From: Minisyncoccota bacterium
GTDB taxonomy: Bacteria > Patescibacteriota > Minisyncoccia > Phycocordibacterales > Phycocordibacteraceae
DNA length: 64,000 nt
Assembly: GCA_041660025.1 (NCBI GenBank)
Contig: JBAZXD010000001.1
Location: 158,499-222,498, forward strand
Direction of reading: 5' to 3'
Shown here: piece by piece, positions 1 through 64,000 of the stretch
Position numbering within the stretch: position 1 is the first letter of the stretch
How the letters are laid out: each line of letters starts with the position of its first letter
Translations under genes and position numbers: made by a program
The notes under the pieces: model-generated
Database searches by the model: none
What the model saw: the letters and a program-made list of their open reading frames with translations, nothing else
Told to the model about the DNA's origin: nothing

Positions 1-373
1 GCAGGACTCGGGTCCTTTTCCCTATGCCCGTGTGCTGCGCGAGCTGGAGAAGATGCTCCGAGAATTTATCCCGGATGAACCGGAAGATGATGACATCGCC
101 GACGACCGCGCCCAGCGCTCCGAACAGGGACACTAAGAGTATCGAATTGACCCGGGCGATCTCGCCGAGCGTGACTATCGCCGGCGCGGTGGTGAAGACT
201 GAGGTGAAGAACATCCCGGCTATGAAGCTCCCCAACACTTCCAGCTCCCGCGCAGAGAGAAGTATCTTCACCAGGACATCCGTCTTTACCAGCAACAGGG
301 CGACGACGATGCTTACGGCGATGATAAGCACGTCATGCAACAGAAAACCGTTTGTACGGCCATTCGTGGTCAT
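1..373 (-). CDS. Hypothetical integral membrane protein, N-terminal part (the gene continues beyond the window start)
   Basis: The reverse-strand frame is open from the ATG at 373..371 through position 1. The translation (MTTNGRTNGFLLHDVLIIAVSIVVALLLVKTDVLVKILLSARELEVLGSFIAGMFFTSVFTTAPAIVTLGEIA...) contains clear transmembrane segments. The listed + ORF 24..488 is its antisense shadow. Confidence 0.5.
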   Translation of the reverse strand, partial: MTTNGRTNGFLLHDVLIIAVSIVVALLLVKTDVLVKILLSARELEVLGSFIAGMFFTSVFTTAPAIVTLGEIARVNSILLVSLFGALGAVVGDVIIFRFIRDKFSEHLLQLAQHTGIGKRTRVL

Positions 374-393
374 TTTCGACAGTATAACAGCAA

Positions 394-420
394 AACCGCC
401 CCGAATGGGCGGTTTTTGTG
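394..420. terminator. Symmetric GC hairpin with flanking A/T runs (aaaaccgcccc-gaat-ggggcggttttt); candidate bidirectional terminator or attenuator
   Basis: A perfect 8-bp GC stem is flanked by AAAA on one side and TTTTT on the other. It lies 22 nt upstream of the minus-strand gene start. Confidence 0.4.
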
Positions 421-596
421 AAGCAGTGGAGGTGCGGGTTGGTCACGAGTTGCTAAGTAAAATGCTCCGAGCGCTCGCATTTTCCTAAGCACTCTCGACC
501 CCGGCTCGGTCGTTTTTGTTTACAAAAACATACCTCCGCCATTCAATTCCCCGCGGAAGCAAAGAAGTTTGCTTCCTCCGCCTCCACAAAACAAAA

Positions 597-615
597 AGCG
601 CCCGAAGGCGCTCGT
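597..615 (-). terminator. Rho-independent terminator of ssrA
   Basis: On the minus strand the hairpin gagcgcc-ttcg-ggcgc is followed by TTTTTGTTTTG, immediately 3' of the tmRNA end. Confidence 0.6.
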
Positions 616-623
616 TGTGTATT

Positions 624-1030
624 TTGTGGAGGTGGGGAGAATTGAACCCCCGTCCGATTCTGGCCACGAAAGCGAGTCTACGACGCATAGTCAGCGTTAG
701 CTTTAACCTAGGGTGCGAGGAACGCAGACGAAACCACTCCTAGGCGATCCCTTATTTAGACGTGCCGAGCGGGAGGTCGGACATCGATCTCACGGATAAT
801 TCCGCCCATACCTCCGGCCGTGAGAACCCGAGAGGATGAACGTCGCGAGGCGAGTGGCCGTTAGGCGACCGCGTACGCGAACGTGAAATCACGCGTACCG
901 AAGTACGGAGACTTCACGCTTGCAAGAGTGTTCTTTGCAAGTATGGTTTCTCGCTAGATTAGAGTGGTAGGCGAGAGTGCACTGCGTCGCACGTCTTTCA
1001 AGGTACAGACCGTCAAAGCCGGTCACCCCC
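624..1030 (-). ncRNA. ssrA: tmRNA (SsrA)
   Basis: The minus-strand RNA begins GGGGGUGACCGGCUUUGACGG, a typical tmRNA 5' acceptor. It ends with the T-arm GGGGGUUCAAUUCUCCCC and the acceptor 3' strand CACCUCC. That strand pairs with the 5' GGGGGUG when G-U pairs are allowed. There is an internal ORF ending ...FAYAVA-UAA that resembles a proteolysis tag. smpB lies immediately adjacent. Confidence 0.85.
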
Positions 1031-1076
1031 AGAAATGAAATGATACCATCACATCGTTTCTGCGATTGATCGAGCT

Positions 1077-1149
1077 CCGCCGCCCGCGCCATAAAATGAG
1101 AGCGCTCCGGCCGCTAGGCCAATTCAACTCTCATTTTATGGCGCGGGCG
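1077..1149. repeat. Long inverted repeat: 24-bp stem gccgcccgcgccataaaatgagag ... ctctcattttatggcgcgggcggc
   Basis: The inverted repeat is perfect and read directly from the sequence. It spans the smpB stop codon and the ssrA 5' flank. Confidence 0.5.
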
Positions 1150-1568
1150 GCTTCGCGCAGCGCGTCGCGCTTCTTCAGGTCTTCGCGACGGTCGGCCTTG
1201 CCTTTGCCGCGGACGATGGCGATGCGCGCCTTTATGAACCTTTTGTTATTATACACCTCAAGAGGGATAATTGTCAAGCCTTTCTTGGATTCTGCGGCGG
1301 CGAGCAGGGCTATCTCTTTCTTCGCGAGCAGGAGCCGACGCGCTCGTTCAGGGTCGTAGCCCTTCGGCGTATTCGCCACCTGGTACGGCGGGATGGTCAT
1401 ACCGATGATGAACGCTTCGCCGCCGCGGATCACCACGCGCGCGCCGTCGAGCGAGCCGAGCTTGCTCCGTAGTGCTTTTACCTCGGTGCCAAACAGTTCA
1501 AGGCCCGCCGAGAAGCTCTCTAGCGGGGCGTACTTCAGAAATGCCTTCTTATATTCGACGAGGGCCAT
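1131..1568 (-). CDS. smpB: SsrA-binding protein SmpB
   Basis: The translation (KKAFLKYAPLESFSAGLELFGTEVKALRS...GKGKADRREDLKKRD) has the characteristic SmpB N-terminal and C-terminal signatures. The start was taken at the internal ATG (MALVEYKK) that gives the canonical ~146 aa length. It lies next to ssrA. Confidence 0.85.
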   Translation of the reverse strand: MALVEYKKAFLKYAPLESFSAGLELFGTEVKALRSKLGSLDGARVVIRGGEAFIIGMTIPPYQVANTPKGYDPERARRLLLAKKEIALLAAAESKKGLTIIPLEVYNNKRFIKARIAIVRGKGKADRREDLKKRDALREAARAIK

Positions 1569-1590
1569 ACGAAAGAGTATAGTACCTTTC

Positions 1591-3540
1591 ATGTCTCCCG
1601 CACCAGCGAAGAAACCAAAAGGGAAAAAAGCATCGCCACCTGCGCCCAAGCGTCGCGGTCTGCGTTCGCTCCTCGGCGGTCCTTCCTTCTTCGGCAATCT
1701 CGTGACCACCGTTCTCATTTTCCTCCTCCTTATGAGCGTGTACTCGCTCGTCGAAAGCTTCATTAAGCCGTCGAGCGATGTCCCGCTCTCGGTCGTCGCC
1801 GCCGACGTCGCGGCAGGGAAGATACAGTCGATTACGGTAGAGGGCGACTCGCTCGACCTCGTCTATACCGACGAATCCGTTAAGAGGTCGCGCAAAGATC
1901 CCTCCGCAGGGCTCCCCGAGACGCTCGCGACCTACGGCGTCACGCCCGAAGAACTCGCAAAAGTCTCCATCACGATACAAGGGCAGTCGGGATTCCAATT
2001 CTGGTTCCTCACGCTCGCGCCGGTGCTGATCCCGATACTGTTCATCGCATTTCTCTTCTGGTTCCTCACGCGGCAGGTGAAGGGCGCGGGGATGCAGGCG
2101 TTCAGCTTCGGTCAGTCGAAGGCGCGCGTCATTGATCCCGCCGACTCCTCGCAGCGAGTTACCTTCGCCGATGTCGCGGGCGCGCGCGAGGCGAAGGAAG
2201 AGCTTCTTGAAATCGTTGACTTCCTCAAGAGTCCGAAGAAGTTCCTCGATATCGGTGCCCGCATCCCGAAGGGCATCATCCTGATGGGTGCGCCCGGCAC
2301 CGGTAAGACACTGCTCGCGCGCGCAGTGGCCGGCGAGGCGGGCGTGCCGTTCTTCTCGATCAGCGGTTCCGAGTTCGTCGAGATGTTCGTCGGCGTCGGC
2401 GCTTCCCGGGTGCGCGACCTCTTCCAGCTCGCAAAGAAGGCCGCGCCCGCTATCATCTTCGTCGACGAGATCGATGCGGTCGGCCGCGTGCGCGGCACGG
2501 GGGTAGGCGGCGGCAACGACGAGCGCGAACAAACCCTGAACCAGATACTTGTCGAGATGGATGGCTTCGAACCCACCGAAAAGGTGGTGGTGATGGCGGC
2601 GACGAATCGTCCAGATGTGCTCGACCCCGCATTGCTGCGCCCCGGGCGTTTTGACCGGCGCGTAACTATCGACCTGCCGGACCGCCGCGACCGCGAAGAA
2701 ATCCTCAAGATACACGCACGCAAGAAGCCGCTCGGCCCGGACGTGGCGCTCGAAGTCATCGCCGAGCGCACACCGGGCTTCTCGGGCGCCGAGCTCTATT
2801 CGCTTATGAACGAGGGCGCGATACTCGCCGCGCGCGAGAACCGGACGGAGGTGGCGCAATACGATTTGATACGTTCGATAGAGAAGGTAATGCTCGGTCC
2901 GGAGCGCAAGTCCCACCTGCTCTCGAAGAAGGAAAAAGAGCTCACGGCGTATCACGAGGCCGGCCATGCGCTTGTCTCCTCAGTGCTCGAACACGCCGAC
3001 CCGGTGCACAAGATCTCCATCATCAGCCGTGGGCGCGCGGCCGGCTATACGCTGAAGCTTCCGTTCGAGGATAAGAAGATGCATTCGAAGAAACAATTCC
3101 TCGACGATATCGCCGCGACCCTCGGGGGTTATGTCGCCGAAGAAGAGCTCTTCGACGATGTTACGACGGGACCCTCTAACGATCTGCAGGTCATCACCGC
3201 GATCGCTCGAGAGATGGTCACTCGCTACGGGATGAGCGACGCGATGGGACCCATCGCCTTCGGCGAGCGCCAGCTGGGGAATGAACCGTACTCGGAGCAC
3301 GTGGCGATGCAGATAGATGCAGAAGTCGCCCGCATCATCGACGAAGCGAAGGTGCGCGCGAAGAAGGTCATCACGGAACACCGTGGCGCGCTCGACGCTA
3401 TCGCGAAGGAACTCACCGAGAAGGAGACGGTCGAACGTGGCGAGTTCGAAAAGATATTGCTGGCTAACGGCATCACGCCGAAGAAGCGGGAAGAGGAGGG
3501 CATCACCATCGCGCCTCTCGGTTCGGGTGACGTCGCATAA
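1591..3540 (+). CDS. ftsH: ATP-dependent zinc metalloprotease FtsH
   Basis: It has an N-terminal TM segment, the Walker A motif GAPGTGKT, the AAA second region of homology, and the zinc motif HEAGHA. Length is consistent with FtsH. The start was chosen at MSPAPAKK to avoid an antisense overlap with smpB. Confidence 0.9.
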
Positions 3541-3568
3541 ACTTCCGATTGTTGTACTATAAAAGGGC

Positions 3569-3642
3569 GCGCCCTTAGCTCAATTGGTTAGAGCACCGAG
3601 CTTATACCTCGGCGGTTCTTGGTTCGAGTCCAAGAGGGCGCA
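3569..3642 (+). tRNA. tRNA-Ile with anticodon UAU (reads AUA)
   Basis: A cloverleaf was derived by hand: acceptor GCGCCCU/AGGGCGC, T-loop TTCGAGT, and anticodon loop CUUAUAC. No CCA is encoded. Confidence 0.7.
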
Positions 3643-3644
3643 CT

Positions 3645-4370
3645 ATGAGAAGCTCAGGAGATAATAAACTATATATAGACGGGGCATTAATTGTTGCGAT
3701 TCTCTCACTCCTATTTAGTTTCTACACCCACACGAAACTCACAGTTTTAAATAAGGCTGAAGTAGTGATTTCCCCGTCAGAGATACAAATCGAGACCTTT
3801 AAAACTAAGAGCGCAGATATTGCCGCTGATAATATTGTTCCTTCTTTAACAAACATCGGTAAAGCCACTGCCGATAATATTCGTCTCGAATTTTTCGGAT
3901 GCTATAGAGATTTTTATATAAAAAATCGACACTGTCTAAAATATTGGGATACCCAATATATAAGCGAATTGCCACCCGGAGCTACAAGCCAGTTTGGAGC
4001 CACATTAATTAATTACCCAATTCCAACTGCAGACATAGGATCAGAGCAGTTCTTGCTCCTTTTCCATGTACAGTATTTAGATACCCTTACGAACTCCCAA
4101 AAGGAAGGTTTCTATTTCTTTCACTACCTACTTGGTGTCCCGACTACGCAACAAGGTAAGTCTGCTGTTGGATATCTAGTCTCAGACGATCTTGGGCAAA
4201 TCTGTCCAGGAATTGTATTTGAGCTCACACAAGAGAATGCTTCGCTCTCTCTAATCAATAAGGCACGAGAATATTGCGTCGATGTTGGGAATCCGATTTC
4301 GAATAAAGATTGGGCATATAGCAATCCATATACATACGTTGTTCCTGAGTGGTTTAAATACCTGCGTTAA
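3645..4370 (+). CDS. Hypothetical N-terminally membrane-anchored protein encoded in an AT-rich segment
   Basis: A 241-aa ORF lies in markedly AT-rich DNA. It starts 3 nt after the tRNA and ends 1 nt before the recG stop. It has an N-terminal TM helix followed by a polar domain. Confidence 0.6.
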   Translation: MRSSGDNKLYIDGALIVAILSLLFSFYTHTKLTVLNKAEVVISPSEIQIETFKTKSADIAADNIVPSLTNIGKATADNIRLEFFGCYRDFYIKNRHCLKYWDTQYISELPPGATSQFGATLINYPIPTADIGSEQFLLLFHVQYLDTLTNSQKEGFYFFHYLLGVPTTQQGKSAVGYLVSDDLGQICPGIVFELTQENASLSLINKAREYCVDVGNPISNKDWAYSNPYTYVVPEWFKYLR

Positions 4371-6533
4371 TTACTCCAAATGCATCTCCCGGTCGGCGGC
4401 GGAGGCGCGTTCGGCGAGGACGGGATGCTGTTTCAATTCCGGATCCATGGCGATGAGCTTGGACGCTTCGGCGCGGGCGGCCTCGACGAGCTTGAGATTC
4501 TTCAGCGCTTCCATCGCGATGTCGGAGACGCCCCACTGCTTGCCGCCCGCGAGCTCGCCCGCGCCCCGGAGCGCGAGGTCGTATTCGGCGAGCTCGAAGC
4601 CGTTTTTCGCTGTCATGAACGCCTTCATACGTTCTTTTGTCGCCGGACCGAATGATTCGGGAAGCGCGAAACAGTACGACTGATGCGTCGAGCGGATGAC
4701 GCGCCCGCGAAGTTGGTGGAGCTGGGCGAGTCCGAATCGTTCGGCGCCCTCGATAAGGATGACGGTCGCGTTCGGGACGTTCACGCCCACCTCCACGACC
4801 GATGTCGCGACGAGGATGTTCGTAGTGCCGTCTTCAAATCTTTTCATCGTCTTTTCTTTGTCCGCGGGCGTCATTTTACTGTGGAGGATTTCTATCAGTG
4901 CGTCCGGAAATACTTCTTTCGAGAGACGCGCCGCCTCCGCTTTGACCGACCTCGCCTGGAGTGCGAGCTCCTTTGCCGGATCGGGCTCGTCGATGCGCGG
5001 GCAGATGACATATGCCTGGTGGCCGAGAGCGAGCTCCTCCCGTACGCGTGCATAGGCGCGTTCGCGCTCCTTTGGCCCGAGCACATCGGTCAGCACCGAC
5101 TTTCTGCCGGCCGGCATCTCGTCGAGGAGCGTGAGGTCGAGGTCGCCGTAGAGCGTGAGCGCGAGCGTGCGCGGAATGGGCGTCGCCGTCATCGAGAGCA
5201 GGTGTGGCGCAACATCTCCCTTCGTCGCGAGCTTCTGCCGGTGCATCGTGCCGAAGCGGTGCTGTTCGTCGATGATGGCGTAGGCGAAATATTTGAACGA
5301 GAGCGATTTCTCGATGAGTGCGTGCGTGCCGATGACGATAGGTATCTCGCCGTTCGAAACCATTTTCCGAAACGCCGCCTTCGAGAGCTTGGCGGACTCT
5401 TCGTACCGCACTTTTGACGGGAACTTACGACACTCGCTCCCGGTGATGAGACCGATGGGAATAGGATGGTCCTTGAAGTAGGAGACGAAGGTGGAGAAAT
5501 GCTGCTTCGCGAGAATCTCAGTGGGGCAGAGATACGCGACCTGGAGTGTGCCAGCGATGCGTCCGGCAGGGAGCGAGGTCGCGACTAAGTACGCGGTCGC
5601 CGCGGCGACCGCGGTCTTTCCGCTCCCCACGTCGCCCTCAAGGAGCCGGAGCATCGGATGCGTTTTTTCAAAATCGCCCACGATTGCATCGATGGCGTGC
5701 AACTGTGCTTTTGTCGCGGGGAAGGGGAAGGAGGCGACGAAATCCGCGAGCTTCGCGCGGTCAGCCGCGACCGGTAGCGCCACCTCCTCTTTGAGCGTGC
5801 GCCGCCGCCGTTGCATCACGATCTGGAGCGCAAAGACCTCTTCAAAGGCGAAGCGCTTGCGCGCCGCCGCCGCATCGGACATTTTCTGCGGCGCATGGAT
5901 GAAAACGAGAGAGGAAGAGAGAGATGGCAGATTGTATCGCGCGAGAATCTCCGAAGGAATAGGGTCTGCAATATGCTCGTGAATATTCGTTTCAAATACT
6001 TTCCGGATAGCGTGCATAAGCCAGAGCGAAGAGATGCCCTGGCTTTCCGGGTAGATCGGATAGAGTTCCGACTGCGGCGCGGTGCTCTGTGCGAAGAGCG
6101 AATTATGTATGTCTTCGGGGGCGACGGGCGACTTATCAATAGCAGGATTCGCGAGATATATTTTTGCTCCTGCTCCAGCCACCTTCCCTCTGACTTTCAC
6201 GACCATGCCGTCATGAAGCGTTTTCGCGATGTAAGGCTGGGAAAACCACATCATCTTTATTTTTCCAGACGCGTCTTCGAGCCACGCCTCCGCGACGGGG
6301 CGACGGCTCTTCCAGGTCTTCCGGATGTCCGGCTTGCGCACCGTGCCGTAGAGCGTCACTTCGGCACCGGCCGCGACGCCGGCGATCGTCCCCACGTCCC
6401 CGCTCGACTCATAGCGGGCGGGGAAGTGATACAAGAGGTCGCGGATGGTCCGTATCCCGAGCTTCGTGAGCGCGCGCTTCTGCTCCGGCTTCAACCGTGT
6501 AAATATGGTTTCAACAGTATTTGACAACTCCAT
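4371..6533 (-). CDS. recG: ATP-dependent DNA helicase RecG
   Basis: The N-terminal wedge-domain region (RDLLYHFPARYE) is followed by helicase motifs DVGSGKT and DEQHRFG and then the C-terminal helicase domain. Confidence 0.9.
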   Translation of the reverse strand: MELSNTVETIFTRLKPEQKRALTKLGIRTIRDLLYHFPARYESSGDVGTIAGVAAGAEVTLYGTVRKPDIRKTWKSRRPVAEAWLEDASGKIKMMWFSQPYIAKTLHDGMVVKVRGKVAGAGAKIYLANPAIDKSPVAPEDIHNSLFAQSTAPQSELYPIYPESQGISSLWLMHAIRKVFETNIHEHIADPIPSEILARYNLPSLSSSLVFIHAPQKMSDAAAARKRFAFEEVFALQIVMQRRRRTLKEEVALPVAADRAKLADFVASFPFPATKAQLHAIDAIVGDFEKTHPMLRLLEGDVGSGKTAVAAATAYLVATSLPAGRIAGTLQVAYLCPTEILAKQHFSTFVSYFKDHPIPIGLITGSECRKFPSKVRYEESAKLSKAAFRKMVSNGEIPIVIGTHALIEKSLSFKYFAYAIIDEQHRFGTMHRQKLATKGDVAPHLLSMTATPIPRTLALTLYGDLDLTLLDEMPAGRKSVLTDVLGPKERERAYARVREELALGHQAYVICPRIDEPDPAKELALQARSVKAEAARLSKEVFPDALIEILHSKMTPADKEKTMKRFEDGTTNILVATSVVEVGVNVPNATVILIEGAERFGLAQLHQLRGRVIRSTHQSYCFALPESFGPATKERMKAFMTAKNGFELAEYDLALRGAGELAGGKQWGVSDIAMEALKNLKLVEAARAEASKLIAMDPELKQHPVLAERASAADREMHLE

Positions 6534-6748
6534 AATTTATGTATATATTGTATTGCAGAAGGTTCGTTGCAAAATCAGATTCACTATACCGCATGAGGCG
6601 AACTCTTTACGGCTTATCTTTTACAATTGACTTCCGCAAGGTCGTCTAACTAGGCCGTAAAAAGTTCGTCTTATGGGACGGTACCGTACCGCACGATTGC
6701 GGGTTCTGCGCCCTCACTCCGAAAGGAGTCAACGGCAAGGAGATAACC

Positions 6749-6979
6749 ATGGAATGGCAAGATATGTCCGCAGGGACAAAAGAGGCGGCAGAACAAAATC
6801 TCTGGGTAGCTCTCGGAAGAGATGCTGGCGGAGTCGCACTTCGAATCAACTCGGACCCCGAGTATCTCAAACAGTTGGCAAAATTTGCCGCGAATCCGTG
6901 GCCTGCCGACAAGGGCACAACTACTGCGAAAGTTGCCAATAGGACATGGGCCTCTGGTCTGCCCAAAAACGAATCTTGA
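6749..6979 (+). CDS. Small hypothetical protein (76 aa)
   Basis: A strong SD (AAGGAG) sits 7 nt upstream of the ATG. The gene lies in a region of locally lower GC. Confidence 0.45.
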   Translation: MEWQDMSAGTKEAAEQNLWVALGRDAGGVALRINSDPEYLKQLAKFAANPWPADKGTTTAKVANRTWASGLPKNES

Positions 6980-7007
6980 TTTAGAATTCATGGAAAAGGA
7001 GAAACAC

Positions 7008-7298
7008 ATGAGTATAGGAAAATGTGATGAGCTCGAGCCGTTGTCGGACAAAGCGATCGACAAGATTCTCGGGGGGAAAAACGCCGAGTCAAGATTGCTC
7101 GGCGCTGCACTCAAGAAAGCAACGCCTGCGCAAAAAGCAAAAGCGCTGGCATTCCTGGACAAGGCTGGTGAGGAATGGATAATGGCGGCACAAGAGTCAT
7201 CGATTGTGTCCTGTGCGAGAGAGAATTTTCTCCGCGAGAATTACGATCATCCCGCCATCGCACGTTACCTGGGGAGACACGCGACCGAGATTTTCTAG
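7008..7298 (+). CDS. Small hypothetical protein (97 aa)
   Basis: AAGGAG sits 7 nt upstream of the internal ATG (MSIGKCDE...). The GC content is locally lower. Confidence 0.45.
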   Translation: MSIGKCDELEPLSDKAIDKILGGKNAESRLLGAALKKATPAQKAKALAFLDKAGEEWIMAAQESSIVSCARENFLRENYDHPAIARYLGRHATEIF

Positions 7299-7317
7299 CG
7301 GTCTTAAACTGAGCTCT

Positions 7318-7372
7318 GCGCATCTACTTCATCCTTCGGGATGGGAGAAATGCGCGGGGCTTTTTGTTTTTG
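7318..7372 (+). terminator. Rho-independent terminator after the small-ORF pair
   Basis: An imperfect GC hairpin (gcgcatct...agaaatgcgc, with inner catcc-ttcg-ggatg) is followed by ggggCTTTTTGTTTTTG. Confidence 0.45.
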
Positions 7373-7392
7373 TCTATACCTTACTTAGTTGC

Positions 7393-7409
7393 GCAACACT
7401 AGGTGTTGC
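7393..7409. promoter_or_regulatory. Operator-like palindrome gcaacac-tag-gtgttgc upstream of the malic enzyme gene
   Basis: The inverted repeat has 7-bp arms and a 3-nt spacer. It sits about 55 nt upstream of the maeB-like start, and a TATACT -10-like hexamer lies at 7449. Confidence 0.3.
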
Positions 7410-7463
7410 ACGTATTTCATCCACAGAACGGGAGACGGCCGCCGGGTGTATACTGGCGATTCT

Positions 7464-8594
7464 ATGGATACCAAAAAAATACTGGCTACGTACAAGAAAC
7501 AGGGCGCGCGGATAGAGACCAAGGCGCGGGTGAAGCTCTCTGGCAAGCCGGATTTCTCGCTCTGGTATACGCCGGGCGTCGGCCTCGCCGCGTCGCACTT
7601 GGCGAAGCATCCGAAGGATGCGCGGCTGATGTCGGTGAAGAAGAATAGCGTCGCGGTTGTCTCTGACGGCTCGGCAGTGCTCGGTCTCGGGAACATCGGC
7701 CCCTACGGCGCACTTCCGGTGATGGAAGGGAAGTCGCTCATATTTAAAGAGAAGGCAAATATTGATGCGTGGCCCATCGTGCTCGATACGCAAGACCCGG
7801 ACGAGATTGTGCGGATCGTGAAGGCTATTGCGCCGGCCTGGGGCGGTATCAACCTCGAAGACATCAAGGCGCCCAACTGTTTCGACATCGAGAAACGGCT
7901 TGTCGAAGAGCTCGATATACCGGTGATGCACGATGACCAACACGGCACCGCCATCGTCGTACTCGCAGGGCTCATCAACGCCGCAAAAGTGGTGAAGAAG
8001 GAACTTAAGAAACTGAAGGTCGTCATCAGCGGCGCGGGCGCGGCCGGCACGGCGGTCGCGAAGCTCCTTATCGCCGCCGGCGTGAAGGATATCGTTCTTC
8101 TTGACCGCGCCGGAACGATCTATGCCGGCCGCCCCGAACTGAATGTGCACAAGAAGGAGCTCGCCGCGCTCACGAATCCGCGAGGCGTGAAGGGCGACCT
8201 CGCCGACGCGATGAAGGGCGCCGATGTATTCATCGGCGTCTCGGGTAAGGGTCTGCTTAAGGCGCACCACGTCGCCTCAATGGCACCACGGAGCATCGTC
8301 TTCGCGATGGCAAATCCAGAACCGGAAATTTTGCCGGACGAAGCGAAGAAAGCGGGTGCGGCAGTCGTCGCGACCGGCCGCAGCGATTTCCCAAATCAGA
8401 TTAACAACGCGCTCGTATTCCCGGGCATCTTCCGCGGCGCGCTCGACAAGGGCGTGAAGAAGATCACCGAGGCGACGAAGCTCCGCGCCGCTCGTGCGCT
8501 CGCGGCGCTCGTTGCGAAACCGACCGCGGCGAAGATTATCCCCGACCTCCTTGATACGCGGGTGATGAAGGCCGTCGCACGCGCTGTGCGCTAG
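7464..8594 (+). CDS. NAD(P)-dependent malic enzyme (short form, no PTA domain)
   Basis: The translation (FSLWYTPGVGLA..., VVSDGSAVLGLGNIGP, GAGAAGTAVAKLL) shows the malic enzyme N-terminal and NAD-binding signatures. Confidence 0.85.
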   Translation: MDTKKILATYKKQGARIETKARVKLSGKPDFSLWYTPGVGLAASHLAKHPKDARLMSVKKNSVAVVSDGSAVLGLGNIGPYGALPVMEGKSLIFKEKANIDAWPIVLDTQDPDEIVRIVKAIAPAWGGINLEDIKAPNCFDIEKRLVEELDIPVMHDDQHGTAIVVLAGLINAAKVVKKELKKLKVVISGAGAAGTAVAKLLIAAGVKDIVLLDRAGTIYAGRPELNVHKKELAALTNPRGVKGDLADAMKGADVFIGVSGKGLLKAHHVASMAPRSIVFAMANPEPEILPDEAKKAGAAVVATGRSDFPNQINNALVFPGIFRGALDKGVKKITEATKLRAARALAALVAKPTAAKIIPDLLDTRVMKAVARAVR

Positions 8595-8605
8595 GAGACC
8601 CCGAT

Positions 8606-9082
8606 TTAAATCGGTGCGGTCACGATAACGGTCCCGAATTTGGACGCGTCAAGGTGATTATGATATTTCCAGGTCCCCGCCTTGTCGAAGGTGAAGGAGT
8701 AGGAAGCGCCGGAACTGAAGACGCGGCACGCGTCGAACGATGCCGGAGCACTCGTGGCACAATGCTCCTTGAGCGCAGTGCCGTCATAGGCCATATGCGT
8801 CGGATGCATCGCTGAGGCGACCCACATATCCTTTGAACTCTGGTTTACCCAGGTGACCGTCTCGCCCTGTGCAATCGTCACGCTCGCAGGAGAGAATCCT
8901 TGGTCGGTATACGTGATGGTGGTGCCGGAGGTCACGACCGTATCCGTCGCGGTCTCGCCGATCACGGGCATCTGATTCGTCGTATCCGGCACGGGCTCGC
9001 CTGCTGGAGCTTTCGAGAGGAAGTACCAACCGCCCGCGATGATGATGAGAACGACAACAAGACCGGTAGAATTTCTATTCAT
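8606..9082 (-). CDS. Secreted cupredoxin-like (plastocyanin/azurin-fold) protein
   Basis: It has a signal/TM segment and a cupredoxin-like His/Cys/His/Met arrangement (...HPTHMAYDG..., C...WKYHNH...). The start was taken at the internal Met that precedes the hydrophobic segment. Confidence 0.55.
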   Translation of the reverse strand: MNRNSTGLVVVLIIIAGGWYFLSKAPAGEPVPDTTNQMPVIGETATDTVVTSGTTITYTDQGFSPASVTIAQGETVTWVNQSSKDMWVASAMHPTHMAYDGTALKEHCATSAPASFDACRVFSSGASYSFTFDKAGTWKYHNHLDASKFGTVIVTAPI

Positions 9083-9147
9083 ACAGATTGCGTATTGATT
9101 ACATATAATGTGCTTGAATCCTAGCATACGCGGTATATACTTCGTCT

Positions 9148-9711
9148 ATGTCTACTACAACCACCATTGTGCTTATCGTCGTCGCGATCGTCGTGCTTTG
9201 GGCGATATTCGCCTATAACCGGCTTATTACACTCGTGAATCAGGCGAAGGAGGCCTGGGCCGATATCGCGGTACAGCTCAAGCGTCGCTACGACCTCATC
9301 CCGAATCTCGTCGAAACCGTGAAGGGCTACGCCGCGCACGAATCGAGCGCCTTCGAGAACGTGACCCGGGCGCGCACCGCCGCGATGGGCGCGTCAGCTC
9401 CCGCCGATAAGGCGCAGGCGGAGAATCAGCTTACGGGCGCACTCAAGACCCTCTTTGCCGTCTCCGAAGCATATCCAGACCTGAAGGCAAATCAGAACTT
9501 CCTCCAGCTCCAGAGGGAGCTCGGCGATACCGAAGACAAGATCCAGGCCGCCCGTCGTTTCTACAACACGACCGTGATGACGCTCAACACGGCGGAACAA
9601 TCGTTCCCCGGGAACCTCATCGCGAATTCATTCGGCTTCTCTCCGATGGACCTCTTCGAGCTCGCCGCTGCCGATGCAGCCGCGGCCGAACCGGTGAAAG
9701 TGCGATTCTAA
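9148..9711 (+). CDS. lemA: LemA family protein
   Basis: The protein has an N-terminal TM segment and a LemA-type body (NRLITLVNQAKEAWADIAVQLKRRYDLIPNLVETVKGYA...QAARRFYN). Confidence 0.8.
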   Translation: MSTTTTIVLIVVAIVVLWAIFAYNRLITLVNQAKEAWADIAVQLKRRYDLIPNLVETVKGYAAHESSAFENVTRARTAAMGASAPADKAQAENQLTGALKTLFAVSEAYPDLKANQNFLQLQRELGDTEDKIQAARRFYNTTVMTLNTAEQSFPGNLIANSFGFSPMDLFELAAADAAAAEPVKVRF

Positions 9712-9718
9712 CGCTCGT

Positions 9719-10345
9719 ATGGAATCTGCGAGGTCAGAACGGGTTCCGAATGTATCGTCGGGGGGTGGAAAAGAGCTCTCGGTGGAAGAGATTCAAGACG
9801 CGCAGATCGGACTGCTCGAGTGGGAACTCGAGGAGCGGGATACCCAGCACGGCATAGAGCCGCTCACGGGCGCGCGAAGGCGCGAGGTTCTCGTGCGCGC
9901 GCTCGATCAATCGCTGAAAAGGATTCACGGAGAGGGGGAACATCGCGGGGAAGGTATTTCGCTGATTTTTATCGATCTCGACCGGTTCAAACAGGTAAAT
10001 GATACGCACGGGCACCTGACGGGTGATAAAGTGTTGCAGAAAATCGCCGGACTCTTGCAGGGTGCGATCCGCGGAACCGATATGTTGGCGCGGTACGGTG
10101 GCGACGAGTTCGCGGTATTCTTGCCAAATACGAACGAAGAACATGCCCTACGCATCGCGGAGAAGCTCCGAGCGGCGCTTGCGGACGATCCTGAGCTCAA
10201 GGATCTCGGGATTACCGGGAGCTTCGGAGTTTGTTCGTCGGACGTATCTACCGCAACTGATTCAAAAACTTTCATCAAGCAGGCCGATGAAGCGACGTAT
10301 CTCTCGAAGCGCGCCGGCGGAAATAAGGTCGAGGCATACAAATAA
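9719..10345 (+). CDS. GGDEF-domain protein (putative diguanylate cyclase)
   Basis: The motif RYGGDEFAVFLP is intact. Typical GGDEF-domain flanks are present (IFIDLDRFKQVND ... HALRIAEKLR). Confidence 0.8.
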   Translation: MESARSERVPNVSSGGGKELSVEEIQDAQIGLLEWELEERDTQHGIEPLTGARRREVLVRALDQSLKRIHGEGEHRGEGISLIFIDLDRFKQVNDTHGHLTGDKVLQKIAGLLQGAIRGTDMLARYGGDEFAVFLPNTNEEHALRIAEKLRAALADDPELKDLGITGSFGVCSSDVSTATDSKTFIKQADEATYLSKRAGGNKVEAYK

Positions 10346-10351
10346 CGACAC

Positions 10352-11266
10352 ATGAATCTCTATGAACAACGGTCGAGCAATATCCGCCGGACCTGGACGC
10401 TCATTCTCGGCTTTCTCATCGTCGTTATCGCGGTCGGGTACGCGATAGCCTGGTACTACGGCAATCCGTCCATACTCTATATTGCGGTCGTCATCGCCGT
10501 CGGAACGAACTTTTACGCCTACTGGGCCTCGGATACGCTCGTGCTCTCGCTCAATCGCGCTCGACCGGCGACTCGGGAAGAATTTTTTGATTTCTATACC
10601 GTCACCGAGAATCTCGCCATCGCGGCGGGACTGCCGAAGCCGAAGCTTTACGTCATCGACGACCCGGCACCGAACGCATTTGCGACCGGCCGCGACGAAC
10701 ATCACGCCGTCGTTTGCGCGACGACCGGGCTCCTCGGGGTGATGACGCGACCGGAGCTTGAGGGCGTCATCGGGCACGAGCTCTCGCATATTAAGAATCG
10801 CGATATGCTCCTGATGACCGTAGCAGTGGTGCTCGCGGGCTTCGTCGCTATTGTGGCGGACATCTTCTTGCGCATATCTCTCCACGGTGGCGCTCGCGGC
10901 GGCGACAACAAGAACGCGAACGCGCTCCTGATGGTCCTCGCTGTCGTCGGCATCGTGCTCGCGCCGGTCGCCGCGAAGCTCATCCAGCTCGCCGTCTCGC
11001 GCCGGCGCGAATTCTTGGCCGATGCTTCCGGCGCGCTCCTTACCCGGTATCCAGAAGGTCTCGCCTCCGCACTCGGGAAGATTGGTAGTTATGTCTCACC
11101 GATGAAAAGTGCGAATACTGCGACCGCCCACCTCTTTATCGGCGACCCGTTCGGAATGAAAGCCGACGGCAAACGGTCGGTGAGCAGCTGGATCGGCGGA
11201 CTGTTCTCGACGCATCCGCCCATTCCCGACCGCATCCAGGCACTCCTCAATCAACAAGCGCAATAA
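10352..11266 (+). CDS. htpX: Zinc metalloprotease HtpX (M48 family)
   Basis: It carries the HEXXH motif (HELSHIKNRD), has an N-terminal pair of TM helices, and matches the M48 family in length and architecture. Confidence 0.85.
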   Translation: MNLYEQRSSNIRRTWTLILGFLIVVIAVGYAIAWYYGNPSILYIAVVIAVGTNFYAYWASDTLVLSLNRARPATREEFFDFYTVTENLAIAAGLPKPKLYVIDDPAPNAFATGRDEHHAVVCATTGLLGVMTRPELEGVIGHELSHIKNRDMLLMTVAVVLAGFVAIVADIFLRISLHGGARGGDNKNANALLMVLAVVGIVLAPVAAKLIQLAVSRRREFLADASGALLTRYPEGLASALGKIGSYVSPMKSANTATAHLFIGDPFGMKADGKRSVSSWIGGLFSTHPPIPDRIQALLNQQAQ

Positions 11267-11294
11267 AACTTTTTCTGCTATAACAGTTCGATAC

Positions 11295-11379
11295 GGAGGC
11301 GTCGCATAGTGGTCTAGTGCGCACGCTTGGAAAGCGTGTGAGGGGCAACCCTCCGAGAGTTCGAATCTCTCCGCCTCCG
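11295..11379 (+). tRNA. tRNA-Ser (anticodon GGA)
   Basis: The cloverleaf has a long variable arm, anticodon loop UUGGAAA, and T-loop GTTCGAATC. No CCA is encoded. Confidence 0.85.
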
Positions 11380-11404
11380 CATCAAAACACGCTAGAATGT
11401 CTGC

Positions 11405-11872
11405 ATGCGTCAGCATTTTCATATTGGACTTCTTGTGCTCACGGTAGCGGCCCTGGTAACTCTGTTTTTCTATCGGACACCGTCGGCGGTGCAGAGGGCG
11501 AATACAGGTGAGTTCGGCGGGGTGTCCTTGAGAATCGAGTATGCGACAACGAGCGCCGCTCGGGAGAGAGGGCTTGCGGGGCGGACGAGTATCCCGGGCG
11601 ACTACGGGATGCTCTTCGTGTTCCCAGAAGACGGCCGATATGGCTTCTGGATGAAGGATATGCTCGTACCAGTTGATATGTTCTGGCTGGATGCTCAAGG
11701 ACAGGTCGTCTTTATTGCGTCGGAGGTAGCGACGTCTACTTTCCCGAATGTCTTTTATCCAAATCTGCCGGCGCGATATGTCCTTGAGATCGCCTCAGGC
11801 TTCGCGAGGGAACATTCTATTGCGACCGGCACACCGCTCCTGTTGAAAAATCTTAAAGGCGTTTCAGAGTAA
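11405..11872 (+). CDS. DUF192-family secreted protein
   Basis: It has an N-terminal signal/TM segment and DUF192-like motifs (YGMLFVFPE ... FWMKDMLVPVDMFWLD). Confidence 0.65.
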   Translation: MRQHFHIGLLVLTVAALVTLFFYRTPSAVQRANTGEFGGVSLRIEYATTSAARERGLAGRTSIPGDYGMLFVFPEDGRYGFWMKDMLVPVDMFWLDAQGQVVFIASEVATSTFPNVFYPNLPARYVLEIASGFAREHSIATGTPLLLKNLKGVSE

Positions 11873-11960
11873 CGCTGTCCACATAGCGTTTCGTACAGGC
11901 AGGAGTAAACTAATCCTAATGAAGCGATTTATTAGCACCGTGCAGTAACCGGCCCTGTTC

Positions 11961-14351
11961 ATGTCCAAAACCGCAAAAGTTTCCGTGCGCGCAAAAACCG
12001 AAACAGCCGTTGCTTCCGTCGTTCCGGACTCTCCGATCTCGAAAGAAACGCGCCGCTATCGCGAAATGATCCCGCAGATCGAAAAGCGCGACGGACGACT
12101 CGTTGCATTCGACTTCGATAAGATCGCCGCCGCGATCTGGAAGGCGATGGCCGCTGCGGAGGAGGGCGGACAGGACGATGCGAGTCTCGTCGCGCACCAG
12201 GTGGCGGGCGAGCTCGGGCGATTTGCGAAGAAATACAAAAATTTCCTCCCGACGGTCGAGGGAATCCAAGATTCGGTAGAGAAATATCTCATCCTGAACG
12301 ATTATGTGAAGACGGCGAAGACGTACATTCTCTATCGCGACAAGCGCGCACAGCTCCGTGCGACACACGTCGAAATTCCGGAGCATGTGAAGAAGCTCGC
12401 CGAGGAGAGTAAGAAATATTTTGAGGGGAATGCGCTCGGCGAGTTCGTCTATCTACGCACGTACGCGAAGTGGATACCGGAAGAAGGACGACGCGAGACC
12501 TGGGTAGAGACCGTCGACCGCTATATCAGTTTTATGCGTGAGAACCTCGGTAACAAACTCACTGAAAAAGAATATGCTGAAGTGCGCCTCGGAATTCTCA
12601 AACAGGAAGTGATGCCTTCGATGCGTCTGATGCAGTTCTCGGGCGAGGCGGCGCGCCGCTGTAACACCTGCGGCTATAATTGCACCTTCACCGCGCCGGT
12701 GAAGCTCGAAGACTTCGCCGAAATCATGTATCTCTCGATGCAGGGATGCGGCGTCGGCTTCGCGGTAGAGAGCCAGAACATCGAACAGCTCCCGCAGATT
12801 ATGAAGCAGACGGGAGTGAAGTTGCCGGCGCATGTCATTGCCGACTCGAAGGAAGGCTGGTGCGATGCGCTCACGCTCGGGCTCACAACCTGGTATGCGG
12901 GCAAGGATATTGCATTCGACTTCTCTCATATCCGCCCGGCGGGTGCGCGATTGAAGACGATGGGCGGAAAAGCGAGCGGCCCCGAGCCGCTTCAAAATCT
13001 CCTCGCGTTCGCCCGCGAGCGCGTGCTGAAGCGCCAAGGACGACGTCTGCGCCCTATCGACGCGCACGACGTCATCTGCAAGATAGGCGAGTGCGTGGTT
13101 GCCGGCGGCGTGCGCCGCACCGCGATGATCTCGCTCTCCGACCTCGACGACGTCGAGATGCGCGACGCCAAGAAAGGTCAATTCTATATGACCGACCCGC
13201 ACCGCTCGATAGCGAACAACTCCGCGGTCTACGAGGTACAGCCGACCAATGCCGAGCTGATGGACGAATGGGTCGCGCTGATGAAGAGCGGGAGCGGCGA
13301 GCGAGGTATCTTCAACCGCGGGTCGCTCGCGGTCACGATGCCCAAGCGCCGCATCGACTATTTCAAGAGCACTGGCTTCATCGGCGAGGACGGCGTTGTG
13401 CGCGGCTCTATCGGTACGAACCCGTGCGCCGAGATCATCCTCCAGTCGAAGCAATTCTGTAATCTCTCCGAGGTCATCGCGCGCGCGCACGACACCGAAG
13501 CGTCGCTTCTGCGGAAGGCACGTCTCGCGGCGATCCTCGGCACCTATCAATCGACACTGACGAAGTTCGGCTACATCTCGAAGGAGTGGACCGACCACTG
13601 CACGACGGAGCGGCTCCTCGGCGTCTCGATCACCGGACAATGGGATTCGCCGGTCGCGCGACAGGCGGAGGTGATGCGCAAGGTCCGCGACGTGGCGGTG
13701 AGGACGAACGCCACGTATGCGAAACGCTTCGGCGTCGAACGGTCGATGTCGGTAACGGCGGTAAAACCTTCCGGCACCGTCTCGCAGACCTTCAACTGCG
13801 CCTCGGGTATTCATCCGCGCCATGCGCCATACTACATCCGCCGCGTGCGCATCAGCGCGACCGACTCGCTCTTTAAGCTGATGCGCGACCAGGGCGTGCC
13901 GTATTATCCGGAAGTGGGGCAGTCGATGGAGGAGGCGAACACCTATGTATTCGAATTCCCGGTCAAAGCGCCCGACCACTCCAAGGAAGCGCGATTTAAG
14001 GACAATCTCTCAGCGCTCGAACAGCTCGAATACTGGAAGCGGGTGAAGCTCAACTTCACCGAGCATAACCCTTCGGCGACCGTCTCGGTCAGCGAGGATG
14101 AGTGGATCGGCGTCGTCGACTGGATCCAGAAGAACTGGAATATTATCGGCGGACTCTCCTTCCTCCCGCGTTCAAACCACGTCTACCGCCTCGCGCCCTA
14201 TGAGACGATCACGAAAGAGGAGTACGAGGCGCGTATGGAGCGCTTCCCGAAGGTGGACTATACGAAGCTTATCGCGTACGAACGCCAGGATGAGTCGGAT
14301 ATGAAAAAGGAGCTCGCCTGCGCCGGCGGCACTTGCGAGATCGAGATGTAA
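11961..14351 (+). CDS. nrdJ: Ribonucleotide reductase class II (adenosylcobalamin-dependent), with an N-terminal ATP-cone
   Basis: The protein has an ATP-cone-like N-terminus and the active-site region GTNPCAEIIL. At ~800 aa it matches monomeric class II RNRs. Confidence 0.8.
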   Translation: MSKTAKVSVRAKTETAVASVVPDSPISKETRRYREMIPQIEKRDGRLVAFDFDKIAAAIWKAMAAAEEGGQDDASLVAHQVAGELGRFAKKYKNFLPTVEGIQDSVEKYLILNDYVKTAKTYILYRDKRAQLRATHVEIPEHVKKLAEESKKYFEGNALGEFVYLRTYAKWIPEEGRRETWVETVDRYISFMRENLGNKLTEKEYAEVRLGILKQEVMPSMRLMQFSGEAARRCNTCGYNCTFTAPVKLEDFAEIMYLSMQGCGVGFAVESQNIEQLPQIMKQTGVKLPAHVIADSKEGWCDALTLGLTTWYAGKDIAFDFSHIRPAGARLKTMGGKASGPEPLQNLLAFARERVLKRQGRRLRPIDAHDVICKIGECVVAGGVRRTAMISLSDLDDVEMRDAKKGQFYMTDPHRSIANNSAVYEVQPTNAELMDEWVALMKSGSGERGIFNRGSLAVTMPKRRIDYFKSTGFIGEDGVVRGSIGTNPCAEIILQSKQFCNLSEVIARAHDTEASLLRKARLAAILGTYQSTLTKFGYISKEWTDHCTTERLLGVSITGQWDSPVARQAEVMRKVRDVAVRTNATYAKRFGVERSMSVTAVKPSGTVSQTFNCASGIHPRHAPYYIRRVRISATDSLFKLMRDQGVPYYPEVGQSMEEANTYVFEFPVKAPDHSKEARFKDNLSALEQLEYWKRVKLNFTEHNPSATVSVSEDEWIGVVDWIQKNWNIIGGLSFLPRSNHVYRLAPYETITKEEYEARMERFPKVDYTKLIAYERQDESDMKKELACAGGTCEIEM

Positions 14352-14377
14352 AGGCTCCACGCGACTCAATATAAGAT

Positions 14378-14412
14378 AAGCGAACACCCGCGCAGGAGCG
14401 CGGGTGTTCGCA
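14378..14412. terminator. Bidirectional rho-independent terminator shared by convergent nrdJ and rnpB
   Basis: The hairpin gcgaacacccgcgc-agga-gcgcgggtgttcgc is followed by ATTTTGT on the plus strand. There is an A/T run on the other side. Confidence 0.6.
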
Positions 14413-14416
14413 TTTT

Positions 14417-14750
14417 GTAGACCGGGCCGATAAGCCGAATTCTGTCGTGGATGATCATTTATCTGGGCCTGTCATTACTGACAAGCTCGAGCGGCACTTC
14501 CCTCGATTTCTCTCGGGACACGGCCTTGCATGCGGGTAAGGATTTATTCGTTGCACCCTCGTCTTTCGACGAGATTCTCCCCGAAGGGAGCCTCCGACTT
14601 TCGTCTTCGGCGTCACTGTGGTCACCTCTATCCTCGCGGACGACGGGCGTTACCCGCTACCTATTTTCCCACCCGAGGGCAGGGAAGCATGTTCGGACTT
14701 TCCTCCCGCCACACGAAAAGTGTGGCGAGCGATCGTCTAGCCTGGTCTCC
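14417..14750 (-). ncRNA. rnpB: RNase P RNA (bacterial type)
   Basis: The minus-strand RNA contains the hallmark GGGAGGAAAGUCCGAAC (P4 5' strand) and ACAGUGACGCCG. Its 3' end (AGAUAAAUGAUCAUCCACGACAGAAUUCGGCUUAUCGGCC) closely parallels the E. coli M1 RNA 3' end. An extended -10 (TGgTATAAT) sits immediately upstream on the minus strand. Confidence 0.8.
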
Positions 14751-14854
14751 GTATATTATACCACACTATAATATTGGGGACGACCCCCTCGACAGGGGTG
14801 CCTGCAAGGTATACTGGTCAGTATTATCATCGAATAATATCAATAGAATCCACC

Positions 14855-17227
14855 ATGCCTCCGTATCAATCATCCCCCACTCCACGTCGCCATTCGCTTG
14901 AGACGGTGAGTGTGGGGGCGCTCCTCGTTACCCTCGTCGCCGCGGTATTTATTTTCATTCCGTCTGTCTCAATTCCGTTTGCAACGACGAAGACGTTCGT
15001 GCTCGCCGCCGGTGCGCTCATCACGCTCGCGCTCTATATCCTCGCCCGTCTCTCGCGCGGGAATGTCATTCTTCCTCCGTTTATGCTCGTCGGCGCGCTC
15101 TGGCTACCGGTCATCGCGTACGCGCTCTCGACGGCGTTTTCAGGCACGCCGCTCTCGAGCGCGCTCTGGGGGTCGGCACTCGAGCCGGATACGCTCGGCG
15201 TTATGCTCGTCGCGGCAGTGCTCGGCACGATGGCGGCACTCGTGTTGCGACGCTCTGAACACTACCGCTCTTTCCTTAGTACCGCGGCATGGTCGTTCAT
15301 CGTGCTGGTCGTCCTGCAGGCGCTGGTGGTCATCGTCGGGCAATTCGCTCCGGGCACGGTCTCGCCCGCATTCTCGATTGTCGGCTCTCAGAGCGACCTC
15401 GCCACGCTGCTCGGCCTCGGCGTTATCGCCATCCTCATCGCGCTTCGGGAATTGGAACTGACGGAGCGCACGCGTCGCGCGCTTGTCATGAGTGGCGTCG
15501 GCGCAGTCGTCCTGCTCGCGATCGCTAATGTTTCGCTCGTCTGGATACTGCTCGCGCTCGTCTCACTCGGCCTCTTCGTCGAGTCGGTAATGCAACGCAG
15601 TGCGAAGGCGGGCGACACGGACCTTGATGATGTGGCGGTAATCGACGAAGCATCATTCGCAACGGATGAGGGTAACCGTTCGATCGTCCTGCCGCTCGCT
15701 CTTCTCGCCGTCTCGCTATTCTTCCTCATCGGCGGAACACTCGGAAACGCACTCGCAAACGCACTCCAGGTACAAGAAACGAACGTGCGTCCCTCCTGGC
15801 AAGCGACCTTCTCAGTCGGAAGCGAGGTTCTCTCCTCCGCTCCGGTGTTCGGCTCGGGTCCCGGCACGTTCGGCGCGGAGTGGCTCAAGCACCGCGACGC
15901 CTCCCTCAATTCGACCGTCTTCTGGAATATCGACTTCTCCTCGGGTATCGGATTCATCCCGACCTCGGTGGTAACAACTGGTCTCGTCGGAGCTTTGGCG
16001 TGGATCGTGTTTCTCGTCCTCCTTATTATGTTCGGTCTTCGTATGCTTATCCTGCGGGCGCCCCAAGACGCGTTCGTCCGATATGTCGCGATAGTCTCGT
16101 TCCTCGCCTCCCTCTACCTCTTCACTGTCGCGATCTTCGACCTGCCGAATACGGTCGTACTCGTCCTCGCGTTCGTCTTCGCCGGCCTCTTCGTCTCGAC
16201 GACGCGTTTCGGGGTGCGGGGGGGACAGTGGGGAGTCGTTTTCTCTCGGAGCCCGCGGCTCGGCTTCGTTATCGTGTTCTCGCTCACCATCATCCTGCTC
16301 GGGTCGGTGGTCGCCGCCTACGCTCTTGTGGGGCGCTATATCGCCGTAGCGGAACTCACCACGGCCCAGGTCGCATTCTCTTCCGGAGACCTCGATGCGG
16401 CCGACCGCGCCGTGCAGAATTCGATCTCTTTCGCTCCCTCCGCGGTTGCGTATCAGATGGGGTCCAGCATCGCGCGCGAGCGTCTCAGCCAGATAGCCGC
16501 GTCCTCGACGATGCCGGCCGCTGCGGCTCAGAGCGCATTCCAGAACGCGCTCTCGACCGGCATCAATGCCGCGCTGACGGCGACGAATCTCGCACCTTCC
16601 GATTACCGAAATTGGCTCGCGCTCGGGAATCTCTACGCGCAGGCCGTGCCGCTTAGCGTGGCCGGTGCGTACGACAGCGCCAAGACCGCGTACGATAAGG
16701 CCAAGGAACTCAGCCCGACGAATCCACAAATCCTGTATATCCTCGCTCAGCTCGATATCGCGAACAAGGATATCAAATCCGCACAAGAACATCTGAAGGC
16801 CGCTATCACGCTGAAACAGGACTATACTGCCGCGATATTCCTTCTTTCACAGCTCGAAGTGCAGGATGGCAACGTGAGAGATGCGCTTACCTCGGCGCTC
16901 GCTGCGGCCTACTTCCAGCCGAATGACCCGAACATCCTGTTCCAGGTCGGCATCTTGTATGCCGCACAGAATGAGCTTGCGAACGCGGCGGCGGCGCTCT
17001 CTGCGGCGGTCACGGCGAACCCGCAATTCGCGAATGCGCGCTACTTCCTCTCCGCGGTCTACGCGAAGCGAGGCGACCTGAAGCAGGCGCTCGCGCAGAT
17101 GCAGGCCATCGCGGATATGTCGACTGACAACGCTATAGCAGTCGCCACTCAGCTCGCGGCTCTCGAAGCAGGGAAGAATCCGTTCCCCGCGAATCTCCTC
17201 TCGCTCTCCCCAACCTCGGTCCAATAA
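14855..17227 (+). CDS. O-antigen ligase (Wzy_C)-like polytopic membrane protein with C-terminal TPR repeats
   Basis: It has about 12 predicted TM segments, the periplasmic-loop motif typical of the O-antigen ligase family (PVFGSGPGTFGAEW), and a C-terminal ~300-aa repeat region rich in A/L/Y/N heptads (TPR-like). The start was taken at the Met preceding the first TM helix. Confidence 0.65.
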   Translation: MPPYQSSPTPRRHSLETVSVGALLVTLVAAVFIFIPSVSIPFATTKTFVLAAGALITLALYILARLSRGNVILPPFMLVGALWLPVIAYALSTAFSGTPLSSALWGSALEPDTLGVMLVAAVLGTMAALVLRRSEHYRSFLSTAAWSFIVLVVLQALVVIVGQFAPGTVSPAFSIVGSQSDLATLLGLGVIAILIALRELELTERTRRALVMSGVGAVVLLAIANVSLVWILLALVSLGLFVESVMQRSAKAGDTDLDDVAVIDEASFATDEGNRSIVLPLALLAVSLFFLIGGTLGNALANALQVQETNVRPSWQATFSVGSEVLSSAPVFGSGPGTFGAEWLKHRDASLNSTVFWNIDFSSGIGFIPTSVVTTGLVGALAWIVFLVLLIMFGLRMLILRAPQDAFVRYVAIVSFLASLYLFTVAIFDLPNTVVLVLAFVFAGLFVSTTRFGVRGGQWGVVFSRSPRLGFVIVFSLTIILLGSVVAAYALVGRYIAVAELTTAQVAFSSGDLDAADRAVQNSISFAPSAVAYQMGSSIARERLSQIAASSTMPAAAAQSAFQNALSTGINAALTATNLAPSDYRNWLALGNLYAQAVPLSVAGAYDSAKTAYDKAKELSPTNPQILYILAQLDIANKDIKSAQEHLKAAITLKQDYTAAIFLLSQLEVQDGNVRDALTSALAAAYFQPNDPNILFQVGILYAAQNELANAAAALSAAVTANPQFANARYFLSAVYAKRGDLKQALAQMQAIADMSTDNAIAVATQLAALEAGKNPFPANLLSLSPTSVQ

Positions 17228-17257
17228 GTCCGTAGCACCGGACACGTTCCTGACATC

Positions 17258-17368
17258 CGCTCGTTTGGTGGTAAAGCCGCAAAGCCGGGTTTGCTCCCTG
17301 CGCTCGTTCGCAAAAGAGAAATCAGAATTTTCCTTTTGACTCACTCGCTTGGTAGTAAAGCGGAAAAA
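17258..17368. repeat. Imperfect direct repeats (CTCG(T/C)TTGGT(G/A)GTAAAGC(C/G)G(C/A)AAAG, 2-3 copies) upstream of murJ
   Basis: The repeats were read directly from the sequence: gctcgtttggtggtaaagccgcaaag ... ctcgcttggtagtaaagcggaaaaag. Confidence 0.3.
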
Positions 17369-17384
17369 GAGATAGAATGAGGGA

Positions 17385-19067
17385 ATGGTTGGACGGATTT
17401 TAGAGCGCATCGCGGCACCGGTACGCGGCCTGCATCAGGCCGCGTACTTGCTCGCGGCACTCACTCTCGCCTCGCAAGGCCTCGCGCTCCTGCGCGATCG
17501 GACATTCGCACACACCTTCGGCGCGGGAGAGACGCTCGACCTCTATTACGCCGCGTTTCGCGTGCCGGACCTCGTTTTCGCACTTGTTGCCTCCTTGGTG
17601 AGTGCCTACGTACTTATCCCGCGTATCACAGGTCAGGACAGGGAATCGACCCGGCGACTGCTCTCCGAGTCGGCGACATTCCTCTTCGGTATCGGGGGAA
17701 TCATCTGTATCGTACTTGCATTCCTAATGCCGCAGTTCCTCGCATTCCTGTACCCGAGCTTCGCAGCATCTTCCTATCACGCCGAGTTCATACTGCTCGC
17801 GCGCATTCTCCTCCTGCAGCCCATCCTGCTCGGGCTCTCTGGGATACTCGCGAGCGTGACGCAGGTACATCGGCGTTTTATGCTCTTCGCGATCTCGCCG
17901 GTGCTCTACAATATCGGTATCATTCTCGGCACCATCGTTCTCTATCCGCGCTGGGGTCTTCCGGGAATTGGCGCAGGCGTCGTTCTCGGCGCGCTCGCGT
18001 ATCTCGCCGTGAATGTCCCGGTCGTGCTGGAGGCTGGCGTCGTGCCGCGCTTCGCTCTCCCCCGGCTCGCTCGTATGTTGCCGGTCGTTCGTGACTCTCT
18101 ACCGCGTTCGCTCGCACTCGGGGTCGGCTCGGTAACGGCACTCGTGCTTACCGCGCTCGCGGCGAGGATCGGTACGGGTGCGGTTTCCGTCTTTACCTTC
18201 GCGGGTAATCTTCAGGCGGTGCCGCTCGCACTTATCGGCTCCTCGTATGCGGTCGCGGCCTTCCCGGCGCTCTCCGAGGCGTCGGGGCTCGAGCGCCGTG
18301 ACGAGTTCACTCGTATCCTCTCCGCAGGAGCTCGACACATCATCCTCTGGTCGGTCGTCTCGCTCGGGCTCATCGTTGTCTTACGCGCACACCTGGTGCG
18401 CGTGATCCTCGGCACGGGCGCGTTCGACTGGGACGCGACGCGCCTTACCGCCGCCCTTCTCGCCATCCTCGCCGTTGGTCTCGTTGCACAAGGGCTTGTG
18501 CTCCTCTTCTCGCGTGCGCTCTACGCGGTACGCCAGTCCTGGCGCCCGCTTCTGTACCAACTCTCGGGAGGCTTCTTGACAGTGTTTCTCGCGGTTCTCT
18601 TTCTCCAGATGGAAACGACAGGGTTGCCGGCCGCGCTCGCCACGCTCCTGAGGGTGGGGGATGTGCACGGCACGAGCATCTTGCTCCTCGCGCTCGCGGC
18701 CACTCTTGGACAGATATTCCTTGCGCTTCTTTCGCTCGCGGCACTCCGGAGCGTCTCTCCTGGTCTCGCGCGCACGCTTCTCCGGCCGCTCCTTGACGGA
18801 CTCGTCGCAGCGCTTGCCGGCGGCGTAGCAACCTACGGCACGCTCGCGCTCCTCGGCGGCATCGCGCCTTTGACCACCCTTATGGCCGTCTTCACTGAGG
18901 GACTCATCGCCGGTATGGTCGGTCTTACCGCCTCGGCCTTCGCACTCTTTCTTATCGAGAATGAAGAATTCCGCATCGTGACGGATGCGCTCGCGAAACT
19001 TATCCGCTTGCCGGGCAGGCGTTCGGCCGTCCTCGCGCCGTCCGCTAAGGAACCAACACAACCGTGA
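17385..19067 (+). CDS. murJ: Lipid II flippase MurJ (MviN)
   Basis: It is ~560 aa with ~14 TM segments and an N-terminal region typical of the MurJ/MOP superfamily (LRDRTFAHTFGAGETLDLYYAAFRVPD). Confidence 0.85.
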   Translation: MVGRILERIAAPVRGLHQAAYLLAALTLASQGLALLRDRTFAHTFGAGETLDLYYAAFRVPDLVFALVASLVSAYVLIPRITGQDRESTRRLLSESATFLFGIGGIICIVLAFLMPQFLAFLYPSFAASSYHAEFILLARILLLQPILLGLSGILASVTQVHRRFMLFAISPVLYNIGIILGTIVLYPRWGLPGIGAGVVLGALAYLAVNVPVVLEAGVVPRFALPRLARMLPVVRDSLPRSLALGVGSVTALVLTALAARIGTGAVSVFTFAGNLQAVPLALIGSSYAVAAFPALSEASGLERRDEFTRILSAGARHIILWSVVSLGLIVVLRAHLVRVILGTGAFDWDATRLTAALLAILAVGLVAQGLVLLFSRALYAVRQSWRPLLYQLSGGFLTVFLAVLFLQMETTGLPAALATLLRVGDVHGTSILLLALAATLGQIFLALLSLAALRSVSPGLARTLLRPLLDGLVAALAGGVATYGTLALLGGIAPLTTLMAVFTEGLIAGMVGLTASAFALFLIENEEFRIVTDALAKLIRLPGRRSAVLAPSAKEPTQP

Positions 19068-20869
19068 ACCCCGAAGACATCAGAAATTTCAGCATCATTG
19101 CGCACGTCGACCACGGTAAGTCGACGCTTGCCGACCGTATGCTCGAACGCACGGGAACTATCCCCGCGCGTATGATGCGCGACCAGGTGCTCGACCGTAT
19201 GGACCTCGAGCGCGAGCGCGGCATCACAATCAAGATGCAACCGGTGCGGATGCAGTACACCCTCCGCGAACAAGACTACATTCTGAACCTGATCGATACG
19301 CCAGGACATATCGATTTCTCCTACGAAGTTTCGCGCGCGCTCCATGCGGTCGAGGGCGTCCTCCTGCTTGTCGATTCGACGCAGGGCGTGCAGGCACAAA
19401 CGCTGACGACACTCGCCGCCGCGCGCGCCCAAGGCTGCACCATCATCCCCGTCGTTTCGAAAATAGATTCTCCCGCCGCGCGCGTCGAGGAGGTGACGGG
19501 GGAGCTGGCACAACTCTTGCGCGTGCCGCCGGAGGAAGTGCTTGCCGTATCGGGGAGGACGGGCGTCGGCGTCGATGAACTTCTTGAAGCTATTGTGAAG
19601 CGCGTACCCCCGCCGAAGGCTACGGAAAGCACAGAGGAACCGCGCGGACTCGTGTTCGATTTTTCTTATTCAAAGCATCGCGGCGTGGCGGTGTATCTGC
19701 GCGTGTTCGACGGTACGTTTAAGAAAGGGCAGTCGCTTAAGTTCCACGCGGCCGGGAAGGAGTTCATTGCACTCGAAGTGGGCGTCTTCGCGCCCGAAGA
19801 GCGTCCCGCCGACTCGCTTTCAGCAGGCGAGATCGGATATATCGTGACGGGTATCAAGGAGGCGGGGGTCGTCGCGGTCGGCGACACTATCGGCGCGGTC
19901 AGAGGCTCTCTGTCCTCCCTCCCGGGCTACGCGCGGCCGCGCCCGGTCGTCTGGGCCTCGGTGTACCCAGAGAGCCAGGACGACCTTCCTCTGCTCCGAC
20001 AATCGCTTGAACGGCTCAGGCTGTCCGACTCCTCCCTCTCCTTCGAGGAGGAATCGTCGGGCGTGCTCGGCAGGGGATTCCGCTGCGGATTCCTCGGTCT
20101 CCTCCACCTCGAGATCGTCACCGAACGCCTGAAGCGCGAATTCGGCATCTCGCTTATCGTCACGATACCGACCATCTCCTATGTCGTGACGAAGACGAAC
20201 GGCGCGCGTGAGATCATCTATACGCCGGCGAAATTCCCCGAACAAGGCGGCATCGAGAAGATCGAAGAGCCGTGGGCGCGCGTCATAATCATCACGCCGC
20301 CCGACTCGGTCAGCGCGCTCGTGCAGATGCTCTACGAGCATGAAGCGAACACCGTCGGCACCGAGACCTATCATGACGGACGTATCGAGATGACGGTGGA
20401 GATGCCGCTTCGGGAACTTATGCGCGGCTTCTTCGATACGCTCAAGAGCATCTCTTCGGGCTATGCGTCGCTCTCGTATGAAATTCTCTCCGAACGGGAG
20501 GCGGATGTCGTCCGGCTCGACATTCTCGTCGCCGAAGAGCCGGTGCCGGCGTTCGCGCGCGTGGTCGCGCGCCGCCGAGTCCAGGAGGAGGCGGAGAAGA
20601 TGGTGGAGAAACTGCACGGCCTCCTCCCGAAACAGCTTTTCGTCACGAAAATACAGGCGAGGTCGGACGGGCGTATCATCGCTTCGCGGAGCCTCTCGGC
20701 GATGCGCAAGGATGTGACCGGCTACCTCTACGGCGGCGATGTCTCCCGCAAGATGAAATTATTGCAGAAACAGAAGCGTGGTAAGAAGAAGATGCTCGCT
20801 CGCGGTACCGGTAAGGTGAACATTCCCGAGGAGGTGTTTATGAAAATGGTGCAATCCTCCGCTGAATGA
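19064..20869 (+). CDS. lepA: Elongation factor 4 (LepA)
   Basis: It has the G domain (AHVDHGKSTL, DTPGHIDF) and the LepA C-terminal domain. It begins with a GTG start that overlaps the murJ stop. Confidence 0.9.
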   Translation: MNPEDIRNFSIIAHVDHGKSTLADRMLERTGTIPARMMRDQVLDRMDLERERGITIKMQPVRMQYTLREQDYILNLIDTPGHIDFSYEVSRALHAVEGVLLLVDSTQGVQAQTLTTLAAARAQGCTIIPVVSKIDSPAARVEEVTGELAQLLRVPPEEVLAVSGRTGVGVDELLEAIVKRVPPPKATESTEEPRGLVFDFSYSKHRGVAVYLRVFDGTFKKGQSLKFHAAGKEFIALEVGVFAPEERPADSLSAGEIGYIVTGIKEAGVVAVGDTIGAVRGSLSSLPGYARPRPVVWASVYPESQDDLPLLRQSLERLRLSDSSLSFEEESSGVLGRGFRCGFLGLLHLEIVTERLKREFGISLIVTIPTISYVVTKTNGAREIIYTPAKFPEQGGIEKIEEPWARVIIITPPDSVSALVQMLYEHEANTVGTETYHDGRIEMTVEMPLRELMRGFFDTLKSISSGYASLSYEILSEREADVVRLDILVAEEPVPAFARVVARRRVQEEAEKMVEKLHGLLPKQLFVTKIQARSDGRIIASRSLSAMRKDVTGYLYGGDVSRKMKLLQKQKRGKKKMLARGTGKVNIPEEVFMKMVQSSAE

Positions 20870-20888
20870 TTTATCGTATACTGTCCCT

Positions 20889-21227
20889 ATGCGCGCGAAA
20901 CAGTGGCGACAAGGCCTCCTTATCGGTGTCCTCTTGCTGATCGGCTTCTGGCTCGTGTCGCTCATCTGGGGGCTCGCCGGCAAGGCGCATATAGCGGTGT
21001 CCGAGGCGTACGAGGCGAAGCGGCAGTATCAGACGCTCGAAGAGCGTAAGGTGACGCTTGAGGCGAATCTTGCCGCGCTCGCCACGGAACGGGGTAAGGA
21101 TGCCGCCATTCGGACGGCCTTCGGGGTTGCGCGGCCGGGAGAAGAGGTTATCGTGGTGGTGCCGCCGGCGACAGCGACCTCGACTGAGGCGCCGTCGTGG
21201 TGGCGGAAAGTGTTGAGCTGGTTCTGA
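20889..21227 (+). CDS. FtsB/DivIC-like septum formation initiator (TM plus coiled coil)
   Basis: A single TM helix is followed by a coiled-coil segment (EAYEAKRQYQTLEERKVTLEANLAAL). Confidence 0.5.
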   Translation: MRAKQWRQGLLIGVLLLIGFWLVSLIWGLAGKAHIAVSEAYEAKRQYQTLEERKVTLEANLAALATERGKDAAIRTAFGVARPGEEVIVVVPPATATSTEAPSWWRKVLSWF

Positions 21228-21232
21228 GCAAT

Positions 21233-21306
21233 GCGGAATTGGTTTAGTGGTAGAACAGTTGCTTCCCAAGCAACGGGCGGGAGTTCGATTCTCCCATTCC
21301 GCACCA
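21233..21306 (+). tRNA. tRNA-Gly (anticodon CCC), CCA encoded
   Basis: Cloverleaf derived by hand: acceptor GCGGAAU/AUUCCGC, anticodon loop UUCCCAA, and T-loop TTCGATT. Confidence 0.85.
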
Positions 21307-21358
21307 AATATTTCTGTGGATAAGAATACGTGCTATACTCAGCGTATAACACACATAT

Positions 21359-21601
21359 ATGGATAAAACCGTCACTATTTACAGCACGCCGACCTGCCAC
21401 TTCTGCCAGATGACCAAGGATTTTCTTAAGGAAAAGGGTATCGTCTATACCGAACACGATGTCGCGCATGACCTCGAGAAGCGCCAAGAAATGATTCAGA
21501 AATCCGGTCAGATGGGCGTGCCGGTCATATTCGTCGGCGACGAGATGATCATCGGTTTCGACAAGGAAAGGCTCGTGTCTTCTCTTGGCATAACCGCGTA
21601 A
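21359..21601 (+). CDS. Glutaredoxin-like protein (NrdH/Grx family)
   Basis: It is 80 aa, carries the CxxC motif (TCHFC) near the N-terminus, and has the VPVIFVGDEMIIGF thioredoxin-fold signature. Confidence 0.75.
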   Translation: MDKTVTIYSTPTCHFCQMTKDFLKEKGIVYTEHDVAHDLEKRQEMIQKSGQMGVPVIFVGDEMIIGFDKERLVSSLGITA

Positions 21602-21639
21602 CTGTTCGGCCGCCTTATCTTCGCAGACTCGATATGCGG

Positions 21640-21693
21640 GCTCGTTCGGAGAGAAAGAATGATTGAGGACACTCACTCTTTCTTCCTCACTTC
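21640..21693 (+). repeat. Conserved ~55-nt tRNA-upstream element, copy 1 (abuts the tRNA-Arg 5' end)
   Basis: The sequence ctcgttcggagagaaagaatgattgaggacactcactctttcttcctcacttcg is nearly identical to the reverse complement of 63700-63757. Confidence 0.5.
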
Positions 21694-21765
21694 GCCCTTA
21701 TAGTTCAATGGATAGAACAGCCCCGTCCTAAGGGGTAGATGCTGGTTCGATTCCGGCTAAGGGCA
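21694..21765 (+). tRNA. tRNA-Arg (anticodon CCU)
   Basis: Cloverleaf: acceptor GCCCUUA/UAAGGGC, anticodon loop GUCCUAA, and T-loop TTCGATT. Confidence 0.85.
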
Positions 21766-21787
21766 CATCCTGGTATACTGAAAGCAT

Positions 21788-22072
21788 ATGGACCCGGAAC
21801 TGAAACGAGAGCTTGAAGAGATACACGCGCTCGCGAAAGATAACCATCGTATGCTCAGCGCCATCCGGCGCCACCAGTGGTACAGCTTTCTGACGACTAT
21901 TGTGTTCTGGATCGTCATACTCGCTACGCCGTTCTATCTCTATCAGCAATATCTACAGCCGCTCGTTGAGAAGTTCTCCGTGACCCCCGGTGAGACCACC
22001 GCAGGCTTCCTCGGCCTCCCGACTTCCGCTGATATGCAAAAGCTGATAAACTCGTTCAAAGCGGGACAATAG
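21788..22072 (+). CDS. Small hypothetical membrane protein (94 aa)
   Basis: An ORF with one or two TM helices lies between two tRNA genes. Confidence 0.45.
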   Translation: MDPELKRELEEIHALAKDNHRMLSAIRRHQWYSFLTTIVFWIVILATPFYLYQQYLQPLVEKFSVTPGETTAGFLGLPTSADMQKLINSFKAGQ

Positions 22073-22089
22073 AGTCCCGTGAAAGGCTT

Positions 22090-22162
22090 GCCTGGATAGC
22101 TCAGTTGGTAGAGCACTTCCCTGAAGAGGAAGGGGTCCCCAGTTCGACCCTGGGTCCAGGCA
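22090..22162 (+). tRNA. tRNA-Phe (anticodon GAA)
   Basis: Cloverleaf: acceptor GCCUGGA/UCCAGGC, anticodon loop CUGAAGA, and T-loop TTCGACC. Confidence 0.85.
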
Positions 22163-22167
22163 CCGAT

Positions 22168-23253
22168 ATGGTACAAACGTTCTTTTATTGGGTGCACCGA
22201 TATGAGCGGCATCTCTCCGCGTTCGCGATGGTTGCCGGCTTCATCGTCGACACACTATTCTTCGAGCGCATCGACCTGTGGCAGACGCAGGCGGTCTTCG
22301 CTTCGTATGCGGCGGTTTGCTTCGTCACGATACCGCTCCTGCACTTTATCGAGTCGCGCGCCGTTGCTGGTGTCGAGCGGCCGCGTTGGCATGCTCTGCT
22401 CCCCATCGCGACGCAGTTCGCGCTCGGCGGGTTCTGGAGCGGCTTCGTTATCTTCTACGGGCGCTCGGCGGTCCTTGGCGCGTCGTGGCCGTTCCTCCTC
22501 CTGCTCGTGCTGGTGTTCCTCGGCGGCGAATATTTCCACCGGTACCACGCCCGGCTCGTGTTCACGAGCGTGCTATTCTTCTTCGCGCTCTACTCGTACG
22601 CGATCTTCGCCGTGCCGGTCTATACCGGCACCATCGGGACGCTTACCTTCCTCGGGAGCGGTGTGCTAGCAATCGGTGTATTCGCGCTATTCACGTCCCT
22701 GCTTCGGCTCCTCGCGCACGAGCGTTTCCGCTCTGATGTATGGAGAATCCGCGCCGGAGCCTTCGGCGTGCTCATCCTTATCAATGGTTCCTACTTCACC
22801 AACATCCTGCCACCGCTCCCACTCTCGGCCGAGGCGGCGGGCGTATACCACTCAGTATGGCGCGTCCCGGGCGCATATCTAGCGACGAGCGAGCCGAGGC
22901 CGTGGCAGGTGCGGTATCTCGGCCTCTCACCGACACTACATCTCGCTCTTGGCGACTCACTCTTCGCCTACAGTTCTATCTTCGCGCCAACGACGCTCAG
23001 GACGACCATCGTGCACCGTTGGCAGTGGTACGACCCGGTACAGAAACAATGGGTAACGAGAGCGACAGTCGCGTACCCGATCCTCGGAGGCCGCGACGGC
23101 GGGTATCGCGGCTATTCGTCAGTGACGATAGCGGAAGTGGGGGAGTGGCGCGTGAGTATCGAGACTTCCGACGGCCGCCACATCGCGCGTTTGCCGTTCA
23201 CGGTCGTAGCGACCGCGCAGTCGCCTACGACAACAATACTTACGCTCCAATAG
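22168..23253 (+). CDS. Hypothetical polytopic membrane protein with a C-terminal extracytoplasmic domain
   Basis: The start was set at the ATG just after the tRNA, because the listed ORF begins inside the tRNA. It has several TM helices followed by a ~130-aa soluble C-terminal domain. Confidence 0.55.
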   Translation: MVQTFFYWVHRYERHLSAFAMVAGFIVDTLFFERIDLWQTQAVFASYAAVCFVTIPLLHFIESRAVAGVERPRWHALLPIATQFALGGFWSGFVIFYGRSAVLGASWPFLLLLVLVFLGGEYFHRYHARLVFTSVLFFFALYSYAIFAVPVYTGTIGTLTFLGSGVLAIGVFALFTSLLRLLAHERFRSDVWRIRAGAFGVLILINGSYFTNILPPLPLSAEAAGVYHSVWRVPGAYLATSEPRPWQVRYLGLSPTLHLALGDSLFAYSSIFAPTTLRTTIVHRWQWYDPVQKQWVTRATVAYPILGGRDGGYRGYSSVTIAEVGEWRVSIETSDGRHIARLPFTVVATAQSPTTTILTLQ

Positions 23254-23260
23254 GAATAGG

Positions 23261-23770
23261 TTAGCCCACCTTGACGCGCAGTTTCGTCTGCTTCGCCTTA
23301 TCGAGCTTGGGGAGAATGAGGGTCAGGAGGCCGTCCTTTGCGCTTGCGGAGGATGCTTCAACGTCGACCTCTTGCGGGAGCATAATCGCACGAGAAAACG
23401 AGCCCCAGAAGAGCTCACGGGAGAAATAATCGGGGCCGGAGACCTGTTCGCGCTCCATACGCGACCCCTCGATCTCGACGCGGTCGCGGCTTATAGAAAT
23501 ACTGAGTTCGTCGGGGCGCACACCAGCGACGAAGGCACGGATGATGATATCGCTCGCCGTCTGGTGCACATCAACAGGAAGCTGGCCCTCGTTCCCGGAC
23601 GGTTCGTCGTCGGATGTCGCCGCGCGCGCGGAAGTCCCGCTCGCGCGCGAGCCTTTCTCCTTATGCACCGATGTCGGCGCGACAGGCGCCTCATCCTCAT
23701 CGAAAGAATCAAAGGTGTCAGCCGAGGTGCTGCCGGACAGACGTTCAAAAAACGAGCGTTTCATATTCAT
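23261..23770 (-). CDS. Hsp20/alpha-crystallin family small heat-shock protein
   Basis: It has an alpha-crystallin domain signature (DIIIRAFVAGV...LLTLILPK). Confidence 0.85.
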   Translation of the reverse strand: MNMKRSFFERLSGSTSADTFDSFDEDEAPVAPTSVHKEKGSRASGTSARAATSDDEPSGNEGQLPVDVHQTASDIIIRAFVAGVRPDELSISISRDRVEIEGSRMEREQVSGPDYFSRELFWGSFSRAIMLPQEVDVEASSASAKDGLLTLILPKLDKAKQTKLRVKVG

Positions 23771-24477
23771 AGTGAGTAAGTATTGTTAGGGAGCTTATGG
23801 TACTGGAAATATTTTAGTACTTCGAACGTCGCGAAAAAGATGACGACGACCATCCAGATGAGGAAGAACGCGGCAAGTGCGGTTGAAGCACTTTCATTCA
23901 TAATAAGCGTGTTGAACGCAGTGTGCAATGCTATGGCGAGGATAAGTCCGAGCGCGGCGGCGGCAGTGCGTCCGGCCGCGCGATATCCTGTCGAGAATGC
24001 GAGCGCGAAACCGATCGTCGCGGAGGCGACCACATGAAGCAGGGTAGAACCGAGGAATCGCATATTGCCGGTAAAGAGGCTATTTGCGAGATTTCCTTCC
24101 GAGAGTGGCGCAAGCAAGAAAAGCATATTTTCCGCGGCGGCGAAGCCGAGCGCCACTGTGATCATATAGATGACGTAGTCGGGAGCCTCATCGATAGCCC
24201 CGCGCCAGAGGATGAATATGGCCGCCATTGCGTACTTAAGCAACTCCTCAATGAGCGCCCACGCGGTCAGAATCGACGCTTGGTCGGCGAAATGCACTTT
24301 CACGTACTGCTCGAGCGGAAGCGCAAGCGGGACCGCCAGCATACCGGCGACGAATGCGAGCGCGATGAGTCGTTTCGGTTCCGGATGACGGGCGTCCTCC
24401 TTCAGGAGGAAATAGAGCCAGATGAACGAGGGTAAGAGTCCGCCAAGAAACGCGTAGCCGAGCGTAGTAGAGGTCAC
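23767..24477 (-). CDS. PrsW-family intramembrane protease (putative)
   Basis: It has ~7 TM segments and motifs resembling PrsW: EELLKY, GFAAAENMLF, and HVVASATIG...HTAFN. Confidence 0.6.
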   Translation of the reverse strand: MTSTTLGYAFLGGLLPSFIWLYFLLKEDARHPEPKRLIALAFVAGMLAVPLALPLEQYVKVHFADQASILTAWALIEELLKYAMAAIFILWRGAIDEAPDYVIYMITVALGFAAAENMLFLLAPLSEGNLANSLFTGNMRFLGSTLLHVVASATIGFALAFSTGYRAAGRTAAAALGLILAIALHTAFNTLIMNESASTALAAFFLIWMVVVIFFATFEVLKYFQYHKLPNNTYSL

Positions 24478-24481
24478 CTGT

Positions 24482-26644
24482 TTATTCTAGCGCACTCTTG
24501 ATAGGCCATTTCGCGACCATCAGGAACTTCGAATCTTTGGTCGGCATCGACTGATAGATCTCCTCGGTAATAAACGGCATAAAAGGATGGAGGAGTCGAA
24601 GTGTGCGATCGAGGAGCGTAATGAGAAGTGCTTGCCGCGATGCTTTCGCCACTGCATCGCTCCCTGAGAGAATCGATTTAGACTCCTCGAGAACCTTATC
24701 CGCGAGCTCGTGCCAGGCATAGTGGTATATCTTGTCCGCCGCCATATAAACGCGGAACTCTTCGATATCGCGCGTGATGTCAGCAGACATCGTGTCGCAG
24801 GCGGACAGTATTTCGGCGTCGCCTGTCGTAAGCGGGGCAACAGGGTCAGTATCTTTTGCATTATCGAGCACGAAGCGCGCGATGTTCCAGAGCTTGTTTG
24901 CGAAATGCTTATAGCCCTTTATCTTATCCTCGCTCATACGCATATCGGTCCCGGGCGTGTTGCCGACGACGAGCGCCATCCGCGCTGCGTCCGCGCCGAA
25001 CTTTGCCGTGATATCAAGCGGGTCGAGATTATTCCCGAGCGACTTGCTCATCTTCCTTCCAGATGCATCGCGCACAAGGCCGTGGAGATAGACGGTCTTG
25101 AACGGTATCGTGCCGAGCGCAAATTCGGTCATCAGTATCATCCGCGCTATCCAGAAGAAAAGGATGTCGTATCCGGTCTCAAGCAGGTCGGTCGGATGGT
25201 AGGTCTTAAAGTCTGCCGTCTCGTCGGGCCAGCCGAGCGTGGAGAAGGTCCAGAGACCGGACGAGAACCAAGTATCGAGTGTGTCCTCGTCCTGCGTCCA
25301 TCCCGCTCCCGTCGGCGCTTCGCCGACGGCTATCTCCTCGCCCTTATACCAGACCGGGATGCGGTGGCCGTACCAGATCTGCCGGCTGATGCACCAGTCG
25401 CGCAGGTTCTCTATCCAGTGGAAGTAGGTCTTCTCAAAATGTTCGGGAATTATTTTTATCTGCCCCGAACGCACCGGTTCAAGCATAAGCTCTTTGAGCG
25501 TCTTCCCGCGGCCGGGGACTTCTTTTTCTACTTCAATCCACCACTGCAATTTCGGCAATGGTTCAATGATGCCGCCGGTACGCTCGGCTGTGGCAACGTT
25601 CTGCTTAGTATCCTCTTCCTTCTCGAGCAAGCCTTCGCTCTTAAGCCACTCCACAACTGTCTCGCGCGCCTCCGTAGTTTTCTTTCCGTGAAGTCGTCCC
25701 TCCACCGTCATCTTCGCTATTTCGTTGATGACGATAACTTCGTGCGAGAGCATATGCCGATCGGCGATGTCCCAGTCGGTCTGACTGTGTGCGGGAGTGA
25801 GGCCGACGGCGCCCGTGCCGAATGCCGGGTCCACTTCCTTGTCTGCGACGACCTTTATATGTATCGGTACATCACAAAAGACCGCATCGTATTCTTTACC
25901 GACGAATTCTTTGTAGCGCGCATCATCCGGATGCACCGCGACGCCGACATCACCCACCTTGGTCTCGGGGCGTGTGGTGGCAACGGGGATGGGGAAGTCC
26001 TTTGAATAACGGAACGTGTAGAGTTTCGCCGCGCGCTCCTCATACACGATTTCATCGTCAGAAATTGTCGTTTGACCCCTCGGATCCCAGTTGACGATAC
26101 GGTGGCCGCGATAGATGAGGCCGGCGTCGTACATCTGCTTGAAGACCGTGCGTACGGCGCGACTGCGTGTTTCATCGAGCGTGAACGCCTCGCGCGACCA
26201 ATCAAGCGACGCGCCCATCGTCTTCAGCTGACTCACGATGGTGTCGTGGCTCTCCATCGCGAACGTCTCAATGCGTTTTAGCAATTCTTCGCGTCCGAGG
26301 TCGTGACGGTTAAGCCCTTCATCCTTCTTAATCTGCTTCTCGACGACCGATTGCGTGGCGATAGCGGCATGGTCGGTACCGGGTACCCAGAGCGTACGGA
26401 AGCCGCGCATACGCTTGTAGCGGATGAAGATGTCCTCAACGGCGAGCATCAGCGCGTGGCCCATATGAAGGCGGCCGGTGACATTCGGCGGCGGGAGCAC
26501 GACGGAGTACGCGGGCGCGTCCGTTCCCGTTACCCCCTGCCTGATGCATTCGTCGGGATTAAAAAGGCCGCTCTTTTCCCACTCGGCATAGATACGCGAT
26601 TCGGTCGCCGACGAATCGTAAGGCTTCAGGAATTTCTCGTCCAT
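24482..26644 (-). CDS. valS: Valyl-tRNA synthetase (short form)
   Basis: It has the class I HIGH-type motif PPNVTGRLHMGHA, plus TRPET, WCISRQ and KMSKS. At 720 aa it lacks the usual C-terminal coiled-coil extension. Confidence 0.9.
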   Translation of the reverse strand: MDEKFLKPYDSSATESRIYAEWEKSGLFNPDECIRQGVTGTDAPAYSVVLPPPNVTGRLHMGHALMLAVEDIFIRYKRMRGFRTLWVPGTDHAAIATQSVVEKQIKKDEGLNRHDLGREELLKRIETFAMESHDTIVSQLKTMGASLDWSREAFTLDETRSRAVRTVFKQMYDAGLIYRGHRIVNWDPRGQTTISDDEIVYEERAAKLYTFRYSKDFPIPVATTRPETKVGDVGVAVHPDDARYKEFVGKEYDAVFCDVPIHIKVVADKEVDPAFGTGAVGLTPAHSQTDWDIADRHMLSHEVIVINEIAKMTVEGRLHGKKTTEARETVVEWLKSEGLLEKEEDTKQNVATAERTGGIIEPLPKLQWWIEVEKEVPGRGKTLKELMLEPVRSGQIKIIPEHFEKTYFHWIENLRDWCISRQIWYGHRIPVWYKGEEIAVGEAPTGAGWTQDEDTLDTWFSSGLWTFSTLGWPDETADFKTYHPTDLLETGYDILFFWIARMILMTEFALGTIPFKTVYLHGLVRDASGRKMSKSLGNNLDPLDITAKFGADAARMALVVGNTPGTDMRMSEDKIKGYKHFANKLWNIARFVLDNAKDTDPVAPLTTGDAEILSACDTMSADITRDIEEFRVYMAADKIYHYAWHELADKVLEESKSILSGSDAVAKASRQALLITLLDRTLRLLHPFMPFITEEIYQSMPTKDSKFLMVAKWPIKSALE

Positions 26645-26750
26645 TGCCTAAAATATAGCAAATACGCAAGAAAATGCGCGTACGCTTGCTTTTATAATTA
26701 TATAGTGTACAACTGTATCTGGAATTACTCAATCTGAAAGAGGGGGGTAT

Positions 26751-26975
26751 ATGGTGTACACCGAAGGGCGCCTTAAGAAGTTTGACCATCACTACATCAT
26801 CACGTTGCCGAACGGGAAGAGGATTCAGGTTCCCCACAGGGATGTGAGGGAAAAGGGAAACGGGGAACTGGTGCTCGCCGCAGACGCAACGATCGAGGAA
26901 GAGCTCGAAACTGTCGTCTCGGCCAAGCCTGTGACGGTGTTGATCCCACAGCAGGTGGTGGACAGGCTGAAGTAG
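26751..26975 (+). CDS. Small hypothetical protein (74 aa)
   Basis: A G-rich SD (GAGGGGGG) sits 5 nt upstream of the ATG. An AT-rich promoter-like region lies upstream and a terminator hairpin downstream. Confidence 0.45.
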   Translation: MVYTEGRLKKFDHHYIITLPNGKRIQVPHRDVREKGNGELVLAADATIEEELETVVSAKPVTVLIPQQVVDRLK

Positions 26976-26984
26976 TGTAGCAAG

Positions 26985-27015
26985 CAGGGCAACGGGGACG
27001 CGAAAGCGCCCCTGT
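26985..27015. terminator. Hairpin plus T-tract between the small ORF and convergent tsaD
   Basis: The hairpin caggg...ggggacgcgaaagcgcccctg is followed by TTTTTATTT. Confidence 0.4.
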
Positions 27016-27017
27016 TT

Positions 27018-28196
27018 TTATTTAGAAACAAGTGAGAGATTTCCGTTTGCGCGGAAGTCGGTCGCGATTTCCTCGCGACACGCGCGGTAGAAGCCGGCGA
27101 GAGCGATCATAATAGCGTTGTCGGTGGTCAGCGCGGCAGTGGGGATACGGAGCGCTATTTCCGGATACTCTTCTTTCATTTTCTTCGTGAAGACGCGGCG
27201 AATGTGCGTGTTAGCGGAGACGCCGCCGCCGATGACGAGCGTCTGCGAGCTGGTCTCTTCGATCGCTCGCGCAGTCTTCTTCCACAGCACATCTGCGACG
27301 GCGTTCTCAAATTCGTGCGCTAGATGTTTCTTCTCCTCCCCGCTCAATTCGGGCCGACCTTTCAATAGATAGAGCACCGCGGTCTTTAGTCCGGCAAACG
27401 AGAAGTCGCAGGTCGCGTCATTAATCATCGGCCGTGGCAACACGAACTTGGAGGTTGAACCTCCAAGTTCACGCACCTCTTCGGCGAGGCGCGATATCTC
27501 GGGGCCGCCCGGATAGGGGAGCTCGAGCATACGCGCGACCTTGTCGAACGCTTCGCCCACCGCGTCGTCGCGCGTCTGTCCGATGAGCTTGTACGCGAGC
27601 CACCCCTTCATCAGTACGAGCTCGGTATGTCCGCCGGAGATAAGGAGCGCGAGTACCGGCATCCGGACGGAATCGATGGCGAGTGCTCCGTCCTCCTCGC
27701 GCGCGAGTGCGGAGAGAATATGTCCCTCCATATGATTGACTGCGACGAGCGGTTTCCCCCAGAGGAGTGCGAGTGCCTTGGCGAAGTTGATGCCGACCCA
27801 GAGCGCGGGTTCAAGGCCGGGCCCCGCCGTGACCGCTATTGCGTCTATTGCGGGCGGCTCGCACTCGGAAACGAATTCAAAAAACTGTTCGGCGAGGCCG
27901 GGCTCGCGCGCCAAGATTTCAGAAATTGTGGCACGCGTCTCCTCCGGTATCGCCTGGGTATCCTCGTGCAGGAGTTCCGCTTCTTCGAGCGCCGCCTCCA
28001 AAATAGGAACGAGATTCTTCGCGTGCTCGCGCTTTGCGAGCGCAGGGAAGACGCCGCCGTATTCGCGGTGGATATCTATCTGCGAGAGGAGCGTGTTCCC
28101 GAGCACCGTGAATGCGGCGCTATCCTCGTCACCAGTGCACTCAAGAATCGCTATCGCAGTCTCGTCGCAGGAGGTCTCAATTGCCAGGATTTTCAT
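27018..28196 (-). CDS. tsaD: tRNA N6-adenosine threonylcarbamoyltransferase TsaD (Kae1/Gcp family)
   Basis: The N-terminus is canonical (MKILAIETSCDETAIAI) and the metal-binding HxxxH region is present. The start was set at the internal Met, and that start overlaps the nrnA stop. Confidence 0.85.
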   Translation of the reverse strand: MKILAIETSCDETAIAILECTGDEDSAAFTVLGNTLLSQIDIHREYGGVFPALAKREHAKNLVPILEAALEEAELLHEDTQAIPEETRATISEILAREPGLAEQFFEFVSECEPPAIDAIAVTAGPGLEPALWVGINFAKALALLWGKPLVAVNHMEGHILSALAREEDGALAIDSVRMPVLALLISGGHTELVLMKGWLAYKLIGQTRDDAVGEAFDKVARMLELPYPGGPEISRLAEEVRELGGSTSKFVLPRPMINDATCDFSFAGLKTAVLYLLKGRPELSGEEKKHLAHEFENAVADVLWKKTARAIEETSSQTLVIGGGVSANTHIRRVFTKKMKEEYPEIALRIPTAALTTDNAIMIALAGFYRACREEIATDFRANGNLSLVSK

Positions 28197-29055
28197 GCTG
28201 TTCCTCAATCTCTTCCCACGGCATTTCGTGGCCGTTCGGAATGAAAAAACCGGCAGAGCCCGGGTGGCCGCCGCCGCCGTATTTCTCTGCAATTTTCGCT
28301 ACGTCGATTGAGCCGTCACTCCGAATGGAAACGCCGAAGCCGTTCGGGTGTGCGGTCACGATGAGGGCGAAGGGAGGCTGTTTTACGTACAGTTCATGAG
28401 CAACATATGACTTCACCGTGATGTTTGGGTGCGTCGCAACGAAATACACTTCGTATCCTTCGAAACGAACTTTTTTCGCCCGTTCGACCGACGACTGCGC
28501 GAGTGCCTCAAAGAATTCCGTATAGGCGTGCGCCTTCTGTAATATCTCGACGCGCTTGATGTCGTCCTCGAGCCCGAGAGCAAGTTCATCCCAAGCGGCG
28601 AATTCAAAGGGCAGAACAAGCAGATAAGAAAAAATGTCGCGAGTCTCAGGAAGGACGTAGTGATACAGGTCTCCGTCCTCGAGATATTTCATTAATCGCA
28701 GCATCGGTGCGCCCGGATGAAAGTACGTCCACGCGATGGTGGCGCCGGAACGCGCCGCGTCGTAGATATGTTCGGGGGCGCGCTCGGCGAGCGCCCGCGT
28801 GCTCTCATGATGGTCGAGCACGACGAGACGTTTCGCTGTTTTTGCGAGACTGTCCATCTGTTCGGCGGTTTCGTAGCAAAAATCCACGAGGTATACCTCC
28901 TTGCCGTCGAGCCCTTCGGGCGGCGCATCGCCGTGGTCGACCGGCATATAGGTCGCAGTATCGCCGAACTTTTTCCAAGCGGCATAGGCACCCGCAAAAC
29001 CGTCGGGACACTTCCCGTGGTAGAGGACAACGATATCTTTATGAAATTCGTGCAT
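28177..29055 (-). CDS. nrnA: DHH-family phosphoesterase (NrnA-like oligoribonuclease/pAp phosphatase)
   Basis: It has the DHH motif (LDHHE) and a DHHA1-type GGGH motif (YGGGGHPGSAG). Confidence 0.75.
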   Translation of the reverse strand: MHEFHKDIVVLYHGKCPDGFAGAYAAWKKFGDTATYMPVDHGDAPPEGLDGKEVYLVDFCYETAEQMDSLAKTAKRLVVLDHHESTRALAERAPEHIYDAARSGATIAWTYFHPGAPMLRLMKYLEDGDLYHYVLPETRDIFSYLLVLPFEFAAWDELALGLEDDIKRVEILQKAHAYTEFFEALAQSSVERAKKVRFEGYEVYFVATHPNITVKSYVAHELYVKQPPFALIVTAHPNGFGVSIRSDGSIDVAKIAEKYGGGGHPGSAGFFIPNGHEMPWEEIEEQHENPGN

Positions 29056-29072
29056 GCTTCTAGTGTATCCGT

Positions 29073-30014
29073 TTATCGCACAAAACGCACATAGATACCG
29101 GCGGGGATGACACGTTCCGACGAAGACTCCTGTATGAAAAGTTCGCCGCATTCGCCATCTACTTGGCCGAAGACACTTTCCACCGCCTGCGCGAAGGAGC
29201 GCGGCGCATAGCCCGCGGCGTAGCCATTCACCAGGAAGAACGAACCGGGCACGTCCGAGAGGGTCTCTTTGAGCGCTTCAAGCAGGGCGGGGAGGTCTTC
29301 CTCTATCTTCCAGACTTCGCCCTTTGCGCCACGACCAAACGCCGGCGGATCCAGGATGATGCCTTCGTATTTCGCTCCGCGCCGCGCTTCGCGCTTCGCG
29401 AAGGCGAGCGCGTCATCGAGTATCCAGCGGATACTGTCTTCGCCCACGCCCGAGAGTCGCGCGTTCTCGTGTGCCCAGTCGAGCGACTGCTTCGATGCGT
29501 CCACGTGCGTGACGAACGCCCCCGCCTGCGCGGCGACGACAGACGCGATACCGGTGTAGCCGAAAAGATTTAATATTCTCACTCCAGCATCTTGCTGCGA
29601 AAAAGTCCTCGGATCTCCTCCCTCTGGTCGGCCAGACTGTTTTCTCGCAAGCTCCTGTCGTTCGCACAGTGACGTGATGTGCTCGCGTGACCACTCCCAG
29701 TTTGGCGCCTGCTCGGGGAATATGCCGGTGTGTTTGAAAGAGGTGAGGCGCGCGAGGAACTTTGCGCCGTTCCAGGACATCTCCCAAGAATCCGGAATGG
29801 GTTTCTTCGTCTCCCAGATGCCTTTCTTGTCTTGGAAAGCGAATGTCGCGTGCGCGTCGCTCCAGAGTTCAGGCCGGCTCTTTTTCCAGAGCGCCTGCGT
29901 CTCTGGGCGCGCGAGTGTGATGGCGCCGAATCGCTCCAGCTTCATATTCTCGCCCGAGTCGAGGAGCTCGTAATCGCTCCAGGGGAGGGTCGTGAGGTGT
30001 CTATCGTTGGTCAT
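29073..30014 (-). CDS. Class I SAM-dependent rRNA methyltransferase (RlmI/RlmK-like)
   Basis: A Rossmann-fold SAM motif (LNLFGYTGIAS) is followed by IILDPPAF, which is typical of RlmI-type m5C methyltransferases. Confidence 0.65.
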   Translation of the reverse strand: MTNDRHLTTLPWSDYELLDSGENMKLERFGAITLARPETQALWKKSRPELWSDAHATFAFQDKKGIWETKKPIPDSWEMSWNGAKFLARLTSFKHTGIFPEQAPNWEWSREHITSLCERQELARKQSGRPEGGDPRTFSQQDAGVRILNLFGYTGIASVVAAQAGAFVTHVDASKQSLDWAHENARLSGVGEDSIRWILDDALAFAKREARRGAKYEGIILDPPAFGRGAKGEVWKIEEDLPALLEALKETLSDVPGSFFLVNGYAAGYAPRSFAQAVESVFGQVDGECGELFIQESSSERVIPAGIYVRFVR

Positions 30015-30814
30015 AGGAGTGCCTCGGGATGCTTCTTAGACCACTCGTAGAACACGACTGCGGCGGAGACCGCGGCGTTCAGCGACTCGGTGCGCGGATG
30101 CATCGGGATAGAGAGCGTGACGTCGCAGGCAACAAGCGTCTTCTCGCGGATGCCGGCGCCCTCGTTGCCGACGACAAACGCCGCGGGCGCGTCGAACGCA
30201 TCTGTGCCGAGAGCCGTTTTCCCTTCCATCGCGAGCCCGTATATCCAAAAGCCTTTTTCTTTCAGTACCTTGAGCGTGTTGTTCACATTGCCGATAGAGA
30301 CGAGCGGGATGCGGAAGACCATCCCGGCAGAGGTCTTCACGACCGCGCCCGTGACGCCGGCCTGGTTGTGCTCGGGGATGAGGACGCCCGCGAGGCCGAA
30401 GGCGGCGGCGGAGCGGATGATGGCGCCGACGTTGTGCGGGTCCTGCACCTCGCCGAGCACGGCGACCGCCGGATTCGTCTTCACATCAAGTGTCGCCAAG
30501 AAATCGTCGAGCGACATAAGCAGGGATGACGGGTCCATCGTAGCGATGACGCCTTGGTGTGCCGTGTCCCTCCCCACGAGTTCCTTCCCCGAACCCTTCG
30601 CGAGCTCGGCGGTCGGGATAGTGTGCATCTGGAGTAGTGCGCGCAATTCCCCATCAAGCAGGTCGCGCGCGAGGAATACCTTCCGGATGACCTTCGGTCT
30701 GTTCTCGAGCGCCTCCATAAGCGCGTGCTTGCCGTAGATGTAGATCTTGCCTGCGGCGGCCTTGCGCGCCGGAGCGCGTCGGTCTTCGTGTTTGTTGTAG
30801 CGTTTTGGTCGCAT
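30011..30814 (-). CDS. rlmB: TrmH/SpoU-family 23S rRNA 2'-O-methyltransferase (RlmB-like)
   Basis: The SpoU methylase motifs are present (VQDPHNVGAIIRSAAAFG ... LNAAVSAAVVFYE). Confidence 0.8.
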   Translation of the reverse strand: MRPKRYNKHEDRRAPARKAAAGKIYIYGKHALMEALENRPKVIRKVFLARDLLDGELRALLQMHTIPTAELAKGSGKELVGRDTAHQGVIATMDPSSLLMSLDDFLATLDVKTNPAVAVLGEVQDPHNVGAIIRSAAAFGLAGVLIPEHNQAGVTGAVVKTSAGMVFRIPLVSIGNVNNTLKVLKEKGFWIYGLAMEGKTALGTDAFDAPAAFVVGNEGAGIREKTLVACDVTLSIPMHPRTESLNAAVSAAVVFYEWSKKHPEALL

Positions 30815-30815
30815 G

Positions 30816-30889
30816 TGCGCGGTGAGGAATTCGAATCCCCGACCTTCTCAACGTCAATGAGACGCTCTAACCAGCTGAGCTAACCGCGC
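30816..30889 (-). tRNA. tRNA-Val (anticodon GAC)
   Basis: Minus-strand cloverleaf: acceptor GCGCGGU/ACCGCGC, anticodon loop UUGACGU, and T-loop TTCGAAT. It lies 2 nt upstream of the rlmB start. Confidence 0.85.
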
Positions 30890-30898
30890 GTTTTTGGA

Positions 30899-31564
30899 CT
30901 ATACCACACCCGTTTTCAATTTTCCTCTGATGAGGGCGAGCGTTTCGGCTCCGGTCTTGTCGTGCATTTCGGAGGCGCCGATGTTGAGGTGCGCGAGCGC
31001 GCGGTAGCGCGCGAGACGCTCGGTAAGCAGGGCGGGGTAGGAGCGACGCAGTGCTTCCTCCACCGGTTCGCTCTCCTCCATTCTAAAGAATCCACTCCAC
31101 GCGACCGGCTTCGGGTCCCTGAAGAATCGCGTGAGCAGGTCGTCCATCGAATCGTTCCCGACATCGAGGTGGACGACAAGCGTGTTGTCGCGGAGCGTGC
31201 GCAATGTTTCGTCCGCAAGATGCACGACGCTGCCGGTCGTATCAAAGACGAGGTTCTTTCCGCGTGCGCTCATCGCCGCACTACCGGTAAATTCATTCTC
31301 GAGTTCGAGGTAGCGGCGCTCGCGCTTTGCGTAGTGCTCGCTGGAAGGGTAGCCGAGCCACGCGGATATCTCGTCCTGATCCTTGAACCCAAGTGTCTTC
31401 TGTATGTCGCCGTCCACCTGATACCAGAAGAAGCCGCTGTCAGCCGCGAGCACGCGCGAACGGTAGCTCTTGCCCGAGTTCGACATCCCGACGAAGGAGA
31501 GGCGGAGCGTGCCGTCCGCGAGATGGGCATCAAACTCTTCGGGCGTGAGCAGTATGTTTTGCAT
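30899..31564 (-). CDS. P-loop NTPase, putative small-molecule or nucleotide kinase
   Basis: It has a Walker A motif (GMSNSGKS). No further family assignment is possible by eye. Confidence 0.5.
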   Translation of the reverse strand: MQNILLTPEEFDAHLADGTLRLSFVGMSNSGKSYRSRVLAADSGFFWYQVDGDIQKTLGFKDQDEISAWLGYPSSEHYAKRERRYLELENEFTGSAAMSARGKNLVFDTTGSVVHLADETLRTLRDNTLVVHLDVGNDSMDDLLTRFFRDPKPVAWSGFFRMEESEPVEEALRRSYPALLTERLARYRALAHLNIGASEMHDKTGAETLALIRGKLKTGVV

Positions 31565-31566
31565 TT

Positions 31567-31638
31567 GTGACCCTACCGGGAATCGAACCCGGATTAACGG
31601 CTTGAAAAGCCGGCGTCCTAACCGTTAGACGATAGGGC
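31567..31638 (-). tRNA. tRNA-Glu (anticodon UUC)
   Basis: Minus-strand cloverleaf: acceptor GGCCCUA/UAGGGUC, anticodon loop UUUUCAA, and T-loop TTCGATT. The first anticodon-stem pair is a mismatch. Confidence 0.75.
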
Positions 31639-31780
31639 CGTGTTATTTGCACACGGCCATACACTCTTCGCCTCTCTCGGAACAGATGAAATCCCATCTG
31701 TTCTCTCGTTCGGCTTGATTGTAGGGCCTTAATTAAAACCTTACCATTTTCGGGCTTAAATGCTAGAATCCAGGACACAC

Positions 31781-31867
31781 GGAGGCGTGGCAGAGTGGTC
31801 GAATGCGCTAGTTTCGAAAACTAGTATGTGGGAAACCGCATCGGAGGTTCGAATCCTCCCGCCTCCG
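31781..31867 (+). tRNA. tRNA-Ser (anticodon CGA)
   Basis: It has a long variable arm, anticodon loop UUCGAAA, and T-loop TTCGAAT. An extended -10 (TGcTAGAAT) sits ~12 nt upstream. Confidence 0.85.
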
Positions 31868-32987
31868 CATATGTTTGTTTTGTCGGCAGGATGCTCCAGA
31901 GCGCGGGGTCCTGACCGCCGTCGAGCTTGAAGAGAGCGATGCCGCGGACGCCGAGCTCCCGCGCGAGCTGTAGCTTGTCGTTGATTGCGCTCACGTCGCT
32001 CCACCAGACGATGCGCCGGACGACGGTCGCGGTTTGCGGCGTCGTGGTCGGGGTGTAGATGAAGCTCATCTCGCCCGCGCCGTTACGCGCGGGCGTGATG
32101 CCGAGATCACTCGCGAGGGTCAGAGCGTAGCCCGGATTCAGCGCCCAGTACAGGTCGTAGCGATATCCCTGCGTTAGCGGCAGTAGGTCGTATTCGTAGC
32201 CGTAGGTCGGGATGCCGATGACGATCTTCTTCTTCGAAATAAATTTCGCCGCGTGCTCGACGACCTTCTTCACCCATTGCCGGTCCGCGACGGGGATGTA
32301 GGGAGCGCCCGCCGCGGCGTTCAGCCGGAGGTCGACCGCGCCCTGGTCGTAGGCCATTATCTGCACCCGGTCGCAATACTTGTTGATAGCTACATAATCG
32401 TTCGCGTACCGGAGATTGTCCGGTATCACCTCGAAGGCTGAGGAGGGCGGCGTGCGCGGCTCGATACTGCAATAGACGAACTTTTTTCCCAGTCGCGCAT
32501 AGAGCCCCTTGAGGAAGAGCGCGAAATACGGGCGGGTCTGCAGTAACTTGCCTTCAAAGTCGATATCGATGCCGTCGAACCCGTTTTCCTTCACCAGTGC
32601 GGCGATACGATCTTCAAGCGCGATGCGGCGGGGCGTCGAACGCAGGATGGCGTGAATGGCAGTGCCGTTGCTCCACATCACGGTCGGGATTATCCGCACG
32701 TGCTCGGCCCGCGCGGCGGCGAGCAGAATATTCGCAGTCGAGGTCGAGGAGGTCGCGCTGAAGCCGAATGCGTCGTGGAGCGAACCGTCGTTCTGGACGA
32801 TATACCCGAATGGCATCAGCGCGCTGAAATTCTGTAGATGGGGGAGGACGTCAGCCGTGCCTGTCGCCATCCGCCAATAGGGGATCCACCCGCTCACCTC
32901 GAAGGGCGGCGGGCTCGCGGGCGCGGCGCGAGCAGAGCCCGGCAAGAGTATTGCCAGAAGGAGGGCAAAGAACAGTGCACGGTACAT
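31821..32987 (-). CDS. Secreted glycoside hydrolase family 18 (chitinase-like) protein
   Basis: It has a signal peptide and the GH18 catalytic motif DGIDIDFE (DxxDxDxE). As listed, the ORF's last ~15 codons overlap tRNA-Ser on the opposite strand, so the true C-terminus is uncertain. Confidence 0.65.
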   Translation of the reverse strand: MYRALFFALLLAILLPGSARAAPASPPPFEVSGWIPYWRMATGTADVLPHLQNFSALMPFGYIVQNDGSLHDAFGFSATSSTSTANILLAAARAEHVRIIPTVMWSNGTAIHAILRSTPRRIALEDRIAALVKENGFDGIDIDFEGKLLQTRPYFALFLKGLYARLGKKFVYCSIEPRTPPSSAFEVIPDNLRYANDYVAINKYCDRVQIMAYDQGAVDLRLNAAAGAPYIPVADRQWVKKVVEHAAKFISKKKIVIGIPTYGYEYDLLPLTQGYRYDLYWALNPGYALTLASDLGITPARNGAGEMSFIYTPTTTPQTATVVRRIVWWSDVSAINDKLQLARELGVRGIALFKLDGGQDPALWSILPTKQTYAEAGGFEPPMRFPTY

Positions 32988-33039
32988 AGGGGAATCATAT
33001 CACTTAGACTCATCCACTTGCATATTCGAAGGTCGCGCG

Positions 33040-33256
33040 TACACTCATCAGACGGTTGATTGCCGGCTGAGAAGCCGGGTCCGCGCGAGGCGGATAGGAA
33101 GTCAGGTGAGATTCCTGCACTGTGCCGCAACGGTAATGTCCACGAGGGACGAGTCCGATCATCATCGACCGGATTATTCCCGAGCAGGAGACCGTGTATC
33201 GCTTTGTATAGAGCAATATACCTTTCCAGGATCTCTGCTTCGGGGCAGAGCTTTTT
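33040..33256 (+). promoter_or_regulatory. Putative cobalamin (AdoCbl) riboswitch with a terminator expression platform
   Basis: Conserved cobalamin-riboswitch elements were recognised by eye: GGUGAGAUUCC (compare GGUGAAAAUCC), GCACUGUGCC (compare GCCACUG), and a B12-box-like AGCAGGAGACCGUG (compare AGUCAGGAGACCUGCC). They are followed by the terminator hairpin ctctgc-ttcgg-ggcagag plus TTTTT, just before a DUF4430 gene. Confidence 0.55.
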
Positions 33257-33264
33257 CATTTCAT

Positions 33265-33684
33265 ATGCCCACCTACAAAAAACTCGCCCCGTTCGTTATC
33301 GCTCTTGCCGCCGCGGTCGGCGTGTTCGCGTATGCGCCGGAGCGTGTCGCGACGCCCTCGCCCGATGTATCTGACGCGGTCGCCTCAGAGGCGACCGCGA
33401 ACACCACGCTCTCTGTAGGCGGAGTCGCCTATCCCATAACCGTCGCACAAGGCGAGACGGTAATCGACGCGATGCGTGCGCTCGCCTCGTCGAGCACATT
33501 CACCTTCATCGGCCGCGAGTACCCAGCGCTCGGGTTCTTCGTGGATTCCATCAACGGACAGGAGAATGCCGGCGGCATGTATTGGATCCTCTACATAAAC
33601 GGCGTTTCTGCAACAGTCGGTGCGGGAGCGACGGAGGTACACGCGGGCGACACCGTCGAGTGGAAGTATGAAAAGAGTTATTAA
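33265..33684 (+). CDS. Secreted DUF4430 (transcobalamin/intrinsic-factor C-terminal-like) domain protein
   Basis: It has a signal peptide and a DUF4430-like signature (YPITVAQGETVIDAMRAL...GFFVDSINGQ...MYWILYINGVSATVGAGATEVHAGDTVEWKY). Confidence 0.65.
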   Translation: MPTYKKLAPFVIALAAAVGVFAYAPERVATPSPDVSDAVASEATANTTLSVGGVAYPITVAQGETVIDAMRALASSSTFTFIGREYPALGFFVDSINGQENAGGMYWILYINGVSATVGAGATEVHAGDTVEWKYEKSY

Positions 33685-33699
33685 TTCCCGCGTCTTAGT

Positions 33700-35238
33700 A
33701 TGAAAAAATTCATTCATCTCGGTATCATCCTGTTCTTCATCGCATCCGCTCCTCTCTCCGCATATGCTGACGAGCCGCTCCTTATTGATGTACCGAGTCA
33801 TTGTACGATTACCGATACCGACGGCGTCTCGCACACATTCCCGCAAGACGGTTCACCGAGCGACTATCTGGGCATCTGCCTGCTCGAGGCTGCCCAGGAA
33901 GCGGGACTCGTCACCTTCACGCTCACGAACGACCCGGACTTCGGTCTCTATGTAGAGAGTGTGAACGGCGTCGCACCGGGGGCGACCGAATATTGGGCGC
34001 TCTGGAGTAACGGAGCTTTTGCGACGTGCGGTATCGGCTGTATCCCGCTCTCGCAGGGCGATACGCTCTCCCTCATCCTCACGGACTGGATGACGAACGT
34101 CGAGAGCATCACGGTCGTACTGCAGGCACATTCTCTCGTATCGCCGCCGCCGCCTTCGGGCGGCGGCGGGGGAGGCGGCATCCCGAATTCGCTTTTGAAT
34201 GTCGAGGATGCGCTCGCGTATCTCGCGAGCACACAGCAGGGGGACGGCTCGTTCGGCTCGTTGATGCTCTCCGACTGGGTGGCAATCGCCTTTGCGGCGG
34301 TCGACCCGGGGGACGCGAAGGCGAAACTTCGCGAGTATCTGCGCACGGTAACTCCGGCGCTCTCGAGCGTGACCGACTATGAGCGGCACGCGATGGCGCT
34401 CGCGGCGCTCGCTATCGACCCGTACTCCGGCACTCCGGTCGATACCATCACGCCCATCGTGCAGGCATTTGATGGGACGCAGATTGGCGACCCCTCGCTC
34501 GATAACGATGACATCTTCGCGCTCTTCCCGCTCTTTGCTGTCGGGTACAGAGCGAACGACCCTATCATCCAGAAGACGACGGCATTCATCCTCTCGCGCC
34601 AGGGTCGGGACGGCTCGTGGGACGGGAGCGTCGACCTGACGGCCGCCGCCATCCAAGCGCTCGTGCAGGTGCGTATGCTCCCGGACGTCTCCCTGGCTCT
34701 CATACGGGCCGAGGGGTACCTGCGCTCGAAACAGCCGAGCGACGGCGCCGGCAACAGCTTCTCGATGAGCTGGGTACGCCAGGCGACAAGCGCGCTCAGC
34801 TGGACGCCGAGCGGCTGGGAACCGAACTCGTTCACCAAGGATGACCATCTCGCCGAACTCCAGCAGTCTGATGGCGGCGTCGAGCCCGAATCGTCCGGCA
34901 CACAGACTCGCGTGTGGGCGACCGCCTATGCGATACCCGCCGCGCTCGGGAAGCATTGGCCGGTACTTCTGCAGTCGTTCTCAAGGCCGAGGAACATCGT
35001 AGATTCAACGTCGACTAGTATCGCTCCGAGCACACTCCCTGTCGCGACTCCACCACCACCCGTCGCCATAGAAGCGCGCATCGCACCGCCCAAGCAAGCG
35101 GTGCGAGAGAAGGCGATCGAGCCCGTCCTACCCGTCCTTATCGATCTGCAGACAGCCGCGGTAGCGGACGCACCGGCCGGCGCTTTCTTCAACAACCTCT
35201 GGGACTCCGTCTCAGCGTTCTTTAACAGGTTCTTATAA
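33700..35238 (+). CDS. Secreted protein with an N-terminal DUF4430 domain, a prenyltransferase/terpenoid-cyclase-like alpha-alpha-toroid repeat domain, and a Pro-rich C-terminal tail
   Basis: It has a signal peptide, a second DUF4430 signature (GLYVESVNGV...YWALWSNG...GDTLSLILTDW), and a poly-Gly/Pro linker. After that come repeated QxxDGSWG-type motifs (LASTQQGDGSFG, LSRQGRDGSWDG, LQQSDGGVEP), which are typical of prenyltransferase/squalene-cyclase-like repeats. Confidence 0.65.
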   Translation: MKKFIHLGIILFFIASAPLSAYADEPLLIDVPSHCTITDTDGVSHTFPQDGSPSDYLGICLLEAAQEAGLVTFTLTNDPDFGLYVESVNGVAPGATEYWALWSNGAFATCGIGCIPLSQGDTLSLILTDWMTNVESITVVLQAHSLVSPPPPSGGGGGGGIPNSLLNVEDALAYLASTQQGDGSFGSLMLSDWVAIAFAAVDPGDAKAKLREYLRTVTPALSSVTDYERHAMALAALAIDPYSGTPVDTITPIVQAFDGTQIGDPSLDNDDIFALFPLFAVGYRANDPIIQKTTAFILSRQGRDGSWDGSVDLTAAAIQALVQVRMLPDVSLALIRAEGYLRSKQPSDGAGNSFSMSWVRQATSALSWTPSGWEPNSFTKDDHLAELQQSDGGVEPESSGTQTRVWATAYAIPAALGKHWPVLLQSFSRPRNIVDSTSTSIAPSTLPVATPPPPVAIEARIAPPKQAVREKAIEPVLPVLIDLQTAAVADAPAGAFFNNLWDSVSAFFNRFL

Positions 35239-35334
35239 GCAAAAATGCTTTCAACCTCATTACTGCGGAGAGAATATCATAAGCAGACTCATGATATTCT
35301 TCCTTCGTAAGGGGTTGTAGTATACTCACCCGAT

Positions 35335-35874
35335 ATGAATCTCTCCTTTACCACCGGCTGGCTCAAATTCGTTATCGGTTGGAGCGTCGTATTCCTCTTC
35401 AGGCTCATCCCGTTCCGCCCGCCGAACGTCGAGCCATTGCTCGCGACCTTAATGCCGTTCTCTAAGCGCTTCGGTCCACTCGGGAGCTTCTTCTTCGGAT
35501 TCTTCGGCATCGTCCTCTTCGACGCCGTGACGAGCGGCTGGGGGATGTGGACGCTTGTGACCGCGCTCGCATACGGCGCGCTCGGCCCCGCCGCCTATTA
35601 CTTCTTCAGGCACCGCGAAGCGTCGGTCAAGAATTTCGTCAGCTTCGGCATCGCGGGCACTATCGCATACGACGCCGCGACCGGCCTCACCATCGGCCCT
35701 TTGTTCACCGGACAGCCGTTTCTGGTCGCACTTACGGGGCAGATACCGTTCACGCTCCTGCACCTTGCAGGCACCGTCGTCTTCGCCACCCTCCTCAGTC
35801 CGGCTCTCTACCGCTGGGTAGTGCGGAACGAGCGGTTCGAGTTCTCATTCTTCAAGAAGCGCGTGCTGGCGTAG
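35335..35874 (+). CDS. Small polytopic membrane protein resembling an ECF-transporter S component (substrate unknown; candidate vitamin or B12 transporter)
   Basis: It is 179 aa with ~5-6 TM helices and an N-terminal loop P-x-P-N-V-E-P that resembles S-component signatures. It sits immediately downstream of the riboswitch-controlled DUF4430 genes. Confidence 0.4.
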   Translation: MNLSFTTGWLKFVIGWSVVFLFRLIPFRPPNVEPLLATLMPFSKRFGPLGSFFFGFFGIVLFDAVTSGWGMWTLVTALAYGALGPAAYYFFRHREASVKNFVSFGIAGTIAYDAATGLTIGPLFTGQPFLVALTGQIPFTLLHLAGTVVFATLLSPALYRWVVRNERFEFSFFKKRVLA

Positions 35875-35971
35875 CGCCCCACAAGGGGACTTGCTATTTT
35901 CCACAGTTCTGGTATATATGTGGGCTGAATGCTCTTTGACCCCCAAAGAGCGACTCACTTTCGGAGGTGGT

Positions 35972-36385
35972 ATGGAAAAAGACAGCCTGTATTGGAAGGC
36001 CTTCTGGACCTTCTTCTGCGGCCTCGGTATGGTCTTTTGCTTCACGTTGCTGCCCTTCGTTGTCGGCTTCATCGGGATGCAAAAACTCCAGGGTATTCAC
36101 CTGCTCGGCTTCGTGGGCATCGCGGTGCCCATGCTCACGGTCGTCGCGGCACTGATCTCCTTCCTGCTCGTCCAACTCGAAGGGAGCAATACCAATGAGG
36201 CTCTGAGAGTTATGCGACTCCAGAGACTGACTAACGTCGGGCGGATATGCATCCTTTTTGCAAATCCGATCGGCCTCGTCATGGTAGGCGCGCTGTTCCT
36301 CTGGGAAGGGGTATATGTGCCCTTATCCGAGGCAATCGGTCTCGCACAATCGAATCTCGGGCTGGAGAAGGACGCGCCCGAGTGA
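35972..36385 (+). CDS. Hypothetical membrane protein (137 aa)
   Basis: GGAGG sits 4 nt upstream of the ATG, and the protein has 4 predicted TM helices. Confidence 0.4.
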   Translation: MEKDSLYWKAFWTFFCGLGMVFCFTLLPFVVGFIGMQKLQGIHLLGFVGIAVPMLTVVAALISFLLVQLEGSNTNEALRVMRLQRLTNVGRICILFANPIGLVMVGALFLWEGVYVPLSEAIGLAQSNLGLEKDAPE

Positions 36386-36524
36386 ACTATAGCCGCCGAG
36401 AGAAACGCCGAGCGTTCCTCTCGGCGGCTTCTCTTTTTATTCACTACCAAATGAGTGAGAAAAGAATAAAATTCTTATTTTATTCTTTTGAGCGAATGCA
36501 GGGAGCAAGTCCGGCTCTGCGGAC

Positions 36525-37451
36525 TTATTGCTTTTTAATCCAGAGGTAGATGTCCTCGAGCGCCTTCACGCCGTCGCCGGCGGCGATGTTGTTCTGGTGG
36601 TACAGCTCGTCGGTGCAGTCGCCTGCCGCCCAGACGCCCTCGACGTTCGTGCGCTGGTTGTGCGGGTCGGCTTTCACACGCTTCACCGCATCGAGCTCGA
36701 CGAGCCCTTCGACAAATCCCGTGTTCGGGAGAACGCCTGCCTCAACGAAGAGACCGGAGACGGCAATTTCCTTCACTTCTCCCGAATCCTTCTCTGTATA
36801 TTTCAAACCGGTAACGAACTGCTCGCCCAGAACCTCGGTCGGCTCGGCGTGGGTGATGATGCGCATATTCGGGTGCGCACGCGCCTTCTCGACGGTCACC
36901 GGGTCGGCCTTGAACTCCTTGTGCCGGTGGATGAGCGTGACGGATTTTGCATAGGCGAGCAGCTGAAGCGCCGTCTCGAAACCGGCGTTGCCGCCGCCGA
37001 TGACCGCAACATCCATCCCGCCGAAGAGCGGACCGTCGCAGGACGCGCAATAGGTAACCCCCTTGTTCTCGAACTTGTCTGCGCCGGGGACCTCGAGCTT
37101 GCGCCGACCGGCGCCCGAGACCACGAGCGCCGCCTTGGCGGAAAAGGTTTTGCCCGTCTTTGTTTTCGCAATGAAGGTTCCTTCTGGCGTCCTCGCGAGT
37201 GAGACGACACGCTCGCCGAGTACGAGCTCCACGATGTCGCCCTTGACCGCGTCGAGGTGCGCGCGGAACATCTTCGCGAGCTCCGTGCCCTGCACGCGAG
37301 GCGAGCCAATCCAATTCTCGATACCTTCAGAGACAGTCGACTGTCCGCCGATCTCCTCTGTGATAAGCACCGTTTTCAGACGTTTGCGCGCGGCATACAC
37401 CGCCGCCGCGACGCCGGCGGGCCCGCCGCCGATGATGATGAGATCGTTCAT
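36525..37451 (-). CDS. trxB: Thioredoxin reductase
   Basis: It has FAD motif GGGPAG, redox-active CASC, NADPH motif GGGNAG, and the C-terminal GDCTD. Confidence 0.85.
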   Translation of the reverse strand: MNDLIIIGGGPAGVAAAVYAARKRLKTVLITEEIGGQSTVSEGIENWIGSPRVQGTELAKMFRAHLDAVKGDIVELVLGERVVSLARTPEGTFIAKTKTGKTFSAKAALVVSGAGRRKLEVPGADKFENKGVTYCASCDGPLFGGMDVAVIGGGNAGFETALQLLAYAKSVTLIHRHKEFKADPVTVEKARAHPNMRIITHAEPTEVLGEQFVTGLKYTEKDSGEVKEIAVSGLFVEAGVLPNTGFVEGLVELDAVKRVKADPHNQRTNVEGVWAAGDCTDELYHQNNIAAGDGVKALEDIYLWIKKQ

Positions 37452-37509
37452 AAAGGCAGTATAACAAAACGCGGCGCCTTTGGCGCCGCGTTCCGTTCTT
37501 ACTCAAAGC

Positions 37510-38763
37510 TTACTTCTTATGCCGGCGAAGAAATGCCGGTATCGCGCCCCAGGATTCGTCATCCTCAGGGACTGCCGGAGCGTTCTCACGCTTGCGCGGC
37601 AGGGCGGTGACGACAGGCTCTTCCTTCTCGACGGGAGCCGGCTCATCCTTTTTCGCGCTACGCTTGTCCGAGCCTTTCTCCTCCGTTTCCGGTTCGTCGC
37701 GCTTCAGGACATCATGATAGATGCGGCCGCGCTCTTCTTCGCGCTTCTCGGCCGGTATTGAGAAGAGGGAGCGCTCGAATACGTTCGTCGAAGAGTGCAC
37801 CGCGCCCTCGGGGAAGCCGGTCGCGATGACGATGATGCGGAGTTGGCCCTTCTTGAGCTTCTCGTCGCGCATAATGCCGAAGATGACCTTCGCATTCTTG
37901 TCGATGGACTCGTTGATGACCTTTGCGGCCTCCTGTACTTCGATGATGCCGAGGTCGTCTGAACCGGCAACGACGAAGAGGATGCCCTTCGCGCCGCTGA
38001 TGGAGACGTCGAGGAGCGGGGAATTGACGGCCATCTTTGCGGCCTCCTTCGCGCGGTCGTCTCCCTCGGCGATGCCGATGCCCATAAGCGCGGGGCCGGC
38101 GCCCTCCATGATCGCCTTGATGTCGTTGAAGTCGGTATTGATGTCTCCGGGCGTCGTGATGATGTCGGAGACGCCCTCGACCGCCTGGCGCAGTATCTCG
38201 TCGCACATAGCGAAGGCACTCTTTGCCGAGGTCTGCGTGTCGACGATGGAGAGGAGCTTGTCGTTCGGGATGACGATGAACGCGTCGACCTCCTTCTTAA
38301 GCTCGGCGAGGCCGCGTTCGGCGATATCCTTGCGCTGAGCGCCCTCGAAGGAGAACGGCTTGGTAACGACCGCGATGACGAGCGCCCCGACCTCCTTCGC
38401 GATCTTCGCGACGATGGCGGACGCGCCGGTGCCGGTGCCGCCGCCCATGCCGCAGGTGATGAACACCATATCGCTCCCGGAGAGCGCCTCCTGGATCTCC
38501 TGACGCGTCTCCTCGGCGGCGCGCTTCCCGAGCTCGGGGTTCATACCCGTGCCGAGCCCGCGGGTGAGATTCTTGCCGATGTGGATCTTGCGCTTCGCGA
38601 GCGAGCGGTGGAGGTCCTGCGCATCGGAGTTGACGGCGATGAATTCGACGCCGCGCACCTTCGACTCGATCATATGGTTGATGGCGTTCTTACCGGAACC
38701 GCCGACGCCGACGACACGAATTCTCGCAAATGTCTCAATCTCGGGTTCGATGCGTTTGGACAT
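37510..38763 (-). CDS. ftsZ: Cell division GTPase FtsZ
   Basis: It has the tubulin signature GGGTGTGAS and the T7 loop. The start was set at MSKRIEPEIE. Confidence 0.9.
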   Translation of the reverse strand: MSKRIEPEIETFARIRVVGVGGSGKNAINHMIESKVRGVEFIAVNSDAQDLHRSLAKRKIHIGKNLTRGLGTGMNPELGKRAAEETRQEIQEALSGSDMVFITCGMGGGTGTGASAIVAKIAKEVGALVIAVVTKPFSFEGAQRKDIAERGLAELKKEVDAFIVIPNDKLLSIVDTQTSAKSAFAMCDEILRQAVEGVSDIITTPGDINTDFNDIKAIMEGAGPALMGIGIAEGDDRAKEAAKMAVNSPLLDVSISGAKGILFVVAGSDDLGIIEVQEAAKVINESIDKNAKVIFGIMRDEKLKKGQLRIIVIATGFPEGAVHSSTNVFERSLFSIPAEKREEERGRIYHDVLKRDEPETEEKGSDKRSAKKDEPAPVEKEEPVVTALPRKRENAPAVPEDDESWGAIPAFLRRHKK

Positions 38764-38823
38764 ATAAATATATTGGCTAGTCAGGCCATCATAGCACTCT
38801 AGGAACGGATGCAAATATTGACA

Positions 38824-39984
38824 TTAAGGCAAAAATTGTTGGAGGAATTTCCCGAAGGCGGCGCCGAAACTCTTTTTCGGCGCGTTGGTGTCGCCGGTGA
38901 GTCCCCAGAGCGCGAGTCCGTAGGCGACCGCCCACGTCGCGTCGCGGATCTTCGCGTCGGAGGGGATGCGGAACTCCGCGAGACGCGCCGGGAGCTTCAA
39001 GGAACCCTTCGCGATATCGCTGATGCTTCCCGCGCCCGCGCCGCCGCCCGAGATGATGATGCCGGCGGGCAGAGGGCCGCGTCGGCCGAGCGACTTCAGG
39101 TGTTTGTCGATGAGCGCGAACATCGTCGTGAGACGGCTCGCGATGAGGTCGTCCACCTTCTTGCGCGGGTACATCTGCCCTGAGAGCCTGCCGAGCTTCA
39201 CCCGCTCGGCCTCTTCGAGCGAGATGCGGAACCCGAGCGCGATATCGTCGGTGATGTGGCCGGAGCCCATCGGGAACACCTTGACCGACACCGGGATGCC
39301 CTCGTCGTACACGACGATCGATATCGTCTCCGAGCCGATGTTGGCGAGCACACAGCCCTTCATCTTCTGGTCGCCCTCAAGCAGGACGTAGGAGCCCGCG
39401 AGCGGGGAAGCCATCTGGTCGATGACCTCGATATCGGCATCCTCGACCGCCTTGGCGAGCACCTCCTCGTGCTGGGCGAGGCAGGTGACGAAGAGGTAGT
39501 CGACCTCGAGCCGAACGCCCTTCATCCCGAGCGGGTCGCCGAGCACCTTGACCCCGTCGACGCGGTACTCGAGCGGGATGCTGTGGAGGACGTGTCGGTT
39601 GAGGAATCCGGGCGCCGCCGCTTCGCGCGCGACCGCACCCGCCTTCTCGATATCGAGCAGGCTTATCTCCTGGTCGGCGCGCGAGATGATGGCGGAGCCG
39701 GTCGCGCGCGCCTCGTCGAGCGAGATGCCGCCGACGGAGAGGAAGGCGGCGCGTATCGGCACGCGCGCGACCGACTCCGCCTCCCGCTTCGCTTTCACGA
39801 TGCTCGCGGAGACCTCTTCCTTATTGACGATGTAGCCGTGCCGCAGACCCTTCGACTCGGCGAGGCCGGTGCCGAGAATACGAAGTTGCCGCGTCTGAGT
39901 GCGCTTATCGAAGAGTTCCTCGACGACGACCACTTTTATCTGGTACGTGCCGATATCGATGCCGGTGGCTATGCGTCGTGACAT
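38824..39984 (-). CDS. ftsA: Cell division protein FtsA
   Basis: It has an actin-like ATPase fold (IATGIDIGTYQIKVVV ... SGGGAGAGSISD) and lies immediately upstream of ftsZ. Confidence 0.85.
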   Translation of the reverse strand: MSRRIATGIDIGTYQIKVVVVEELFDKRTQTRQLRILGTGLAESKGLRHGYIVNKEEVSASIVKAKREAESVARVPIRAAFLSVGGISLDEARATGSAIISRADQEISLLDIEKAGAVAREAAAPGFLNRHVLHSIPLEYRVDGVKVLGDPLGMKGVRLEVDYLFVTCLAQHEEVLAKAVEDADIEVIDQMASPLAGSYVLLEGDQKMKGCVLANIGSETISIVVYDEGIPVSVKVFPMGSGHITDDIALGFRISLEEAERVKLGRLSGQMYPRKKVDDLIASRLTTMFALIDKHLKSLGRRGPLPAGIIISGGGAGAGSISDIAKGSLKLPARLAEFRIPSDAKIRDATWAVAYGLALWGLTGDTNAPKKSFGAAFGKFLQQFLP

Positions 39985-40381
39985 GGGGTAAAGGGCGAGC
40001 GGCGCCCGGGACGAATTTCGCCAGGAGCTTTCGTTCGCATTGTTCCATCCTAGCACTATGCGCCCATCCTTTTATATGGAGCAACCCGTGGATAAATAAA
40101 TAGAGGACAAATGCACGCGCATTCATCATGTAGCTCGGCGCTTGTTTTTCCGCTTCAGAAAGGCAGATGATGACCTCGCAGCTCTTGTCCGAGAGTGCAT
40201 ACGAGAGAACGTTCGGAGTGTAGTCCTTGCCGCGCAACTGCTTATTAAGAGCACGCGCCTTCGTCGCGCCGACGAAGGCGAGCGAGATGTCAGAGTGGGG
40301 AAGCACGTTGTCCGCGATTGCAGAAAATACAGAACGCGACGCCGTACGGCGTCGCGTCGTGTTCTGTATAGAAACTCCCAT
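39905..40381 (-). CDS. ybeY: Endoribonuclease YbeY (rRNA maturation factor)
   Basis: It has the zinc-binding motif HGLLHIKGWAH (an HxxxHxxGxxH type). The 3' end of the ORF overlaps the ftsA start by ~80 nt, so either the true stop lies earlier or the genes genuinely overlap. Confidence 0.55.
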   Translation of the reverse strand: MGVSIQNTTRRRTASRSVFSAIADNVLPHSDISLAFVGATKARALNKQLRGKDYTPNVLSYALSDKSCEVIICLSEAEKQAPSYMMNARAFVLYLFIHGLLHIKGWAHSARMEQCERKLLAKFVPGAARPLPHVTTHSHRHRYRHVPDKSGRRRGTLR

Positions 40382-40388
40382 CGTCGGG

Positions 40389-40655
40389 TTACCGCTTGCC
40401 GCCCTTGCGCACCTTCTTTGCGGCGGGGTCGATCTTACCGAGCTTCACAAGTTCGTTGTAGGTCTCGCGGCGGACCTTCGAGATAAGGGCGCGCTTGTGG
40501 CCGACGTTCTTGGACTTACTGCGCTCGAAGTAGCGGCGGTCGCGCATCTCGCGCACCAGCCCGAGCCCCTGCGCCCGGCGGGTGAAGCGGCGAATGAGCG
40601 CGGTCGAACTCTCGTTCTTTCCGCGCTTTACCTCGACTCGTGTGTCGGCTGACAT
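40389..40655 (-). CDS. rpsU: 30S ribosomal protein S21 (putative)
   Basis: It shows the pattern ALIRRFTRRAQGLGLVREMRDRRYFERSKSKN, comparable to the S21 ALRRFKR...AG...E.RRREFYEKP block. It has a basic C-terminus. Confidence 0.5.
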   Translation of the reverse strand: MSADTRVEVKRGKNESSTALIRRFTRRAQGLGLVREMRDRRYFERSKSKNVGHKRALISKVRRETYNELVKLGKIDPAAKKVRKGGKR

Positions 40656-40753
40656 AGTGAAAGGACTCTAACATACAAGCCGTAGAATTGTCCACTCCTG
40701 GGCGTACCTGGGCGTAAATCGAACGGCTCAGACGGGGTCTGAGCCGTTTGGAC

Positions 40754-41899
40754 TCAGGCAAAGGCCTTCAGTCGCTCGGCGAGGCCGAGAAGCGGGAGGA
40801 TGGTTTCTTCCTGGGTCTGTCGGTTGCGCAGGATAGCGGAACCCTCGAGCGCCTCCTTGCGCCCCATAATAAGGAGGTAGGGACTGTTACGCCGCTCGGC
40901 GAGACTGAGCTGTTCGGTCAAAGATTCGACGCCGATGTCCTGCGCGAGCGAGACGCGCGCCTTGCGGAAGTCCTCGGCGAGCTTGATGGAGAGCCGCTTC
41001 GCCTCGTCGCCGATATGGACAAAGGAGTAGCGCAGACGCGCAGGCTTCGTCTTTGCGGTCGCCATCCCCTCGCTCGCCACCTGAAGCACCGCGCCGGTCG
41101 CGTTGAAAGGGGCGCCGGGGAAGAAGTGGCGCGCGAGGTCGTTGTAGCGCGAGCCCCACGCGACGCGACGCCCGCCCGCGAGCACCTCGAAGCACGTATC
41201 GTTCCAGATGCTGCCGCGGCTGATGAGCGTCCGCGCGAGTTCGTAGGGCGTCTCGGTCATCTCTAAGTATTCAAGCAGGTCTTCGAAGCGCTTGCGGCTC
41301 GCGTCCGAGAGGTGCTCGGTCGGCGCGGGCAGATCTTCGGCGCATTCGCGCAGGATGGCGAGCTCGGCCGCGGCGAACGTGTCTTGCTTGGCGCAGGTGA
41401 TGCACTCTTCAGGGAGCGTGTTCGCGCGCTTCTTAAAAAAGTTTCCCAGCTCGCGCGCGTAGCGCGCGCGGGTCTCCTTGTCGCCCATCGAGTTGATGCG
41501 CACCACCGGCTCTTCATGGTAGAGGTCGCGCACGAGTGCAATGAGCGCGCGGATGACGATCGCGTCCGCGAGCGCACGGTCGCTTCCGAGCGCATGGAAT
41601 TGTATCGTCGCCTTCTTCTGCGCGGGGCGGCCCGGCGCGATGTTGGTGTGCCAGAGGAAGAGCGGCTGGCGCTGGGTCGGCGCGCACTCGGCGTTCCGGC
41701 ACTGCTTCAAGAAGCTCGCGATCGTCTCGGCGACGGGGTCGAGTGTGAGCGCAGAGAGCGTCTCCGGGAGTCCCGGATTCGCGCGCGCGGCGCCGCGCTT
41801 CTTGACCGTGAGCGCCACGAGCGGCGTGAACCCGTAATACTGTCCGACGGCGCGCGCCTTGTTCAGAAGTTCTTCCGCCGGGATGGTATCGCGCATCAT
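40754..41899 (-). CDS. Histidyl-tRNA synthetase-like class II aaRS (divergent N-terminus, short form)
   Basis: A region resembling HisRS motif 3 is present (GGRRVAWGSRYNDLA...GAVLQVASEG), together with a C-terminal anticodon-binding-domain-like segment. The N-terminal motifs 1 and 2 are not clearly recognisable. Confidence 0.5.
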   Translation of the reverse strand: MMRDTIPAEELLNKARAVGQYYGFTPLVALTVKKRGAARANPGLPETLSALTLDPVAETIASFLKQCRNAECAPTQRQPLFLWHTNIAPGRPAQKKATIQFHALGSDRALADAIVIRALIALVRDLYHEEPVVRINSMGDKETRARYARELGNFFKKRANTLPEECITCAKQDTFAAAELAILRECAEDLPAPTEHLSDASRKRFEDLLEYLEMTETPYELARTLISRGSIWNDTCFEVLAGGRRVAWGSRYNDLARHFFPGAPFNATGAVLQVASEGMATAKTKPARLRYSFVHIGDEAKRLSIKLAEDFRKARVSLAQDIGVESLTEQLSLAERRNSPYLLIMGRKEALEGSAILRNRQTQEETILPLLGLAERLKAFA

Positions 41900-42474
41900 G
41901 GTGCTCTAGGGAGTGTCGTGCTCGCAGAGTAGGCTGCGGCGCCGGGGAAGAATCCGCTTTCCCGTACCGGCAGGAGCCGCAGGTCAACGCGGCCGATGAT
42001 GTCTTTCTTCGGCAAGGGTCCCCAGACGCGGCTGTCGGCGCTGTTTGGGCGATTGTCGCCCATCACGAAATATTCTCCCGGGAGAAGCGAGACGTCTCTG
42101 GTGTAGGTCGCGTCTTCGTTCACGATATACGGCTCGGCGAGCGCCAGTTTCTCTCCATCGGCAGTGAGGATGTCGACGACGCCGCGATTGATAGAGACGG
42201 TCTCGCCCGGGAGTCCGATGATGCGCTTGATATAGAAGAGCGAAGGGTCCTTCGGATAGCGGAAGACGATGACGTCGCCGCGCGCGGGCTCGCGGAAGCG
42301 GTAGATGAACTCGTCGATGACGAGATAATCGAGATTTTCAAATGTCGGATGCATCGATTCGCCGTCAACGACGAACGGCGACACAACGAAGAGGCGGATC
42401 GGGATGACCACGACCACAATAAGAAGCGCTAACGTGAAAAGATCCTTTAAGAGACCCTTCCAAGTGTCGGACAT
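41896..42474 (-). CDS. lepB: Signal peptidase I
   Basis: It has box B GESMHPT (catalytic Ser), box E GDNRPNSADSR, and an N-terminal TM anchor. Confidence 0.8.
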   Translation of the reverse strand: MSDTWKGLLKDLFTLALLIVVVVIPIRLFVVSPFVVDGESMHPTFENLDYLVIDEFIYRFREPARGDVIVFRYPKDPSLFYIKRIIGLPGETVSINRGVVDILTADGEKLALAEPYIVNEDATYTRDVSLLPGEYFVMGDNRPNSADSRVWGPLPKKDIIGRVDLRLLPVRESGFFPGAAAYSASTTLPRAP

Positions 42475-42612
42475 GCGGGCATTGTACTCGTCTGTTGGCA
42501 CTACGCAAGTATTGCGCTCGTTGGCGAGCAAAAATGGTCGCGCTCCGGGCCGAGGCCCTGGTCTTACTACCATTTTTCCTCACCGACTCGCTTCATGTGC
42601 TATATTTTCCGC

Positions 42613-43209
42613 ATGGCACTCGTCATTGTCGGGCTCGGGAACCCGGGAAAGGAGTATGAAAAGACGCGACACAACGCGGGAAGGAATGCCGTCGAGCTCA
42701 TTGCGAAGAATAATGGCTTCGACGACTTCGTTTTTAATAAAACAGTGAAGGCGCTCGTGAGCAAGGGCGCGATCGAAGGAGAGAATGCGACACTCGTCCT
42801 GCCGGAAACGATGATGAATCTCTCGGGGAAGGCCGTCGTTGCATTTGTGAAGTCGCCGAAGGCGGCGAAGAACCTTCTCGTGATTCACGATGATCTCGAT
42901 TTGCCGCTCGGCACCATCAAGATGGTATTCGCGCGCGGCAGTGGCGGGCACAAGGGAGTTGAGAGCGTGATGCGAGCCATTAAGACCGACGCATTCGCGC
43001 GCATTCGCATCGGCATCAGCGCGCCGGGGAAAAAGAATCAGGCGAAAAAAGTTTCTGGAGAAGAGAAAGTCATTAAGCAGGTGATAGGGAAGTGGAGACC
43101 GGCCGAAGAAGCGGCAGTAAAGAAAGTCCTGAAAAAAGCCGCGGAAGCCGCGCGCCTCTTCGCAAGCGAAGGTATCGAATCTGCCACGATGTTCGCCAAC
43201 ACAAGATAA
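42613..43209 (+). CDS. pth: Peptidyl-tRNA hydrolase
   Basis: It has the N-terminal signature LVIVGLGNPGKEYEKTRHNAG and is of Pth length. Confidence 0.85.
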   Translation: MALVIVGLGNPGKEYEKTRHNAGRNAVELIAKNNGFDDFVFNKTVKALVSKGAIEGENATLVLPETMMNLSGKAVVAFVKSPKAAKNLLVIHDDLDLPLGTIKMVFARGSGGHKGVESVMRAIKTDAFARIRIGISAPGKKNQAKKVSGEEKVIKQVIGKWRPAEEAAVKKVLKKAAEAARLFASEGIESATMFANTR

Positions 43210-43236
43210 AAAATCCCGCGTTACCGCGGGATTTTG
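43208..43236 (+). terminator. Rho-independent terminator of pth
   Basis: The hairpin aaaaatcccgcg-ttac-cgcgggatttt is followed by a T-tract. Confidence 0.6.
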
Positions 43237-43547
43237 AAAGTTGCTCGAAGCCGTAGTTCCGAATGGAAGGTGGCAAGTCTTCCTCATTTGCGTTGTGTGG
43301 AATGTTGGGTCAATCCGCCTTGAAATTATGCTTAACCGGTATACTTCAGTCCCCATGACCGGAGTCTTACGGAGAGCGTGGTGATGTTCCACCACACTGC
43401 ATGCCGTAAGGGTACCATACAAACACAACACGGCACCCGGAGGGGCACCGTGTTGGCATCTATGGACTTATGAAGTCCTTTTACTTCTTCTTGCCCGCGT
43501 AAGCGAAGCTTTCATCTGACTGCGCTCGGAGAAAATAAAAGATGCTT

Positions 43548-44672
43548 TTATTTTGCTCCTCGCTTGCCGCTGTAGGTAAGCGTCATACGCTGTTCCTTCG
43601 GTTCGAACAAGGCGATGGTGAAGGGATACGTCTTCCCGAGTTCGAGCGCCTCGCGGAGCTGTGCCGGCGACTCGAATTCAGAAACGTGCACGAGCCCCGC
43701 GACACCCTCTTCTATCGACGCAAGCGCGCCGTGCTTGTTGTACTTGATGATGACGCCCGGCACCTCCATACCCTTCGAGTAGCGCTCGGCGGCGGTGTGC
43801 CAGGGATTCTCCTTGAGCGCCTTGATGGAGAGCGATATCTTGCCGTCCTTTATCTCAATAACCTTGACCCGCACCTTATCGCCGACGGTAAAGAGCGCGT
43901 GCGGGTCCTCGACGAGGCCCCAGTCGAGCTCGCTGATGTGCACGAGGCCTTCAAGTCCCGGCTCCACCTTCACGAACACACCGAAGTCGACGATGCCCGT
44001 TATCTCACCTTCGGCCGTGTCGCCGACCTGGTACTTGTCAATCAAGGACGCCTTCTCCTCGGCTTCGTTGCCGGTGCGCTCCGAGAAGATGAGCTTACCC
44101 TCCTTTGCGTCGGCGGTGATGATACGCACCGAGAGCGGGTGGCCGACGAGATTCATCAGTTCGCCGAGTATCTTGTCCTTATCGCCCTCCGGCACGCGCG
44201 GATAGTGCTCCTTAGAGAGCTGGGAGGCGGGGAGGAATCCCTGGATGCCCTGCCAAGAGAGGATGAGCCCGCCCTTGTTCGCCTCCTCGACGGTGAGCGA
44301 GTAGGGAGTCTGCGCGACGATAGCCGTCTCGGCCTCGCCCCAGATAGCGGCCTGACGTGCCTCCTTCAAGGAGAGCTCGATGTAGCCCTCGCGGCCTGCT
44401 GGGTCGACGACCTTTGCGCTGATGGTGTCGCCCGGGTTCGCCTTACGGAGCACGTCGGCGGCGTTAAGGAATTCGCGACCGTAGATGAGGCCGGTGCCGA
44501 ACGGCGGGAGGGCGATGTACACACGCCCGCGGTTCATCGCGATGATGGTGCCCTCGACGAGGTCAGCAACCGCCGGCGGCGTCGGGATGGAATCAATAAG
44601 CCCGGCCATCGGGTGTCCCTCCGGCAGGTGGATGGTCGGCAGGGGCACCGAGACTTTCTTCTCCTCAGACAT
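43548..44672 (-). CDS. rpsA: 30S ribosomal protein S1 (four S1 domains)
   Basis: It has repeated S1 OB-fold motifs (G.V..I..FGVFV....GL.HISE). The start was set at MSEEKK. Confidence 0.85.
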   Translation of the reverse strand: MSEEKKVSVPLPTIHLPEGHPMAGLIDSIPTPPAVADLVEGTIIAMNRGRVYIALPPFGTGLIYGREFLNAADVLRKANPGDTISAKVVDPAGREGYIELSLKEARQAAIWGEAETAIVAQTPYSLTVEEANKGGLILSWQGIQGFLPASQLSKEHYPRVPEGDKDKILGELMNLVGHPLSVRIITADAKEGKLIFSERTGNEAEEKASLIDKYQVGDTAEGEITGIVDFGVFVKVEPGLEGLVHISELDWGLVEDPHALFTVGDKVRVKVIEIKDGKISLSIKALKENPWHTAAERYSKGMEVPGVIIKYNKHGALASIEEGVAGLVHVSEFESPAQLREALELGKTYPFTIALFEPKEQRMTLTYSGKRGAK

Positions 44673-44792
44673 AATATATAAACAGTGCGGATTTTCCGGA
44701 TCAGTACTTGAACCTTTCGGCGCAAGGGTTAGCTGACCCGTACTTCTCCCCACGTAACAAAGGGACTATAGCACAAGGCTTTGGAAAATAAA

Positions 44793-44830
44793 ACAGGGTT
44801 GCGTTTCCGCAACCCTGAGTGCTTTTCTCT
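44793..44830 (-). terminator. Rho-independent terminator downstream of the small secreted-protein gene
   Basis: On the minus strand, cagggttgcg-gaaa-cgcaaccctg is followed by TTTTATTTT. Confidence 0.45.
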
Positions 44831-44904
44831 ACGCTGCCATCTGCCTCCGTAAGGTTATGGTGCGGTTGTATCAGCGTGAATGCGCCGACAGGTCTCTTCT
44901 CGCC

Positions 44905-45261
44905 TTACCCGGACCGCGCGCCCGTGTGGCCGGTAAAGTCGGGTTCGACGGGGTCGACGGCAGCGGCACTGGTAATGCCATCGCCGTTCGGCAGGTCGCG
45001 CGCGGCAAGACCGATCTTCGCCTTGAGGTTGGCCGCTACGTCCGCGGTCATGATCGACAGATCGAGCTTGGCGTCGAGGACGATGATGCTGCCGGGCTGG
45101 CTCGCCAGCATGGTGGGTCCTGCAACCGGCGCGGGCCTTTCCTTGGCGTTGTCGACCTTGATCGCATAGGCACCGCCGACTTCGAGTGCGAATACCGAGC
45201 TCATACCCAGCAACATCGCCGCGGCGCAAGCCATGCCAAGAACGCGTTTGAGTGTCTTCAT
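44905..45261 (-). CDS. Small secreted hypothetical protein (118 aa)
   Basis: It has a convincing signal peptide (MKTLKRVLGMACAAAMLLGMSSVFA). It was chosen over several overlapping GC-rich alternative frames, and a terminator lies downstream. Confidence 0.45.
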   Translation of the reverse strand: MKTLKRVLGMACAAAMLLGMSSVFALEVGGAYAIKVDNAKERPAPVAGPTMLASQPGSIIVLDAKLDLSIMTADVAANLKAKIGLAARDLPNGDGITSAAAVDPVEPDFTGHTGARSG

Positions 45262-45396
45262 CGTGACCTCCTTAGGTTGTACAACGGATTGGTACCGCGG
45301 AAGGACGCCCCGAGACGATACAAGCTGTCAAGAGAGCGTCTGAGCGTGAATATACCAAAACAAACCTTATTTACAAGAGGTTTTATGGCGTGGTGG

Positions 45397-45440
45397 GGAC
45401 AGTCGCGCGACAGCGTTTTTGAGCCAAAAACGCTGTCGCG
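45397..45440. promoter_or_regulatory. Long palindrome (tcgcgcgacagcgttttt-gagcc-aaaaacgctgtcgcgcg) in a divergent promoter region
   Basis: A ~18-bp perfect inverted repeat lies ~15 nt upstream of an extended -10 (TGcTAAAAT) for the MBL-fold gene. Confidence 0.35.
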
Positions 45441-45473
45441 CGGGAGAGTTTTGTGCTAAAATATACACACTAT

Positions 45474-46115
45474 ATGGTCATTACTCACCACGGCGGACAG
45501 TGCTTTAAGGTAACGCTCGGCGACCTCACCATTGTCTTCGACCCGATAGCCAAGAATGCGTCGCTCCCTGCAGTACGCTTCGGCGCGGACATCGCGCTCG
45601 TCTCGCGCGACCATCCGGATATGAACGGCGTTGATGAAGTCACCTATGGCGAGAAAAAGCCTTTTGCGGTGACGGGCCCCGGCGAATACGAGCGGCAGGG
45701 CGTCGTTATTCAGGGATTCCTCTCCAAGAGCAAATATGGTTTGAAGAAGGGCGAAGAGGACGCCATTAATACTATCTATAGCGTGGAGCTCGAGGATATG
45801 ACGCTCGTACATCTCGGCGCGCTCTCCGACACCGAGCTTTCAAAGGAGGCGCGCGAGAGTATCGATGATATTGACGTGCTCTTCGTACCGGTCGGCGGCG
45901 ACGGTGTCCTCTCTCCCGCAAAGGCGCACGAGCTCGCCGTCTCGCTCGAGCCGAAGATAATCGTCCCGATGCATTGGAGCGGCATTGGTCAACCGAAGTC
46001 GCTCGAAGCGTTCATTAAGATAGCGGGAAACGGGAGCGAGAAAGTCGATAAACTCACCCTGAAGAAGAAGGACCTTGTTGGGCTCGAGGGGAGTATACTG
46101 GTACTACAGGCATAA
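45474..46115 (+). CDS. MBL-fold metal-dependent hydrolase (UPF0173-like)
   Basis: It has an ITHHGGQCF-type motif and an overall beta-lactamase-fold pattern. The start was set at the ATG that lies ~12 nt after the -10 element, so the mRNA has little or no leader. Confidence 0.65.
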   Translation: MVITHHGGQCFKVTLGDLTIVFDPIAKNASLPAVRFGADIALVSRDHPDMNGVDEVTYGEKKPFAVTGPGEYERQGVVIQGFLSKSKYGLKKGEEDAINTIYSVELEDMTLVHLGALSDTELSKEARESIDDIDVLFVPVGGDGVLSPAKAHELAVSLEPKIIVPMHWSGIGQPKSLEAFIKIAGNGSEKVDKLTLKKKDLVGLEGSILVLQA

Positions 46116-46132
46116 CACCCTAACTTTTTAGT

Positions 46133-46480
46133 ATGAAAACCATTCTTGACCACATCGAACGCGTGCAGGGCAAGCCGCATCACGTGCGCAAGCGCATCGC
46201 GTTCGCCTCGGCCGCTCTCGGCACCGCGTTTATCGCGCTCGTGTGGCTCGCGGGTTCGATAGGGACCGGCACGTTCGCCATCCGCGACAACTCGTTCGCC
46301 TCGGCGGGGCAGGAGGGTACCACGCCCGAAGCCGGTCCCGTGGTGAACGGGATGGCGGGCGCCGCCGCCGCGCTCCCCGCGCAGTCGGCGGATGATGCTC
46401 CGGCGTACATCGAGATCATCGACGCTTCCGCTCCCGCAGTGCCGCAGAAGCAGGCCGAGCGGACGACCATCCCTTTCTAA
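46133..46480 (+). CDS. Hypothetical small membrane protein (115 aa)
   Basis: An ORF with one TM helix lies upstream of gyrA. Confidence 0.4.
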   Translation: MKTILDHIERVQGKPHHVRKRIAFASAALGTAFIALVWLAGSIGTGTFAIRDNSFASAGQEGTTPEAGPVVNGMAGAAAALPAQSADDAPAYIEIIDASAPAVPQKQAERTTIPF

Positions 46481-46498
46481 CCGGATAATTGGATAACT

Positions 46499-48973
46499 AT
46501 GGCGCGCGGGAAGGACGACATTGAGAAAGGCGCGGCGACTCTTGTCGCCGCGAACGTCATTGACCAGCCGATCGTCACCGAGATGCGCCAGTCGTATATC
46601 GACTACGCGATGACCGTCATCACCGCGCGCGCCCTGCCGGACGTGCGCGACGGGCTGAAGCCGGTGCATCGCCGCATCCTCTACGCGATGAAGGAGATGG
46701 GGCTCGTACCCGGCGCGAAGTTCCGCAAGTCGGCCGCGGTGGTCGGCGACGTGCTCGGCAAATATCACCCGCACGGCGACATCGCCGTGTACGACTCGAT
46801 GGCGAAGATGGCACAGCTCTTCTCGTATCGTTATCCGCTCGTCTTGGGACAGGGCAACTTCGGTAGCATCGACGGCGACTCGCCGGCGGCGATGCGCTAT
46901 ACCGAAGCGAAGATGTCGCGCATCGCGGAGGCGCTCCTCAACGACCTCGAGAAGGAGACCGTCGCGTGGAACAAGAACTACGACGCGACGCGCGAAGAGC
47001 CGAACGTGCTCCCCGCCGCACTCCCGAACCTGCTCCTCAACGGGACGCTCGGCATCGCGGTCGGGATGGCGACGAACATCCCTCCACACAATCTCCGTGA
47101 GGTTGTCGCCGCGACTGTCCACCTTATCGAGAACCCGGACGCGACGACCGACGACCTCCTCAGTTTTGTGAAGGGTCCCGATTTCCCGCTCGGCGGCGTC
47201 GCATTCAACCAGTCGGATATCAAGCACGCGTACGGGAGCGGCAAGGGGCCGGTGGTGGTACGCGGCGAGGCGGAAATAGTGGATGACGGGAAGAAGGATA
47301 CGAAGATCATCATTACCTCCATCCCGTACCGCGTGAATAAGAGCGAGCTCATCTCGCGCATCGCGGAATTGGTGCAGGATAAGAAGCTCGAAGGTATCCG
47401 CGACCTGCGCGACGAATCCACCTCGGACATCCGCGTCGTCGTCGAGCTGAAGGGCACCGCGCATCCGCAGGCGGTTCTCAACGCTTTGTATAAACACACC
47501 GAACTTGAGAGTACGTTTCATTACAATATGCTCGCGTTGGTGCAGGGCGTACCGGAGATGCTCTCGCTTTCGGGTATGCTCGGGCATTTCATCAAGCATC
47601 GCCAAGAGGTGGTGAAGCGTCGCACCGAGTACGACCTGCGGCAGGCCGAGGCGCGCGAGCACATCCTCCTCGGGCTCTGTAAGGCGCTCGACCATATCGA
47701 CGAGGTCATCGCGGTCATCAAGAAAGCGGCGGATATCCCCGCCGCAAGTGCGGCACTCCAGAAGAAGTTCGGCTTCTCGCCGCTCCAGGCCGCCGCCATC
47801 CTCGAGATGCGCCTGTCGAAGCTCGCCGGACTCGAACGCAAGAAGCTCGAGGACGAGCTCTCGGAGGTGCAGGCACTCATCAAGCGGCTGAAAGAGATCC
47901 TCTCCTCGGCGAAGAAGATCCTCGCGGTCGTGAAGAAGGAGCTTGAAGAACTCGCAGAGAAGTATGGCGACGACCGTCGCACCCGAATCGTGAAGGGCGG
48001 CGTGCAGAACATCTCGGTCGAAGACCTCGTGCCGGACGAGGAGTCGATGCTTGTCTTGACCGAGGGTGGCTACGTGAAGCGCACGAACCCGAGCGAATAC
48101 CGAAAGCAGAAGCGCGGCGGCGTGGGCGTCGTAGACATCGCGACCAAGGAGGAGGACATCGTGACGCACTTCCTCGTTACCTCAGCGCACAGCGACCTTC
48201 TCTTCTTCACGAACTTCGGCAAGGCGTACCAGATCAAGATGTACGAGATACCGGAGGGGAAGCGCGCGACCAAGGGGAAGAGCATTATGAATTTCCTCCC
48301 GCTCGCGGGCGACGAGTCGGTGACGAGCGTGCTCGCGGTGCCGAAGGGCGCGGCGCTCGACGCATCGTCCATCGTCTTTGTCACGCACGAGGGCGTGGTG
48401 AAGCGCGTTGCGGCGAAGAGCTTCGCGGACGTGCGCCGCTCGGGCATCATCGCCATCAATTTGAAGAAGGGCGACACGCTTGTCTCCGCGAATCTCGCCG
48501 GCGAGGGCGACACGGTCTCTATCGTTTCCGCGAAGGGGCAGTCCATCCGTTTTGATACCGAGGATGTGCGCGAGATGGGTCGCACCGCCGGCGGGGTGCG
48601 CGGCATGAGCGTGAAGAAGGGCGACCGCGTCGTCTCGGCGGAGGTGATTCCCGCAACCGCGAAGGACGCCTCGCTCCTCGTCATTATGAGCAAGGGCTAC
48701 GGCAAGCGCACAAAGCTTTCCGAATACAAAGTGCAGGGCCGCGGCGGCTCGGGCATCAAGACCGCGGAGGTCACACCAAAGACCGGCGAGATCATCGGCG
48801 CGCGCGTCGTCTCCGGCGACCTCGCTGATGAAGAGCTCGTAGTGGTCTCGAAGAAAGGTCAGGTCATCCGCACCGGCGTCGCCGAGATATCGCTCCTCTC
48901 GCGCGCCACTCAGGGCGTCCGTATTATGAAGATGCGCGAGGGCGACAGCATCGCCAGCATGGTCGCGTTATAA
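46499..48973 (+). CDS. gyrA: DNA gyrase subunit A
   Basis: The N-terminal region is typical of GyrA ([42 protein letters not shown]). The active-site Tyr region is present, as is the C-terminal beta-pinwheel repeat region. Confidence 0.9.
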
Positions 48974-49058
48974 AAAATATTTGTCCCCATTGCGCGGGAG
49001 GGGGAGCGGGCGTACCCTTTAAAAGGGCCGTTTCGAAGAACTTTTTAGGAGAACAGCC

Positions 49059-49361
49059 ATGACAGCCGGTATGCTCGACCATATCATCATGCAGACGATC
49101 GCGACTGAACTCGGTCTCCCTGAGTCATCAAAATTCCCTTTTTTATTTGACTGCGCCGAGGGGATTGCGGAAGTGCGGTTGCCGGCGCCAGGCGCGAATT
49201 GGCTCGACTATCAGTTACCCCTTGAGACATCCGACGTCATCGGAAAAGGAGAAACGATCGACGAGGCACTCGCAGATGCATGCGTCAGCTACCGCATAGC
49301 AGCAAGGGATACGGTGCTTTCCGGGAGTCTCAATGCGAGCAGAAAAGTTATTTTGCAATGA
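49059..49361 (+). CDS. Small protein, possibly a HicB-like (RNase H-fold) antitoxin domain
   Basis: AGGAG sits 7 nt upstream of the ATG. The ~100-aa acidic protein has an alternating hydrophobic pattern. The resemblance to the HicB/UPF0150 family is weak, and no partner toxin is visible. Confidence 0.3.
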   Translation: MTAGMLDHIIMQTIATELGLPESSKFPFLFDCAEGIAEVRLPAPGANWLDYQLPLETSDVIGKGETIDEALADACVSYRIAARDTVLSGSLNASRKVILQ

Positions 49362-49450
49362 ACATTCAACGCGAAGGCCGCCCGGAGGAGCGGCCTTTCC
49401 ATTTGTTGATTGTGCGGCTCGGGGAGGGGAGTGCGTGGTAGTTTATATAT

Positions 49451-49987
49451 ATGAGCGCGCATTTCAGTTCTCCGCACGAGAATGTACTCCAGCTTGGCCT
49501 GCGCGAAGGAATGAAGGTCGGCGACTTCGGCGCGGGCTCGGGTCATTATACGAAGGCGGCGGCGGCCATCGTCGGGCACGGAGGGAGGGTCTACGCGATC
49601 GACATACAGGAGGATGTGCTGAAGCACATCCGGCTGAATGCGCACATCCATCATCAGAACATCATCAACACCGTCTGGGGCGATATCGAGAAGCCGGGTG
49701 GCACGCATCTGCGCGACCAGTCGCTCGACGCGGTGATCCTCGCCAACACCTTCTTTCAGATCGAGAACCGTTTCGGGCTCTTGAAGGAGATGCAACGCGT
49801 ACTGAAGTCGGGCGGCAAGCTTATGGTGGTGGATTGGGCGGGGAGCTACGGCGGCATAGGTCCAGCACCTGAGAAAGTCGTGTCCGAGCACGCGACCGAG
49901 GATTTCTTTATCAGCGGCGGCTTCCATAAGGTAAAATCATTCCGTGCCGGGCCGCACCACTACGGCATCATCTTCTCCTCACCATGA
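49451..49987 (+). CDS. Class I SAM-dependent methyltransferase (type 11-like)
   Basis: It has motif I (VGDFGAGSGHYT) and a post-I acidic residue (YAIDIQED). Confidence 0.7.
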   Translation: MSAHFSSPHENVLQLGLREGMKVGDFGAGSGHYTKAAAAIVGHGGRVYAIDIQEDVLKHIRLNAHIHHQNIINTVWGDIEKPGGTHLRDQSLDAVILANTFFQIENRFGLLKEMQRVLKSGGKLMVVDWAGSYGGIGPAPEKVVSEHATEDFFISGGFHKVKSFRAGPHHYGIIFSSP

Positions 49988-51291
49988 AAATCTCTCTCTT
50001 CCAGGGCATCCTCTTCGGCATATTCGGCATCGGCGCGCTCGTCGGTCTCTTCGTCTTCGCGACGTATACGAGCAACAACGACGGATCGGGGATGGTCGGC
50101 ACGGTCGTCATCTGGGGGACACTGCCCGCCGAGCCTCTCCTGGCGATGCTTACCGCCGCCGCCCAGGCCGACACGACCCTGAAGAGCGTTTCGTACGAGC
50201 AGAAGAGTGCGGCAACACTGTCCGCCGACCTCGCTTCAGCGATCGCGACCGGCGCCGCGCCCGATCTCATCCTCGCGTCGCAAGAAGAGCTGCACGCGCT
50301 CGCGAAGTTCATCAGTCCGATACCTTTCGATACGCTCCCCCCGCGCACCTTCTCAGACACCTTCGCCGCCGCTGGGGAAGTCTTTATCGCGCCGGGCGGC
50401 GCCGGCTACTACGGACTGCCGTTCCTTATCGACCCGCTCGTCCTCTTCTCTAATCGTTCTATCCTCGCATCGAGCGGCATCGCGCGGCCTCCTGCGACCT
50501 GGGAGGCGCTGACCGGTCTCGTGCCGAATGTCGCCGTCTTCACTCCTTCGCGGCAGGTCACGCGCGGCCTTATCGCGCTCGGCACCTACGACAATGTCCA
50601 TAACGCGCGCGGGATACTCTCCGCGCTCTTCCTCCAGCAGGGCGTCCCGCTCTCCGGGTACTCTGCGAACGGGAGTCTCGCCGCCACGCTCGGCGTGGCG
50701 GCGACAAGCGGCGTACCGCCCGGACCGGCAGTGCTCGGCTTCTACACCCAGTTCGCCGACCCTTCGAAGGTCTCGTACACCTGGAACGCCTCACTGCGGG
50801 ATTCTCAACAGGCATTTCTCGCAGGCGACCTCGCACTCTATCTCGGGTACGCCTCTGAAGCGCGGTACCTGCGCGCCGCGAATCCGAATCTCAATTTCGA
50901 TGTCTCGCCTCTGCCTCAGCCGGCGACCGCCTCGCTCAAGAGCGCGTACGGTCTCGTCTACGCGCTCCTGATCCCGCGCGGCGCGCCGAACGCCGCCGGC
51001 GCGTATCAGGCCGCCGCGCTTCTCACCGACCCTGCGCAACAGACGGCCGCCGCCGCCAACACAGGGCTCGCTCCTGCGACCCTGACCCAGCTCGCGGCGG
51101 CGCCTGCCGACCCCATATTCGCGGTCGCGTATGCCGAGGCCCTCTACACGAGAGGCTGGCTGTCCCCAGCGCCGGCCGATACGGACGCCGTTTTCTCGGG
51201 TATGATTGGGAGTGTGATAAGCGGCCGTTCGAATCTAGAAGCCGCGCTCGTCTCCGCCGAGCGCTCTTTAAGCTCGCTTCTTCAAAAATAA
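49984..51291 (+). CDS. Membrane-anchored extracellular solute-binding-protein-like protein (ABC SBP family 1-like)
   Basis: It has an N-terminal TM helix and a ~400-aa periplasmic-binding-protein-like body. The start overlaps the methyltransferase stop. No permease or ATPase partner is present in the window. Confidence 0.55.
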   Translation: MKISLFQGILFGIFGIGALVGLFVFATYTSNNDGSGMVGTVVIWGTLPAEPLLAMLTAAAQADTTLKSVSYEQKSAATLSADLASAIATGAAPDLILASQEELHALAKFISPIPFDTLPPRTFSDTFAAAGEVFIAPGGAGYYGLPFLIDPLVLFSNRSILASSGIARPPATWEALTGLVPNVAVFTPSRQVTRGLIALGTYDNVHNARGILSALFLQQGVPLSGYSANGSLAATLGVAATSGVPPGPAVLGFYTQFADPSKVSYTWNASLRDSQQAFLAGDLALYLGYASEARYLRAANPNLNFDVSPLPQPATASLKSAYGLVYALLIPRGAPNAAGAYQAAALLTDPAQQTAAAANTGLAPATLTQLAAAPADPIFAVAYAEALYTRGWLSPAPADTDAVFSGMIGSVISGRSNLEAALVSAERSLSSLLQK

Positions 51292-51292
51292 T

Positions 51293-51781
51293 ATGCGTAT
51301 ATCTGTCATCGCCATCTCCACCTTCTTTATGCTCGCCTCTACCGCTTTTGCCGGTACGCAGGCCGCGGGCGAGATATGTAATTATTCCAGCGATTGCATT
51401 TCAGGACTTTCGTGCGGTGGTAGCGGAACATGTCAAGCGACCCAAACGACCGGTATCAATACCTCTGGAACCCAAGTAACGGGCGTTAACACCTCTGGAC
51501 AGAACGTCACTCTCATCAACCCACTTAAGGGCGGCGCCAGTATCGAATCGTTCCTGCGCAGTATCTTAGCGTTCGTCGTACGCATCGGCTCTATCATCGT
51601 CATCCTGATGCTCGTCCTTGTGGGCTACAAGTTCGTCACCGCACAGGGCGAGCCGGGGAAGATATCCGAGGCGCGGCAGATGCTTCTCTGGACCGTCGTT
51701 GGCGCGCTCATCCTGCTCGGCGCGCAGGCGATAGCCACGGGTATCGAGGCGACTATGCAGGCGCTCTCGACCGGGAGATGA
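51293..51781 (+). CDS. Paralog 1 of a tandem array of small two-helix membrane proteins (VirB2/TrbC-pilin-like); signal peptide plus a Cys/Gly/Thr-rich N-terminal region
   Basis: It shares a C-terminal core with the five downstream ORFs: a hydrophobic helix, then a G(Y/K)F/KYF turn, a basic loop, and a second helix containing WxxVGALILLG. Confidence 0.55.
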   Translation: MRISVIAISTFFMLASTAFAGTQAAGEICNYSSDCISGLSCGGSGTCQATQTTGINTSGTQVTGVNTSGQNVTLINPLKGGASIESFLRSILAFVVRIGSIIVILMLVLVGYKFVTAQGEPGKISEARQMLLWTVVGALILLGAQAIATGIEATMQALSTGR

Positions 51782-51782
51782 T

Positions 51783-52052
51783 ATGACATTCGCTCAGTTC
51801 ATCGGGAGTGGCAGTACCGGCATCATCGGCATCATCAACACCATCATCATCCCGCTCATCTTCGCGCTCGCGTTCCTCGTCTTCATCTGGGGCGTTTTGA
51901 AGTACTTCATCTTTAGTATCGGCGACGAGGGGAAGCGCAGCGAAGGGCGACAGTTCGTCCTCTGGGGCATCCTCGGGATGGTCGTGCTCCTCTCGGTCTG
52001 GGGATTCGTGAATATCGTGTTATCCACGCTCGGCATCGCGCCGCGCGCGTGA
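51783..52052 (+). CDS. Paralog 2 (89 aa) of the pilin-like array
   Basis: It has the shared motif IPLIFALAFLVFIWGVLKYFIF...GKRSEGRQFVLWGILGMVVLLSVWGFVNIVL. Confidence 0.6.
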   Translation: MTFAQFIGSGSTGIIGIINTIIIPLIFALAFLVFIWGVLKYFIFSIGDEGKRSEGRQFVLWGILGMVVLLSVWGFVNIVLSTLGIAPRA

Positions 52053-52070
52053 TGTGTCATACTTGCCTTT

Positions 52071-52424
52071 ATGTATACTCAAAACTACACCAATTTCTTC
52101 TGGGGAGGGACTTCGTTCGGTCCGGGGACGTTCGGCTGTTCCGGCACCGTCTGCGGCGTCGCGGACACCATCCTCTACCTTATTAACAACGTCGCGGTGC
52201 CGCTCCTCTTCGCTATCGCGTTCATCGTATTCCTCTACGGCATCGCCCGAGCCTACATCTTCTCGAGCGGCGAGCCGGAGGAGGTCCAAAAGGGCCACAA
52301 GCTCATCCTCTGGGGCCTTATCGCCTTCGCGGTGATGATATCCGTCTGGGGACTCGTCAACGTCGTCGCGAACACCTTCGGTCTCGGCGGCTACTACGCG
52401 CCAATCCTCCCAAGGTCATATTAA
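52071..52424 (+). CDS. Paralog 3 (117 aa) of the pilin-like array
   Basis: It has the shared motif VPLLFAIAFIVFLYGIARAYIF...GHKLILWGLIAFAVMISVWGLVNVV. Confidence 0.6.
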   Translation: MYTQNYTNFFWGGTSFGPGTFGCSGTVCGVADTILYLINNVAVPLLFAIAFIVFLYGIARAYIFSSGEPEEVQKGHKLILWGLIAFAVMISVWGLVNVVANTFGLGGYYAPILPRSY

Positions 52425-52428
52425 TATT

Positions 52429-52860
52429 ATGAAAACAATTTCCCGCTTCGCCACGATATTCGTCTTCGTAGCATCCTTCGCCACGCCTCTTTTCGCCGCC
52501 GCTCAATTCGCACTCCCCACAGATCCTTCTGCTCCGAACGTTACGCCCACCATCTCTGGGAGTGGCGGCATCGACCCGACCTATCTGCAGGGCTACAAGA
52601 CCAGCATCATCGGCATCATCAACGGGATGCTCGTACCGGTGCTTGTCGCTATCGCGTTCATCACCTTCCTCTGGGGCGTCTACAAATATTTCATCCTCGG
52701 CGCGGACAGCGATACCGAACGCGCGACCGGGCGACAGTTCGTCCTTTGGGGCATTATCGGTTTCGTCGTGATCTTATCCGTATGGGCTCTGGTAAATATC
52801 GTCAGCGGGACGTTCGGCCTCCAGGTAGGCAATACTGCGCCGCGCCCGCCGACCATCTAA
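52429..52860 (+). CDS. Paralog 4 (143 aa, signal peptide) of the pilin-like array
   Basis: It has the shared motif VPVLVAIAFITFLWGVYKYFIL...GRQFVLWGIIGFVVILSVWALVNIV. Confidence 0.6.
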   Translation: MKTISRFATIFVFVASFATPLFAAAQFALPTDPSAPNVTPTISGSGGIDPTYLQGYKTSIIGIINGMLVPVLVAIAFITFLWGVYKYFILGADSDTERATGRQFVLWGIIGFVVILSVWALVNIVSGTFGLQVGNTAPRPPTI

Positions 52861-52950
52861 TCGAAAGGTGATATCCACACGCCGCGCTGGAACAGCTTGA
52901 CCGGACCTGCAGGAACGCTACAATTACTACGTTAATCACTTACCTACCCT

Positions 52951-53325
52951 ATGAAAAAAGCTCTCGCCCTCACCACCGGAACAGTCGCCGCACTCGCCCT
53001 ACCGCTCGTCTCTCTCGCTGCGGTCAACAATCTTTCGGACGTCGGTTCGTTCATTATCAATACTATCAACAACATCCTCGTGCCGGTGCTCTTCGCCGTC
53101 GCGTTCATCGTCTTCCTCTGGGGCGCGTTCAAGACGTTCATCGTGGGCGCCAACAACGAGGAGGTGAAGGAGAACGGCAAGAATCTCATGCTCTGGGGCC
53201 TTATCGGCTTCTTCGTGATGGTCTCTATCTGGGGCCTCGTGAACATCCTCACCGGCACCATCAGCTTCGGGAATGCCACCGGGCCGAGCGCTACGCCCAA
53301 GACCGGCGTCCAGATCGGCGGATAA
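52951..53325 (+). CDS. Paralog 5 (124 aa, signal peptide) of the pilin-like array
   Basis: It has the shared motif VPVLFAVAFIVFLWGAFKTFIV...GKNLMLWGLIGFFVMVSIWGLVNIL. Confidence 0.6.
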   Translation: MKKALALTTGTVAALALPLVSLAAVNNLSDVGSFIINTINNILVPVLFAVAFIVFLWGAFKTFIVGANNEEVKENGKNLMLWGLIGFFVMVSIWGLVNILTGTISFGNATGPSATPKTGVQIGG

Positions 53326-53595
53326 ATGGAAGTTCTCAACGCGTTTCTCGCGAAGGTTGTCGTGCAGATTGTTAATCCACTGATTCTGCTTCTCGCGGCG
53401 AGCGCGTTCGTCGTCTTCGTCTGGGGCATTTTCGAGTTCATTAAGGGGGCGGGGGACGAGGGGAAGCGGGAGGAGGGTCGCCGCGCGATTATGTGGGGCA
53501 TCATCGGACTCGTTATCATCTTCGGCGCGTACGGCATCATCAACGTCGCGCTCGGCACATTCGGCATCGCGCCGATCACGAAAATCTCGCAGTAA
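53326..53595 (+). CDS. Paralog 6 (89 aa) of the pilin-like array
   Basis: It has the shared motif NPLILLLAASAFVVFVWGIFEFI...GRRAIMWGIIGLVIIFGAYGIINVAL. Its start abuts the stop of paralog 5. Confidence 0.6.
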   Translation: MEVLNAFLAKVVVQIVNPLILLLAASAFVVFVWGIFEFIKGAGDEGKREEGRRAIMWGIIGLVIIFGAYGIINVALGTFGIAPITKISQ

Positions 53596-53611
53596 ATATA
53601 TAAAAAGAAGA

Positions 53612-53633
53612 AGCCGTCCATTGCTGGACGGCT
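53612..53633. terminator. Hairpin gccgtcca-ttgc-tggacggc between the convergent pilin-like operon and a minus-strand membrane-protein gene
   Basis: An 8-bp perfect stem is followed by a T/G-rich tail (TTGTGTGTG). It may act bidirectionally. Confidence 0.4.
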
Positions 53634-53660
53634 TGTGTGTGCATTGCGCACGAAAGAACT

Positions 53661-54410
53661 TCAGTTTGGTCGAACGAACTTGTACGTAACACTGTTCGGT
53701 TTCCCGGTCGTGTCGCGCACATACTGATACAGCATCGGACCGCTCCCGCACGGGTTTTGGGTATCTCCCACAATACCCTCGTGTCCATCTGTATAGACAC
53801 AATGAGTGGTGAACCCGCTACCAGTAAAGGCTGCTGCGTAGCCGGGCGGTGCGCTGACACGAGGAGAATCACCGTTTGCCGGCATTGAGAGGATCGATTT
53901 TGCGAACCGTTCCCGCTCCTGCCGGCTACTCGTATCGCTCGTGGCCCAATTCCATATCGGGATTCCGAGAAATAAGAGAAGCATCGCCACCGCTGCGATA
54001 GTCTGCAGCGTTTTCGCCGCCGCTCCCAACGCTTCCGCGTTGAGTGCGATGAGGGCGATGACGATTCCCCAAAGGGCGAGGAGCCAGAGCCAGTGATCCC
54101 AGCTCCAGTCTCCCATCTGCGAGAACCGCAGTCCCGGGGTATAGAGACCCCAGAATATCCCCACACCGACGAGAAAGAGCAGGATGGACGGCCAGTATGG
54201 CGTGAGCCGTTCAAGCCGTCCTCCTCCGTTCGTCGCCGTTGCTGTAGCAGAAGTTCCAGAGGCCGTCCCAGTTTTTCGGTCCAGCTCCGCCTGCTCTCGG
54301 GCCATTTTTTTTGAATGTGGTCTTACTACGAGTCGAAGATAAATGACGACAAAGATTGTCAGAAGCAAGAGCGAGACTAACCCGCTCACAACTGAAAGCG
54401 CCGTGTCCAT
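53661..54410 (-). CDS. Hypothetical polytopic membrane protein (250 aa)
   Basis: AAGGAGG sits 8 nt upstream of the ATG (MDTALSV). It has ~5 TM helices and a C-terminal soluble segment. The start overlaps the stop of the upstream SPFH gene (ATGA). Confidence 0.55.
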   Translation of the reverse strand: MDTALSVVSGLVSLLLLTIFVVIYLRLVVRPHSKKMAREQAELDRKTGTASGTSATATATNGGGRLERLTPYWPSILLFLVGVGIFWGLYTPGLRFSQMGDWSWDHWLWLLALWGIVIALIALNAEALGAAAKTLQTIAAVAMLLLFLGIPIWNWATSDTSSRQERERFAKSILSMPANGDSPRVSAPPGYAAAFTGSGFTTHCVYTDGHEGIVGDTQNPCGSGPMLYQYVRDTTGKPNSVTYKFVRPN

Positions 54411-54412
54411 AA

Positions 54413-55516
54413 TCAGTTTCCTCCTTTCGGAATGAACGGGCTGTTCGCCCAAATGATTCTGGCACCAGCACCACCAGCGTCCCGCATCGCATCGAGCTGG
54501 GCGAGCAACATACCCTCGTCGCCGTTCCTCTTAATGACTTCGAGCCGCTTAGAGAGAGCGGTAGCTTCCGCTTCGCCTATCCGTTCGATTACTTCCGCCT
54601 TCGCTTTTCCGTCGAGGACTGTCGCCTCAGCTTCTTGCTTGGCGACATAGGCTTTCGTAGCGGCTTCTTGATGCAGCACTTTCCCATCGCCAGAAAGCTC
54701 GATGGTCTGCAGGTCTGCCGTGCGTATGTCTACGCCATAGCGTCCCTTCAGACCTTTGAGACCATTACTGGTGAGTTCATCGTCAGGTAGAGTATCTTTC
54801 AGGGTAATGATTTTCTTCGAGAAATCGGATAGATCGGCAGAAATGAGTTTCTCGAATAGATGTTTCCCCACGAAGTCTCGTACGAGCCGATTGATTGCTG
54901 CCGTGATGCGATGCATCCAGTCTTCGCCACTGAACAGTGCACGATACGGATTGCGTATCGCGACCGTAACGAGCGTGAGCTCGTCCGTCGGCAGACGGTC
55001 TTCTGTTTCCGCCGAATCAGTCTTGATGGCATAGGTGAAATCGGCAACATAGATGAAATCGGTCGGCGCCGCTCGAGGAAAAATCTTTTCCTTACCTCCG
55101 CTCTCTCGGTCAGTGATTGTCTCATTCCACTCAAAGGAGTAGACATAGACACTATGTGACCACGGCAATCCGACCCAGTACAGACCGAGTTTCTTCAAGA
55201 TCCACGGACGATCCTTGTCATAATACTCGTCATTCATTTGATCACCCAGGAAGCCTTTCTGATTGTGTCTCCCGTGATACAAGACTTCCCAGTCGGGGAA
55301 TTCATGCCGGTATCCCGGCTTTGACGGACGATTGAGATGGTAGCCGTCGAAGGAAATGACGAACTGTTCGAACTGCTTGCCACGCATGATGGCTTTTACC
55401 GTCCCTTCTTTTACGGTGGTGAACAGGATGTTCTCCTGCGCAAGCCACTGGAGGAAGAAAGGGAAGCCAACGATGAGTACTACCACCAACAGCATTGTCG
55501 CGATGACATAGGTCAT
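54413..55516 (-). CDS. SPFH/band-7 (stomatin/prohibitin-like) domain protein
   Basis: AAGGAG sits 8 nt upstream of the ATG. It has an N-terminal TM helix, an SPFH core, and a C-terminal Ala/Glu-rich coiled coil (AKQEAEATVLDGKAKAEVIERIGEAEATALSKR). Confidence 0.75.
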   Translation of the reverse strand: MTYVIATMLLVVVLIVGFPFFLQWLAQENILFTTVKEGTVKAIMRGKQFEQFVISFDGYHLNRPSKPGYRHEFPDWEVLYHGRHNQKGFLGDQMNDEYYDKDRPWILKKLGLYWVGLPWSHSVYVYSFEWNETITDRESGGKEKIFPRAAPTDFIYVADFTYAIKTDSAETEDRLPTDELTLVTVAIRNPYRALFSGEDWMHRITAAINRLVRDFVGKHLFEKLISADLSDFSKKIITLKDTLPDDELTSNGLKGLKGRYGVDIRTADLQTIELSGDGKVLHQEAATKAYVAKQEAEATVLDGKAKAEVIERIGEAEATALSKRLEVIKRNGDEGMLLAQLDAMRDAGGAGARIIWANSPFIPKGGN

Positions 55517-55639
55517 GATGTTTCTCCTTTGATGTATGGGCGGCGGAAAGAGCCGCTTTCTGGTATGCAGAATACACGAAACTATGGGAAAGTCAAGTGC
55601 TGGGGAGCGCGTACTCGCGCGAACCGATATTAGTCCGAG

Positions 55640-55722
55640 TGCTGGGGAGAGGACTCGAACCTCCAATGGGTTGCCCCGCTAGCTCCTAAGGCTAGTGCGT
55701 CTACCAATTTCGCCACCCCAGC
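55640..55722 (-). tRNA. tRNA-Leu (anticodon UAG)
   Basis: Minus-strand cloverleaf with a long variable arm, acceptor GCUGGGG/CCCCAGC, and anticodon loop CUUAGGA. Confidence 0.85.
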
Positions 55723-55843
55723 GCTTCCAAAGCATACTATGTTCTGCTATATTTTTCTTTACGCACCTATATCTTCTCAAACTCGATATAGGCTGCTCGT
55801 TCGGACCGTAAGAATCCGAGGACGTATTCTTACATCCTCACTC

Positions 55844-55916
55844 GCACCTATAGCTCAGTTGGTAGAGCAGCTCCCTCTTAAGGAGACGGTCCCTGGTTCG
55901 AGCCCAGGTAGGTGCA
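55844..55916 (+). tRNA. tRNA-Lys (anticodon CUU)
   Basis: Cloverleaf: acceptor GCACCUA/UAGGUGC, anticodon loop CUCUUAA, and T-loop TTCGAGC. There is one mismatch at the top of the anticodon stem. Confidence 0.75.
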
Positions 55917-55947
55917 CTAAGTTTCTGTAGTACTAAACGTTTCTTTG

Positions 55948-56036
55948 TACCAAGGGTGGGACTCGAACCCACATGAGGGTTTTTAGGCCCTCTCAGGATT
56001 TTAAGTCCTGTGCGTCTACCATTCCGCCACCTTGGC
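55948..56036 (-). tRNA. tRNA-Leu (anticodon UAA)
   Basis: Minus-strand cloverleaf with a long variable arm, acceptor GCCAAGG/CCUUGGU, and anticodon loop CUUAAAA. Confidence 0.85.
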
Positions 56037-56224
56037 AGTACTGGACATTCTACTCTAATTTCAAACGGGAGGCCCGGGAGGGATTGGTCAGGAGTCACTA
56101 ACCGGATTGCTCCAGGCATTCGCAATCCGCTAAGTGCTCACGACCCTGGCTCGCCATCCTCGCTCCGCTCGGATATGGCTCCGCCTTTCAATTCCCGCCG
56201 TCGGATGCTGACGCATCCTCCTTG

Positions 56225-56296
56225 AGGCCCGGGCGGGAATTGAACCCGCGCATAACGGTTTTGCAGACCGTCGCGTTACCACTTCGCCACCGGGCC
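56225..56296 (-). tRNA. tRNA-Cys (anticodon GCA)
   Basis: Minus-strand cloverleaf: acceptor GGCCCGG/CCGGGCC, anticodon loop CUGCAAA, and discriminator U. Confidence 0.85.
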
Positions 56297-56310
56297 GTTC
56301 GTTGATGATA

Positions 56311-56679
56311 CTACTTGACGCTCGGGTCGGGAAGCGATTGTTCGCCGTTATCGAGCATAAAGTCGACGCGCGGGAGGCGCAGTCGCGCGCGCGCCTTTAA
56401 GTGGTCCGAGAACGCCTCGCGCTGGCGCTCGAGGAATGCGAGTGCGGTGCGCGCTTTCTCGACAGGGAAGACGCTCACGAAGACCATGATGCGGTCACCG
56501 TGCGCGACGCTTTGCGCGCGGATGACGGTGATGAGCGATTCGCTCCCCGCTTCGCGCGAGATAAATTGTGCCGCTTCGCGCGCGACTATCTCAGCGGCCC
56601 GATTGCTTTGTTTGCGCGGTGAACGCGAGCGCCCATCGGGACGTGCTCCGTCGGACATTCTGTTTCGAACGGGATTCAT
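56311..56679 (-). CDS. rbfA: Ribosome-binding factor A
   Basis: It has an RbfA-like core (ESLITVIRAQSVAHGDRIMVFVSVFP) and lies immediately downstream of infB with overlapping stop and start. The alternative start at 56658 is equally possible. Confidence 0.65.
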   Translation of the reverse strand: MNPVRNRMSDGARPDGRSRSPRKQSNRAAEIVAREAAQFISREAGSESLITVIRAQSVAHGDRIMVFVSVFPVEKARTALAFLERQREAFSDHLKARARLRLPRVDFMLDNGEQSLPDPSVK

Positions 56680-58145
56680 ACTTCGGTGACGGCGAAGGCG
56701 ACGAGCTCGTCGCCGTAGGCCGCGTTCTCGCGCGCCTCAATCTCGGTGCCGAAGTCGCCCTCGGTCTTGATTTCTTTCACGTCCGCGCGCGCCTGCTGGA
56801 GGTTCTTAATGCTCCCGCGCGCGATTTCCTCGCCCTTACGCAGTATCTTCACGCGATTGCCGACCGTGAGGATACCGCTTATGTGGCGCGCGCCAAGCAC
56901 CTGCTTCTTCGCGCTCGAAGAAAACGCTTTCAGCACCATCGCGCGCCCGAGCTCTTTCTCGGTCGCGAGAGCGGGCACGCATTCTTCGAGGAGTTTTACG
57001 ACCTTCGCCGAGAGTTCATAAATGATAGAGAAGGTATCGATAGCGACCGTATCGCGTTCCGCGAGATCGCGTGCGATAGCATCTGTCCCGACGTTGAACG
57101 CGATGATGATGCCGCCCGAGGCTTTCGCGGTCTTCACATCGGTCTCCGAGACGTTGCCGACGCCCGAAGAGACGATACGGACGGCGGCGCGCTCGTGCGT
57201 TATCTTCGCGAGCTCGTGGATGATCGCGTCGACCGAGCCGGCGACGTCCGCCTTCACGATGATCGGGAGTTCGGTGATGCCCTCGACGGCGGCGCTGCGC
57301 TCGGGAGTAGCCGCTAGTTCTTTTGCGTTCTCCTTCGCGAGCGCCTCCGCTTCTTTCTTGCTCTGCACAATGCTGAAAAGGGAGCCGGCGGCCGGCAGTT
57401 TGCTGAAGCCGGAAATGCGCACCGGCTCAGAGGGTCCCGCCCGCTCGACGCGCGTGCCGCGGAAGTCCTCGATGAAGCGGATGGGAGCGTAGGCGTCGCC
57501 CGCGACGACGAAGCCGTCCTTCGCGAGCGAACCGTCCTTCACGATAAGCGTCGCCGAGGCGCCGCGCTTCGGGTCCTGCGTCGACTCGAGCACGAAGCCG
57601 GTGGCGCTCGCCTCGGGATCGGCAGTGAGCTCGGCGAGGTCGGAGGCGAGGAGGACAAGGTCGAGCAGTTCAGGAATACCTTCGCCGGTCTTCGAAGAGA
57701 CGGGTGCATAGGCGATATCGCCGCCGAGGCCTTCGATGAATATCTCGTGTTCAAGAAGGGAGTTCTTCGCGCGCTCGATATCCGCATTGTTCTTATCGAT
57801 CTTCGTTATCGCGATGAGGTACGGGATGCCCGCCTCCTTGATGGCGGCGAGCGCGTCGAGCGTCTGCGGCATCACGCCCTCGTCCGCGGCAACGACGAGG
57901 ACAGCAATGTCAGCCGCCGCCGCGCCGCGGGTGCGGAGCGCCTTGAATGCTTCGTGGCCAGGCGTATCCAGGAAGGTGACGTGCCGCCCGCCGTGCTCGG
58001 CGATGTATGCCGCGACGTGCTGGGTGATGCCGCCCGCTTCTCCCGCGACGACAGTCGCCTTCCGGATGTAATCCAGAAGGGAAGACTTGCCGTGGTCTAT
58101 GTGGCCCATCACCGCAATGACGGGCGGTCGTGATTCCCGCGCCAT
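56676..58145 (-). CDS. infB: Translation initiation factor IF-2 (short form: G domain to C-terminus only)
   Basis: It has the G domain (VIAVMGHIDHGKSSLLD, DTPGHEAF, NKID), domain II, and the C-terminal fMet-tRNA binding domain. At 489 aa it lacks the long N-terminal region found in E. coli IF-2. Confidence 0.9.
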   Translation of the reverse strand: MARESRPPVIAVMGHIDHGKSSLLDYIRKATVVAGEAGGITQHVAAYIAEHGGRHVTFLDTPGHEAFKALRTRGAAAADIAVLVVAADEGVMPQTLDALAAIKEAGIPYLIAITKIDKNNADIERAKNSLLEHEIFIEGLGGDIAYAPVSSKTGEGIPELLDLVLLASDLAELTADPEASATGFVLESTQDPKRGASATLIVKDGSLAKDGFVVAGDAYAPIRFIEDFRGTRVERAGPSEPVRISGFSKLPAAGSLFSIVQSKKEAEALAKENAKELAATPERSAAVEGITELPIIVKADVAGSVDAIIHELAKITHERAAVRIVSSGVGNVSETDVKTAKASGGIIIAFNVGTDAIARDLAERDTVAIDTFSIIYELSAKVVKLLEECVPALATEKELGRAMVLKAFSSSAKKQVLGARHISGILTVGNRVKILRKGEEIARGSIKNLQQARADVKEIKTEGDFGTEIEARENAAYGDELVAFAVTEV

Positions 58146-58239
58146 AATGGCTCTATTTCATCACAAAAATGACCATATTGCAATTGTGCCGTCCGTATAA
58201 AAGCAACGCCGGCGTACTGCCGGCGAGGTATAAGGTGCT

Positions 58240-58665
58240 TCATTCGAGTATCCACCGTATGACCCTCTCGAACGTTATCCTCTGGATCGGGGCCATCTCG
58301 GATACCGGAACGTCGCAGAACGGGAATATCTTGACGGTATCCTCGTCGCGCGGTGCGAATCGCGCGAAGTCGGCGAGCCCCGCATAGCCGTAGAACATAC
58401 CTATCGGCCGATGCATTGCGACAATGCGCTTGATCCTGACGCTGAGACCGGTCCTTTCTCGAGCGATGCGGATAACGGTATTTTTTGCCGCCGCGCCGCG
58501 GTCGCACGCGCAGTCCGTACCGAGATCTTCGTCGCGGATGCGGTCTCCAGGGAATCTCCAGAGCCCCGTCCTCCGACTCCTGATGAGGATCAAATCGGAG
58601 GTGTTTTCGCCAATTATGACGGCAATAGCGGTGTCGTGTTTGTCTTCGGGCACAGTTGGTTCCAT
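58240..58665 (-). CDS. NUDIX hydrolase (putative)
   Basis: The C-terminal 142 aa of the listed ORF has a Nudix-box-like segment (G...RIARERTGL). The N-terminal two thirds of the listed ORF is the antisense shadow of the NifS-like gene and is excluded here. Confidence 0.45.
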   Translation of the reverse strand: MEPTVPEDKHDTAIAVIIGENTSDLILIRSRRTGLWRFPGDRIRDEDLGTDCACDRGAAAKNTVIRIARERTGLSVRIKRIVAMHRPIGMFYGYAGLADFARFAPRDEDTVKIFPFCDVPVSEMAPIQRITFERVIRWILE

Positions 58666-58765
58666 TGCTGGCTCCTGTTGTGGTTTGTCCGCGGATAGTT
58701 CTACCACGGCTGAGCCGGAAAGTCGAAAGCGCCGCCTCGGACGGCGCGTCGTGTAGAATGGACGG

Positions 58766-59884
58766 ATGCTGTGGAAACGAAGGACGTATCTCGACTGCGC
58801 CGCGGGCGTGAGTGGCAACCCGTCGTCGCCGCACGAAGAGGGAAGGAAGGAGAGAGAGACACTCGAAGATGCGCGGAAGGACATTGCGAGACTGCTTGAG
58901 GTGCAAACCGATGATGTCATCTTCACAAGCGGCGCGACGGAGGCCAACGCGCTTGCGATCCTAGGGCACGTGCGCGCGCTCCGCGCGTCCGGCAGGACTA
59001 TGCACGTGTTGTATCTGCCGAGCGCGCACGCCTCGGTCGTTGAGAATGCGAAACTGCTTGCAACGGAGGGAGTTTCGGTCGAACCGTTGCCGATCAGGGA
59101 GTATCGCATCGATATCGAAGCGCTCGCGAAGATGCTCCGTCCCGATACCGTCCTCGTTTCGATGGACGCGGTCTGCGGCGAGACGGGCGTGGTGTGGAAT
59201 ACGCGAGAGGTCGCTGACGTATTGAAGAAATCCCGCGCGCACGCGCCGGTGCTCCACGTTGACGCGAGCCAGGCGCCCTTCACCGAGAAGATGACTCGCG
59301 CGCATTTCGGCGCGGATATGCTCACGCTCGATGCGTCGAAGGTCTGCGCCGCGCGCGGCATCGGCGCGCTCGTTGCGCACCGCACGATACCGCTCGTACC
59401 GCTCTACGGCGGCGGCAGGCAGGAGCGGGGGCTCCGCTCCGGGAGCGAGGCGCCGGAGCTTGCGCGAGAGTTCGCGGCGGCGCTCGCCGCCGCCGCTCTC
59501 GGCCGCGAAGCATTCCGCGCCAGAGCAGAAAAGGAGCGAGAGCGGCTTATTGCGGCTGTGACAGCGACAGTGCCGAACGTACATATAAATGAAGCGCGCG
59601 CCCAGGCGCCGAATATCCTCAATCTCTCGCTCCCGGGCCGCGACACCGATTACCTCGTCGCGCTCCTTGATGATGCGGGATTCGCCGTCTCCACGCGGAG
59701 CGCCTGCGAGACCGATTCCGAGGAGGGTTCGCGCGCTGTTCTTGTCCTTACCGGAGATGCCGAGAGCGCCCGTGCGACCCTCCGTGTCTCGTGGGGACCG
59801 GACACGCGCCCGCGCGAACTGGCTCTTTTCGCATCGGCGCTCGCGCGTGCGGTCGCGTTTATTGACAGCAACGGTCAAGGGTAG
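58766..59884 (+). CDS. Cysteine desulfurase (class V aminotransferase, NifS/IscS-like)
   Basis: It has the PLP-fold signature (VIFTSGATEANALAI ... PLP-Lys region LTLDASKVCAARGIGAL ... active-site-Cys region STRSACE). Confidence 0.8.
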   Translation: MLWKRRTYLDCAAGVSGNPSSPHEEGRKERETLEDARKDIARLLEVQTDDVIFTSGATEANALAILGHVRALRASGRTMHVLYLPSAHASVVENAKLLATEGVSVEPLPIREYRIDIEALAKMLRPDTVLVSMDAVCGETGVVWNTREVADVLKKSRAHAPVLHVDASQAPFTEKMTRAHFGADMLTLDASKVCAARGIGALVAHRTIPLVPLYGGGRQERGLRSGSEAPELAREFAAALAAAALGREAFRARAEKERERLIAAVTATVPNVHINEARAQAPNILNLSLPGRDTDYLVALLDDAGFAVSTRSACETDSEEGSRAVLVLTGDAESARATLRVSWGPDTRPRELALFASALARAVAFIDSNGQG

Positions 59885-59896
59885 CATCATACTCAT

Positions 59897-60691
59897 ATGA
59901 ACATAGAGGAACTCTCCAAATCTCAGCTCATACTGCTCACGATCCTCGTGAACTTCGTGACCTCGGTCGCGACCGGCATCCTCACGGTCTCGCTCCTCGA
60001 TCACGCACCGGCCTTTGTGACCCAGACCGTGAATCGCGTCGTCGAACGCACCATCGAAACGGTCGCGGCGGCGGCGCCCGCGGCGATCGTCCAGGCTCCC
60101 GCGCCGTCGAATCAAGACCTCGTCACTGCGGCGATCGGGGCGGACGCGACGCGCGCCGTCGCCATCTATGCCGCGGAGACCGGCACCTCAACGCCGGCGA
60201 TCACGGTCGGCACCTATATCCCGAAGGCGCGCGCTATCGCGACTGCGGCGCTCGATGTCCTGCCGAAGGAGGTCCTTATTGAATTTACGGACGGCTCTTC
60301 AATTCCCGCATCCCTCGCGCACGAAGGCAACGGCATCGCGATCTACGGGTTCTCAGATACCGTAGCATTGCCGAAAGTCGCTTCGCCAATCCTTGTTGCG
60401 GCGAGCGACCTGCGTCTCGGCGAGACAGCGCTTGCGCTCACCGCCGACGGCTCCGCCGCGACCGGCATCGTGGCGCGCGTGAGCGCCAAGGGCATCTACA
60501 CCACACTGCCGGACATCGGCGCGGGAAGCGCCGTGGTCAATCTCTCGGGCAATCTCATTGGCATCGGCGCGGGCGCCGCCCCCGGATTCCTTATCAGCGC
60601 GGATAAGATAACCGCACTTCTCACCGCGACCTCAACGAGTCCGACGAGTTCACCGCAAGCGGCTGGAACCCCGACCGCCACCGCGGGGTAA
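59897..60691 (+). CDS. Membrane-anchored trypsin-like (S1/HtrA-like) domain protein, possibly degenerate
   Basis: It has an N-terminal TM helix. A Gly-rich segment resembling the serine-protease active-site region (GAGSAVVNLSGNLIGIG) is followed by a Thr/Ser/Pro-rich tail. Confidence 0.4.
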   Translation: MNIEELSKSQLILLTILVNFVTSVATGILTVSLLDHAPAFVTQTVNRVVERTIETVAAAAPAAIVQAPAPSNQDLVTAAIGADATRAVAIYAAETGTSTPAITVGTYIPKARAIATAALDVLPKEVLIEFTDGSSIPASLAHEGNGIAIYGFSDTVALPKVASPILVAASDLRLGETALALTADGSAATGIVARVSAKGIYTTLPDIGAGSAVVNLSGNLIGIGAGAAPGFLISADKITALLTATSTSPTSSPQAAGTPTATAG

Positions 60692-60705
60692 TATTTTCCA
60701 AACGC

Positions 60706-63393
<2,688 letters not shown>

Positions 63394-63420
63394 ACACGGC
63401 CTCTCTGCTACATTTTCTGT

Positions 63421-63576
63421 ATGTCACAAGACCGCCTGCTCAGGCTCAAGTCCACGAAGTCCAGCCACGTCGTCTGGACCCGTAAGAATAAGAAGAGCGT
63501 CGAACGCAAAATCGAGCTTATGAAGTTCGACCCGACGCTTCGAAAGCGCGTCCTTTTTAAAGAGACAAAAAAATAG
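63421..63576 (+). CDS. rpmG: 50S ribosomal protein L33
   Basis: This 51-aa ORF was missed by the >=60 aa ORF track. The translation MSQDRLLRLKSTKSSHVVWTRKNKKSVERKIELMKFDPTLRKRVLFKETKK matches the L33 pattern (...TKNKR..PEKLELRKFDP..RKHV.FKE.K). Confidence 0.7.
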   Translation: MSQDRLLRLKSTKSSHVVWTRKNKKSVERKIELMKFDPTLRKRVLFKETKK

Positions 63577-63596
63577 AGGATATACGCGACGCCAAA

Positions 63597-63628
63597 CGGC
63601 TCAGACCACGTCTGAGCCGTTTGTTTAT
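63597..63628. terminator. Bidirectional terminator hairpin (aacggctcagac-cacg-gtctgagccgttt) between rpmG and convergent tRNA-Trp
   Basis: A 12-bp stem is followed by TTTGTTTATTTTA on the plus strand. The same stem sequence recurs at 40722-40752. Confidence 0.6.
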
Positions 63629-63699
63629 TTTATGGCGGCGGGCCCACCAGGAATCGGACCTGGGCTGTCGGTTTTGGAGACCGATGTACTACCATTATA
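63629..63699 (-). tRNA. tRNA-Trp (anticodon CCA)
   Basis: Minus-strand cloverleaf: acceptor GGGUCCA/UGGGCCC (one G-U pair), anticodon loop CUCCAAA, and T-loop TCCGATT. Confidence 0.85.
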
Positions 63700-63757
63700 C
63701 GATGGACCCGAAGTGAGGAAGAAATGAATGAGTGTCCTCAATCATTCTTTCTCTCCG
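63700..63757 (-). repeat. Conserved ~55-nt tRNA-upstream element, copy 2 (abuts the tRNA-Trp 5' end)
   Basis: The reverse complement reads ctcgttcggagagaaagaatgattgaggacactcattcatttcttcctcacttc. This is near-identical to 21640-21693. Confidence 0.5.
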
Positions 63758-63863
63758 AACGAGGGTCCATATGCCTACATATGGACCCGTGTGTGCACGA
63801 TAGCAGATAGACGGGTGGGGGAAAAGCCGCCCCGAGTCGGCCGAGGGGCGGTATGATGGGGAT

Positions 63864-64000
63864 ATGCGTTTTAGAGCACCTCTGTTCGCGCTTCTGCTTG
63901 TCGCAGGTTCGCTCGCGTTGCCGCTTGCCGCGCACGCGGCGATACCGTTCCTCGGCCCCATTATCCCAGAAGATGTTAATCGATGCGCGGCAGGCTGGGG
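63864..64000 (+). CDS. Secreted hypothetical protein, N-terminal fragment (continues beyond the window end)
   Basis: An ATG at 63864 is followed by a signal peptide (MRFRAPLFALLLVAGSLALPLAAHA) in an open frame to the window edge. Confidence 0.4.
   Translation, partial: MRFRAPLFALLLVAGSLALPLAAHAAIPFLGPIIPEDVNRCAAGW

What the first reader, a model, noticed from the sequence alone, without database searches (positions are those of the whole stretch)
3643..4371. AT-rich single-gene insertion exactly between the tRNA-Ile 3' end and the recG stop
The 726-nt ORF 3645-4370 sits in DNA that is strikingly AT-rich compared with the ~60% GC surroundings. It starts 3 nt after a tRNA gene and ends 1 nt before the convergent recG stop codon. 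A tRNA-flanked composition island is a classic signature of horizontally acquired DNA, although there is no integrase and no direct repeat of the tRNA 3' end here. The protein has an N-terminal TM anchor, an extracytoplasmic domain, and no recognisable motif.
Basis: seen in the sequence. Interest (0 to 1): 0.5.

Follow-up and report, generated by a model that had tools for sequence, protein, structure and literature searches.

The report
Foreign membrane-protein gene beside a tRNA
A single AT-rich gene for a small membrane-anchored, immunoglobulin-like protein was recently acquired by a Paceibacterota (CPR) bacterium, exactly between a tRNA-Ile gene and the end of recG; related genomes swap genes at this spot constantly, so it is a clear but fairly ordinary case of horizontal gene transfer.

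Summary
ORF 3645-4370 has 39.5% GC against 59% for the window (z -5.4) and GC3 of 0.35 against 0.72. It fills the whole space between tRNA-Ile(UAU) and the recG stop codon.

It is an insertion. In at least 12 related genomes and about 10 metagenome contigs, the tRNA 3' end lies -1 to 34 nt from the recG stop. None of 146 related loci carries this gene.

The ftsH / tRNA-Ile / recG interval is a gene-turnover hotspot. It spans 78-5713 nt, its cargo is mostly unique to each genome, and the tRNA itself is found in both orientations. The insert has no integrase and no tRNA-derived repeat.

The protein is not an orphan. A full HMMER search found 47 distant relatives (best 40% identity), and the named ones come from Parcubacteria-group and Sungbacteria genomes. 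No Pfam family matches. AlphaFold (pLDDT 88) gives one TM helix, an Ig-like beta-sandwich and a helical hairpin.

Family members sit in a different context in each genome. They are more AT-rich than their surroundings in 10 of 11 cases. Two lie next to HNH-type nuclease genes and one lies inside a Type III R-M operon.

Both the way the gene got in and what it does are inferred, not shown.

The parts
1393..3540 (+). ftsH, the conserved left flank (ORF as listed; the true start is probably further downstream)
   Evidence: ORF list (AAA and M41 protease motifs visible in the translation). tblastn finds it beside the tRNA in 68 related loci at 74-92% identity. GC3 is 0.76.
3549..3563 (+). Conserved -10-like box (TTGTTGTACTATAAA) 5-8 nt upstream of the tRNA; inferred promoter for the tRNA and for read-through into the ORF
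   Evidence: Closely similar boxes (GTTGTAGTATAAA, GTTGTAATATAAA) precede the tRNA in many related loci that share this orientation. The simple sigma-70 scan did not report it because there is no -35 match. Function is inferred.
3569..3643 (+). tRNA-Ile, anticodon UAU; no encoded CCA
   Evidence: ARAGORN; Rfam RF00005 at 71.7 bits, 3569-3642. The allele is 100% identical to the tRNA of L068, which lies in the opposite orientation.
3634..3637 (+). GAGG inside the tRNA T-stem/acceptor 3' strand, 7 nt before the ATG; the only possible Shine-Dalgarno-like element
   Evidence: Read from the sequence. There is no room for a leader outside the tRNA. Function is speculative.
3644..4370 (.). Inserted AT-rich segment (727 nt), absent from all related loci examined
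   Evidence: Empty sites; GC boundaries.
3645..4370 (+). Inserted gene, 241 aa, a member of an uncharacterised single-pass membrane protein family
   Evidence: ORF. 47 homologues, best E = 1e-40 at 40% identity. The family's invariant or near-invariant residues N70, G72, A76, G118, Y144 and D146 are all present. AlphaFold pLDDT 87.8.
3666..3749 (+). Codons for the transmembrane helix (residues 8-35)
   Evidence: AlphaFold secondary structure; hydrophobic stretch GALIVAILSLLFSFY.
3762..4130 (+). Codons for the Ig-like beta-sandwich (residues 40-162), with the N-x-G-x-x-x-A motif at residues 70-76
4182..4286 (+). Codons for the C-terminal helical hairpin (residues 180-214), with the Cys187/Cys211 pair
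4287..4367 (+). Lineage-specific C-terminal tail (residues 215-241), modelled with low confidence, running up to the junction
   Evidence: pLDDT 54-68. Close homologues have no counterpart to it.
4371..6533 (-). recG, the conserved right flank, convergent with the insert
   Evidence: ORF. 80 related loci match at 71-85% best-segment identity. GC3 is 0.74. The terminal TTAYTCCAAATGCATCTC is conserved at the DNA level in most of these loci.

Best explanation
Window 3644-4370 is a recently acquired single-gene islet. It has not yet drifted toward the host's base composition.

The gene encodes a 241-aa single-pass membrane protein: an N-terminal TM anchor, an Ig-like beta-sandwich and a helical hairpin. 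It belongs to a small uncharacterised family whose named members come from Patescibacteria (CPR) genomes. The family's gene behaves as a mobile accessory gene. It occupies a different chromosomal context in almost every genome and is nearly always more AT-rich than its host.

In this genome it landed in the 1-3 nt spacer between the 3' end of tRNA-Ile(UAU) and the recG stop codon. That junction is a gene-turnover hotspot across the Kaiserbacteria/Paceibacterota relatives.

Shown: the insertion, the hotspot, the family, the fold, and the absence of an integrase and of att-type repeats.

Inferred:
(a) The DNA entered by recombination rather than by an integrase. The likely anchor is the conserved tRNA, with microhomology at the recG end (homology-facilitated illegitimate recombination after DNA uptake). 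A nuclease-made break may have helped.
(b) The promoterless ORF is transcribed by read-through from the tRNA's own -10-like promoter. It is then translated either from a GAGG inside the tRNA on unprocessed RNA, or as a nearly leaderless mRNA once the tRNA 3' end is processed.
(c) The protein displays a binding module on the outer face of the membrane, for cell-cell or phage-related interactions. It has no catalytic signature.
For: Composition: 39.5% against 59% GC, z -5.4. GC3 is 0.35 against 0.72, and the ORF has the worst codon-usage fit of 38 ORFs.

Empty sites: L001, L006, L008, L009, L016, L041, L045, L053, L054, L057, L058 and L070 have the tRNA 3' end -1 to 34 nt from the recG stop. So do L104, L105, L112, L123, L128, L134, L138, L141, L151 and L163. 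No relative of the gene is found at any of the 146 loci.

Hotspot: the recG-to-ftsH interval spans 78-5713 nt. 107 candidate ORFs there fall into 87 clusters. Cargo includes a methyltransferase, NUDIX, GrpB, a Y1 transposase and HTH proteins. The tRNA is inverted in 26 of 68 loci, sometimes with an identical allele in both orientations.

No att-type repeat.

A real gene: 47 homologues, best E = 1e-40; the conserved motif residues are retained; the fold is confident, pLDDT 87.8; the cysteines co-occur in pairs, C86/C97 and C187/C211.

Mobility of the family: the gene's GC is below its surroundings in 10 of 11 contexts, z -0.8 to -7.8. Contexts all differ. In Sungbacteria the layout is tRNA-Pro, 5 nt, an HNH_repeat gene, the family gene, then convergent ndk. 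P0009 abuts a convergent Mur ligase stop with 1 nt between them, at GC 0.34 against 0.50.

Expression: a conserved -10-like box lies upstream of the tRNA. There is no other promoter and no terminator. Other cargo genes start 0-9 nt after the tRNA in at least 8 other loci.

Against: - No donor and no near-identical copy of the gene was found anywhere. It is the only member of its 90% identity cluster among 5.8 billion clusters.
- No strain of the same species was available to show the site polymorphic. The closest RecG is about 85% identical.
- The boundaries coincide with the start and stop codons to within 1 nt. Random illegitimate recombination would not be expected to give that, so either later trimming or an unrecognised site-specific process must be assumed.
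- The right-hand homology (18 nt conserved at the recG end) is short for RecA-dependent exchange.
- Expression, topology and function were not tested. Fold searches return only generic Ig-like domains.
- The control junction smpB-ftsH also varies, in a bimodal way, so variability is not unique to the tRNA junction.
Confidence: 0.75

Rival explanations
1. Eroded integrase-type island. A tRNA-targeting integrative element (phage or integrative island) inserted at tRNA-Ile. It then lost its integrase, its other genes and its attR repeat by deletion, leaving one cargo gene.
For: The position at a tRNA 3' end is classic for such elements. Related loci keep fragments of tRNA-Ile next to the intact gene. 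One family member (P0023) is followed by a Phage_integrase gene and a Y1_Tnp gene. Patescibacteria genomes are streamlined and prone to deletion.
Against: No tRNA-derived repeat survives. With 0 nt between the ORF stop and the recG stop, there is no space where an attR could have been. Its removal would have to be exact to the base without damaging recG. No integrase was seen among the candidate cargo ORFs (at least 60 aa) of the 68 catalogued recG/ftsH intervals; only ten of them were scanned against Pfam.
Confidence: 0.1
2. Homing-endonuclease-driven cassette. The family's gene travels as cargo of a free-standing HNH-type homing endonuclease gene. The nuclease cuts intergenic sites, some next to tRNA genes, and the cassette is copied in by break repair. 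In the window the nuclease gene has since been lost or was never co-transferred.
For: An HNH_repeat gene (PF18780, 34.2 bits against a cut-off of 26) overlaps the start of the family gene. It begins 5 nt after tRNA-Pro in Sungbacteria, within an AT-rich two-gene islet. An HNH gene (PF01844, 25.8 bits against 21.4) lies 350 nt upstream of the closest homologue, P0002. Insertions that are gene-precise between conserved genes are typical of free-standing homing endonuclease genes (general knowledge of T4-type phages).
Against: Only 2 of 10 homologue contexts have such a gene. None is present in the window or at any of the 146 related tRNA-Ile loci. No cleavage site or activity is known.
Confidence: 0.1
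3. Ancestral gene kept here and lost everywhere else. Its AT-richness would come from the amino-acid composition or from a constraint special to this gene.
For: Family members are AT-rich in every host. That could reflect an intrinsic property rather than recent transfer.
Against: This would need independent loss in all 146 sampled relatives, many leaving a clean 1-3 nt spacer. Synonymous sites are also AT-rich: GC3 is 0.35 against 0.72. Family members sit in unrelated contexts in other genomes.
Confidence: 0.03
4. Assembly artefact. The contig is a chimera in which reads from a low-GC organism were joined between the tRNA and recG.
For: The source is a metagenome-assembled genome. The protein occurs on a single contig.
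Against: A chimera would not be expected to place an intact full-length ORF between two genes that are neighbours in all relatives, restoring both flanks to the base. Comparable islets occur in independent assemblies for other family members, including identical sequence in four separate assemblies for P0037.
Confidence: 0.02

Closest known systems
HGT hotspots between conserved core genes that lack mobile-element genes (Oliveira et al. 2017, PMC5635113)
   Same: A spot bounded by conserved core genes (ftsH, recG) and containing a tRNA. It shows rapid gene turnover, its cargo is mostly unique to each genome, and the cargo examined includes no integrase. Recombination at the flanks is the proposed route.
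   Different: The scale here is tiny, at one gene or 727 nt. The boundaries match the ORF to the base. The tRNA inside the spot itself flips orientation and is replaced. The organisms are uncultured CPR bacteria whose capacity for transformation is only presumed.
tRNA-targeting integrative islands and prophages, including tycheposons (bioRxiv 10.1101/2020.12.28.424599)
   Same: The location is immediately 3' of a tRNA gene, the composition is atypical, and the cargo is accessory.
   Different: There is no integrase, no att direct repeat of the tRNA 3' end, and only a single gene.
Phage 'morons' and free-standing homing endonuclease cassettes
   Same: A single extra gene of deviant composition sits exactly between two genes that are adjacent in relatives. 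In two other genomes the family's gene is coupled to an HNH-type gene.
   Different: This is a chromosomal context, not a phage one. The gene has no promoter or terminator of its own, which morons usually have. The window contains no nuclease gene.
CARDB / E-set Ig-like domains on membrane-anchored bacterial surface proteins (Pfam PF07705 and relatives)
   Different: No Pfam model reaches its threshold (best CARDB E = 0.021 in one member, CBM49 E = 0.015). The added C-terminal helical hairpin and paired cysteines are specific to this family.

Membership tests
Integrase-mediated tRNA-linked genomic island | Lies at the 3' end of a tRNA gene | tested here: met
   The ATG is 1-2 nt after tRNA-Ile(UAU).
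Integrase-mediated tRNA-linked genomic island | Encodes a tyrosine or serine recombinase | tested here: not met
   The insert holds one ORF. It has no Pfam or NCBIfam match and has a TM plus Ig-like fold.
Integrase-mediated tRNA-linked genomic island | Direct repeat of the tRNA 3' part at the far end (attR) | tested here: not met
   Best local alignment scores of 15-17 are below the shuffled mean of 18.4. There are no bases between the ORF stop and the recG stop.
Integrase-mediated tRNA-linked genomic island | Composition differs from the host's | tested here: met
   GC z = -5.4 and GC3 z = -4.1.
MGE-free HGT hotspot (Oliveira et al. 2017) | The same interval between orthologous core genes holds different accessory genes in related genomes | tested here: met
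   68 loci, interval 78-5713 nt, 87 clusters among 107 ORFs.
MGE-free HGT hotspot (Oliveira et al. 2017) | Raised homologous recombination in the flanking core genes | not tested
   This needs population-level alignments of ftsH and recG. The only hint is that tRNA alleles do not follow the RecG tree.
Integron gene cassette | An attC recombination site 3' of a promoterless ORF | tested here: not met
   The ORF is promoterless, but 0 nt follow its stop and no inverted repeat lies at its end.
Free-standing homing endonuclease cassette | Encodes an HNH, GIY-YIG or LAGLIDADG nuclease | tested here: not met
   None in the window insert. HNH-type genes are present beside 2 of 10 homologues.
CARDB / E-set Ig-like domain (Pfam PF07705) | Sequence match above Pfam's gathering score | tested here: not met
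   Best E = 0.021 in 1 of 45 members. For the window protein only CBM49 hits, at 14.1 bits against a cut-off of 23.4.
CARDB / E-set Ig-like domain (Pfam PF07705) | Ig-like beta-sandwich fold | tested here: met
Known anti-phage defence protein families (PADLOC) | Match to a PADLOC model | tested here: not met
   0 families. There is only guilt by association for homologue P0005, which lies between a Type III mod and res.

The most novel reading that the evidence does not exclude
The insertion may not be a chance recombination product. It could be the output of an unrecognised gene-capture process acting at the 3' end of tRNA-Ile(UAU).

Under this reading, promoterless ORF-exact cassettes are placed 0-9 nt after the tRNA. 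They are transcribed from the tRNA promoter and released as leaderless mRNAs by tRNA 3' processing. This would happen at a locus where the tRNA gene itself behaves as a mobile, self-targeting unit. It flips orientation with identical alleles, and intact copies are found nested between positions 35 and 36 of older tRNA-Ile copies.

The TM/Ig-like family would then be a recurrent cassette of this system, possibly with an exclusion or defence role, as hinted by its HNH and Type III R-M neighbours.
Probability: 0.12. Interest if true: 0.75.

Novelty: new member of a known kind. Interest (0 to 1): 0.4.

Why it matters
It is a clean, base-resolved example of how streamlined CPR/Patescibacteria genomes gain genes without recognisable mobile-element machinery. 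It has empty-site controls in more than 20 relatives.

It defines a previously unnamed family of about 50 clusters. These are small membrane-anchored Ig-like proteins that seem to move repeatedly between Patescibacteria. They are candidates for surface interaction or phage-related functions in organisms that live attached to other cells.

The surrounding tRNA-Ile(UAU) locus is unusually dynamic, with tRNA inversion, nested tRNA copies and cargo genes fused to the tRNA end. It would be a good place to study recombination and tRNA-linked gene expression in these uncultured bacteria.

Tried and rejected
- AlphaFold on the single sequence gave pLDDT 44 and was unusable; it was redone with the 45-sequence alignment.
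- Word-indexed protein searches found only the query itself, and only 5 proteins with the profile. The exhaustive HMMER search was what revealed the family.
- Pfam, NCBIfam, PHROGs and PADLOC gave nothing significant.
- Phage origin: no tblastn hit in 50,697 phage records. There are no close relatives on IMG/VR contigs for P0001, P0002 or P0024. Alignments A1 and A2 were too divergent for a viral scan.
- Same-species strains: a scan of metagenomes with a wobble-degenerate pattern for the recG end found nothing, so polymorphism of the site could not be tested.
- tRNA-derived repeats or terminal inverted repeats at the insert ends: none.
- Integron cassette: rejected, because there is no room for an attC.
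- A link between the AUA-decoding tRNA and AUA-rich cargo: rejected. The ORF has 5 ATA among 19 Ile codons, while ftsH has 11 of 44 and recG 7 of 43.
- Tandem paralogue next to P0012: rejected (hhalign probability 3%).
- Group I intron or another Rfam family in the insert or in the nested-tRNA loci: none.
- No paralogue of the gene elsewhere in the 64-kb window.
Full report
**1. What is in the window**

ARAGORN finds tRNA-Ile with anticodon TAT at 3569-3643 (+). Rfam's tRNA model matches 3569-3642 at 71.7 bits. The ORF list gives ftsH at 1393-3540 (+), a 241-aa ORF at 3645-4370 (+), and recG at 4371-6533 (-).

In the sequence the tRNA ends ...GAGGGCGCAC and is followed by T and then ATG. The ORF's TAA (4368-4370) is followed at once by TTA (4371-4373), which is the recG stop on the other strand.

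- **Overall GC.** The ORF has 39.5% GC against 58.9% for the window. All other 726-nt windows have mean 0.591, sd 0.036 and minimum 0.483, so z = -5.4.
- **Synonymous sites.** The deviation is not just amino-acid composition. GC3 is 0.35, against 0.76 in ftsH, 0.74 in recG and 0.72 +/- 0.09 across 37 other long ORFs (z -4.1). The ORF also fits the window's synonymous codon usage worst of all 38 ORFs (z -3.4).
- **Sharp edges.** 40-nt windows switch from 0.57 to 0.33 at 3641 and from 0.38 to 0.75 at 4381.

**2. It is an insertion**

The organism is a Candidatus Paceibacterota MAG; NCBI labels the protein "hypothetical protein WC814_00995", on a 387-kb contig.

A RecG-based scan of one genome per species returned 80 related loci (Kaiserbacteria, Paceibacterota and Parcubacteria labels). 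Best-segment RecG identity ran from 71 to 85%. Nearly all of these loci keep the order recG, tRNA-Ile(UAU), ftsH.

Twelve of them have the tRNA in the window's orientation with its 3' end only -1 to 34 nt from the recG stop. An example is L041...GGGGGCGGAC aac TTACTCCAAATGCATCTC. The twelve are L001, L006, L008, L009, L016, L041, L045, L053, L054, L057, L058 and L070.

A second scan of metagenome contigs used a pattern for this tRNA allele group. It gave 66 more loci, with about 10 further empty sites (L104, L105, L112, L123, L128, L134, L138, L141, L151, L163).

The window protein has no tblastn match in the 80 genome loci, and none of the 45 aligned family members has one in the 66 metagenome loci.

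**3. The junction is a hotspot**

Across 68 loci where recG, the tRNA and ftsH could all be placed:

- The recG-to-ftsH interval ranges from 78 to 5713 nt (median 761).
- Either side of the tRNA can be occupied.
- Only 12 loci are compact on both sides.
- 107 candidate ORFs in these gaps fall into 87 similarity clusters, so most are singletons.

Recognisable cargo includes:

- an RrnaAD-like methyltransferase, found right after the tRNA in several loci;
- NUDIX, GrpB and an IS200-like Y1 transposase;
- a recurrent ~224-aa protein with an N-terminal HTH_23 domain, found between ftsH and the tRNA in 10 loci.

Many gaps have lower GC than their genome.

As a control, the neighbouring smpB-ftsH junction is much less diverse. 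It is bimodal, 112-195 nt in 30 loci and about 750-2200 nt in 18. Variability is therefore not exclusive to the tRNA junction, but the turnover of content is far higher there.

**4. No classical integration signature**

The insert contains only the ORF. Alignments of the tRNA, its reverse complement and its 3' half against 3644-4700 score 15-17, below the mean of 18.4 (sd 2.2) for shuffled sequence. The repeat finder shows nothing at the boundaries. There is also physically no space for an attR or an attC.

**5. The protein**

Word-indexed searches found only the query itself. The exhaustive HMMER search of 1.84 billion cluster representatives found 47 relatives with E of 1e-3 or better, and 15 with E of 1e-10 or better. 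The best is P0002, with E = 1e-40 and 40% identity over residues 6-208.

The relatives are 190-280 aa long and share one architecture. The alignment (A1, 45 sequences) has N70 and G72 invariant, and A76, G118, Y144 and D146 at 90% or more. Members with named sources are from the Parcubacteria group, Sungbacteria and Paceibacterota.

No Pfam family reaches its threshold in any member. A PDB profile search finds nothing.

With the alignment, AlphaFold gives pLDDT 87.8 and pTM 0.80. The model has helix 8-35, strands between residues 40 and 162, helices 180-196 and 201-214, and a tail modelled with low confidence.

In the closest subfamily the cysteines come in pairs that are present or absent together: C86/C97 in 9 sequences, and C187/C211 in 5. 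This suggests disulfides and an outside-facing domain, but that is an inference.

**6. How the family behaves in other genomes**

Ten homologue contexts were read. All are different:

| Homologue | Neighbours |
|---|---|
| P0002 | LexA-S24/Type II methyltransferase fusion gene upstream, and a small HNH gene |
| P0005 | between Type III mod (PADLOC 4e-184) and res (4e-92) |
| P0007 | between a DegT aminotransferase gene and asd |
| P0019 | after uvrA |
| P0024 | next to a NYN gene |
| P0054 | next to a pterin-4a dehydratase gene |
| P0009, P0023 | next to Mur ligase genes |
| P0023 | also followed by an integrase and a Y1 transposase |
| P0037 (Sungbacteria) | tRNA-Pro, 5 nt, 284-aa HNH_repeat protein, 4-nt overlap, family gene, 30 nt, convergent ndk |

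Counting the window, the gene has lower GC than its surroundings in 10 of 11 contexts (z -0.8 to -7.8). It matches its surroundings only in a host of about 30% GC.

P0009 mirrors the window closely. Its GC is 0.34 against 0.50, and its stop lies 1 nt from a convergent Mur ligase stop.

No relatives were found in phage genomes or on IMG/VR contigs.

The simplest reading is a mobile accessory gene whose reservoir is low-GC Parcubacteria. It sometimes travels with nuclease or R-M genes.

**7. How it most likely works**

*Shown:* a foreign, intact gene sits precisely in a hotspot spacer, without integrase or att signatures.

*Inferred entry route:* recombination rather than site-specific integration. 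The 75-nt tRNA and the DNA-conserved recG terminus (TTAYTCCAAATGCATCTC) offer one good anchor and one microhomology. That is the geometry of homology-facilitated illegitimate recombination. [quoted passage not shown] A break made by a nuclease is an alternative, suggested by the HNH-type neighbours elsewhere.

*Inferred expression:* a conserved -10-like box (TTGTTGTACTATAAA, 3549-3563) precedes the tRNA here and in relatives. No other promoter-like site lies upstream of the ORF, and no terminator-like site lies at its 3' end. The ORF is therefore probably transcribed with the tRNA.

The only Shine-Dalgarno-like element (GAGG, 3634-3637) lies inside the tRNA. After tRNA 3' processing the mRNA would be essentially leaderless. 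Tight fusion of unrelated cargo genes to this tRNA (0-9 nt) recurs in at least 8 other loci: L118, L121, L023, L029, L044, L031, L002 and L047.

*Inferred function:* a membrane-tethered binding module on the cell surface. The occasional nuclease and R-M neighbours leave an exclusion or defence role open.

**8. Comparison with what is known**

The closest concept is an HGT hotspot between core genes that lacks mobile-element genes. Classical tRNA-linked islands share the position and the composition shift, but fail on the integrase and the att repeats. Integron cassettes fail on attC. Homing-endonuclease cassettes fail on the nuclease in this window.

At the fold level the protein resembles CARDB/E-set domains, but it is not a sequence member of any Pfam family.

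I rate the finding as a new member of a known kind (a small horizontally acquired islet at a hotspot) carrying a member of an undescribed protein family.

**9. Score**

Interest is 0.4. The insertion itself would not surprise a specialist. However, it is unusually clean, it defines a new mobile protein family, and it points to a remarkable tRNA locus (see the items noticed in passing).

Noticed in passing
Related loci, e.g. L041(-), L053(-) against L012(+), L030(+), L076(+); window 3569-3643 against L068 8233-8307: The tRNA-Ile(UAU) gene lies between conserved recG and ftsH in either orientation (26 of 68 loci inverted). Identical alleles occur in both orientations, and the window's allele is 100% identical to the oppositely oriented one in L068. 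Orientation is scattered across the RecG tree, so a unit of about 100 nt (the tRNA plus its -10-like box) has flipped many times.
   Followed up: partly
L018 about 9120-9340, L019 about 5310-5540, L011, L124, L071, L068, L049, L007, L025: An intact tRNA-Ile(UAU) gene, with about 27 nt and about 45 nt of flank, sits nested between positions 35 and 36 of the anticodon of another tRNA-Ile(UAU). The outer halves are still perfect in L018 and L019 and decayed in L011, L007 and L025. L071 shows three nested levels. In all, 16 of 139 loci carry leftover tRNA halves. This looks like a self-targeting tRNA replacement cassette or an intron that carries a tRNA. Position 35/36 is also the group I intron site reported for Patescibacteria tRNA-Asn and tRNA-Asp (PMC13011429), but no Rfam intron model matches, and that paper mentions neither tRNA-Ile(UAU) nor nested tRNA genes.
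   Followed up: partly
L118, L121, L023 (0 nt); L029, L044 (6 nt); L031, L002 (8 nt); L047 (9 nt); window 3645: Unrelated cargo genes start 0-9 nt after the tRNA-Ile 3' end and point the same way as the tRNA. This leaves no room for a leader or ribosome-binding site outside the tRNA. It suggests tRNA-mRNA co-transcripts and leaderless translation.
   Followed up: partly
L003, L004, L013, L015, L016, L029, L044, L045, L055, L069, between ftsH and the tRNA: A protein of about 224-255 aa recurs here (MALRKKKSEAIRMRKEGASYSQIK...). It has an N-terminal HTH_23 domain and an unassigned C-terminal part. It is encoded directly upstream of the tRNA and is usually more AT-rich than the genome, so it is a candidate mobility or homing factor for the hotspot.
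   Followed up: partly
L086 4408-9035: Family member P0005 lies between the mod and res genes of a Type III restriction-modification system, with 6-nt and 5-nt spacers, inside an island of 28-37% GC.
   Followed up: partly
L087-L090 5074-6703 (Candidatus Sungbacteria): An AT-rich two-gene islet is laid out much like the window. The order is tRNA-Pro(GGG), 5 nt, a 284-aa Cys-rich HNH_repeat (homing-endonuclease-associated) protein, a 4-nt overlap, the family gene, 30 nt, and convergent ndk. The sequence of the islet region is identical in L087 and L090, and the protein occurs in the same context in four independent assemblies.
   Followed up: partly
L005, L013, L014, L044, L049, L052, L064, directly upstream of the tRNA: A conserved segment of about 70 nt (..TCGTTCGGCG.. 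hairpin ..CCTCACTC) abuts the tRNA 5' end. In L049 it is flanked by a 9-nt duplication of the tRNA start (GGGCATGTA). It may be a miniature insertion element, or a remnant of the ftsH 3' end.
   Followed up: no
window 3569-3643 and all 139 related loci: These bacteria carry a tRNA-Ile with a genomically encoded UAU anticodon at a conserved locus. From my own knowledge, this is uncommon in bacteria, which usually decode AUA with a lysidine-modified CAU tRNA made by TilS. Whether tilS is absent was not checked.
   Followed up: no
window 1075-1155: A near-palindromic stretch between the tmRNA and smpB matches the MITE-derived MIR1120 model on both strands, well below threshold (35.7 and 34.2 bits against 86; E about 3e-4). 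In relatives, the neighbouring smpB-ftsH junction is bimodal in length, at about 150 nt or about 1 kb.
   Followed up: no
window 6534-7388: The 855-nt interval between the recG start and the next long ORF has lower GC (0.47-0.53) than its flanks and contains only weak ORFs. It may be a second variable spot.
   Followed up: no

Follow-up and report, generated by a model that had tools for sequence, protein, structure and literature searches.

Why is almost the same sequence found directly in front of two different tRNA genes? The question arises from a stretch of 64,000 nucleotides of a Minisyncoccota bacterium (contig JBAZXD010000001.1), here called the window. In it, an earlier note had seen a hairpin-containing element before tRNA-Arg(cct) (21694-21766, + strand) and tRNA-Trp(cca) (63637-63709, − strand). 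The repeat is real. CTCGTTCGGAGAGAAAGAATGATTGAGGACACTCA has two exact matches in the window, one at 21641-21675 (+) and the other at 63729-63763 (−), the expectation from 100 shuffles being 0. Over the whole shared stretch of 53 nt (21641-21693 versus 63710-63763) the copies differ by one substitution and one single-base indel; their near-identity thus holds, although not the two to three substitutions originally counted. Both copies end in ...CCTCACTTC, and G1 of the tRNA follows directly, at 21694 and at 63709 (−), so that the element indeed abuts the mature tRNA.

A modular cassette before tRNA-Arg, tRNA-Trp and tRNA-Lys

The extent of the repeat had been understated. The similarity does not shrink on careful alignment, as the earlier note had considered possible; instead, the 53 nt are the core of a modular cassette that extends over about 80-90 nt, has two hairpins and is located between the promoter and the mature tRNA. 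Nor are there only two copies. The window holds three full cassettes, in front of tRNA-Arg, tRNA-Trp and tRNA-Lys (covariance-model E = 2e-20 to 4e-14), and a rearranged relative. The parts come in the following order: a −10 box, a copy of nucleotides 1-8/9 of the host tRNA (A), a loop, the complement of A (A'), the junction UCGUUC (J), a long hairpin (P2) with a GGA/UCC closure and a G-AGGA-C apex, UCAC plus 2-3 nt, and the tRNA. A and A' form the first hairpin, P1. On average, A is identical to the host tRNA at 7.1 of 8 positions.

In copy 1 (+ strand), a putative extended −10-like box, TGGCATAAC (21586-21594), was recognized by its sequence and −10 geometry at a place where the standard −35/−10 scan is empty; it falls within the end of a glutaredoxin-like open reading frame (21359-21601). 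Covariance-model alignment and folding place P1 at 21609-21641, with GCCGCCTTATC as A, TTCGCAGACTC as loop and GATATGCGGGC as A'. Here A is a degenerate copy of nucleotides 1-9 of tRNA-Arg, and P1 is eroded; its orthologue is the distal unit of a tandem locus (L110). The near-invariant junction TCGTTC (21642-21647) is predicted to be unpaired. P2 (21648-21686, apex GAGGAC at 21665-21670), as delineated by covariation and fold, is closed by GGA/TCC. A hairpin had been noted before, yet as one of about 11 bp; P2 is an imperfect stem-loop of 39-40 nt. The single-stranded tail TCACTTC (21687-21693) ends at the presumable RNase P site, just before G1.

Copy 2 lies on the − strand. Its likely extended −10-like box, TGCTATCGT (63797-63805), has its hexamer end 8 nt upstream of A. 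P1 (63763-63788) is a perfect 11-bp hairpin, GGGTCCATATG-TAGG-CATATGGACCC. This is the palindrome that had been described as lying upstream of the copy; it is there, but it is part of the element, and its 5' arm GGGTCCATATG copies nucleotides 1-8 of tRNA-Trp. The junction TCGTTC (63757-63762), P2 (63717-63756, apex GAGGAC at 63734-63739) and the tail TCACTTC (63710-63716) follow.

Copy 3 is diverged and had been missed. It occupies 55763-55843 (+) in front of tRNA-Lys(ctt) (55844-55917; E = 4e-14). Its extended −10 box TGCTATATT (55745-55753), with the hexamer end 9 nt upstream of A, is kept in the orthologous loci L088, L061 and L096. P1 (55763-55796) consists of GCACCTATATC, i.e., nucleotides 1-9 of tRNA-Lys plus TC, the loop TTCTCAAACTC and GATATAGGcTGC as A'. 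P2 (55803-55837, apex GAGGAC at 55818-55823) has the arms GTAAGAAT and ATTCTTAC, which are compensated relative to copies 1 and 2; the covariance model assigns the junction TCGTTC to 55797-55802 and the tail TCACTC to 55838-55843. Equally overlooked was a weak match (E = 0.06) in the spacer between tRNA-Glu and tRNA-Ser(cga), at about 31678-31743 (+), which appears to be a rearranged or decayed relative: a hairpin is followed by CTCGTTCGG, and on the Glu strand a copy of nucleotides 1-7 of tRNA-Glu and the near-complement of that copy form the flanks.

The element does not belong to a known RNA family. With Rfam 15 at gathering scores, the whole window yielded tRNAs, tmRNA and RNase P RNA only; at E ≤ 10, the tRNA itself was the sole match within 21560-21800, where no riboswitch, ribozyme, T-box or leader family was detected. 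A full-text literature search found no description of such an element. TIGR-Tas, which came up in this search, is unrelated to the cassette.

Distribution, covariation and insertion polymorphism

Further genomes were searched for copies and their position relative to tRNAs. A pattern scan of one genome per species revealed 20 true loci, all in Patescibacteria-type metagenome-assembled genomes; every one of these loci stops 2-3 nt short of a tRNA 5' sequence. Another 74 matches were due to chance, and none of them adjoined a tRNA. In metagenomes, 33 of 37 matches were true loci with the same tRNA linkage. Taken together, 53 of 53 true loci sit at tRNA 5' sequences, while some 78 other matches are chance matches in coding regions. 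Within these scans the linkage is exclusive, which speaks against the earlier concern that the copies might be a generic repeat not tied to tRNA 5' ends. All true loci stem from Patescibacteria or related metagenome contigs; the carriers are a Kaiserbacteria/Paceibacterota-like group of Patescibacteria. The scanned viral contigs gave no match, and a phage origin was discarded on this basis. The core stands in front of tRNAs of at least eight identities; most tRNAs are devoid of a cassette.

Both hairpins covary strongly. In P1 and P2, 86-87% of the cells are paired, compared to 66-68% in shuffles and 30-50% with slid partners; 21-23 pairs are changed on both sides, and none of 500 shuffles reached the observed values. 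The conservation of J, apex and tail was partly imposed by the search patterns; the core as a whole retains 82-100% identity at loci whose flanking protein has 61-80% identity and whose adjacent spacers defy alignment. Judged from these sequence comparisons, the core is conserved far better than a neutral passenger should be, which points to a function of some kind. A loop-tail pseudoknot between GAGGA and UCCUC was rejected: variants of the loop are not compensated, and a tRNA-Phe locus (L007-Phe) exchanges GGA..UCC for GGGC..GCCC, which speaks for a closure of P2 rather than a pseudoknot. In one subfamily, GAGGA and UCCUC pair in an alternative predicted hairpin, so that this pairing may at most be an alternative state.

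The insertion can be seen directly. An empty locus (L006) and a filled one (L076) carry the same tRNA-Lys(ttt) and agree in some 70 nt of their upstream flank; the latter has 85 extra nucleotides with GCGCCCGTA at both borders. Aligned empty and filled sites display what is typical of a target-site duplication, a direct repeat of 8-9 nt corresponding to tRNA nucleotides 1-8/9. In syntenic loci, the cassette resides on Arg(gcg) in some cases and on Arg(ccg) in others. Tandem or serial units occur in L110, L091, L109, L131 and L121, their upstream 5' copies being eroded to a varying degree. In L065, the relic of a unit precedes an intact unit from a different loop family; module recombination is seen in L112 and L113, and a solo P1 in L119. 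Terminal inverted repeats are not apparent: the first 14 nt of the insert match the reverse-complemented last 14 at 5.1 positions, as do shuffles (5.1 ± 1.3). None of 57 loci bears a version with an open reading frame, and no transposase or autonomous partner was found at the loci examined. Of the options that had been offered originally, the footprint of a mobile element at tRNA 5' flanks comes closest; it is backed by the empty and filled sites, the duplication, the tandem arrays and the 53 loci.

A leader possibly removed by RNase P, and its rivals

How can a tRNA gene tolerate such an insert? The reading to which we assign a probability of about one in two is that of an insertion-derived 5' leader, which is co-transcribed with the tRNA and removed by RNase P, and whose P1 neutralises the duplicated acceptor strand. 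Insertion after position 8 or 9 of the tRNA would duplicate the first 8-9 nt. Upstream, this would leave the original promoter and A, the duplicated 5' strand; downstream, it would leave an intact tRNA gene, and the tRNA promoter would transcribe the cassette as a 5' leader. This leader may then fold into P1, from A and its built-in complement A', and into P2 with its long stem and invariant G-AGGA-C apex, flanked by the invariant single strands UCGUUC and UCAC(U)UC. Cleavage by RNase P after the tail would free a normal tRNA. P1 is the presumptive safeguard: a lone A would compete for the 3' acceptor strand and a lone A' would invade the tRNA, whereas the paired strands would neutralise each other. 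Spreading among tRNA genes could occur by insertion or templated copying, by slippage of A against the tRNA 5' end, and by module exchange; the unpaired conserved bases might be read by a putative factor. Overall, the cassette is probably a tolerated, selfish repeat. Start of transcription, removal by RNase P, the neutralising role of P1 and the mode of spread are what we infer; the class A RNase P RNA that could perform the removal scores 118.7 bits at 14415-14748 (−). It is encoded in the same window as the cassettes.

Position and fold are consistent with this leader. In filled sites, the −10-like box is as far from A (mode 8-10 nt) as it is from G1 in empty sites (8-11 nt); the spacing relative to the duplicated 5' end suggests that the cassette lies inside the transcript. 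The common leader that the earlier note had listed is supported by this geometry. The minimum-free-energy fold of pre-tRNA-Trp comprises P1, P2 and the cloverleaf (z = −4.7). In ViennaRNA ensembles, shuffling of A' lowers the true acceptor stem from 0.96 to 0.03-0.05 in the Trp and from 0.42 to 0.00 in the Lys precursor; shuffling of A lowers it to 0.07-0.18 and 0.10-0.19, respectively. Over 48 copies, the median drops from 0.72 to 0.09 upon shuffling of A'. In about one third of the copies, the equilibrium prediction for the wild-type sequence prefers the "wrong" fold, which means that the neutralisation argument rests on the order of co-transcriptional folding. For the window copies, the productive fold is predicted to be favoured both kinetically and thermodynamically.

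The same strands could also serve the host. A host-beneficial cis-regulatory leader, in which A, A' and the 5' and 3' strands of the tRNA act as an attenuator-like switch and a protein or ligand reading UCGUUC, G-AGGA-C or UCAC decides on tRNA folding and RNase P cleavage and in this way controls how particular tRNAs mature, appears unlikely to us, yet it has several observations on its side. The unpaired elements and entire cores are conserved far above the flanking DNA. A' pairs with the true tRNA 5' strand (87.8% of cells) as well as with A (88.1%), 11 copies favouring the former and 6 the latter, and the predicted ensembles of many copies are near-bistable. Engineered 5' leaders that switch their structure do control RNase P cleavage (PMC8925977). 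Complementarity between the P1 apex and P2, which in two subfamilies would stabilise the alternative fold, is significant in 18 of 52 copies; it is absent from all three window copies and thus not a universal feature. Against a switch also speaks that P1 is the first helix to form as the RNA is transcribed and also the more stable one, that variants lose the GGA apex (GAAGAC, GCAGAC, CAGTAC), and that there is no known ligand or protein candidate. Moreover, it varies among close relatives which tRNA is the host (Arg-gcg versus Arg-ccg) and whether a site is occupied (filled versus empty Lys-ttt), and the majority of tRNAs have no cassette, which would be odd for a dedicated regulator. Somewhat less credit is given to the broader idea that the cassette is a natural RNA device and not a passive passenger. 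It might be a maturation switch, in which a factor reading UCGUUC, G-AGGA-C and UCAC would set the strand competition and gate the RNase P maturation of individual tRNAs, or a small ribozyme or guide-bearing element of a new kind, with A' as its internal guide for processing tRNA 5' ends or homing to them.

A slim chance is left to the tRNA being just a processing handle from which RNase P frees a discrete, stable two-hairpin RNA of about 85 nt. This small RNA would act in trans, e.g., as a decoy that titrates a protein with affinity for AGGA-loop hairpins or acceptor-stem minihelices. The 3' end would be precise at the presumed RNase P site in all copies, the predicted hairpins are stable, the G-C-closed AGGA tetraloop is invariant, and P1 is a minihelix of 11-12 bp with the host tRNA's own acceptor sequence. 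Release of tRNA-linked RNAs is also an established principle, as exemplified by MALAT1/mascRNA, plant tRNA-snoRNA genes and the 3'ETS-leuZ sponge. P1, however, differs for each host tRNA, and the released RNAs would therefore be heterogeneous; the copy number per genome is low, and a crude CsrA-type regular expression, applied to six-frame translations of a tiny fraction of each genome, had a single, non-CPR match and none in the CPR DNA covered. Very little probability is granted to a remnant of a tandemly duplicated tRNA gene, in which an internal deletion left P1, the core is an inter-tRNA spacer and nothing was inserted. The succession of A and A' fits the order of 5' and 3' strand, A' ends exactly opposite G1, and tandem tRNA paralogues are common at these loci. 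Yet A' matches the 5' strand by Watson-Crick pairing also at positions where the host tRNA has G.U (Trp, L047 Met, L061 Lys); this excludes a copy of the 3' acceptor strand and, on the sequence evidence, largely refutes the remnant. P1 further spans U8-A9 and 2-3 additional pairs absent from any tRNA 3' strand, the same core before so many tRNA identities and two different loop families in series in L065 are not what a remnant would leave behind, and in empty orthologous sites the promoter is joined directly to G1. Least probable of all is a common tRNA promoter, as the earlier note had proposed, a transcription-factor site, or a small-peptide gene (GGAGAG..ATG, MIEDTHSF...). The location upstream of tRNAs would suit the first two, and the Arg and Trp copies have an SD-like GGAGAG followed by ATG. 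The standard scan for −35 and −10 hexamers spaced by 16-18 nt, however, found no promoter on the tRNA strand in or at the element, nor upstream of the cassette, where the −10-like boxes lie at normal distance from A; the stems covary as paired strands, unlike a DNA site; and SD plus ATG occur in 3 of 52 leaders only, with the frame continuing into the tRNA. The leaders measure 72-110 nt, and none of them stays free of stop codons over more than 36 codons. A terminator was discounted like the promoter: the scan for intrinsic terminators detected none, P2 being followed by UCACUUC and then by the tRNA.

Known relatives and biological meaning

The insertion-derived leader shares much with MITEs (such as Correia/NEMIS) and with the REP/BIME, ERIC, BOX and RUP repeats. 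Like these, it is short, non-coding, multi-copy (three full copies plus one relic in the 64 kb), hairpin-forming and probably co-transcribed, and it displays short direct duplication flanks, presence/absence polymorphism, tandem arrays and decay products; it would be tolerated, as they are, because its position is transcribed but non-coding. Unlike them, it lacks terminal inverted repeats, has a very low copy number and is confined to the 5' edge of tRNA genes; its duplicated target is always tRNA nucleotides 1-8/9, the complement of which it carries along; its unpaired motifs are invariant and its stems variable, and no associated transposase or RAYT is known. REP/BIME-type repeats are characterized by many extragenic palindromic copies, a conserved 5' GTAG and a RAYT transposase; here, copies are few and all at tRNA 5' ends, and a GTAGGC apex is seen in one P1 family only.

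tRNA genes are popular safe harbours. Tyrosine-integrase islands and phages use tRNA 3' ends, Ty3 and Dictyostelium TRE5 sit upstream of eukaryotic tRNA genes, and type V-K CRISPR-associated transposons home next to tRNA genes. As with these elements, the target of the cassette is a tRNA gene, the function of which is preserved by duplication or restoration of the disrupted part. In contrast to them, the 5' and not the 3' end is duplicated, the insert of about 80 nt is gene-free (some 75 nt between the repeats), and, being presumably inside the transcript, it would have to be removed at the RNA level.

Some likeness to RNA devices can also be stated. The four consecutive, mutually complementary segments recall attenuators of the trp type with their alternative 1:2, 2:3 and 3:4 pairing. 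We know of no natural leader that switches RNase P access. The engineered RNase P riboswitches (PMC8925977) equally have a structured 5' leader whose pairing state governs the presentation of the tRNA 5' end, but they are synthetic and ligand-controlled. With the minihelix substrates and external guide sequences of RNase P, and with plant-mitochondrial t-elements, the cassette shares an acceptor-like P1 of 11-12 bp, and A' on the tRNA 5' strand would be expected to mimic an external guide sequence directing cleavage at the same bond. Different from these, A' is not followed by a 3' RCCA but by UCGUUCGG. The small ribozymes (hammerhead, twister, pistol, hatchet, HDV-like) also have about 50 nt, covarying stems and near-invariant junction or loop nucleotides and, where associated with repeats, a multi-copy, mobile-like distribution; the cassette, however, matches no Rfam ribozyme even at E ≤ 10 and lacks the hammerhead core motifs.

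For practical purposes, the covariance model is ready for the annotation of Patescibacteria genomes, in which tRNA gene and promoter calls can be misled by inserts of this kind. Research on tRNA and RNase P would gain a natural set of long structured leaders with built-in acceptor-stem competitors from organisms with minimal genomes. For a switch or a ribozyme/guide, if true, no natural precedent has been described, and the question arises whether a mobilising enzyme reads the invariant unpaired bases or whether these are part of a regulatory RNA fold by which CPR bacteria control their tRNA supply. If the insertion-derived leader is confirmed, it would represent a new way of living inside a gene: an insert within the first nucleotides of essential tRNA genes that survives by RNase P trimming and brings along an antidote hairpin against the acceptor strand it has duplicated.

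Cassettes at the 5' ends of three tRNA genes

Two tRNA genes of the window, tRNA-Arg(cct) (21694-21766, + strand) and tRNA-Trp(cca) (63637-63709, - strand), are preceded by nearly the same element, as the earlier note had claimed. In an exact word search the 35-mer CTCGTTCGGAGAGAAAGAATGATTGAGGACACTCA occurs exactly twice, at 21641-21675 (+) and 63729-63763 (-), the chance expectation being 0 (100 shuffles); 21641-21693 differs from 63710-63763 by 1 substitution and 1 single-base indel across the entire common stretch. The abutment described in the note is equally real: since ARAGORN and Rfam agree on the tRNA boundaries, both copies, ending in ...CCTCACTTC, stop at the base directly before G1. 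Listing the 110 nt 5' of each tRNA in the window, which has a G+C content of 59% and encodes 13 tRNAs, 1 tmRNA and 1 class-A RNase P RNA, yielded a third copy that had been overlooked. It precedes tRNA-Lys(ctt) and reads ...CTCGTTCGG-acc-GTAAGAAT-cc-GAGGAC-gt-ATTCTTAC-a-TCCTCACTC|G; loop and flanking motifs are retained, while the stem is swapped for another complementary strand pair. A covariance model places the copies at 63701-63788 (-; Trp, E = 2e-20), 21609-21702 (+; Arg, E = 3e-18) and 55763-55852 (+; Lys, E = 4e-14).

The full unit, here called a cassette, consists of A, a loop and A' (together the hairpin P1), the segment J (UCGUUC), the long hairpin P2 with its GGA/UCC closure and GAGGAC tip, and a tail of UCAC plus 2-3 nt, followed by G1 of the tRNA. 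In all three window copies A repeats the first 8-9 nt of the host tRNA and sits ~75-85 nt 5' of it. In the Lys copy A is GCACCTATA and the tRNA starts with GCACCTATA; the pair is GGGTCCATA and GGGTCCATC for Trp, and GCCGCCTTAT and GCCCTTATA for Arg, where A is degenerate. A' is the reverse complement of A, and the 'perfect palindrome' reported 5' of the Trp copy is indeed present as P1, GGGTCCATATG-TAGG-CATATGGACCC. The 11-mer CATATGGACCC, the A' arm of the Trp copy (P1 at 63763-63788), also occurs just 3' of tRNA-Arg (21776-21796, …gaaagCATATGGACCCggaac), where it overlaps the start codon (ATG, 21788) of ORF 21788-22072, perhaps by coincidence.

Two further sites match the covariance model weakly. 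A solo P2-like hairpin with no tRNA nearby (35266-35303, +; CGGAGAGAATATCA-TAAGCAGACTC-ATGATATTCTTCC, E = 0.035) lies in the spacer between an ORF end at 35238 and a TAGTATACT box with ATG at 35335; its foot, GGAGAGAA...TTCTTCC, is that of the tRNA cassettes, its GCAGAC apex that of variants at the comparative loci L109 and L121. A rearranged relative (31678-31743, E = 0.06) lies in the spacer (31640-31780) of tRNA-Glu (31567-31639, -) and tRNA-Ser(cga) (31781, +). On the Glu strand it comprises a -10-like box, GGCCCTACA (tRNA-Glu nt 1-7), the reverse complement of CTCGTTCGG, a 9-bp hairpin (GAACAGATG/CATCTGTTC), TGTATGGCC as the near-complement of the 5' copy, 15 nt and the tRNA. Its junction motif is inverted relative to canonical copies.

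Insertion, arrays and decay in related genomes

The comparative set was gathered by patterns fixing 22-23 bases and covers 8-15 kb around each match. The pattern CTCGTTCGG-N8-24-GAGGAC-N8-24-TCCTCAC, run against one genome per species (GTDB representatives), hit 94 loci. Twenty are true copies, all in MAGs that are unlabelled or labelled, as deposited, Patescibacteria, Paceibacterota, Parcubacteria, Kaiserbacteria, Minisyncoccia or 'Saccharibacteria'; the remaining 74, none of which adjoins a tRNA, were rejected: they match by chance, within coding sequence of high-G+C genomes. At every one of the 20 the match stops 2-3 nt short of a tRNA-like 5' sequence. ARAGORN confirmed the tRNA in 16 and a contig end cuts it off in 3; at the last (L004, 5959-6260) the program missed a tRNA-Thr(ggt) because of a ~210-nt intervening sequence, probably a group I intron, in the anticodon loop. 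Metagenome contigs, scanned with the species pattern plus one extra T, gave 37 loci, 33 of them true and with the same tRNA linkage; viral contigs gave no pattern match. The association with tRNA 5' sequences that the note had proposed to check thus holds for the true loci of both scans. The sole copy seen without an intact tRNA (L126, 368-460, -) is a complete cassette with only the first 11 nt of a Lys-like tRNA (GCGCCTGTAGC) behind it, beyond which the sequence is unrelated. The cassette is hosted by tRNAs for Arg (ccg, cct, tct, gcg), Lys (ctt, ttt), Thr (ggt, cgt, tgt), Met, Ile (gat), Phe and Trp, with Asp as one weak case; neighbouring Leu, Ser, Val, Gly, Cys and Glu tRNAs, which are not independent loci, carry none (0/47).

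Filled and empty sites can be compared directly. Loci L006 and L076 have ~70 nt of 5' flank and tRNA-Lys(ttt) in common; the empty L006 reads ...AAAATATAC|GCGCCCGTAGCTCA, and L076 has an additional 85 nt flanked on both sides by GCGCCCGTA. At a syntenic locus (ORF ending ...AAWLGF*, tRNA-Arg(gcg), tRNA-Arg(ccg)) the cassette sits on the gcg gene in L020/L107, L063, L114, L119 and L112 and on the ccg gene in L019, L100 and L129, and the spacers at unoccupied positions are homologous. In cassette-free tRNAs with a good -10-like box (n = 37) the hexamer ends mostly 8-11 nt 5' of G1, in cassette-bearing ones (n = 25) mostly 8-10 nt 5' of A. From these distances we infer that A stands where the tRNA originally started, which would put the entire cassette downstream of the presumed transcription start. 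The -35/-10 consensus scan found no promoter at these sites, and extended -10 boxes seem to be what these genomes depend on. That the cassette is itself a promoter or a small ORF was rejected; the scan found no -35/-10 match within it either, and neither an ORF nor terminal inverted repeats were found in it. In the window, such a box (TGnTAnnnT) ends 7-11 nt before the mature 5' end of cassette-free stable RNAs (tRNAs at 3569, 11295, 30889, 31781, 55722, 56036 and 56296; tmRNA end 1030; RNase P RNA end 14748), with no recognisable -35 element, which implies that natural leaders are very short in this organism. The tmRNA (626-1030, -) has an unusually long predicted tag peptide, AKNTLASVKSPYFGTRDFTFAYAVA.

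Units also occur in series, three in L110 (period 81 nt, the distal one with a different loop) and two each in L091, L109 and L131. In L065 a TTC-loop unit with an internal deletion precedes an intact unit of the TAGG-loop family; simple tandem duplication, being unable to yield two loop families in series, was rejected as its source. After its two units L121 has an insertion of another kind, in which tRNA nt 1-24 are duplicated, as well as partial 5' copies at successive upstream positions. This pseudo-5' fragment (6763-6838, at tRNA-Thr(ggt)) consists of nt 1-15, a 45-nt double hairpin, nt 17-24 and 10 nt and sits 3' of the two older leader cassettes; the locus resembles a pile of successive insertions. 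In L119 P1 alone is left, the core having been deleted between two GCGC microhomologies, and L112 and L113 combine P1 and P2 modules from different subfamilies.

Constraint, covariation and predicted folding

At the syntenic Arg locus the 49-nt cores are 82-100% identical between genomes, stem positions left free by the search pattern included, versus 61-80% for the neighbouring protein, and the spacer from the -10 box to A cannot be aligned. This argues that the core is under purifying selection or continually homogenised; this is the chief evidence against a purely neutral passenger.

A first pairing test (MAFFT alignment of 32 copies, hand-drawn structure) found standard pairs in 85.7% of cells, versus 68.4% in column shuffles and 36-50% with slid partners; 21 of 28 pairs had changed on both sides, and 0/500 shuffles attained any observed measure. 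A model-based alignment of 68 hits gave 86.6% paired and 23/26 pairs changed on both sides (0/500 shuffles). The near-invariance of J, apex and tail is partly forced by the search patterns; in ~8 copies found by the model or as neighbours only, they are recognisable yet variable. The GG/CC closure of P2 is invariant, the adjacent pair being compensated in L007-Phe (GGA..UCC to GGGC..GCCC). This compensated pair, together with apex loop variants lacking compensation (GAAGAC, GCGGAC, GCAGAC, GAGGAA, CAGTAC), argues against a loop-tail pseudoknot. The best reading of the apex is an AGGA tetraloop with an invariant closing G-C pair.

RNAfold predicts both hairpins. In pre-tRNA-Trp, P1, P2 and the cloverleaf form both the MFE and the centroid structure (-62 kcal/mol, z = -4.7); folded alone, the leaders have z = -6.7 (Trp), -4.1 (Lys) and -0.85 (the eroded Arg copy). 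According to ViennaRNA partition functions, which are equilibrium predictions, the true acceptor stem of pre-tRNA-Trp has a probability of 0.96. It drops to 0.03-0.05 when A' is shuffled, with A pairing to the 3' strand at ~0.9, and to 0.07-0.18 when A is shuffled, as A', once freed, invades the tRNA. The Lys precursor has 0.42 (wild type), 0.00 (A' shuffled) and 0.10-0.19 (A shuffled); for the eroded Arg copy, shuffling either arm has no effect. Medians over 48 copies are 0.72, 0.09 and 0.61, respectively. In the model, then, either arm alone can derail tRNA folding, and both together cancel out. For about one third of the copies the wild-type equilibrium prediction favours an alternative fold (A with the 3' strand, P1 apex with P2, a GAGGA:UCCUC hairpin). 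They mainly belong to a subfamily whose P1 apex, UGUAGGC, is complementary to the P2 5' strand, GCCUACA. Such complementarity is significant in 18/52 copies and comes in two sequence versions unrelated to each other; the window copies lack it, and in recombinants it is disrupted. The co-transcriptional order A, A', P2, tRNA would favour the productive fold.

Origin of the arms, rival readings and host range

On average 7.1/8 positions of A agree with the tRNA, and A' pairs at 6.8/8 with A and at 7.0/8 with the tRNA's true 5' strand. Where A and tRNA differ, A' matches the tRNA more closely in 11 copies and A more closely in 6. Pair counts are nearly equal for the A-A' helix (88.1%) and the A'-tRNA 5' strand helix (87.8%), and covariation is therefore unable to tell which of them is selected. 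Comparison of orthologous Lys(ctt) loci shows A and A' following the 5' strand of the tRNA where it has changed (GCG to GCA, G7 to A7, T6 to C6). About half of the copies have a mismatch at P1 position 5, and the same A' variants, ACGAG.GC and ACTTG.GC, recur at different tRNAs, which suggests a donor copy as the source of part of A'. The opposite is suggested by the Trp copy, with a perfect, target-specific P1 despite a core almost identical to that of Arg, so some templated step must be involved. Quasi-palindrome correction by template switching is established mutagenesis; the step might be such a correction, by an intramolecular template switch nucleated on the short ATG...CAT palindrome.

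The best-supported reading is an insertion-derived cassette for which the 5' edge of tRNA genes serves as a safe harbour. It would be transcribed from the tRNA promoter, fold into P1 and P2 and be removed by RNase P (RNA gene 14415-14748), the single-stranded 6-7-nt tail keeping the cleavage site accessible and P1 neutralising the duplicated acceptor strand. Arrays and precise losses would be explained by slippage of A against the 5' end of the tRNA, and local hops by exchange among paralogous tRNAs whose 5' ends are identical. Among the loci covered, neither a transposase nor inverted repeats were seen, and nothing linked the cassette to phages.

Foremost among the rivals is a genuine regulatory leader or RNA switch, for which the core conservation speaks; against it stands the lack of apex-P2 complementarity in all window copies. 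A small RNA or protein decoy released from the tRNA ranks next. Third comes a leftover of tandem tRNA duplication, largely refuted: at tRNA G.U pairs (Trp, L047-Met, L061-Lys) A' carries the Watson-Crick base, which also excluded A' as a copy of the tRNA 3' strand. A new RNA device, be it a switch, a ribozyme or a guide-bearing homing element, we regard as improbable. No Rfam family matches the cassette, and the full-text literature, within an incomplete coverage that makes this absence of evidence only, yielded no description of such an element.

We file the cassette with small hairpin repeats and structured leaders. Its dynamics are like those of MITEs and of small co-transcribed repeats in bacteria, but it lacks the inverted repeats of a MITE. 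Like tRNA-targeting mobile elements it has tRNA genes as its harbour, but at the other end of the gene and with a hundredth of their size. Its logic is similar to that of attenuators and of engineered RNase P riboswitches, where the structure of the leader controls cleavage (PMC8925977). Synteny and the 61-80% identity of the flanking protein suggest that many of the MAGs, their labels notwithstanding, form one Kaiserbacteria-like group; the host range of the cassette may therefore be narrower than 'CPR'.

Follow-up and report, generated by a model that had tools for sequence, protein, structure and literature searches.

What is a row of six small, divergent membrane proteins doing in the chromosome of a Patescibacterium, and does it belong to a secretion system whose genes lie elsewhere? 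Much of bacterial diversity is accounted for by Patescibacteria, which live attached to other microbes. In the one species of the group that has been tested, a T4SS and its pilin array are essential (PMC10633639). The array considered here lies in a stretch of 64,000 nucleotides (the window), where it follows directly on two other genes:

49451-49987, + strand: class I SAM methyltransferase of 178 aa (Methyltransf_11/25/31), the first gene of the operon.
49984-51291, + strand: solute-binding-protein-like protein of 435 aa (SBP_bac_8, 82 bits; SBP_bac_1, 66 bits).
51293-51781, + strand: P1, 162 aa; PF04956 30.6 bits (cut-off 27.9), PF18895 28.4 bits.
51783-52052, + strand: P2, a bare two-helix core of 89 aa without a signal peptide; PF18895 33.7 bits.
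52071-52424, + strand: P3, 117 aa; PF18895 38.7 bits.
52429-52860, + strand: P4, 143 aa, in which a variable Pro/Ser/Thr linker connects a predicted signal peptide to the core; PF18895 31.1 bits.
52951-53325, + strand: P5, 124 aa, with a predicted signal peptide and the core; PF18895 43.4 bits.
53326-53595, + strand: P6, a bare core of 89 aa whose start codon abuts the stop codon of P5; PF18895 42.6 bits.

The answer that we favor is that this is probably a chromosomal operon of a Kaiserbacteria-like Patescibacterium, in which a methyltransferase and a solute-binding-like protein are joined to six VirB2-like pilins of the published T4SS pilin-array class. Arrays of this type have appeared in publications since 2023-2025, so the locus adds one more example and is not a discovery. 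An earlier note on this DNA had pointed the same way, mentioning reports of tandem copies of such pilins in episymbiotic small-genome bacteria, and the six proteins do match the Patescibacteria arrays in print.

Most of what the earlier note said about the layout holds. There are six tandem ORFs of 89-162 aa on one strand, and the spacers between them are 1, 18, 4, 90, and 0 nt. Hydropathy reveals two core hydrophobic spans in each of P1-P6. It also reveals an additional N-terminal hydrophobic segment with a K/R n-region in P1, P4, and P5, which is signal-peptide-like as had been proposed. P2 and P6 are indeed bare cores, and P3 does have a short Gly/Cys/Thr-rich N-terminus without a signal peptide in this genome. 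In P1, the predicted signal peptide precedes a 4-Cys motif (SDCISGLSCGGSGTC); then come a tandem repeat with a unit of 10 aa (the 30-nt tandem repeat at 51440-51499), a TLINPL motif and the two-helix core. One claim stands only in part, namely that a single motif core runs through all six. The two-helix layout does, but the motif F(V/I)(F/V)hWG...hhWG(I/L)IG is common to P2-P6 only and is absent from P1. P1 is the outlier of a set with pairwise identities of 14-44%: it is 14-31% identical to P2-P6, whereas P2-P4 and P6 are 34-44% identical to P5. The existence of the array is far beyond chance, because each ORF independently exceeds the PF18895 gathering score and a six-paralog HMM recovers exactly P1-P6 from all window ORFs of at least 45 aa.

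Are these proteins pilins? All six pass the gathering score of PF18895 (T4SS_pilin; 26.6 bits), with a range of 28.4-43.4 bits. They also have the architecture of that family, two hydrophobic helices and a short charged loop in about 70 aa, as judged by hydropathy and by the AF2 model of P5, which is a hairpin of helices 28-68 and 70-104 with a core pLDDT of 79-93. The gathering score of PF04956 (TrbC/VirB2; 27.9 bits) is passed by P1 alone. P5 and P6 fall below it (11.9 and 12.2 bits), and P2, P3, and P4 give no match to this family. Orthologues of P1 match PF18895 in 20 of 20 cases and PF04956 in 16 of 20 (E<=0.01). A third family, NCBIfam NF045849 (Mbov_0395 pilin-like conjugal transfer protein; curated cut-off 40 bits), is passed by P4 alone (42.5 bits). 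The other five paralogs score 19.1-35.4 bits, and each of the six aligns to NF045849 over its core. In Pfam terms, then, the VirB2/TrbC-type reading of the earlier note is borne out. Two observations count against the T4SS-pilin explanation. The P1-group and P5-group profiles align weakly (hhalign probability 7.5%), and a profile search of PDB sequences gave no significant match. Structural searches returned generic helical hairpins only and did not retrieve the solved conjugative pilins TraA and VirB2.

Perhaps, then, P1-P6 are simply an unrelated family of small hairpins, such as ATP synthase c subunits, holins, bacteriocin or immunity proteins, or T4P pilins. Their size and two-helix architecture are generic, as the fold searches illustrate. 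However, ATP synthase c and holins, both raised as alternatives before, have no Pfam match even at E<=1, and neither PHROGs nor PADLOC matches the pilin paralogs. Helix 2 has no acidic residue (no D or E), which speaks against ATP synthase c, and the genomic context is one of housekeeping genes rather than phage lysis. T4P pilins are opposed by the absence of a class III (G/FxxxE) prepilin leader from P1-P6, by two hydrophobic helices instead of one, and by the lack of any T4P pilin family in Pfam at E<=1. Since all six exceed the curated PF18895 cut-off, we regard an unrelated family as extremely improbable.

If they are pilins, why six? P5 is 100% identical to NCBI WC814_01285, a Candidatus Paceibacterota MAG protein with relatives named Kaiserbacteria, and the best 120 P5-matching clusters are 78-100% identical to it. 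Relatives were gathered via an alignment of P5 orthologues. The order methyltransferase, solute-binding-like protein, P1, P2, P3, P4, P5, P6 is fixed in about 79 species, with 1:1 orthologues throughout. Orthologues are 51-89% identical (51-79% for positional orthologues of P2, 56-81% for those of P6) as against 14-44% for paralogs, and each paralog scores far higher on the HMM of its own orthogroup. P5 is the most conserved of the six, and its second helix is nearly invariant in 20 orthologues. Core dN/dS values of about 0.14-0.6 (pairwise NG86; 0.14-0.24 for P5) indicate purifying selection. Variable regions are confined to the post-signal-peptide or N-terminal extensions of P1, P3, and P4; the extension of P1 is indel-rich among orthologues, and P3 orthologues combine a variable N-terminus with a conserved core. 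Positive selection on these extensions, for which a test had been proposed, did not emerge, dN/dS being about 0.3-0.9 and never above 1 in what is a weak test (pairwise NG86 with saturated dS and poor alignments). The extensions look relaxed rather than positively selected.

These data bear on another reading, close to what the earlier note called a diversifying surface-structure gene family. The array might be a rapidly diversifying, redundant set of surface antigens whose variation serves host range or immune evasion, comparable to the VirB2 paralogs of Anaplasma or Bartonella. The low identity within the array would fit, as would extensions that vary in length and sequence, and a distant lineage (L085) carries four nearly identical, recently duplicated copies of 106 aa. 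Adaptation to host strains has also been proposed in a published discussion of such arrays (PMC12102498). What does not fit is that gene number, order, and identity are fixed in about 79 species, that orthologues are so much closer than paralogs, and that the cores are conserved, with a nearly invariant second helix in P5. Nor are there long identical DNA tracts among the paralogs or any trace of gene conversion. Six old, positionally fixed orthologues with dN/dS below 1 do not support a diversifying family, and that description is largely refuted for the cores; as an account of the whole array we find it quite improbable. Paralogs that are ancient and individually conserved argue for a heteromeric machine over antigenic variation.

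The control regions of the operon carry four elements:

49373-49398, + strand: terminator-like hairpin, rich in GC and with a T-rich tail, at which the preceding unit (orf100) ends directly ahead of the operon.
49406-49450, + strand: operon 5' element made of TTGATT (49406-49411), a 24-nt spacer (49412-49435), TGGTAGTTT (49436-49444; extended -10-like), 6 nt, and ATG.
52872-52924, + strand: predicted internal promoter in the P4-P5 spacer, made of TATCCACA (52872-52879), -35 TTGACC (52897-52902), a 16-nt spacer, and -10 TACAAT (52919-52924).
53611-53634, no strand assigned: 10-bp GC-rich hairpin flanked by T/A runs, between convergent genes at the operon end.

An equivalent of the first hairpin is found in many relatives. 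The 5' element recurs as TTGATT-N(median 24)-TGNTANNTT in 48 of 65 species, with the -10-like site most often 6 nt from the ATG, which implies a leaderless or near-leaderless mRNA. Its spacer is a GC-rich palindrome in relatives (median hairpin dG -19.7 kcal/mol) and degenerate in this genome; there are 47 distinct spacer sequences, whose arms co-vary. Some 26 nt separate the P4-P5 promoter from the P5 ATG downstream of it. Its full pattern occurs once in the 64-kb window against 0 expected, is conserved in 71 of 77 species, and has the same layout in a distant, AT-rich locus (L087). By this pattern, P5-P6 are served by a conserved promoter of their own, which TATCCACA precedes. The sole other window copy of TATCCACA belongs to the promoter region upstream of a gene for a glutaredoxin-like protein, so the motif is promoter-associated rather than exclusive to pilins, and the idea of a pilin-specific operator was dropped. 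The hairpin at 53611-53634 is likely a bidirectional terminator. Downstream, an ORF of 417 aa appeared SPFH/Band_7-like by eye. That identity was dropped: the ORF has no Pfam match and does not resemble the Band_7 gene that L085 has in the same place.

How might such an array work? We infer that each paralog would enter the cell membrane as a hairpin of two helices, exposing both ends to the outside and keeping the short charged loop on the cytoplasmic side; P1, P4, and P5 would lose their signal peptides. Cys-rich modules, which occur at one end or the other of family members, count in favor of this topology, as do the two core helices seen by hydropathy and the hairpin of the AF2 model. The hairpins would then be extracted by a monoderm-like T4SS of the VirB4 type, whose genes would lie elsewhere in the genome, and may be assembled into a heteromeric filament or conduit on the surface that serves in contact with the host cell. 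P1-P6 would be non-redundant subunits and not antigenic variants, as suggested by the fixed order, the own-orthogroup HMM scores, the conserved cores, and the lack of long identical tracts. Expressed from their own conserved promoter, P5 and P6 would be the likely bulk subunits, with P5 the candidate major subunit. P1-P4 would likely be accessory or host-contact subunits with variable, partly Cys-rich outward extensions. Any part that the solute-binding-like protein or the methyltransferase plays in this is likewise conjectural.

The difficulty with this mechanism is where the rest of the machine is. The earlier note had seen no VirB4 or VirB6 gene, and no VirB4, VirB6, or VirD4 domain is present among the 20 largest ORFs and the neighbors of the array in the window. 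T4SS ATPase and channel genes are absent from 51 kb upstream to 10 kb downstream. No VirB4-like gene lies within 10 kb on either side of the array in about 79 relatives, or near it in three much more distant loci, and large ORFs without a window counterpart in about 1.1 Mb of the relatives' flanks contain no recurrent Walker-A ATPase family. Thus an array beside or inside a T4SS cluster, in the manner of Southlakia, is not found here over the distances covered (51 kb upstream and 10 kb downstream; 10 kb either side in relatives). The link to a T4SS comes from the literature. According to published data, 19 of 24 drafts of Kaiserbacteria have VirB4, as do five of the six genomes with the orthologous array; the sixth, a draft (L026), is listed as VirB4-negative. 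Two further points count against the T4SS-pilin explanation: observations of a pilus are lacking for every Patescibacterium, and the role of Patescibacteria T4SSs has been described as completely unknown.

What lies beside the array instead is equally constant. The methyltransferase stop overlaps the start of the solute-binding-like gene (ATGA, 4 nt), and 1 nt separates the latter from P1. The coupling to these two genes noted earlier holds up: all relatives covered, down to 56% GyrA identity, have the methyltransferase directly upstream of the solute-binding-like gene and both of them linked to the array. The solute-binding-like protein has one N-terminal transmembrane anchor (a hydrophobic span at residues 1-30 by hydropathy), and among solved structures it comes closest to proteins that bind sugars or maltodextrin (4r9f, E=6e-7). 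Its neighborhood holds neither a gene for an ABC permease nor one for an ATPase. The methyltransferase is the sole PADLOC match (mad2). This match spans the methyltransferase domain only and was not taken as a sign of a defense system.

What if the module has nothing to do with a T4SS? The hairpins could combine within the membrane into a hetero-oligomer, serving as a channel, as a scaffold, or in place of a permease, that works with the solute-binding-like protein in uptake or host-ligand capture, the name "pilin" being an accident of remote homology. A binding protein that is always linked but has no permease or ATPase partner nearby would suit this idea, as would a VirB4-like gene that is never near the array and an array-bearing draft that is listed as VirB4-negative. 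Further support comes from relatives in which 3-7 hairpins are fused in one polypeptide, within the same methyltransferase-solute-binding-array module. Such proteins have 6-14 transmembrane helices and resemble polytopic membrane proteins; one is named "PQ loop repeat" by JGI. Classical conjugative pilins are not known to have 3-7 fused hairpins. An oligomer embedded in the membrane would account for the fusions no less well than a filament would; they also count for co-assembly of the hairpins. Opposing this idea, PF18895 genes lie inside the essential Southlakia T4SS cluster (PMC10633639), and virB4 is near array genes in 1135 of 1948 assemblies, which makes proximity typical but not universal (PMC12102498). 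P1 and 16 of its 20 orthologues match TrbC/VirB2, and VirB4 is reported in most array-bearing genomes. Moreover, the region from S1 through gyrA to the array is wholly syntenic, so the adjacency of the solute-binding-like gene may partly reflect general gene-order conservation. On balance we hold a T4SS-independent module to be unlikely.

A related idea is more ambitious. The methyltransferase-solute-binding-pilin module, with at least six hairpins, could be a distinct Paceibacteria apparatus, vertically inherited and detached from the T4SS locus. Its hairpins would form a hetero-oligomer of fixed composition, for which the natural fusions would be evidence, acting as a surface conduit or anchor that captures host molecules with the solute-binding-like protein, and P5/P6 would be separately controlled via the TATCCACA element. 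We consider this unlikely. If it is true, "T4SS pilin arrays" of these bacteria are obligate multi-subunit machines with a binding-protein partner and not pools of variants. With the T4SS pilin array still the preferred reading, the locus shows that an array is separable from the T4SS core genes and can have a constant solute-binding and methyltransferase partner. The comparative data set narrows the possible roles of the essential Patescibacteria "pilins", and does not add a new kind of system.

How does the locus compare with known systems? Like VirB2, TrbC, and TraA of the T-pilus and F-pilus, these are small proteins with a signal peptide, two hydrophobic helices, and a short charged loop, and P1 passes PF04956. 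However, sequence similarity is marginal for P2-P6, and there are six different paralogs instead of one major pilin. Unlike the Gram-negative T4SS pilins, they come from a monoderm and stand in no VirB5, VirB7, VirB9, or VirB10 context. Tandem amplification of VirB2-like genes in a host-dependent organism with a reduced genome is shared with Anaplasma, Bartonella, and Rickettsia. The arrays there are interpreted as antigenic or host-range variants, whereas the six paralogs here are stable orthogroups under purifying selection. The Mbov_0395/MMCAP2_0565 protein of Mycoplasma ICEs (NF045849) is similar in being an 80-aa two-helix protein of a conjugative system in a wall-less monoderm, but it is encoded by a single gene inside an ICE and not by an array in a chromosomal operon.

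The closest parallels are within the Patescibacteria. Southlakia epibionticum ML1 (Saccharimonadia; Wang et al., 2023, PMC10633639) has six tandem, same-strand, divergent PF18895 genes (SEML1_0014-0019, about 100-185 aa), which are Tn-seq-essential and stand beside VirB4/PrgI/VirB6. Some of their products also match PF04956, some have signal peptides, and both arrays are chromosomal without a relaxase context. The Southlakia array abuts a VirB4/PrgI/VirB6-like/lysozyme cluster near dnaA, in contrast to the present one, which has no T4SS gene 51 kb upstream or 10 kb downstream and is translationally coupled to the methyltransferase and solute-binding-like genes. Essentiality is known for the Southlakia array only, and the likeness is one of family and count. 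In the literature consulted we found no description of the remoteness from VirB4, the constant methyltransferase-solute-binding linkage, the P5-P6 promoter, or the 3-7-fold fusions; the main text of the published survey of such arrays (PMC12102498) is silent on fused pilins and on any partner of the solute-binding or methyltransferase kind. That survey lists 441 Patescibacteria arrays of 2-11 VirB2-like genes with a mean within-array identity of 25% and a maximum of 54% (Quinonero-Coronel et al., 2025, PMC12102498). The present locus falls under its definition, with tandem PF18895/PF04956 genes of low identity (14-44%). The arrays described there are most abundant in Microgenomatia and Saccharimonadia and are discussed as a source of variation, whereas this one belongs to a Kaiserbacteria-like member of the Paceibacteria, is positionally fixed and remote from virB4, and comes with a methyltransferase-solute-binding module and fused relatives.

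Six tandem VirB2-like (PF18895) pilin paralogs, P1 to P6, follow the genes for a class I SAM methyltransferase (MTase, 49451-49987) and a membrane-anchored solute-binding-like protein (SBP, 49984-51291). The six ORFs described in the earlier note are exactly where it placed them:

51293-51781, plus strand: P1, ORF of 162 aa
51783-52052, plus strand: P2, ORF of 89 aa
52071-52424, plus strand: P3, ORF of 117 aa
52429-52860, plus strand: P4, ORF of 143 aa
52951-53325, plus strand: P5, ORF of 124 aa
53326-53595, plus strand: P6, ORF of 89 aa

The successive spacers are 1, 18, 4, 90, and 0 nt. Kyte-Doolittle profiles reveal two core hydrophobic helices in every paralog. In P1, P4, and P5 a further hydrophobic stretch, preceded by a basic n-region, is present at the N-terminus, as would be expected of the signal peptides proposed for these three. 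The core motif said to unite all six is common to P2-P6 (34-44% identical to P5), but it is absent from P1, an outlier with 14-31% identity to the other five. At the DNA level the cores are only 60-80% alike and lack long identical tracts, so neither recent duplication nor gene conversion has taken place. An HMM of the six found no seventh paralog in the whole window. Within P1 there is a 30-nt tandem duplication (51440-51499) encoding TQTTGINTSG/TQVTGVNTSG. This repeat carries N-x-S/T sequons and is part of the variable extension, which is predicted to be extracellular.

A profile of the six matches 18,611 clusters (50% identity; E<=1e-3) among 1.84 billion representatives, and many of the top matches have 2-7 hairpin domains in a single polypeptide. 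Three-domain examples measure 302-368 aa and five-domain ones 445-455 aa; a six-domain protein has 555 aa and a seven-domain one 606 aa. All of them carry one signal peptide, and their linkers span roughly 10-40 aa. NCBI lists one as a gene model under the name 'pilin', and another comes from several independent assemblies. In more distant Paceibacteria, the MTase-SBP-array module has such fused genes in its middle. Other family members carry C-terminal extensions of ~200 aa that are rich in Gly/Ser/Thr/Cys and in which C..S.CASGLxC recurs; one of these exceeds the DUF7107 cut-off. The N-terminus of P1 has one four-Cys copy (SDCISGLSC), with a weak knottin-like match (E=0.066). The two kinds of variant are found as follows:

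Related proteins P0121-P0126, P0174, P0224, P0250, P0270, and relatives' loci L085 (10001-11821) and L087 (10001-11011): fused T4SS_pilin polypeptides of 3, 5, 6 or 7 domains
Related proteins P0153, P0233, P0241, P0242, P0257, and window 51362-51439 (P1 residues 24-49): Cys-rich mini-modules, C..S.C.SGL.C....C, at the N- or C-terminus of hairpins

By Rosetta-stone logic, the fusions imply that a single assembly holds several hairpins next to one another, all oriented alike. This fits a heteromeric structure and the non-redundancy of the paralogs. The Cys-rich modules at either end imply a hairpin with its N- and C-termini on the outside of the cell and its loop in the cytoplasm. Established structural work on VirB2-type pilins gives the same orientation, with termini outside and loop cytoplasmic.

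How constant is the array? A one-genome-per-species scan found a relative of P5 in at least 580 genomes, of which the best 80 loci were analysed. Among these 80, the order MTase-SBP-P1-P2-P3-P4-P5-P6 is constant on every contig of sufficient length, with a single positional orthologue of each paralog per locus. Their identity to the window is 58-89% for P5, 56-81% for P6, 51-79% for P2, 55-80% for P3, 36-69% for P4, and 41-71% for P1. Each window paralog scores far higher with its own orthogroup HMM than with the others (245 versus 136 bits for P5), and the second helix of P5 is nearly invariant over 20 orthologues. By column conservation, the cores are conserved in all six paralogs, and the extensions that follow the signal peptide in P1, P3, and P4 vary and are rich in indels. 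Compared pairwise with the closest relatives (Nei-Gojobori), P5 has a dN/dS of 0.14-0.24, P6 of 0.20-0.37, and the remaining paralogs of 0.25-0.65. Values are lower in the cores. In the extensions they are ~0.3-0.9 and never exceed 1, a weak test there because dS, 0.4-1.0 overall, reaches saturation in these parts.

The earlier idea of a diversifying family is therefore unsupported for the cores, given the fixed order, the 1:1 orthologues, and dN/dS below 1. The array is fixed, not DIVERSIFYING. At most, the outward-facing extensions may evolve under relaxed constraint. A reading of the array as a source of antigenic variation survives for these extensions only and is decidedly improbable. One distant locus, L085, has four nearly identical 106-aa pilin genes (MKKIIKTAVALAYAMPLAALA...) in tandem (11966-14262), each followed by a terminator-like hairpin. 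This shows recent duplication in that lineage, in contrast to the fixed six-gene set of the window's clade.

The coupling to MTase and SBP suspected in the earlier note is borne out by a 4-nt overlap between these two genes, a 1-nt gap between SBP and P1, and an order conserved across relatives. Such overlapping or abutting stop and start codons argue for co-expression. Gaps between aligned segments from MTase through SBP to P6 are small in all species (medians 6, 77, 11.5, 113, 46, 102, and 13 nt). The gyrA-MTase distance varies from 53 to 3350 nt across species, the downstream neighbour changes, and ~79 species show no recurrent family of ATPase-like ORFs in the 10 kb on either side of the array. 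This is a conserved module detached from T4SS core genes. The order gyrA-MTase-SBP-pilin array is kept in L087 (GyrA 64%, SBP 33%, and MTase 37% identical to the window), in L085 (GyrA 56%, SBP 28%), and in one JGI contig, and the P1, P5, and P6 orthogroups are still recognisable in L087. However, the S1-Lactamase_B_3-gyrA block is likewise syntenic in these distant loci, so adjacency alone is no proof of functional coupling.

The SBP is of the sugar-binding type (SBP_bac_8, SBP_bac_1), with a single N-terminal anchor. Its nearest solved relatives bind mannooligosaccharide or maltodextrin (E=6e-7), and no transporter partner is found nearby. That the SBP is a constant partner, that no T4SS genes are nearby, and that polytopic fusions exist all favour the main rival explanation, a T4SS-independent membrane complex that cooperates with the SBP. 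This is nevertheless unlikely, as P1 matches TrbC/VirB2 and the PF18895 family has been placed inside an essential T4SS cluster in Southlakia (Wang et al., 2023). The MTase matches PADLOC mad2 (E=1.9e-19; profile positions 286-417 of 492), but the match is confined to the methyltransferase domain and was not accepted as a defence system.

Two regulatory elements, both sequence-level predictions, stand out:

52872-52950, P4-P5 spacer: internal promoter region, with TATCCACA, ~17-20 nt, TTGACC, 16-17 nt, TACAAT, and a TTATCCACTTA-like leader
49406-49450, upstream of the MTase ATG: composite 5' element, with TTGATT, a 24-nt GC-rich palindrome, and TGNTATTTT ~6 nt before the ATG

TTGACC-16 nt-TACAAT occurs within the 90-nt P4-P5 spacer at 52897-52924, the sole such site in the window, where 0 are expected. 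Promoter, TATCCACA, and leader are conserved upstream of P5 in 71 of 77 species (L005-L084). The TATCCACA/-35/-10 layout also precedes a P5-like gene in the distant AT-rich genome of L087 (11070-11130). The P5-P6 pair probably has its own promoter, and the layout suggests a dedicated regulator site. Together with the highest conservation among the paralogs, this makes P5 and P6 candidate bulk subunits. The window's only other TATCCACA (21315-21322, minus strand; TGTGGATA on the plus strand) is 11 nt upstream of a TATACT -10-like hexamer, before a glutaredoxin/NrdH-like ORF (21359-21601). The motif is thus promoter-associated and not exclusive to pilins.

The layout upstream of MTase recurs in 48 of 65 species with co-varying palindrome arms (median dG -19.7 kcal/mol), and the palindrome is degenerate in the window itself. 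This arrangement points to a promoter of the extended -10 type and to an mRNA that is leaderless. Perhaps the hairpin terminates upstream read-through; the element resembles a terminator hairpin with a T-tract that also serves as the extended -10. At its other end the operon closes with a GC-rich hairpin (53611-53634) between convergent genes.

Beyond this hairpin, on the minus strand, are genes for a 263-aa multi-pass membrane protein (53661-54452) and a ~368-aa protein with an N-terminal anchor (54413-55516). The longest ORF of the latter overlaps tRNA-Leu (55639-55722), so the real start is probably Met at 55516. Neither protein has a match in Pfam, NCBIfam, PHROGs or PADLOC. Conservation of the pair is weak: the next gene is the 263-aa one in 44 of 66 loci, and L085 has a Band_7 protein in its place.

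The window is ordinary chromosome, encoding FtsH, RecG, ribonucleotide reductase, MurJ, LepA, an aminoacyl-tRNA synthetase, TsaD, FtsZ, FtsA, S1, GyrA, IF-2, and ClpB, in addition to 13 tRNAs, tmRNA, and RNase P RNA. In line with the earlier note, a domain search of the window's 20 largest ORFs plus neighbours found neither VirB4 nor VirB6, and no VirD4 either. ARAGORN predicts a tRNA-Ile with anticodon TAT, unusual for bacteria, at 3569-3643. Directly after it, a 241-aa ORF (3645-4370) without a Pfam match has an atypically low third-position GC of 0.35, compared with ~0.7-0.85 in the genes around it; this may be an insertion of foreign DNA beside the tRNA. P5 is identical to WC814_01285 (NCBI) from a 'Candidatus Paceibacterota bacterium' MAG, and close relatives carry Kaiserbacteria, Parcubacteria or Paceibacterota labels. 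Several TPA MAG records titled 'uncultured Candidatus Saccharibacteria bacterium' (L007, L008, L012, L019, and others) have a locus of the Kaiserbacteria type, and their GyrA shares 87-91% identity with that of the window; these titles look like taxonomic mislabelling.

Taken as a whole, it is probable that P1-P6 form a heteromeric VirB2-like pilin set. They would be inserted as N-out/C-out hairpins, and a distantly encoded monoderm-type T4SS would extract them to build a surface filament or conduit for host contact. Most of this structure would consist of P5 and P6, with P1-P4 as accessory subunits displaying variable heads. We infer the extraction, the polymerisation, and the subunit roles. 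VirB4 in this lineage is literature evidence, not a result of this analysis: in the part of Table S1 of Quinonero-Coronel et al. (2025; PMC12102498) that was covered, 19 of 24 Kaiserbacteria drafts are VirB4-positive. So are five of six genomes known to carry the orthologous array (L010, L051, L061, L067, L072); the array-bearing 682-kb draft L026 is VirB4-negative.

No pilus has been seen so far in any Patescibacteria, and the role of their T4SS is described as 'completely unknown'. Four details could guide work on the function of these essential 'pilins': 1:1 orthology that runs deep, an MTase-SBP module detached from virB4, an internal promoter that is conserved, and relatives with several hairpins fused. 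Multi-hairpin fusions go unmentioned in the two Patescibacteria T4SS papers searched, and the main text of PMC12102498 names neither a solute-binding nor a methyltransferase partner of the arrays.

Tandem pilin arrays in Patescibacteria are themselves a known phenomenon. Screening 3,035 genomes with profiles including PF18895 and PF04956 yielded 441 arrays, each with 2-11 VirB2-like pilin genes, from 383 assemblies. Identity within an array averaged 25% (maximum 54%), and in 1135 of 1948 assemblies pilin genes lay near virB4 (Quinonero-Coronel et al., 2025). In Southlakia epibionticum, six tandem PF18895 genes (SEML1_0014-0019), all scored essential, adjoin genes for VirB4 (K12063), PrgI, and a VirB6-like protein (Wang et al., 2023; PMC10633639). 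The VirB2-like assignment first made from sequence was right and matches these published arrays; unrelated hairpin families are an unsupported and extremely improbable explanation. The observation is confirmed, and the locus is a further example of the published array class.
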